Virus record (IMG/VR): IMGVR_UViG_3300030389_002325
Reading direction: 5' to 3' (one strand)
DNA from: an uncultured virus (IMG/VR IMGVR_UViG_3300030389_002325)
Taxonomy: Duplodnaviria > Heunggongvirae > Uroviricota > Caudoviricetes > Crassvirales
DNA length: 20,000 bases
Position numbers and translations under genes: made by a program. This document shows positions 1 through 20,000 of this stretch, piece by piece (within the stretch, counting starts at the first letter, position 1; the number at the start of each line of letters is the position of its first letter). The notes under the pieces were generated by a model. The model had not been told where the DNA came from. It was given only the letters and a program-made list of their open reading frames with translations, and made no database searches.

Positions 1-955
1 CTATTTCACAACAAGGATTTGTACCCCAGTCTTTATCGTTATTAAAGTAAATACCTGGCTCACCTGATCCTGATCGTTCAACACGTTTCCATAAGTCCAT
101 AAAAAATCCTTTATGTATTTTATGTCTCATAAGTACAGCAGAATTGTTTGCTCTTCCTCGTTGAGGTGCTTCTTCCCACCAGTGTCCAGACTTACAACCT
201 ATCATTGCTTCATCATCTGCTGAAAATAAACTAATAAGCGCAGCTCTACGTATACCGCCTGCCAATACAGCATCAGCTATATGACAAACAATATCGTGAG
301 CTTCTAATGTAGTTAATTTATCTCCGTCTTCTACATCATTTAAAATTCCTGCTACTTTTACTAAACACTCTTTTAATGGTTGTGGACCTGGAGCTTTGCC
401 ACCAGATGTAACTAATTGAGCTCCCTTTGGTCTTATATCAGAATAATCAAAAAGCACCTTAGATGATCTCTTAGGACCCATATAAGACTTAATTAATACC
501 TTAACCGCATCAGCCCAACCTTCAATACTATCGCCTATTAAATGCCTTCTAGTTCTTTTACTATAAGGTTGATTAACAGCGGGTAATTTATTAACATGGT
601 GGTTTTGTACAGAGTAACCTACACCAGTACCACCAAGTAATAAAAACATTATTTCATTAAAAGACTCAATGCTATCAATAGGTAGATAAGCACAATTGTA
701 GACTCTATTAGGCGAGATTTCAATTGGTTTGCCTCCAAATTGTAACGATCGCATAGACGGTAAAACTTTCTTTTCATATACGTATTTATAAGCAGCTTCA
801 ATTTCATTAACAAGTTTAGGATATTTTTTGATATGCATGTTCTTGTTTCTAGTAACTAGTTCTTCCCATGTTTCTCTTCTATTTAATTCAGGTATGTATT
901 TAGCATACTTCATGTAAACAGTAATATCACTTAGTATCTTGTTCGATAGTTCCAT
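1..955 (-). CDS. nrdJ: Class II (adenosylcobalamin-dependent) ribonucleotide reductase, partial, runs off the left edge
   Basis: Hand translation from ATG at 955: MELSNKILSDITVYMKYAKY...RETWEELVTR...VLPSMRSLQFGG...YNCAY...LLGGTGVGYSV...LVTSGGKAPGPQPL...VLAGGIRRAALI...EPGIYF...GTNPCCEI. It has the NPCxE active-site loop and motifs typical of monomeric class II RNR. Not in the ORF track because it is truncated. Confidence 0.92.
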   Translation of the reverse strand, partial: MELSNKILSDITVYMKYAKYIPELNRRETWEELVTRNKNMHIKKYPKLVNEIEAAYKYVYEKKVLPSMRSLQFGGKPIEISPNRVYNCAYLPIDSIESFNEIMFLLLGGTGVGYSVQNHHVNKLPAVNQPYSKRTRRHLIGDSIEGWADAVKVLIKSYMGPKRSSKVLFDYSDIRPKGAQLVTSGGKAPGPQPLKECLVKVAGILNDVEDGDKLTTLEAHDIVCHIADAVLAGGIRRAALISLFSADDEAMIGCKSGHWWEEAPQRGRANNSAVLMRHKIHKGFFMDLWKRVERSGSGEPGIYFNNDKDWGTNPCCEI

Positions 956-1166
956 TTTGTTCTGCTTTTTTTCTTTCTTTTAAATTATCTTCCATTTGCT
1001 TTTTTAAAGCGTCAATGGCATCTTGGTAACCAGGCATAAGTTTAACTGCTTCTAAAGTTCCTACGCTTAGTTCTCTTAAATGTGTTATTTCATTTATTAA
1101 CTGCTGAATAATATTAGTCATTGCTTTAATTTTATTCTGCATTTCTATTAATTTACTTTCTTTCAT
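927..1166 (-). CDS. Hypothetical coiled-coil protein (79 aa)
   Basis: ORF track. It overlaps the RNR start and is ATGA-coupled to the upstream ORF. Confidence 0.75.
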   Translation of the reverse strand: MKESKLIEMQNKIKAMTNIIQQLINEITHLRELSVGTLEAVKLMPGYQDAIDALKKQMEDNLKERKKAEQNGTIEQDTK

Positions 1167-1297
1167 CTGCCTTGCCCTCTATATTTTTTCTTGTAATTAA
1201 CGCTATTTTTTAAATTAGATGTTTTAGATTTACTATGAACACCTGGTCTTTTTTTACGGTTTTTCTCCCGATACGGTGATAATGTCAGCTTCGCCAT
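1163..1297 (-). CDS. Small basic protein (44 aa) ending in KYRGQGR
   Basis: Hand translation: MAKLTLSPYREKNRKKRPGVHSKSKTSNLKNSVNYKKKYRGQGR*. Its stop overlaps the next ATG (ATGA). The KxYRGQGR ending resembles small basic proteins I recall from environmental phages. Confidence 0.75.
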   Translation of the reverse strand: MAKLTLSPYREKNRKKRPGVHSKSKTSNLKNSVNYKKKYRGQGR

Positions 1298-1448
1298 ACT
1301 TTTCTGAATATTTAATTAAATCTTTATATTTTAAATAGCCTTTAGATTGTATACTCCAGTCTATAAACTGTTGTAACTTTCTTTTGGTATACATACGCCT
1401 TGCTAGATCTTTTTTCTCCCAAGAATTAAGTTCACGGTTTCGTCGCAT
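1254..1448 (-). CDS. Short ORF, possibly the -1 frameshift extension of the upstream endonuclease
   Basis: ORF track. It lies in the -1 frame relative to 1403..1858, joined by an A_AAA_AAG heptamer at 1409-1415. Confidence 0.5.
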   Translation of the reverse strand: MRRNRELNSWEKKDLARRMYTKRKLQQFIDWSIQSKGYLKYKDLIKYSEKYGEADIITVSGEKP

Positions 1449-1858
1449 TCTTTTTGATTTTGTGGTTTATATAACGTAACTTCCGACCTAGTATGATATA
1501 AGTAAAGTTTAAATAATTTCCAACGTATAGGAAAAGATTCGTTAGCACGTCCTTTGCATTCAATGATGAAGTTATCTCCGACAAAGTCAGGTGTATACTT
1601 GATATTAAGTATTTTTTTATTACCTCTATTTTTATATTCACCTTTCCCATTAGATTGTCTTTCATAAGATGACTTGTCATAGTTAAAAGAAGGGATCAAC
1701 TCATAAGTTGTCCCTTCATATTTTGCTTTGATCTTAGCTTTTTTTAAAGCTATGTACATGTATTTTTCAAGACCAGACTGAAAAGTAATACCATCATATA
1801 TTACTTTTTTAGATCGTACAGGTCCTTTTTTTCGTTTAAATCGGCGCGATCGCATCAT
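1403..1858 (-). CDS. T7 endonuclease I-like PD-(D/E)XK nuclease / Holliday junction resolvase
   Basis: Motifs FQSGLE, YE, YTPDF and IIECKG match the endonuclease I/DUF1064-type PD-(D/E)XK pattern. Confidence 0.8.
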   Translation of the reverse strand: MMRSRRFKRKKGPVRSKKVIYDGITFQSGLEKYMYIALKKAKIKAKYEGTTYELIPSFNYDKSSYERQSNGKGEYKNRGNKKILNIKYTPDFVGDNFIIECKGRANESFPIRWKLFKLYLYHTRSEVTLYKPQNQKECDETVNLILGRKKI

Positions 1859-2150
1859 CCCAGTCTAACTGTGCAGAACTACCTTTAAAAGCAGCATGAT
1901 CAGCGGCTCTGATAGCATCAGATACTAACTTATCATTAAGCTCTTCTTTAGCAGCTTGAATATAAAGAATAGCATCCATAAGCTCTTCTTGTACATCATT
2001 TAAATAACCAGCTAAATCTTTATGTTTGCCAGTTCTTTCATCGTGTAATGTTCTACCATACTTAGCATAACCAACATCAGAACGTTTAACAAACTTATCG
2101 CAGACTCTTTCTACAACAGGATCTCTAAATAAAATAGTTTTACTTTTCAT
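1836..2150 (-). CDS. All-alpha NTP pyrophosphohydrolase-like protein (MazG-related fold)
   Basis: GYAKYGRTL and QEELMDAILY motifs. Start placed at ATG 2150, overlapping the upstream gene end, rather than the TTG at 2159. Confidence 0.6.
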   Translation of the reverse strand: MKSKTILFRDPVVERVCDKFVKRSDVGYAKYGRTLHDERTGKHKDLAGYLNDVQEELMDAILYIQAAKEELNDKLVSDAIRAADHAAFKGSSAQLDWDDAIAPI

Positions 2151-2982
2151 CTTTAACAAATGTTCCGTTAACCATTTTACCAGTACGTTTAGATATTACA
2201 TTGTATGCTTCTTCAATACACTTTTCAATTGTTGCGCCGCCAAGATGAGCCATGTTAGTCAATACAACTACCATATCACCTATAGCATCAACAAACTCTT
2301 CATTATCATTTTTAAGTACAGCTCTACCAAGCTCACCAGCTTCTTCCATTAATTTACAAAACTGTGTTTTAGTATCACCTTTAGTATATAAGCCTCTTTC
2401 TCCTGCCCAGTCTCTAATCTTTTGAAACATATCGTACTCTGCATTATCATATCTCCAATTTTTACGCTCAGTAAGTGTATCATAATAAGCTTGATAAGCG
2501 TCTTTATGTTTTTTAACTTGAAAATATTTAGCAAATGCTTTATTGTATATATAACATCTTTCTGTAGTAAACTGAGATGTCGTTACATTGCTCATTATCC
2601 ATTTAATAGTGTCCATATTAATTTCAAATGTACCATGTGTTGTTTCCCACGTTTTACCTATACTATCCATTAATCTACCTTTTAGTTTAGATTCTGGACA
2701 TGGAAACGTAGAAGTCTGCTCTGTAGCGTTTATGTGCATTGTATTAGATTTAATTTTATTAATATATAGATCTTTATATTTCTGTCTGTCAACCTTATAG
2801 CCGTAAGACAATTGAAGTTCTAACTCGCGGTCAGATATATAATCTATATCTGTACTTTGTTCTAGAACTTCTATTTCGTCTAAGTCATAGCCTTGCTGGT
2901 CAACAACTCTAGATATAAGATCACGTGTAACACCTATTTTTTTACCCGGTATATGGTACAAATAATAATTAATTTTATCCAT
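2140..2982 (-). CDS. Fusion protein: N-terminal GIY-YIG-like domain, linker domain, C-terminal MazG-like NTP pyrophosphohydrolase
   Basis: The C-terminus QFCKLMEEAGELGRAVLK...VDAIGDMVVVL...RTGKMVNGTFVKD is MazG-like (EExxE...D..GD). The N-terminus YYLYHIPGKKIGVTRDL..RV resembles a minimal GIY-YIG. Confidence 0.75.
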   Translation of the reverse strand: MDKINYYLYHIPGKKIGVTRDLISRVVDQQGYDLDEIEVLEQSTDIDYISDRELELQLSYGYKVDRQKYKDLYINKIKSNTMHINATEQTSTFPCPESKLKGRLMDSIGKTWETTHGTFEINMDTIKWIMSNVTTSQFTTERCYIYNKAFAKYFQVKKHKDAYQAYYDTLTERKNWRYDNAEYDMFQKIRDWAGERGLYTKGDTKTQFCKLMEEAGELGRAVLKNDNEEFVDAIGDMVVVLTNMAHLGGATIEKCIEEAYNVISKRTGKMVNGTFVKDEK

Positions 2983-3661
2983 ATTTTCTAGCTCTAGATG
3001 TTAAAGGGTTTTGTTCAGGTAATTTATCATTGTAAATATGTAAGTTATGCGCGAAATGATAGTATGTGCCCATGTCATATCCTGCTCTGTTTGATACTAA
3101 CTGTTGTAGTTTGCTAAAACAGTATTGATCATTACAAAAGCCGTACCATAAGTCATTAGATCGCATTACAACGCACATATTTAATTTACCTTTCACAACT
3201 GTAAATTGTACAGCATAGGTACAAGGCGTGTCGTGCCTATACTTATTTATTTCTTTGCCATCGTATATCGATATTGCAGCTTGTCTTGTATCAGGATTAT
3301 CTCTTAGTTGTGCAACAACTTTATCTAACTGATAGCTTCTTTCCCATTGCCAGCCGTAGTTAGAGTTTACATTTCCATCTTCGTCAGACATACGTTTCCA
3401 TATAGCTGGAATTTTACCGTATAACAAGCCAAGCTTATCTATGTTACGATCACCAGATAAATACCATTGCCACTCAGCTTCGGCATATTCCATGTTGAAC
3501 TCACGCTTTTCATTATCTATCATACGTTCCCATGGCTTTTCAATAGTAAAACCTTGATTAAACATAGCTTTAGTACCTGCAAAGTTTATTCCTTCATAAG
3601 GTATTGTGCCATAATAAAAATCAAAAGCTTCGCTTGCATTTTTAAATGTTAATTGTATCAT
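2975..3661 (-). CDS. Thymidylate synthase family (ThyA-like or dUMP hydroxymethylase-like)
   Basis: YGWQW, DTRQA, catalytic PC, MRSND..GFCND and HNLHIY motifs. Confidence 0.88.
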   Translation of the reverse strand: MIQLTFKNASEAFDFYYGTIPYEGINFAGTKAMFNQGFTIEKPWERMIDNEKREFNMEYAEAEWQWYLSGDRNIDKLGLLYGKIPAIWKRMSDEDGNVNSNYGWQWERSYQLDKVVAQLRDNPDTRQAAISIYDGKEINKYRHDTPCTYAVQFTVVKGKLNMCVVMRSNDLWYGFCNDQYCFSKLQQLVSNRAGYDMGTYYHFAHNLHIYNDKLPEQNPLTSRARKYG

Positions 3662-3909
3662 TTATTATATTTGTTATAGTAAAATCTATAAAATTCAAAT
3701 AACTTCGGAAGTATTTCGTGTTTCCGATATTCTCCTGGACTAATCATTTCTTTGTTGTTAGCAACAATACGTATTTTCCAAACAGCATTATCAAAGCCAG
3801 GTGATGCAGCTAGCATACCTATTTTTATGCCATGATTTATACACCATGAATATGCTTTGTTATCTTCTTCTGTTCTTACATATTCTTCTAGCTTAACTGT
3901 TTTTGCCAT
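3658..3909 (-). CDS. Hypothetical protein (83 aa)
   Basis: ORF track. ATGA overlap with the thymidylate synthase-family gene. Confidence 0.75.
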   Translation of the reverse strand: MAKTVKLEEYVRTEEDNKAYSWCINHGIKIGMLAASPGFDNAVWKIRIVANNKEMISPGEYRKHEILPKLFEFYRFYYNKYNK

Positions 3910-4037
3910 GTTTTATATTTTATATTAAATTTATCTAATATGGCTTTATACATTTCTATAGTTTGTTCAACATAAGTTTCATAATCAACTTCATTAGCTG
4001 TTATAACGTATTTTATTTTATAATCAACAGGCTTCAT
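3888..4037 (-). CDS. Hypothetical protein (49 aa)
   Basis: Hand translation: MKPVDYKIKYVITANEVDYETYVEQTIEMYKAILDKFNIKYKTWQKQLS*. ATGA overlap with the primase-helicase stop, and it fills the gap. Confidence 0.6.
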   Translation of the reverse strand: MKPVDYKIKYVITANEVDYETYVEQTIEMYKAILDKFNIKYKTWQKQLS

Positions 4038-5746
4038 TCCCAAGGCATTTGTTCTTCAAGGTCTGGCATTTCATGTGGTACAAAACAACCTGATCTAGGT
4101 TCCCATGTAAAATGAGCTTCAGCACCGTTTTCACCTAAGTTTTGGAACTTACATTTAAGTACTTTAACTTTAGTTGTTCTAGCTTCATAATCACGATGTA
4201 CTAATAAGCCATGATAACTAGCATCGTACCATTCGCCACCACCTTTAATATTATACATTGTTGGCTCTTCAATCTTACCTTCTTGTGTCTTATACATTTT
4301 GGTAGGGTGAGCCACTATGAATACTAACACGTCATACTTTTTAGCAAACGTTTCTATCTTTGTTAAGTATTCCATAGTATATTTGTTAACATCTTCAGTT
4401 GTACAGTCAACATCTCTTACTTTGTTATATGGATCGATAACAAGGCATTTAATACCTTTACGTTTAACAAGCTCTGCACCTTTACGTAATACTGATTCTA
4501 ATGTATATCTTTCCATGTCTATGAAAAAGAAATTATCATTTACGTGTTGTGCAACTTGATTCCATTTATTGCCTCCTATATCGCCTTTATTTGGCATATC
4601 GCCCCATACTTTACGCATTAGTTTATGTGCGTGTAAATATGTAGGAGCATTTTCAGGAGATGCAAATGCAGTTTTCCAACCATACTCACGATTATAGCCT
4701 ACACACATTTGATCTACAAAGTCTGATTTACCTGAACTAGGTATACCAGTTACTGTAATAAACTGTTTAGTATATGTACTAAATATTTTGTCAAAGTTAT
4801 GTAAACCTACTGTAAAGCCACGTTTGAAACCATTACGCACAAAGTCTGTAACTTCATCTTCAATATCTCTAAACGTTGTAACGTTTTCAAGAGGTACGGG
4901 ATGAGCTTGCTTTATACGTGACATTAGCTCTTTAGCACCGTGCTTTAGCAAGTACTCATTAGCGTCTTTGCAATCATCAAATGTAGATATAAAACAAACT
5001 TCAGCGCCTAGTCTACGTATTAGCTCTTGCTGTAGTGCAATACCAGGTGGATCATTATCTACTGCAATGATTATCTTTTTCTTATCTTCAAAGTAATCAA
5101 TACAGTTATCTAAATAATCTAAGTTATTTGTATTAAGTGTAGCACCATTAGGCACTGATATAGCATTTGTAACACCAGCTTCATGCAAGGCTAGCACATC
5201 CATTTCGCCTTCAACTATAACACAATCTTCATGACCTACAATACTATCAATATTATAAAATACTTTTTCAGCTCCTTTATATAGCTTAAAGTTTTTACGC
5301 GCATCTCTATATTTAACGTTAGTTAAGTTACCACCAACTAAATAATTAAATTGTATTGTATTTTCTTGCTTACCAGTTTGCGGCATAAACTCTGTACCAA
5401 CGCCAACTTTTAATTGTTTAAGTGTTTGTTCAGATATACCTCTAGTTTTAAACCAGTCTATAACTTTATCACCTAGTTGTCCTACAGTTGTTTTAGTAGG
5501 TACAACATAGTCACGTTCAGCTTTGCCTTTACGTTTAAACGTGTGTAATTGAAAAGGTGTATCACAGTTGTGGCATGTACCTATACCTCGTTCCCAGTCG
5601 TAGCTAGCACACTTTTTCTTTTGGTTTTCAGGTTTGCGTGTAGATGAACACAGGGGACAAGTCCCCTGCGTTTTACCTACGTCCAAGCCGTGCTGATTAA
5701 ACTTATCGATTAAGAATCCATTTATTTCTTTATCTTCTACGTTCAA
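4034..5746 (-). CDS. Bifunctional primase-helicase (T7 gp4/Twinkle-like)
   Basis: Zn finger CPLC...CHNC, TOPRIM EGEMD and DND...KDANEYL, Walker A GIPSSGKS, Walker B LVIDPY, and VAHP. TTG start. Confidence 0.95.
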   Translation of the reverse strand: MNVEDKEINGFLIDKFNQHGLDVGKTQGTCPLCSSTRKPENQKKKCASYDWERGIGTCHNCDTPFQLHTFKRKGKAERDYVVPTKTTVGQLGDKVIDWFKTRGISEQTLKQLKVGVGTEFMPQTGKQENTIQFNYLVGGNLTNVKYRDARKNFKLYKGAEKVFYNIDSIVGHEDCVIVEGEMDVLALHEAGVTNAISVPNGATLNTNNLDYLDNCIDYFEDKKKIIIAVDNDPPGIALQQELIRRLGAEVCFISTFDDCKDANEYLLKHGAKELMSRIKQAHPVPLENVTTFRDIEDEVTDFVRNGFKRGFTVGLHNFDKIFSTYTKQFITVTGIPSSGKSDFVDQMCVGYNREYGWKTAFASPENAPTYLHAHKLMRKVWGDMPNKGDIGGNKWNQVAQHVNDNFFFIDMERYTLESVLRKGAELVKRKGIKCLVIDPYNKVRDVDCTTEDVNKYTMEYLTKIETFAKKYDVLVFIVAHPTKMYKTQEGKIEEPTMYNIKGGGEWYDASYHGLLVHRDYEARTTKVKVLKCKFQNLGENGAEAHFTWEPRSGCFVPHEMPDLEEQMPWE

Positions 5747-5756
5747 TTATACTTAA

Positions 5757-6074
5757 TTAAAATGGTAAATCTGGATCAGCAGCTACTGCTTGTGGTTTAT
5801 GATTTGTTTGTGGTGCTGGCTGGTTATCTCTGTTTGGCTCAGGAAATACACCGTCAGTCCATACAACTTTACAGTTACCTAAGTAAACTTTACTAACTTT
5901 AGCTTCTCTTTCTTCTTTAGTTTGATCTACACAAACTGGTCCTTGATTACCAAATTGATCTGGTTCATTATTAACTGTAATTGATATTGGTAAGTATTTA
6001 CCTTTTTTACCTTCTATTATTTTATCTTTAGGTATTTCAGTAAGGTTAATACTAGTTTTTATTATTCCTGCCAT
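5757..6074 (-). CDS. Probable single-stranded DNA-binding protein
   Basis: Short beta-rich protein with the acidic SSB-type C-terminal tail DPDLPF, located between the exonuclease and primase-helicase. Confidence 0.75.
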   Translation of the reverse strand: MAGIIKTSINLTEIPKDKIIEGKKGKYLPISITVNNEPDQFGNQGPVCVDQTKEEREAKVSKVYLGNCKVVWTDGVFPEPNRDNQPAPQTNHKPQAVAADPDLPF

Positions 6075-6075
6075 A

Positions 6076-6810
6076 TTATAATGTTTTATTTATGAAATAA
6101 TTGTGAGGTTCAAATCCCTCTGTTTTATAGAACAAATCATATACTTCGTTTGCTTTTTCAACTTTATTGAAACCAGATGTTAAAAAATCATCTGAACAAT
6201 CAAATATACCTATTTGTCCTGTGTTTTTATCTATAGCTATAAATATCATATCATAGCCAAATAAATTCTTATATACAAAAGCTTGTGAATCATAATTATA
6301 TTTTTTTGCAGACCACTGAAACTTGTCTAAGTCTTGTGTAGTCTTTAAATCTACAATTAATTTTTCATTATGGTTTATAATATCAGCTTTACCTTTCCAC
6401 CAGTTACCACCTAGTTGTGCAACACCTGGAACTTCAAACTCATTATTATCTGCATGTATAAAATCTCTACAAACTTTGTTATTCATTATTTTATTTACTA
6501 ACGCTTCAGTTTTATCAACCTCATGTTGTAATAAACAAACTTCACCGTTTGTTATTTCTTTATATGCTTTTGTATTACGTGAGCTAGCTTCTACTATCTT
6601 GAAGTTTTTAATTTTATCTGGTTCAAGTATAGCTGTATGAAAATAGCCTCCTATAAGAAAATGAGGAGCTGATGGAGTTGGCTTTTTGAACTCTAGCGGG
6701 TTTGTCATTAAGGTGCGTATATCTGAGTTAGATATAAACTGTCTACCATATTCACCATAGTAATGTTCATCGTCCTTCAGCTTCTCTAATATTTCTTTTT
6801 TATTTTTCAT
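6076..6810 (-). CDS. RecE/exonuclease VIII-like PD-(D/E)XK nuclease (DUF3799-like)
   Basis: ISNSDI, G..FHTAILEP, KGKAD, VDLKTT and Y..QA..Y motifs. Adjacent to the ERF gene. Confidence 0.85.
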   Translation of the reverse strand: MKNKKEILEKLKDDEHYYGEYGRQFISNSDIRTLMTNPLEFKKPTPSAPHFLIGGYFHTAILEPDKIKNFKIVEASSRNTKAYKEITNGEVCLLQHEVDKTEALVNKIMNNKVCRDFIHADNNEFEVPGVAQLGGNWWKGKADIINHNEKLIVDLKTTQDLDKFQWSAKKYNYDSQAFVYKNLFGYDMIFIAIDKNTGQIGIFDCSDDFLTSGFNKVEKANEVYDLFYKTEGFEPHNYFINKTL

Positions 6811-7367
6811 AACGTCGCTAGCTCTTGTTCTTGCTCTTTTGTTAAACTATATTTAGATTTTATTGCATCTAATTTACCACCACTTTTAACGTAATCTTTA
6901 GCTTTAGCTAATTGTTGCGCTGATATGATAGCTTTTTCTTTAATAGTTTGTTTTTTACCGTGTGTATTAGTAGCATCCGCGTCTTGAGTATCATCAATCA
7001 AGAACAGATTACCTAGTGCATATTTCTTACCGTAAGAACTTGCTGCACCATATCTTTGTGGCATTTGCATACCTTTCTGATCTAAGTCAACACCAACAAC
7101 AGCTATAGCTGAAACAGTTTTGGTATTACCTGTACCTGTTTCTTCTTTGCCATTATTTAATCTAGCAGTAACTTGCATAACAGGTGGATCAAAAGAAATT
7201 AATTCTTCCTTAATCGTAACTGATACATCTAGCTCCTTTAAAAAGGGTTTTGTTGCTTCTAGGATGTCTTCGGCAGATCGGAAATAATACTTGCCGAAAG
7301 AGTTATATCTACTTTTCTTCGACTTAAACTCTTGTTGAATTTTGGATAATTTTTGGTATATTGTCAT
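6807..7367 (-). CDS. ERF-family single-strand annealing protein
   Basis: N-terminal K..YNSFGKYYFRSAEDIL and the ERF signature Q..GAASSYGKKYALGNLFLIDD..DAD. Start placed at MTIYQKL (7367). Confidence 0.88.
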   Translation of the reverse strand: MTIYQKLSKIQQEFKSKKSRYNSFGKYYFRSAEDILEATKPFLKELDVSVTIKEELISFDPPVMQVTARLNNGKEETGTGNTKTVSAIAVVGVDLDQKGMQMPQRYGAASSYGKKYALGNLFLIDDTQDADATNTHGKKQTIKEKAIISAQQLAKAKDYVKSGGKLDAIKSKYSLTKEQEQELATL

Positions 7368-7397
7368 ACTAATATAATTACACATTTATCATTTAAT

Positions 7398-8147
7398 TTA
7401 CAGATAGTCAAGCACTTGCGAGTGATCTACCGTATCAATAAGCTTTTGTACAGCTTGCTTTTTAAGTTCAGAAACTCTTACATAATCAGATGTACCTTGT
7501 ATATCTAAAGCTTTAGCTATTTCTTTAGCAGACCATTTAGGGCCATCTAAACCGTAGCTTTTACTTAATACAAACATTTCGTTCCACTCTAAGTATTTAG
7601 TTAATAAACTCATTAAATAAGCATTTAATAATTGCTCATTGTATGGATCTGATTTATCAGGTATTTGATAAACCATATCTTCATTAGCTGGATTAGCGTC
7701 GACAGATAAAAATATAGAGTTAAAAAACATTTCAACCATTTTTTTGTCTTTGCCACCATCTTTACGTATTTCATTTAGCTTATGCTCAGGTATACGCATT
7801 GTACCTCTGTTTTTGTCAATAGCTCGACGTATGCCACCTCTTATTCTTTTAGATAAAAAAGACTTCAACGTTTGTTCTACATCGTCAGACGCAGTTATTT
7901 TTTCCCAGTCTATTTTATCTACAGCTTTTATCAAGTTTAAATTACCTTCTTGCATTATATCTAATATAGACATAACACCTGAAGCTTCTTGAGATGTAGC
8001 AAACTTACGTGCTATATTTTCTACTAACGGCATAAACTTAATTATTAATTCATCACGAGTATAAAAAGAATAAGGCTTGTCTACAGGCATACTTACTTTT
8101 AAGTCTTCCTTGTATCTAACATAATTCTTTACGTTATATTTTTTCAT
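7398..8147 (-). CDS. Phage-encoded sigma-70-family RNA polymerase sigma factor
   Basis: Region 2 LVENIARKF...DIMQEGNLNLIKAVDK...IRGGIRRAID...MRIPEH. Region 4 HTH YGLDG...SAKEIAKAL...RVSELKKQAVQKL. Confidence 0.9.
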   Translation of the reverse strand: MKKYNVKNYVRYKEDLKVSMPVDKPYSFYTRDELIIKFMPLVENIARKFATSQEASGVMSILDIMQEGNLNLIKAVDKIDWEKITASDDVEQTLKSFLSKRIRGGIRRAIDKNRGTMRIPEHKLNEIRKDGGKDKKMVEMFFNSIFLSVDANPANEDMVYQIPDKSDPYNEQLLNAYLMSLLTKYLEWNEMFVLSKSYGLDGPKWSAKEIAKALDIQGTSDYVRVSELKKQAVQKLIDTVDHSQVLDYL

Positions 8148-8754
8148 GGTTATGGTTTAATAATTGTTTTTCTTGCCTGAGTTCTTCACCCATGTTTCTA
8201 TGTATAGTTCTTGGTGTACAACCTAGAACTTTTGCTATTTTAGATATAGTGATGATACCTTCATCATGTACCTGTAGCATAGCTTCGTAAATATCTTCTT
8301 TAGATATTGCTTTGCCTCTTCCTATAATTTGACCAACAATACTTAATTTTTGTTTTACATCAAGACCTGAACCATCTTTAAATACTATTTTACGTAGTTT
8401 ATTTTTAGGTGGTTGCTCAAGATCTTGTAAGTAAACATCATTTATAATTTCTTTTAACATGTCAGCAGGTAAATTAAATGTAGTAAACCCATTAGGTTTA
8501 TGAGTTATTACACTTGCTAGTTCAGAAAACTGTGTTTTATCCATGTCAGGATTAAGATACCACAATACTAACAAATGCCATTTTAAAGATCTGTATGTAT
8601 TTATCTTTGCCTTAGTGTTAAATAAACTGTAATATCCATAGGTACCTTCAGCATAATACCAACCCCAGTCATAGCTAGTTGTTGGATCGTCTGACGAGTA
8701 CCTACGATATACAATGCGCTTATCATGTAAATATTTCATAGCGCGATGTGACAT
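8134..8754 (-). CDS. DNA-binding protein with C-terminal helix-turn-helix (regulator or replication-initiator-like)
   Basis: C-terminal ITISKIAKVLGCTPRTIHRN is an HTH. The start codon sits inside an inverted repeat. Confidence 0.7.
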   Translation of the reverse strand: MSHRAMKYLHDKRIVYRRYSSDDPTTSYDWGWYYAEGTYGYYSLFNTKAKINTYRSLKWHLLVLWYLNPDMDKTQFSELASVITHKPNGFTTFNLPADMLKEIINDVYLQDLEQPPKNKLRKIVFKDGSGLDVKQKLSIVGQIIGRGKAISKEDIYEAMLQVHDEGIITISKIAKVLGCTPRTIHRNMGEELRQEKQLLNHNHEKI

Positions 8755-8791
8755 TAGCCCTCTACTTTATTATCTTTAAGCCTATTGTCAC
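8748..8791. promoter_or_regulatory. Operator-like inverted repeat, site 1
   Basis: GTGACATTAG-N24-CTATTGTCAC. Same arms and same 24-nt spacing as 15530-15573. Confidence 0.65.
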
Positions 8792-8900
8792 TGTGCAATG
8801 TAGCCCAGTATAGCTCATGCTCGTTTTTTAATCCTCTTGAATTTATCTCTTCATCAAGCCATCTTTGGCTGTAATATAATATCCAGTCAGAGTTTTTCAT
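8754..8900 (-). CDS. Hypothetical protein (48 aa)
   Basis: Hand translation MKNSDWILYYSQRWLDEE...KVEG*. TAATG coupling to the HTH gene. Confidence 0.5.
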   Translation of the reverse strand: MKNSDWILYYSQRWLDEEINSRGLKNEHELYWATLHSDNRLKDNKVEG

Positions 8901-9063
8901 AATAATCTTTATATTTTAAAAATAGTTTACGTTTATCTAAATCAACTTTTCCAGTATTTATAGCTTCTCTAGCTATGTCACAATGTAACTTAGCCATAAC
9001 ACCTCTTACATAAGATTTATGACTTAAGCATCGTCTTTTTTTAGCTATTTTTTCTAACATCAT
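8887..9063 (-). CDS. Hypothetical basic protein (58 aa)
   Basis: Hand translation MMLEKIAKKRRCLSHKSYVRG...YYEKL*. Overlaps both neighbours in operon fashion. Confidence 0.55.
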   Translation of the reverse strand: MMLEKIAKKRRCLSHKSYVRGVMAKLHCDIAREAINTGKVDLDKRKLFLKYKDYYEKL

Positions 9064-9184
9064 CTTTTATATTAGGATAATTTTCTTCTTCTTGTTTTTT
9101 ACCATTGTATACTATATTCCATATAAGAAATGTTAAATATATGCTAAAAATAACAAAACCTACACCAAAAAATAAATAACTCAT
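9041..9184 (-). CDS. Small single-pass membrane protein (47 aa)
   Basis: Hand translation MSYLFFGVGFVIFSIYLTFLIWNIVYNGKKQEEENYP...*. ATGA overlap with the upstream ORF. Confidence 0.65.
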   Translation of the reverse strand: MSYLFFGVGFVIFSIYLTFLIWNIVYNGKKQEEENYPNIKDDVRKNS

Positions 9185-9423
9185 GATTTATTTATTTGAT
9201 GCATTGCTATACTAAATAATAATATTGTACCTGGCCAATGTGCTGAGTACTGTGCTTCTTCTGTATAACCTAATAAACCTAAGCTAACAGAGTATAATAA
9301 GCATACAAAAGCTATGCCTATAGGGTAATATTTATTTATTAATTTCATTTTATTTGTTTTTTGTTCATAAGCTGCAGGCGATGGTAAGCCTGAGTAATGA
9401 CAGTGTTTATCTTTATTCTTCAT
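9181..9423 (-). CDS. Small membrane protein with two hydrophobic segments and N-terminal CHYSGLPS motif
   Basis: ORF track. Hydrophobic segments PIGIAFVCLLYSVSLGLL and WPGTILLFSIAM. Confidence 0.7.
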   Translation of the reverse strand: MKNKDKHCHYSGLPSPAAYEQKTNKMKLINKYYPIGIAFVCLLYSVSLGLLGYTEEAQYSAHWPGTILLFSIAMHQINKS

Positions 9424-9499
9424 ATTTATCTAATAACATATGAGCAACTTCTATGCTTATCATATTATCATTGTATAATTGCCATATTAATTTTCTCAT
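9413..9499 (-). CDS. Micro-ORF (28 aa)
   Basis: MRKLIWQLYNDNMISIEVAHMLLDKYEE*. ATGA-coupled upstream and overlapping the downstream start. Confidence 0.55.
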   Translation of the reverse strand: MRKLIWQLYNDNMISIEVAHMLLDKYEE

Positions 9500-9666
9500 T
9501 GTATTATTCCTTGTTTTAATAAGTCTTGTGCTGTTCTACCAAACCAGCCTTGCAGTTTATATGCAAGACCAGTATCGTGTAAGTGTTGCCAAGCATCTAT
9601 TACTTGTTCTTCTGATTCAGCTGATATAAAACCTTCAGCTAGACCTACTGCTTCGTAATTATTCAT
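9496..9666 (-). CDS. Small conserved-looking phage protein (56 aa)
   Basis: MNNYEAVGLAEGF...AWQHLHDTGLAYKLQGWFGRTAQDLLKQGIIQ*. The AWQ.L.DTG...LQGW.GR.A pattern resembles a widespread small phage family. Overlaps the ligase stop. Confidence 0.75.
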   Translation of the reverse strand: MNNYEAVGLAEGFISAESEEQVIDAWQHLHDTGLAYKLQGWFGRTAQDLLKQGIIQ

Positions 9667-10495
9667 AATTTCTTAAACATTTATAATGTGGATGTCTGTA
9701 ACTTCCAGCTTTTGTACGCTCGAAGTATGTAAATGTAGCTGTTTGACCTATGTATTGATCTGCATTTTCTAGCATTTTAGCAAGAGCATCGTAGTCATAA
9801 CCTTTACCAGGTGGACAACCAAACTCAATACCTTCATCATCTTGCATAATAAATTTACCTAGTGTACCTGTTCTTTTGCCTTTACCTGGTACAAAGTCTA
9901 CAATAGTAGCTTCTGCATCGTGAAAGTCTTTAAATTTCATAAGATCCCATGATCTAGTGCCTTTGTATCTACCTTCAAATGTTCTGTATATAGAACCTTC
10001 ATAACCTAGTTTAAGGTTTTTTTTGTGCATTTTAATAGCTTCATCAAAGTCTAATGCAACTTGAGTATTAACTTTACATATAGGATATGTATAAGTTAAG
10101 TCCTGAATAAAGTTAAACCTTAGAGAATAAGGAGCTATTGTCATGCTTGCTACATCGTAAACATGGTATTGTACTAGCTCAGCTGCTTCAGCTTTATCAT
10201 TATCAGTTGGCTTTTTCTTTTTGACTAATGAAATAATCTTTTCAAAGTCATCTTTTAGTCCGTGATTATACAACTCGCCGTCAAGTATGGCTGTAGGATT
10301 TTTTGCAAAGAACGGCTTTAAAGCTTGTTCTATGTGGTCTACGTTCATGAACTGGTTATTAGCGCGAGAGAACGCGCCTTTGGCAGTAAATAAACAGCGT
10401 ACGCCATCTAGTTTTGGTTGTATAAATGCAGGATAGTGTGCTTTGTCCTCATTATATTTATGAGCAAGCATTGCTTTAATATCTTCCACTTCCAT
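9659..10495 (-). CDS. ATP-dependent DNA ligase
   Basis: Motif I QPKLDGVR, III LDGELY, IIIa YHVYD, IV EGSIYR, V LMKFK and VI YRHP. Confidence 0.95.
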   Translation of the reverse strand: MEVEDIKAMLAHKYNEDKAHYPAFIQPKLDGVRCLFTAKGAFSRANNQFMNVDHIEQALKPFFAKNPTAILDGELYNHGLKDDFEKIISLVKKKKPTDNDKAEAAELVQYHVYDVASMTIAPYSLRFNFIQDLTYTYPICKVNTQVALDFDEAIKMHKKNLKLGYEGSIYRTFEGRYKGTRSWDLMKFKDFHDAEATIVDFVPGKGKRTGTLGKFIMQDDEGIEFGCPPGKGYDYDALAKMLENADQYIGQTATFTYFERTKAGSYRHPHYKCLRNYE

Positions 10496-10796
10496 TATTT
10501 AGTTTATTATTTATTTTATCTATTTTTTTGAGTATCATTGCTGCTTTTTCATATTCTTCTTTGTCTTCAAATATCATCATAATAGTTTGCAGTCTTGCTA
10601 ATTCACCAACAAGTCTTTCTTCGTGATTTAAGCCTAACTCATCTTTGTATTTTTCTGCTGTTTTAGCTGATATAGTATAGCCTTCATTATACAGTTTTTG
10701 TATTTGCTCTGCATATTCTATATCTGATTGTTCTTGCTTTTCCATTATTTTATCAAATAATAGTTGAGCTAATTTTTCGATTTCGTCTTCCTTCAT
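10476..10796 (-). CDS. Hypothetical protein with C-terminal UVR (UvrB/C)-like motif
   Basis: FEDKEEYEKAAMILKKI resembles the UVR motif E.YE.AA.....I. Confidence 0.65.
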   Translation of the reverse strand: MKEDEIEKLAQLLFDKIMEKQEQSDIEYAEQIQKLYNEGYTISAKTAEKYKDELGLNHEERLVGELARLQTIMMIFEDKEEYEKAAMILKKIDKINNKLNNGSGRY

Positions 10797-10801
10797 AATT
10801 A

Positions 10802-10833
10802 TATTATCCGTTAGTTATCGTATTTAGTTTGTA
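10802..10833 (-). promoter_or_regulatory. 32-bp early motif, copy 1 (putative promoter)
   Basis: TACAAACTAAATACGA-TAACTAAC-GGATAATA, 5 nt upstream of ATG 10796. Confidence 0.8.
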
Positions 10834-10836
10834 ATT

Positions 10837-10910
10837 ATACCACGAAAAGCCCGTACCGTCACCTGTGGACAACTCAAAGGATGTCGAAGGGAAAGCACGA
10901 GCCAACGCGG
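10837..10910 (-). ncRNA. Structured RNA element A (processing site or terminator-like)
   Basis: Stems CCGCG/CGTGG, GGCTCGTGC/GTACGGGCT and GACA/TGTC. Its 3' 21 nt match element B at 20 of 21 positions. Confidence 0.55.
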
Positions 10911-10928
10911 AAACTAAACTACTATTAA

Positions 10929-11378
10929 CTAACTAACAGTCTGATTAATTTCTTCTGATTCAGTAAATTCTTCTTTTAGCCATAGTATTTCTGCCATGTC
11001 AAAGCCGTAATTACCTTCATCATTTGTAATATTATCATATATTTTATCTGCTACTTCTGAAAATTCTTCTAATAACATATCATCGAAGTATATATCATCT
11101 AAGAAATATTGATCTGCATATAGTGTACAATATCCGTTAGAGTATCTTATCATTTCCATAATAGCTTCAGCTACATCAGAGTCATAATAGTATACATCTT
11201 CAGATACACATATACTTCTAATATCGTGAGTTACAACATACACAGAATAACCATCTACAGTTGTTTCTTCAAATGCATATACATCTGCATTATTATAAGC
11301 ATTTTCATCTACTTTTAAGCCATAATAACTTTTTACAGCTTCTATTATTTTTTCGTCAGTTGGTTGTTTACTTTCCAT
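10929..11378 (-). CDS. Acidic hypothetical protein (149 aa)
   Basis: ORF track. Strongly D/E- and Y-rich. Confidence 0.8.
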   Translation of the reverse strand: MESKQPTDEKIIEAVKSYYGLKVDENAYNNADVYAFEETTVDGYSVYVVTHDIRSICVSEDVYYYDSDVAEAIMEMIRYSNGYCTLYADQYFLDDIYFDDMLLEEFSEVADKIYDNITNDEGNYGFDMAEILWLKEEFTESEEINQTVS

Positions 11379-11727
11379 TAGTTTTATTTATTTGTTTAAT
11401 AGTATATAACACAAGTCTTTTTAGCCTTTCAGTTCTTGAATATATAAGCATTCTATTATTGTGTTGACCTTCATGTAATCTTCCATCACTTGTTATTATT
11501 TTGTAAGGAGATTTATATACTGGATTTAGTTGATAACAAGTATGATACTTGTATTCTGGTCTACTAGACATTAAATATTTTCTGATATAACCTGAGCTAA
11601 ATTCAGCTACATTATCACCTGTAGGTAATTCAAACATAGTTGTACCGTTCATTTTTTGCCTGTTAGTAGTTACATTTTTAACACCTAATGCTTTTAATGT
11701 GTCAATTGCTAGTTGTTCTTCGTTCAT
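11368..11727 (-). CDS. Hypothetical protein (119 aa)
   Basis: ORF track. Tight operon packing. Confidence 0.75.
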   Translation of the reverse strand: MNEEQLAIDTLKALGVKNVTTNRQKMNGTTMFELPTGDNVAEFSSGYIRKYLMSSRPEYKYHTCYQLNPVYKSPYKIITSDGRLHEGQHNNRMLIYSRTERLKRLVLYTIKQINKTNGK

Positions 11728-11728
11728 T

Positions 11729-11950
11729 TTATTTATTTATAAGCCAGTCACCCCATATTAACTCAGCTTGAGTAAGGTCGTGATACCATACATCGCCAAA
11801 TGTACATATAGACCTTATCTCGTCAATAGTTAACTCAGAGTACCGGTGTTTGGTTTTAATTGTATCAATTAGCCAATTTACAGATGGATATTTTTCAATA
11901 TTATCTTGCATTTTAGCTTTGATATGTGGTTTTAATTTATCGTATAACAT
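11729..11950 (-). CDS. Hypothetical protein (73 aa)
   Basis: ORF track. 1-nt gap to the next start. Confidence 0.75.
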   Translation of the reverse strand: MLYDKLKPHIKAKMQDNIEKYPSVNWLIDTIKTKHRYSELTIDEIRSICTFGDVWYHDLTQAELIWGDWLINK

Positions 11951-11952
11951 AT

Positions 11953-12033
11953 TTAATCTATTGTATTTGCAAATATTAACACTAATATAGAAGCGACTAC
12001 AATAAATGTTAATAATATAATGTTATTATCCAT
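11953..12033 (-). CDS. Possible hydrophobic micro-peptide (26 aa)
   Basis: MDNNIILLTFIVVASILVLIFANTID*. Ends 2 nt before the next ATG, and its start lies inside motif copy 2. Confidence 0.4.
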   Translation of the reverse strand: MDNNIILLTFIVVASILVLIFANTID

Positions 12034-12055
12034 TAGTGTTCGTATTTAGTTTGTA
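12024..12055 (-). promoter_or_regulatory. 32-bp early motif, copy 2
   Basis: TACAAACTAAATACGA-ACACTAAT-GGATAATA. Confidence 0.8.
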
Positions 12056-12056
12056 A

Positions 12057-12392
12057 TTATTTTAATTTTTCTAATAGTTTATGCATTATTTTACCATGTT
12101 GCTCATGATAAAACTCAAACCATTGGTCTTCAAATAGTTCTATACCTGCTTCAGTTAAGTAATTATCTGATTGAAACAGAAAATTATTACCCATTTCAGT
12201 ATTAACTGCTTCAAATATAGCGTCAAATATTTCAGGTTGTAGTGTTTCTACAATTTGGTCAACAGCTTTATCTACATCTTCATGTTCAAAAGGGTTTGAC
12301 CATGTTGTAAATTTTTGATTACCTACCTTTTGTTTAGCTACATAATACTCTTTTGACTGTCTTATTTCGTCCATAGTTCTAGACTTTGCCAT
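12057..12392 (-). CDS. Hypothetical protein (111 aa)
   Basis: ORF track. Confidence 0.75.
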   Translation of the reverse strand: MAKSRTMDEIRQSKEYYVAKQKVGNQKFTTWSNPFEHEDVDKAVDQIVETLQPEIFDAIFEAVNTEMGNNFLFQSDNYLTEAGIELFEDQWFEFYHEQHGKIMHKLLEKLK

Positions 12393-12549
12393 TTTTTTTA
12401 GATTTTGTTTGATTATACGCCTTTTTTAACTCGGCGATTTGAGTTTGACACTTTCTTATTTGTTCTTTATTACCTCTTTCTTGATAGAATTGTGTCCAAG
12501 AATACAAGTTTTGTAGTTGTTTGGTAATTGTTTGTTGTTGTTTACTCAT
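12379..12549 (-). CDS. Hypothetical protein (56 aa)
   Basis: Hand translation MSKQQQTITKQLQNLYSWTQFYQERGNKEQIRKCQ...KNGKV*. Its ATG begins in the last bases of element B. Confidence 0.65.
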   Translation of the reverse strand: MSKQQQTITKQLQNLYSWTQFYQERGNKEQIRKCQTQIAELKKAYNQTKSKKNGKV

Positions 12550-12645
12550 ACCACGAAAAGCCCATACCCTGCAGAGTATGAGCTAGTGCGAGCGATGTCT
12601 TAAGCTTCTCGCGATAGTTGCAACATGTGACTAACACTATCCGTG
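12548..12645 (-). ncRNA. Structured RNA element B (multi-hairpin)
   Basis: Stems GATAGT/ACTATC, GCGAG/CTCGC and AGCTCATACTC/GGGTATGGGCT, with possible closing CACG/CGTG. The 3' 21-mer is shared with element A. Confidence 0.55.
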
Positions 12646-12651
12646 TTTTAC

Positions 12652-12864
12652 TTACCTTAAATAAGTACCATAACCGCGTCTTCGGGTGAGTTTTGCGATA
12701 GTATCAGCATCTTGTCTTGATAGTATTTGTATGTTGTTACCTGTTTTATGATTGATAATATCAACACACCCGTATTTTTCTGCCGTACTACAACCGACGC
12801 AGGTGTTGTAGCCATATTTAATTCTTACTGGATGTACTTCTTGAGTACCGCATTTACATATCAT
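12652..12864 (-). CDS. Small C4 zinc-finger protein
   Basis: CKCG...PVR...GYNTCVGCS. Spacing resembles DksA/TraR-type C4 fingers. Confidence 0.7.
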   Translation of the reverse strand: MICKCGTQEVHPVRIKYGYNTCVGCSTAEKYGCVDIINHKTGNNIQILSRQDADTIAKLTRRRGYGTYLR

Positions 12865-12881
12865 ATTTAATTATTTATATA

Positions 12882-12913
12882 TATTATCCGTAAGCAATCG
12901 TATTTAGTCTGTA
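12882..12913 (-). promoter_or_regulatory. 32-bp early motif, copy 3
   Basis: TACAGACTAAATACGA-TTGCTTAC-GGATAATA. Contains the stop codon of the upstream ORF. Confidence 0.8.
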
Positions 12914-13047
12914 ATAAATGTTAAGCCTTTGTAGTTAAACCATGAGTTTTTTTCAAATGGTACATCATTAATAGTGTAACCTCTATATAGTTTTCCGTCT
13001 AGTTTAATAAGTGACCTGTCACTTGGGTAAAATTTAATTGTTTTCAT
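12904..13047 (-). CDS. Hypothetical protein (47 aa)
   Basis: Hand translation MKTIKFYPSDRSLIKLDGKLYRGY...WFNYKGLTFITD*. Confidence 0.65.
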   Translation of the reverse strand: MKTIKFYPSDRSLIKLDGKLYRGYTINDVPFEKNSWFNYKGLTFITD

Positions 13048-13201
13048 TGAATTTATTTATTATTTTTCTTATTCTTGCTCCTAATTCTTGGTCGTTTGGT
13101 ATAGTTTTAACATGCTCTTGTATCATTAAGAACATCACTGCTTTTAATGTTTTAGCGTCTTCCATTTCATGTTTAGTTAATATATCATTTACTTCTGTCA
13201 T
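13034..13201 (-). CDS. Hypothetical protein (55 aa) with PNDxxLGxxIR motif
   Basis: Hand translation MTEVNDILTK...IPNDQELGARIRKIINKFNENN*. ATGA-coupled. Confidence 0.7.
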   Translation of the reverse strand: MTEVNDILTKHEMEDAKTLKAVMFLMIQEHVKTIPNDQELGARIRKIINKFNENN

Positions 13202-13368
13202 TTTATTAATCTGTTAATTACTTTAGTTATTAGTTTGTCTGCATCTTCAACATACTTGTCATCAGTTTCAGTGTAACCTAGTTCTTCAAACATATAGTAG
13301 TCTAGCTCATTATAAAGTACTGTGACTAGTCGATCACATACTTTATCTATTACTTCATCTTCAGTCAT
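13198..13368 (-). CDS. Acidic hypothetical protein (56 aa)
   Basis: ORF-track 13198..13410 trimmed to MTEDEVIDK, whose ATG overlaps the lipoprotein stop (ATGACTGA). Confidence 0.7.
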   Translation of the reverse strand: MTEDEVIDKVCDRLVTVLYNELDYYMFEELGYTETDDKYVEDADKLITKVINRLIK

Positions 13369-13516
13369 AAGCTGGACAAATATGTGGGTTAATACCATAG
13401 TGACCTGCATTATTGTTCACTAATTTAGTTGTATTACACGATGTAGCGAGCGCTATTAGCGCAGTGATTAGTATAATATTTATACTTGCGATTAGTAATT
13501 CTTTATTTAGTTTCAT
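13361..13516 (-). CDS. Small lipoprotein (51 aa)
   Basis: MKLNKELLIASINIILITALIALATS-CNTTKLVNNNAGHYGINPHICPAYD*. Basic n-region, hydrophobic h-region, lipobox-like ATS-C and a C-terminal CPAY. Confidence 0.75.
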   Translation of the reverse strand: MKLNKELLIASINIILITALIALATSCNTTKLVNNNAGHYGINPHICPAYD

Positions 13517-13757
13517 ATTTATTTATTTTATTGAATAATTCGTCTATTTCTTGTTTGTTGAAAGTAGAATAGACCTCATCTACTTTGTTTTGTACATATT
13601 CGTACGTAAATTCTTTGTCACTTACGCCATAAAATGAAGTGATTAAATCTCTTGAGTTCCAGCCATACTCTGACTTGTGACAGTTAAATATTTGTAGTTT
13701 TTTACCACCATCTGGATATATTATTGCTGTTAAGTTATCTGTTTGTATATATTTCAT
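13503..13757 (-). CDS. Hypothetical protein (84 aa)
   Basis: ORF track. ATGA-coupled. Confidence 0.75.
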   Translation of the reverse strand: MKYIQTDNLTAIIYPDGGKKLQIFNCHKSEYGWNSRDLITSFYGVSDKEFTYEYVQNKVDEVYSTFNKQEIDELFNKINKYETK

Positions 13758-13939
13758 AGTTCGTTAGTTAAATCGTAAATAGTTTTGTCAGTGTGAAACA
13801 TATATTCTACTTCATTTAGATTATAACCGAGTTGTACTCCGACAAACTCATCAAGTTCCATTTCATATTTTTCATAGTTTACATTATGGTATTGATGTAC
13901 TTCACCACTACCAAAGTCTAATACAGTTAGTGTTTGCAT
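13754..13939 (-). CDS. Acidic hypothetical protein (61 aa)
   Basis: ORF track. First gene after motif copy 4. Confidence 0.75.
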   Translation of the reverse strand: MQTLTVLDFGSGEVHQYHNVNYEKYEMELDEFVGVQLGYNLNEVEYMFHTDKTIYDLTNEL

Positions 13940-13955
13940 ATTTATTTATTTATAT

Positions 13956-13987
13956 TATTATCCAATTAGTATCGTATTTAGTTTGTA
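13956..13987 (-). promoter_or_regulatory. 32-bp early motif, copy 4
   Basis: TACAAACTAAATACGA-TACTAATT-GGATAATA. Confidence 0.8.
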
Positions 13988-13990
13988 ATA

Positions 13991-14137
13991 TTATTTCCAT
14001 TTTGGAGTTAACCACTTTGGGTTATTTACCATTTCATCATGACACCATTGCTTTTCATTTTCACCTAAATATTCATAGTGAGTATCAAATTCAGATAAAG
14101 CTATTTTGTCTATTGTAGTATTTATATTTTTAGTCAT
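13991..14137 (-). CDS. Hypothetical protein (48 aa)
   Basis: Hand translation MTKNINTTIDKIALSEFDTHYEYLGENEKQWCHDEM...WK*. ATGA-coupled. Confidence 0.65.
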   Translation of the reverse strand: MTKNINTTIDKIALSEFDTHYEYLGENEKQWCHDEMVNNPKWLTPKWK

Positions 14138-14334
14138 AGTATTTGATTTAGTATTTCGTAAACATCATTTTGTTGAGTTTTAGTTAATGACATAAAAACA
14201 CCATTAGCTTCACCTGGATAATCGAGTACGTGATTAGTACATTGTTGAGTGAGCTCAGCTTGATTTATTGTTTTAGCCATTTCGTCAAAAGCTTTTGACC
14301 ATGACCAATTTGAAGGATTATTAGTATTATACAT
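14134..14334 (-). CDS. Hypothetical protein (66 aa)
   Basis: ORF track. First gene after motif copy 5. Confidence 0.75.
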   Translation of the reverse strand: MYNTNNPSNWSWSKAFDEMAKTINQAELTQQCTNHVLDYPGEANGVFMSLTKTQQNDVYEILNQIL

Positions 14335-14360
14335 AGTTATTTAATTTAATTAGTTTATAT

Positions 14361-14392
14361 TATTATCCGACACTTGTCGTAATTAGTTTGTA
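14361..14392 (-). promoter_or_regulatory. 32-bp early motif, copy 5
   Basis: TACAAACTAATTACGA-CAAGTGTC-GGATAATA. Confidence 0.8.
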
Positions 14393-14508
14393 GCCCGGAG
14401 AGGAATCGAACCTCTCGTCCAACCATTCAGGCTATGTGTAGTCATATGTTCGTATTATTTTCTAACTCGCTAAAGTATGACTATCAACTACGAGTCGAGC
14501 TTAAGCTC
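14391..14508 (-). ncRNA. Element C: putative H-type pseudoknot plus tRNA-like minihelix (acceptor stem and T-arm only)
   Basis: TAGCCTG-AATGGTTGGAC-GAGAGG-TTCGATT-CCTCTC-CGGGCTA, preceded by interleaved pairings GACTCGT/GCGAGTT and TAGTCATA/TATGACTA. Confidence 0.6.
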
Positions 14509-14511
14509 ACT

Positions 14512-14748
14512 TTATTTTATTTCAGCTAAATCTCTACAGAATTTTGGAACTGTATTTGAATTAGTGTATGATTTGTATTGTTGAAAACATGGCATAGTTT
14601 CAAACTTTTCTTGAAATATTGAATAAATTTCATCATGGTCATAAGTAAATGTAACATTTTTATTATTAGTGAAAGTTATTACAGTATTTGTACCTAAAAG
14701 TGACTTTCTGATTACAAATCTTTTTGTTGTTAGTTTATTAGTTTTCAT
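14512..14748 (-). CDS. Hypothetical protein (78 aa)
   Basis: ORF track. Downstream of motif copy 6. Confidence 0.75.
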   Translation of the reverse strand: MKTNKLTTKRFVIRKSLLGTNTVITFTNNKNVTFTYDHDEIYSIFQEKFETMPCFQQYKSYTNSNTVPKFCRDLAEIK

Positions 14749-14791
14749 ATTTATTTTATTTTATTTATTATTAATTTAGTTTAGTTTATTA

Positions 14792-14823
14792 TATTATCTT
14801 AATTAGTTCGTATTTAGTTTGTA
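14792..14823 (-). promoter_or_regulatory. 32-bp early motif, copy 6
   Basis: TACAAACTAAATACGA-ACTAATTA-AGATAATA. Confidence 0.8.
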
Positions 14824-14960
14824 CATTTTTCAATGTTTAGTATATTTTCTTTATTATAAAATTTATATACTTTTTCCATTTTATTTACATTAAGATATTT
14901 TATGTAATTTGTTGGAATTCCATTTTTATTCCAAGTAGTTTTTAAAGTTATTTTAAACAT
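14814..14960 (-). CDS. Hypothetical protein (48 aa)
   Basis: Hand translation MFKITLKTTWNKNGIPTNYIK...IEKCTN*. Lies between motif copies 7 and 6. Confidence 0.55.
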   Translation of the reverse strand: MFKITLKTTWNKNGIPTNYIKYLNVNKMEKVYKFYNKENILNIEKCTN

Positions 14961-14986
14961 AGTTTTATTTTTTAATTAGTTTATAT

Positions 14987-15018
14987 TATTATCTTTTTAG
15001 TTTCGTTTTTAGTTTGTA
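14987..15018 (-). promoter_or_regulatory. 32-bp early motif, copy 7
   Basis: TACAAACTAAAAACGA-AACTAAAA-AGATAATA. Confidence 0.75.
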
Positions 15019-15065
15019 AAAGTGTAAGTTTGTTTATTAGTTAAAATTAGTTAGTATGTTTTATA

Positions 15066-15311
15066 CTATATTTCTAAGTTAGTAAATTGTTTTTTATTAA
15101 TTAGTAAATAAGATTCATCAGATATTGGACAGAGATGATGAGAAAATTCTATATTTAGTTTAATTAATTCAGAAGCAATTTGAGTGAGTGGGTGAATATA
15201 AGAATATGATATTAAATATTGTTGAGGTGAATCATGTAAATCTATGTAGTCATCATTGTCAATTAGAAATTCGTAGTTGTCATTTAGTATTTTGATTTTA
15301 TTTATATCCAT
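15066..15311 (-). CDS. Hypothetical protein (81 aa)
   Basis: ORF track. First gene of the leftward arm. Confidence 0.7.
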   Translation of the reverse strand: MDINKIKILNDNYEFLIDNDDYIDLHDSPQQYLISYSYIHPLTQIASELIKLNIEFSHHLCPISDESYLLINKKQFTNLEI

Positions 15312-15335
15312 TTTATAAGTTTTATTATTTATATA

Positions 15336-15367
15336 TATTATCCAATATACATCGTATTTAGTTTGTA
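15336..15367 (-). promoter_or_regulatory. 32-bp early motif, copy 8
   Basis: TACAAACTAAATACGA-TGTATATT-GGATAATA. Confidence 0.8.
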
Positions 15368-15465
15368 GTTTTTCTAAATAAATATATAAAAATATATAAA
15401 AAGCTAAAATATTTATAAAAAAATTAAAAAATTGTAGGGGGCCCGCTAATATAAAAACCGTTTTG

Positions 15466-15490
15466 TAACTGGCTGATAATCAGTAGGTTA
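15466..15490. promoter_or_regulatory. Palindromic double IHF-like site
   Basis: TAACTGGCTGATAATCAGTAGGTTA matches WATCAR-N4-TTR on both strands. Confidence 0.5.
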
Positions 15491-15529
15491 GGGCATAACA
15501 CTTTACTTCTAAGTATCTAATCAAAAAGT

Positions 15530-15573
15530 GTGACATTAGCCTTATAAGTAGTATAATAAGGGGCAATTGTCAC
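15530..15573. promoter_or_regulatory. Operator-like inverted repeat, site 2
   Basis: GTGACATTAG-N24-CAATTGTCAC. Counterpart of 8748-8791. Confidence 0.65.
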
Positions 15574-15619
15574 TATACTTCAATGTAAAAACGAGTAAAA
15601 TTATGTAATATACTAAAAT

Positions 15620-15850
15620 ATGGCAAAATTGAGTAAAGTAGCTGCTAAACGTAAAGCAATAAGAGACAAGAAAGCGGCTATGACGCCAGATAGAAAGGCT
15701 AAAAAAGCAGAAAACCAGCGTAAAAGGCGTAAAGCTATAAAACAAGGTAAAAATATTCGTGGTAAGGACTATGATCACAAGACTAAAAAGTTCACATCGA
15801 TAAAAAATAACCGCGGTAACCGTGGTAAAGGCACTAAAAAAGAAAAATAA
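15620..15850 (+). CDS. Small very basic protein with degenerate HNH-like motif
   Basis: K/R-rich. GKDYDH...SIKNNRG resembles the DxDH...NR pattern of minimal phage HNH proteins. Confidence 0.65.
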   Translation: MAKLSKVAAKRKAIRDKKAAMTPDRKAKKAENQRKRRKAIKQGKNIRGKDYDHKTKKFTSIKNNRGNRGKGTKKEK

Positions 15851-17424
15851 TGGCTATAATATACACATATCCAGTAAAAAACACTCCAGCAAATGATGAT
15901 TTAATACTTATATCAGACTCTGCAGACAGTAATAAGACTAAACAAGTAAAAATATCTAGTCTACCAGGTGGTGCATCTTCTGGTGTTACTCAAATTATAG
16001 CTGGAACTAATGTTACTATTGATCCAGTCAGCGGTCTTGGTAGTGTTACTATAAATTCTTCAGGAGGAGGCGATACATATACGCTACAGGCGGAAGCTAA
16101 GTCTAGTAATTCAGTACCTTTAAAACTAGATGCAGCAACAGGAACAGACTCTACAGTAAATTTAACAGAAGGTAGTGGTGTTACTTTAACTAGAAATAGC
16201 GCAACAGAAATAACTATAGCAGCAACGTCAGGTGCAATGGCTATTGAAAATAATGGATCAGCGTTGGCATCTGGAATCACAACATTAGATTTTTCTACTA
16301 ACTTAACACCTGTATCAGCAGGGCCTGGAAGTAATAAAGTTACTATTACTTCAACAGATACTACTTACAATGCTATGGATGCCTCAACTCTAGGTTTAGG
16401 CAAGTTAAGATATGCTACAGGATCTACTCCAGCAGCAGAATCACAAAGTACAACTGCAAATAGAACTTACGGTGTAACTGCAAATAGTTCTAATCAACTT
16501 GTAGTTAACGTTCCCTGGACAGATACTAGTGGTATTTCTTTTTCTGGAAGTACTGCAAATGGTGTAGCTACTTATTCTAGTGCTACTACAGCTAATGTAT
16601 CTGCTAATTTAACTTTTGCTACTAATACGCTTACATTAACTGATACTTTAGATATAAAAGGTGATGGTACTAATCCAGGTACACTTAATTTATACTGCGA
16701 AAGCACAAGTACGCCACATGCTGTTAGTATATTAGGTCCTCAACATTCAGGCGCTACTCCATACTCTATAAGACTACCTAAAGAAATAGCAACTCAGACG
16801 GCGTATTCTTCAGGAGGTAGAGTGCTAGAATCAAATGCTTCAGGAGCATTGCAATGGATAAATACTCCAAGTGCAGGAGTTAGTCCAACTAGTGGTACTT
16901 GGTATGCTACTCTAGCTAACGCTTCTGGACAGTCATATGCTTCTAATGCTACTCAAGCTCAAATAGCTATAACTACTAATAATTGTCAGTGGTATAGAGT
17001 TGGTGACATGATGTATTATCAGTTCTATATAGCAGGAACTGTAAAAGCAGGTGGAGCTTTAACAGGTAATTTATTTCTTTGTAGATCAGCTACTTCTATT
17101 GCAACTGATACTATTACATATGGATTACCTATAGATAGTAGTTATAATACTGTAGTAAATAATGGCTTTTGTAATGGCAGTATAACAATAACAGAAAGTG
17201 AAGCGCCTGCACAGCCTTTAACATGGACTTATCCTGTTAATGGAGGAAGAGTAGGTAGAGACACTAGTTATGCTGGATATGTACAATTGTTTAGTCTTTT
17301 TGGTAGTGGTTCAACTAATAAAGTATATTATCCACTATCTAATCAAACTTGGGTAACAGCCGGTGAAGCACCCGGAAACTTTGCTTTGGGCGGAACAATA
17401 AATGCTTTAGTAACTCATCAATAA
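15850..17424 (+). CDS. Tail fibre / virion structural-like protein (524 aa)
   Basis: Ser/Thr/Gly/Ala-rich beta-type sequence. N-terminal YP...DDLILISD...TKQVKI anchor-like module, GVTQIIAGTNVTI and VVNVPWTDT segments typical of phage fibres. Confidence 0.7.
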   Translation: MAIIYTYPVKNTPANDDLILISDSADSNKTKQVKISSLPGGASSGVTQIIAGTNVTIDPVSGLGSVTINSSGGGDTYTLQAEAKSSNSVPLKLDAATGTDSTVNLTEGSGVTLTRNSATEITIAATSGAMAIENNGSALASGITTLDFSTNLTPVSAGPGSNKVTITSTDTTYNAMDASTLGLGKLRYATGSTPAAESQSTTANRTYGVTANSSNQLVVNVPWTDTSGISFSGSTANGVATYSSATTANVSANLTFATNTLTLTDTLDIKGDGTNPGTLNLYCESTSTPHAVSILGPQHSGATPYSIRLPKEIATQTAYSSGGRVLESNASGALQWINTPSAGVSPTSGTWYATLANASGQSYASNATQAQIAITTNNCQWYRVGDMMYYQFYIAGTVKAGGALTGNLFLCRSATSIATDTITYGLPIDSSYNTVVNNGFCNGSITITESEAPAQPLTWTYPVNGGRVGRDTSYAGYVQLFSLFGSGSTNKVYYPLSNQTWVTAGEAPGNFALGGTINALVTHQ

Positions 17425-17492
17425 AATATTAAATAACCGAACTATCAAGTGATAGTATATAATAACCAACGTTTAACTTAAAACCAAATACA

Positions 17493-17786
17493 ATGACGTT
17501 TTTATATACCCGCACTAATACGTGGAATAGTGCACCACAACCAAATGAAGAAACCATTAAGTACTGGAAGCATATTTCAGAAAAGAAAAACTGGAGAATA
17601 GTACAACTACCTAATGGATTTTTACAAACCGAATATAAAAGCATCGATGATCCTGATACATGGATCGATGTTACCAGAAGAGAAACAATAACTGGAGCTG
17701 AGCAAGCTATAGATGCTTCTATAGAACACTACAGTAAAAAGTTAGAGTTTATCAAAGGACCGAAAGTAGTTAAAACCTTCGAGTAA
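17493..17786 (+). CDS. Hypothetical protein (97 aa)
   Basis: ORF track. Good A-rich leader, upstream of groEL. Confidence 0.8.
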   Translation: MTFLYTRTNTWNSAPQPNEETIKYWKHISEKKNWRIVQLPNGFLQTEYKSIDDPDTWIDVTRRETITGAEQAIDASIEHYSKKLEFIKGPKVVKTFE

Positions 17787-17819
17787 AATATTCAAAACAA
17801 TTATATTTAATTAAATCAA

Positions 17820-19364
17820 ATGCAAGAATTAAAGTTAGTTAAAGACCTGACTTTTGGTGAAACTGCCAGGAGTCAGGTGTTAACTGGCGTTGAAAAGCTT
17901 ACCAATGCAGTAGGTTCAACGTTAGGAGCAAGTGGTAAATGTGTTATACTAGAAGATAGTAACGGGCAGCCACAAATAACAAAAGACGGAGTAACAGTTG
18001 CAAATAGCATTGTACTTAAAGATCCATTAGAAAATATTGGAGCAACACTTATAAGACAAGCAGCTCAAAGAACAGTCAAAGACGCAGGTGATGGAACTAC
18101 TACTGCTACTGTATTAGCTAAAGCAATATTAGACGAAGCTACAGAACACTCTTTGTTAGATAAGCCAAGAGCAATGAAACAAGGTATTGACTCAGGTGTT
18201 GAAAAAGTTATAAAGTATTTAAACAAAAAGTCCAGAAAAGTAACTGGCAAAAAGATAGACCAAGTAGCTACTATATCAGCTAATAATGATAAAGAGCTAG
18301 GCAAGGTCATAGGAGAAGCATTCAGATTAGTAGATGAGACAGGGGTTGTTATGATGGAAACAAATGAACAACCAGAGACTATCGTTGAGTTAATAGAGGG
18401 TGTTCAATATGACCAAGCGTTAAAGAACAACCATTTTATTACCAACATAGAAAAAGGAACGGCTGAGTTAGATAATCCGCTCGTACTCATTGTTGAGTCA
18501 CAAATACCCAACATAAGGAAAATTCAGTCGATCCTTGAATTTATTATAAAAAATGGTAAGAGCCTTCTTATCATTGCCGATGTTGACCAACAAGTAGTTT
18601 CCGCGCTTGCTATGAATAAAAAGAAGGGTAATATAAAAGTCAATATCGTAGATGCGCCAACATATGGGATTAGCAAAAAAGATGTATTATCAGATCTTTG
18701 TGCAGTCACAGGCGCTACACTTATTAATGAGGATCTTGGTGATGACATGGATATAATACAACCAGAACATTTAGGCACATGTATTAAATCAGTTACTAAT
18801 CACGAAGAAACAATATTGCAAGTTGATTTAACAGATAATAAAGAAGTTGAAAAAACTATTACCTTATTAGAAGAAAATATAAAAGAAACTAAAAACCCTA
18901 ATATTATAATTAGACTAGAAAAACGTTTAGCTAAATTAAAAGCTAAAGTTGCTACAGTTAAAATTGGGGCAAACTCTGAGATAGAGCTGAAAGAAAAAAG
19001 AGATAGAGTTGAAGATGCTATTTGTGCTACAAAAGCCGCGATTAAAGAAGGTATAGTGCCAGGAGGTGGTATAGCTCTTTTAAATGCTAGCTTTAATTTA
19101 AAGCCAACCTGTATAGGTGAGGAAGTATTATATCAAGCTATAAGAAAACCTTATGAATTAATATTAAAAAATGCAGGGGTTGAAGAATTAAAAAAGCTTG
19201 AAGAAGGTAAAGGATTAGACGTGGTTACAGGAAATACGGTAGATATGGTAAAAGCCGGAATTATAGATCCTTTGTTAGTTACTAAAAGTGCTCTAGCTAA
19301 CGCGGCTTCAGTAGCTACTACTATATTATCAACTGATTGTGTTATTAATAATATTAGAGCATGA
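17820..19364 (+). CDS. groEL: Phage-encoded group I chaperonin (GroEL-like)
   Basis: ITKDGVTVA, AGDGTTTATVLA, VATISAN, EKRDRVEDA, GIVPGGG and GIIDP motifs. No GGM tail. Confidence 0.97.
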   Translation: MQELKLVKDLTFGETARSQVLTGVEKLTNAVGSTLGASGKCVILEDSNGQPQITKDGVTVANSIVLKDPLENIGATLIRQAAQRTVKDAGDGTTTATVLAKAILDEATEHSLLDKPRAMKQGIDSGVEKVIKYLNKKSRKVTGKKIDQVATISANNDKELGKVIGEAFRLVDETGVVMMETNEQPETIVELIEGVQYDQALKNNHFITNIEKGTAELDNPLVLIVESQIPNIRKIQSILEFIIKNGKSLLIIADVDQQVVSALAMNKKKGNIKVNIVDAPTYGISKKDVLSDLCAVTGATLINEDLGDDMDIIQPEHLGTCIKSVTNHEETILQVDLTDNKEVEKTITLLEENIKETKNPNIIIRLEKRLAKLKAKVATVKIGANSEIELKEKRDRVEDAICATKAAIKEGIVPGGGIALLNASFNLKPTCIGEEVLYQAIRKPYELILKNAGVEELKKLEEGKGLDVVTGNTVDMVKAGIIDPLLVTKSALANAASVATTILSTDCVINNIRA

Positions 19365-19621
19365 AAGCAGTAGGTAAGTATATAGTTATAGATCCTATCA
19401 AAGAAACTGATACGACTACTAAAGGAGGTTTAATTTTAGCTGAAAAGCAAAGAGAAGATATTAGATACAGAAGAGCAAAGGTTATAGAACCTGGATCTGA
19501 TGTAGAAGTATTAAAAAAAGGTGATGAAGTTTATTACGATAAAGCAGCTGGATTTAATATTGAAATAAATAAAGAAAATTATAAAGTCATTAAAGAGTTT
19601 GACGTAGTTATTGTTTTATGA
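19361..19621 (+). CDS. groES: Co-chaperonin GroES-like
   Basis: Mobile loop TTKGGLIL, KKGDEVYY and YKVIKEFDVVIVL. ATGA overlap with groEL. Confidence 0.93.
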   Translation: MKAVGKYIVIDPIKETDTTTKGGLILAEKQREDIRYRRAKVIEPGSDVEVLKKGDEVYYDKAAGFNIEINKENYKVIKEFDVVIVL

Positions 19622-20000
19622 GAAGATTAATGTCTAGTGATTTAAAAGAACTAGGTTTGTTAAAACATTATAGGATAATAAGGAAGTGGGCTTGTAAAAT
19701 TAATGAATTAACGGATGCAGATCTAGAGCTACTAATTTATTTAGATGCTATAGATATGTTTACTAAAGATGATTTTATAAAAGGTACCTACTCATTTAGC
19801 TGGGATAACAGGCGCTGGAACAGATTATTGAAACAAGGGTGGATAGTTGTGTGGAGAAAGAGAAATCGCACTACCCAAAAATATCATATATATAAAGTTT
19901 CTTATAAGTGCAAACAGCTAATTAGTCGGATTTACCGTATTATGTTAGGTGAAGAAGAAATGCCTACTAAAAAACTAGAAAAAAGTAACAGATATAGTTA
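19618..20000 (+). CDS. Hypothetical protein, partial, possibly winged-helix-like
   Basis: Hand translation from ATG overlapping the groES stop: MRRLMSSDLKELGLLKHYRIIRKWACK...DLELLIYLD...WNRLLKQGWIVVWR... Open to the window end. Confidence 0.75.
   Translation, partial: MRRLMSSDLKELGLLKHYRIIRKWACKINELTDADLELLIYLDAIDMFTKDDFIKGTYSFSWDNRRWNRLLKQGWIVVWRKRNRTTQKYHIYKVSYKCKQLISRIYRIMLGEEEMPTKKLEKSNRYS

Follow-up and report, generated by a model that had tools for sequence, protein, structure and literature searches.

The window, a 20,000-nt stretch of an uncultured virus genome (IMG/VR record IMGVR_UViG_3300030389_002325), is AT-rich phage DNA that encodes a primase-helicase, a ligase, a sigma factor, a thymidylate synthase, and GroEL/GroES, as identified by a PHROGs search. 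The best cultured match of the primase is to a Cellulophaga phage (42%), and Tenacibaculum and Flavobacterium phages are among the next, so the host probably belongs to the Flavobacteriales. Four related records, each estimated to be at least 98% complete, span 63–68 kb. Here, we investigated a pseudoknot located 16 nt past the stop codon of a 78-aa gene, P0001, close to where the leftward arm begins. Downstream of the knot lies a tRNA-like minihelix, which runs into a repeated promoter-like element. The knot sits in a variable early region, and the genes downstream of it vary among relatives. The features of the locus are as follows, in minus-strand order.

14777–14823, minus strand: promoter-like repeat of family D2 upstream of the 78-aa gene, a putative promoter
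14512–14748, minus strand: 78-aa early gene P0001, tightly linked to the knot, with no family or fold match
14497–14508, strand not assigned: 12-nt palindrome, a strain-level feature outside the conserved motif
14490–14496, minus strand: 5' strand of stem 1 as first described
14496, minus strand: G that adds a seventh stem 1 pair in this strain only
14490–14495, minus strand: conserved part of the stem 1 5' strand (4 of 6 pairs changed on both sides in 47 homologues)
14484–14489, minus strand: loop 1, putative major-groove third strand, near-invariant in alignments A1 and A2
14486–14488, minus strand: conserved GUU of loop 1, predicted to form triples
14476–14483, minus strand: 5' strand of the outer part of stem 2, covarying
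14472–14474, minus strand: UUU, junction part of stem 2, pairing with GAA at 14449–14451 (paired in 47/47 copies; common to all subtypes)
14465–14470, minus strand: conserved 3' strand of stem 1, first described as 14464–14470, covarying
14447–14463, minus strand: A-rich loop as first described, 17 nt
14452–14464, minus strand: A-rich loop 3 after refinement, ~12 nt, with a conserved A run
14439–14451, minus strand: 3' strand of stem 2, made of GAA, a 2-nt internal loop, and the outer strand (14439–14446)
14435–14438, minus strand: 4-nt link from knot to minihelix, or 5 nt ending in U (14434–14438)
14388–14434, minus strand: tRNA-like minihelix with acceptor stem, GG-containing linker, T stem, canonical T loop, and A-C-A-A
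14346–14392, minus strand: promoter-like repeat of family D2 overlapping the 3' end of the minihelix

Elsewhere in the window, a 524-aa Thr/Ser/Gly-rich protein without a PHROGs or Pfam match is encoded at 15850–17424 on the plus strand and is possibly a virion fiber. A GC-richer non-coding stretch at 12540–12650 on the minus strand has no Rfam match and may be another structured RNA. Carriers of the knot are abundant ocean phages, probably of Flavobacteriales. Phage fragments (L245–L249) also occur in genome bins labeled Chloroflexota, Ilumatobacteraceae, Rhodobacteraceae, and Bacteroidetes, which is probably binning contamination.

The original prediction placed an H-type pseudoknot here, and all of its element coordinates, including those of the first stem 1 strand, the first stem 2 strand, and the loop, were correct on the minus strand when checked against the sequence. 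Stem 1 is 5–6 bp in homologues, and stem 2 extends via an internal loop into three further pairs (UUU/GAA). The A-rich loop 3 is present as proposed, but not at its 17-nt length: since stem 2 continues into the UUU/GAA pairs, the true loop is ~12 nt. The single window sequence is only modestly unusual, because dinucleotide shuffles of the 77-nt region form a 7 + 8-bp H-type knot in 15 of 2,000 cases and a 6 + 8-bp knot in 63 of 2,000. In ViennaRNA, whose fold model does not include knots, the region forms stem 2 and the minihelix.

Homologues were drawn from gene loci (73, 48, and 80 in three sets) and from DNA pattern searches. Alignment A1 holds 47 distinct copies of type A, the type found in the window. 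In A1, 94.1% of cells are paired versus 33–45% in slid controls, a percentage inflated by filtering the copies for pairing and drawn from related copies whose cells are not independent events. Pairs changed on both sides number 9 of 16 (4/6 in stem 1 and 5/10 in stem 2), and the covariation score is 0.392, whereas shuffles give 0.131 and slid controls no more than 0.059. As an unbiased control, we used a pattern describing the loops only, which gave 118 loci. Both stems form at 55 of these. A P0001-type gene lies upstream of 48 of the 55, the other seven having short flanks, and of none of the 63 loci that do not pair. Two U·G pairs are nearly invariant among the 47 copies of A1, which indicates an RNA on the minus strand. 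The interleaved stems are thus both kept and both covary in homologues, and the H-type fold is almost certainly real.

Two other parts of the prediction are not conserved. A switch had been suggested in which GTAGTTG pairs with TGACTAC instead; it is unsupported, because this alternative helix is 72% paired and its two outer pairs fail to form in 22 and 38 of the 47 copies. The palindrome named in the prediction was found in only two other contigs, both close relatives. We regard the switch and the palindrome as strain-level features.

The subtypes of the knot have a common descriptor: a stem 1 of 4–6 bp, a loop 1 with GUU, the outer stem 2, UUU, the 3' strand of stem 1, the A-rich loop 3, GAA, and the 3' strand of the outer stem 2. 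Type A has an internal loop in stem 2 with invariant bases around it. Type B has an uninterrupted 8-bp stem 2; its 16 copies are 97.6% paired, with two-sided change at only 2 of 13 pairs. Hybrids that combine stem 1 of A with stem 2 of B, found at 10 of 16 loci, link the types. A model based on A1 finds one strong copy in the window and one strong type A copy in each of five related records (5/5).

The GUU of loop 1, the UUU, and the GAA are conserved in all subtypes. We infer that GUU lies parallel to GAA and, in the stem 2 major groove, forms two U·A-U triples and one G·G-U triple, and the H-type core probably contains a U·A-U triple helix. In L055, all three partners of one triple change together, from U·A-U to C·G-C. 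Support for the triples comes from this one sequence, since in L270 a C-G swap in the pair occurs without a matching change in the loop. By analogy with SAM-V (PMC6061858), the A run of loop 3 may make A-minor contacts in the minor groove of stem 1.

As the prediction had stated, the knot could not be assigned to a known family. Rfam searches returned only a chance U6 match elsewhere in the window (E up to 5) and no match at eight loci (E up to 10). A blastn search of cultured phages returned short matches only, most of them over the T arm. A description of the motif was absent from the literature searched; it may be an unnamed candidate of Fremin et al. 2023 (PMC10690425). On the comparative evidence, we consider the knot a real, conserved, uncatalogued phage RNA family, which adds a well-covarying family absent from Rfam.

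The protein encoded upstream has 385 relatives at E up to 0.001 among 50% representatives. Its model has a pLDDT of 85.8. Fold searches gave no significant match, with a best Z score of 3.3, which does not show a new fold. No family match was found in PHROGs or Pfam, nor any match among cultured phages. The P0001 domain also ends longer proteins, one of which, with a close relative from Robertkochia, has a Swt1-like HEPN domain. Two fusions have weak matches to the GreA C-terminus, and others are HNH-like or glycosylase-like by eye. Fusions P0097, P0106, P0117, P0131, P0134, P0138, and P0142 carry HEPN or other enzyme-like domains in bacterial-type loci, some of which adjoin tRNA genes or a methylase-like gene. 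A captured toxin-antitoxin origin is unsupported: no knot was found beside 13 bacterial-type fusion genes carrying the P0001 domain or in 150 other Bacteroidota genomes with 35 candidates scored in each, and the protein family was absent from 400 further ones that were searched.

The promoter-like repeats of family D2 occur in at least six copies between 12.0 and 15.4 kb. Among 488 repeats in relatives, open-frame ATGs peak 6 nt past GATAAT, a −10-like hexamer, and 26 of the 28 ATGs there are open, which supports a promoter role. The repeat at 14777–14823 is the likely source of a transcript carrying the knot. In the copy that overlaps the minihelix, the spacer (14368–14379, minus strand) is a small palindrome with compensatory variation among close relatives, a candidate hairpin or operator.

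The minihelix resembles the top half of a tRNA, and its fold in the window has a z score of −2.1. In its 13-bp form, 7 of 13 pairs are changed on both sides among 18 copies, which were selected for full pairing. The 33 distinct cores all have 11–13 stacked pairs and a canonical T loop, and nearly all have the linker GG. With position −1 assigned to the first U of the 13-bp form, 33/33 end in A-C-W-A. Hairpins consisting of an acceptor stem plus a T arm are cleaved by RNase P, whose ruler counts 12 bp from the T loop (PMC11143913). In one Bacteroidetes family, RNase P RNA was found in all of the 13 genomes searched. Given the core pairs, the T loop, the A-C-W-A ends, and the 12-bp ruler, a cut between 14434 and 14433 is likely, and host RNase P probably cuts at the 5' edge of the mimic. 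The gap from knot to mimic is at most 8 nt in most copies, and the predicted cut would leave ~3–8 unpaired bases past the knot in most of them, near or below what bacterial 3' exonucleases need for loading. Overhang lengths for these enzymes were not found in the part of PMC3997798 available.

ARAGORN found nothing in the window. The minihelix linker resembles, by eye, the two ends of a Bacteroidetes tmRNA. Unlike tmRNA, the locus has no tag ORF, the knot is 5' of the mimic and not inside it, and the loop 1 of pk1 is short. The tmRNA model had no match in three of four phage records and scored 10.8 bits in the fourth versus a cut-off of 47. A tmRNA remnant is possible as the origin of the minihelix only. 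At L259, L261, L263, L270, L277, L412, and L308, we saw larger tRNA-like RNAs that keep this acceptor, GG linker, and T arm but carry inserts of ~25–100 nt; L308 has a G3·U70-like pair and a weak tmRNA score.

We then compiled 99 distinct contexts of the knot, counted after 10 loci and 4 single sites judged to be chance descriptor matches were removed by eye and with L386 and L398 added by pattern. A P0001-type gene lies 7–471 nt upstream in 95/99, and the other four have short flanks. On the upstream side, the gene stop lies within 45 nt of 61 knots, a promoter-like repeat precedes 24, another knot precedes 7, and the remaining 7 are unclassified. On the downstream side, a tRNA-like element is present in 46 contexts, a lower bound as a few mimics were missed. 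Six are followed by another knot, three by a long hairpin, and one by a hammerhead-like core; nothing was recognized in 38, which include the few missed mimics, and the flank is cut off in 5.

Among the 24 promoter-adjacent copies, the mimic is absent in 19 and stem 1 starts 7–25 nt past the −10-like hexamer. A mimic-less subset of such copies (15 distinct sequences) still has 8 of 14 pairs changed on both sides. Promoter, knot, and mimic follow one another with no intervening ORF in L057, L390, and L391. Knots also occur as six tandem pairs, five of which combine two different subtypes. The knot is a module separable from the minihelix, because of these promoter-adjacent copies, the tandems, and the covariation that persists without the minihelix. 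The mimic in turn occurs without a knot in some relatives.

The knot is present at 41/73, 21/48, and 7/80 of the gene loci. A gene-independent scan (16 loci) yielded 10 further copies, all with the gene upstream and a tRNA-like element downstream, and scans run without regard to the gene recovered the knot nowhere but next to it. In relatives, the slot after the gene may be occupied by a canonical hammerhead fold, a long hairpin, the minihelix without a knot, or an unrelated knot of smaller size; one gene slot thus swaps between a tRNA mimic, a hammerhead, and a long hairpin. A quick tree was built on 72 columns after 21 of the 56 knot-less rows had been dropped at random; its loose mimic label has false positives, and we read it only qualitatively. 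In this tree, the more divergent clades carry knot and mimic together.

Several other elements were seen in this slot. Canonical type I hammerhead folds lie directly after the stop of P0001-family genes at L065:1735–1786 and L279:1031–1082, below Rfam cut-offs (L279 scored 28.8 bits against the RAGATH-1 hammerhead, cut-off 56.3). L165 has a less regular hammerhead-like core just 3' of the knot. Just after the P0001-family stop, L067, L073, L074, L076, L077, and L079 carry a second knot-like motif, which is smaller (~30 nt), has short stems, and comes nearer to toxI in size.

The original prediction proposed that the knot protects the 3' end left on the mRNA after minihelix excision, analogous to MALAT1/mascRNA. 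The adjacency to a tRNA-like minihelix holds in 46/99 contexts, but the proposal is too narrow, as copies also occur without the minihelix, in tandem, and next to promoters. Working like a MALAT1/mascRNA cassette nonetheless remains the most likely role, and we tentatively favor protection of the new 3' end as the main job of the knot. The two structures, their covariation, and their linkage are the established part of this reading. The rest is a predicted pathway, from transcription through RNase P cleavage and triple formation to protection. An early transcript would carry the 78-aa gene, the pseudoknot, and the mimic of the tRNA top half. Host RNase P, measuring ~12 bp from the T loop, would cut at the 5' edge of the mimic and leave an mRNA that ends a few bases past a compact H-type knot, with loop 1 in the major groove of stem 2 and putative G·G-U, U·A-U, and U·A-U triples there. 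The knot would then block 3'-to-5' exonucleases, so that the first early mRNA survives the cut, and the knot itself might remain as a stable ~55-nt RNA. In copies that have lost the mimic, decay starting at other downstream cuts would be halted by the knot. Five metatranscriptome runs contain a small share (0.04–0.18) of the words of the region, a measure of word sharing that says nothing on expression.

The cassette reading is favored because it explains the commonest arrangement, which the weak tree also places in the more divergent clades, and the swap with other cleavage elements. At the MALAT1 and MEN-beta 3' ends, a triple helix is followed by a tRNA-like element that RNase P cuts (PMC7583470). 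The phage locus is similar in that a probable triple-helical element lies directly 5' of a tRNA-like structure, and an RNase P cut would leave it terminal. It differs in being from a phage and not a vertebrate, and in having an H-type knot with about three putative triples in place of a U-rich internal loop with 10 triples (PMC7583470). The A-rich end is blunt and buried in MALAT1 and MEN-beta, whereas the phage RNA would have a short overhang and its 3' end outside the triplex. The phage knot also often lacks a mimic. It is not a member of MALAT1/mascRNA or of any other family tested. If the cassette reading is right, phages independently evolved the MALAT1/MEN-beta logic, with a tRNA mimic that recruits RNase P and a triple-helical element that guards the end. 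The 110-nt cassette would be fully testable and might serve as a tool for giving RNAs in Bacteroidota a defined and stable 3' end.

Several observations fit protection poorly. Relatives of the gene often have no knot, and the mimic is also found alone. A plain hairpin normally protects a bacterial 3' end, so the invariant loop bases exceed what protection needs. The covariation without a mimic, the ORF-less promoter-knot-mimic arrays, and the tandem subtypes are poorly explained by a cassette and favor a free RNA.

The close rival to the cassette is accordingly a decoy RNA: a trans-acting small RNA made at the start of infection, its 5' end set by a promoter or mRNA decay and its 3' end by RNase P, that would act as an antitoxin mimic and neutralize a host defense protein like pseudo-ToxI of phage phiTE. 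We consider this specific form doubtful. The three ORF-less arrays, selection that persists without the mimic, six tandem pairs of which five join different subtypes, invariant loop bases, and the location in a variable early region all speak for it, and expanded pseudoknot mimics provide a precedent (PMC3594212). Like the knot, the type III antitoxin RNAs toxI, cptI, and tenpI and pseudo-ToxI are small H-type knots with an A-rich loop (PMC13682666, PMC3594212, PMC12283969), and they too come in tandem non-identical copies with a phage-borne precedent (PMC3594212). However, loop 1 is ~7 nt here versus 1 nt in cptI and tenpI and 4–5 nt in toxI (PMC13682666). No ToxN-family toxin gene was found among 32 ORFs searched with PHROGs or 14 with Pfam, nor a minus-strand terminator downstream. 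A search of 150 other Bacteroidota genomes, with only 35 candidates scored per genome, revealed no host counterpart, the only five matches in genome contigs were short phage-like fragments, none lies beside the bacterial-type P0001-domain genes, and a 5' cut is not evident in most copies. In a broader form, the knot would be a free anti-defense RNA, the first that the phage makes, released by RNase P through the tRNA mimic and diversified through tandem subtypes, that neutralizes an immune protein or soaks up an immune signal in a riboswitch-like triple-helix pocket. This is possible, if far from assured, and it would represent a naturally evolved family of RNA decoys with its own maturation cassette, widespread in abundant ocean phages. 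Protection and a free RNA can both be true; promoter-adjacent knots would also be part of transcripts that read through from upstream promoters, and protection is then possible there too.

It is unlikely that the knot is a nascent-RNA antiterminator, bound to RNA polymerase close to where the long early and replication arm begins, in the manner of HK022 put or Bacillus EAR. The single strong type A copy in each of 5/5 records is always near the arm start, stem 1 begins 7–25 nt past the −10-like hexamer in 24 copies, and put is likewise a structured RNA of similar size (~65 nt) near the start of an early transcript (PMC8632103). Put is a double hairpin and not a knot, though, and the phage knot is usually followed by a cleavage element (PMC8632103 for put). 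Cleavage at an RNase P site immediately 3' of the knot would sever the tether, the downstream genes have their own promoter-like repeats, and no minus-strand terminator was found in 13.8–15.6 kb.

A binding site for the 78-aa protein, serving autoregulation or a two-part ribonucleoprotein, is distinctly unlikely as well. Such a role is consistent with the 95/99 copies within 471 nt of the gene, with gene-blind scans that found the knot only beside it, and with fusion of the P0001 domain elsewhere to Swt1-like HEPN and other nucleic-acid-enzyme-like domains. Against this, 73 of 80 gene copies in one clade have no knot, the bacterial-type fusions lack one, and the linkage may only reflect a shared position at the early-arm start.

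The original prediction had also offered an unclassified ribozyme or aptamer, for which we found little support, and we consider both a novel self-cleaving ribozyme and a small-molecule aptamer folded like SAM-II/SAM-V, whether riboswitch or signal sponge, improbable. SAM-V combines an H-type knot, a third strand of 7 nt, a pair of U·A-U triples, and an A-minor loop (PMC6061858), an architecture that the phage knot shares with SAM-II/SAM-V if its putative triples form. Type A also has invariant bases around its internal loop, and hammerheads occupy the same slot in relatives. Unlike SAM-II/SAM-V, the knot lacks the bulged U with which the P2 3' strand forms the SAM triple; an invariant G precedes the two As. 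There is also no Rfam match and no link to sulfur genes or a ribosome-binding site. Stem 2 of type B is uninterrupted, so that no ligand-pocket-like internal loop is common to all subtypes. No Rfam model of a known self-cleaving ribozyme matches over the knot, which has only two helices and usually accompanies a cleavage element in place of substituting for one. The alternative helix is not conserved, and the downstream genes vary.

Stimulation of stop-codon read-through or frameshifting in the upstream gene is very improbable and was rejected: stem 1 does start 7–9 nt past the stop in 19/60 contexts, a spacing similar to that of retroviral read-through signals, but spacers range over 7–36 nt in all three frames, the stop is TAA in 47/60, extensions have medians of 5–8 codons, an in-frame slippery site occurs in only 2/60, and promoter-adjacent copies have no upstream stop. 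An xrRNA-like 5'-to-3' block also seems unlikely, because the RNase J C-terminal domain was not found in the 61 Bacteroidota genomes searched.

Further recurrent elements were observed in these regions. A long imperfect hairpin with conserved ends, possibly an RNase III site, occurs in the early region at 15527–15574 (minus strand) of the window, in L049–L054, L057, and L060, and in many others. A conserved hairpin-like element lies directly upstream of the knot in one clade (L269, L271–L273, and L282). Finally, an intergenic 10-nt word in either orientation and a conserved 17-nt hairpin recur in L081–L095, L292–L300, and L345–L394.
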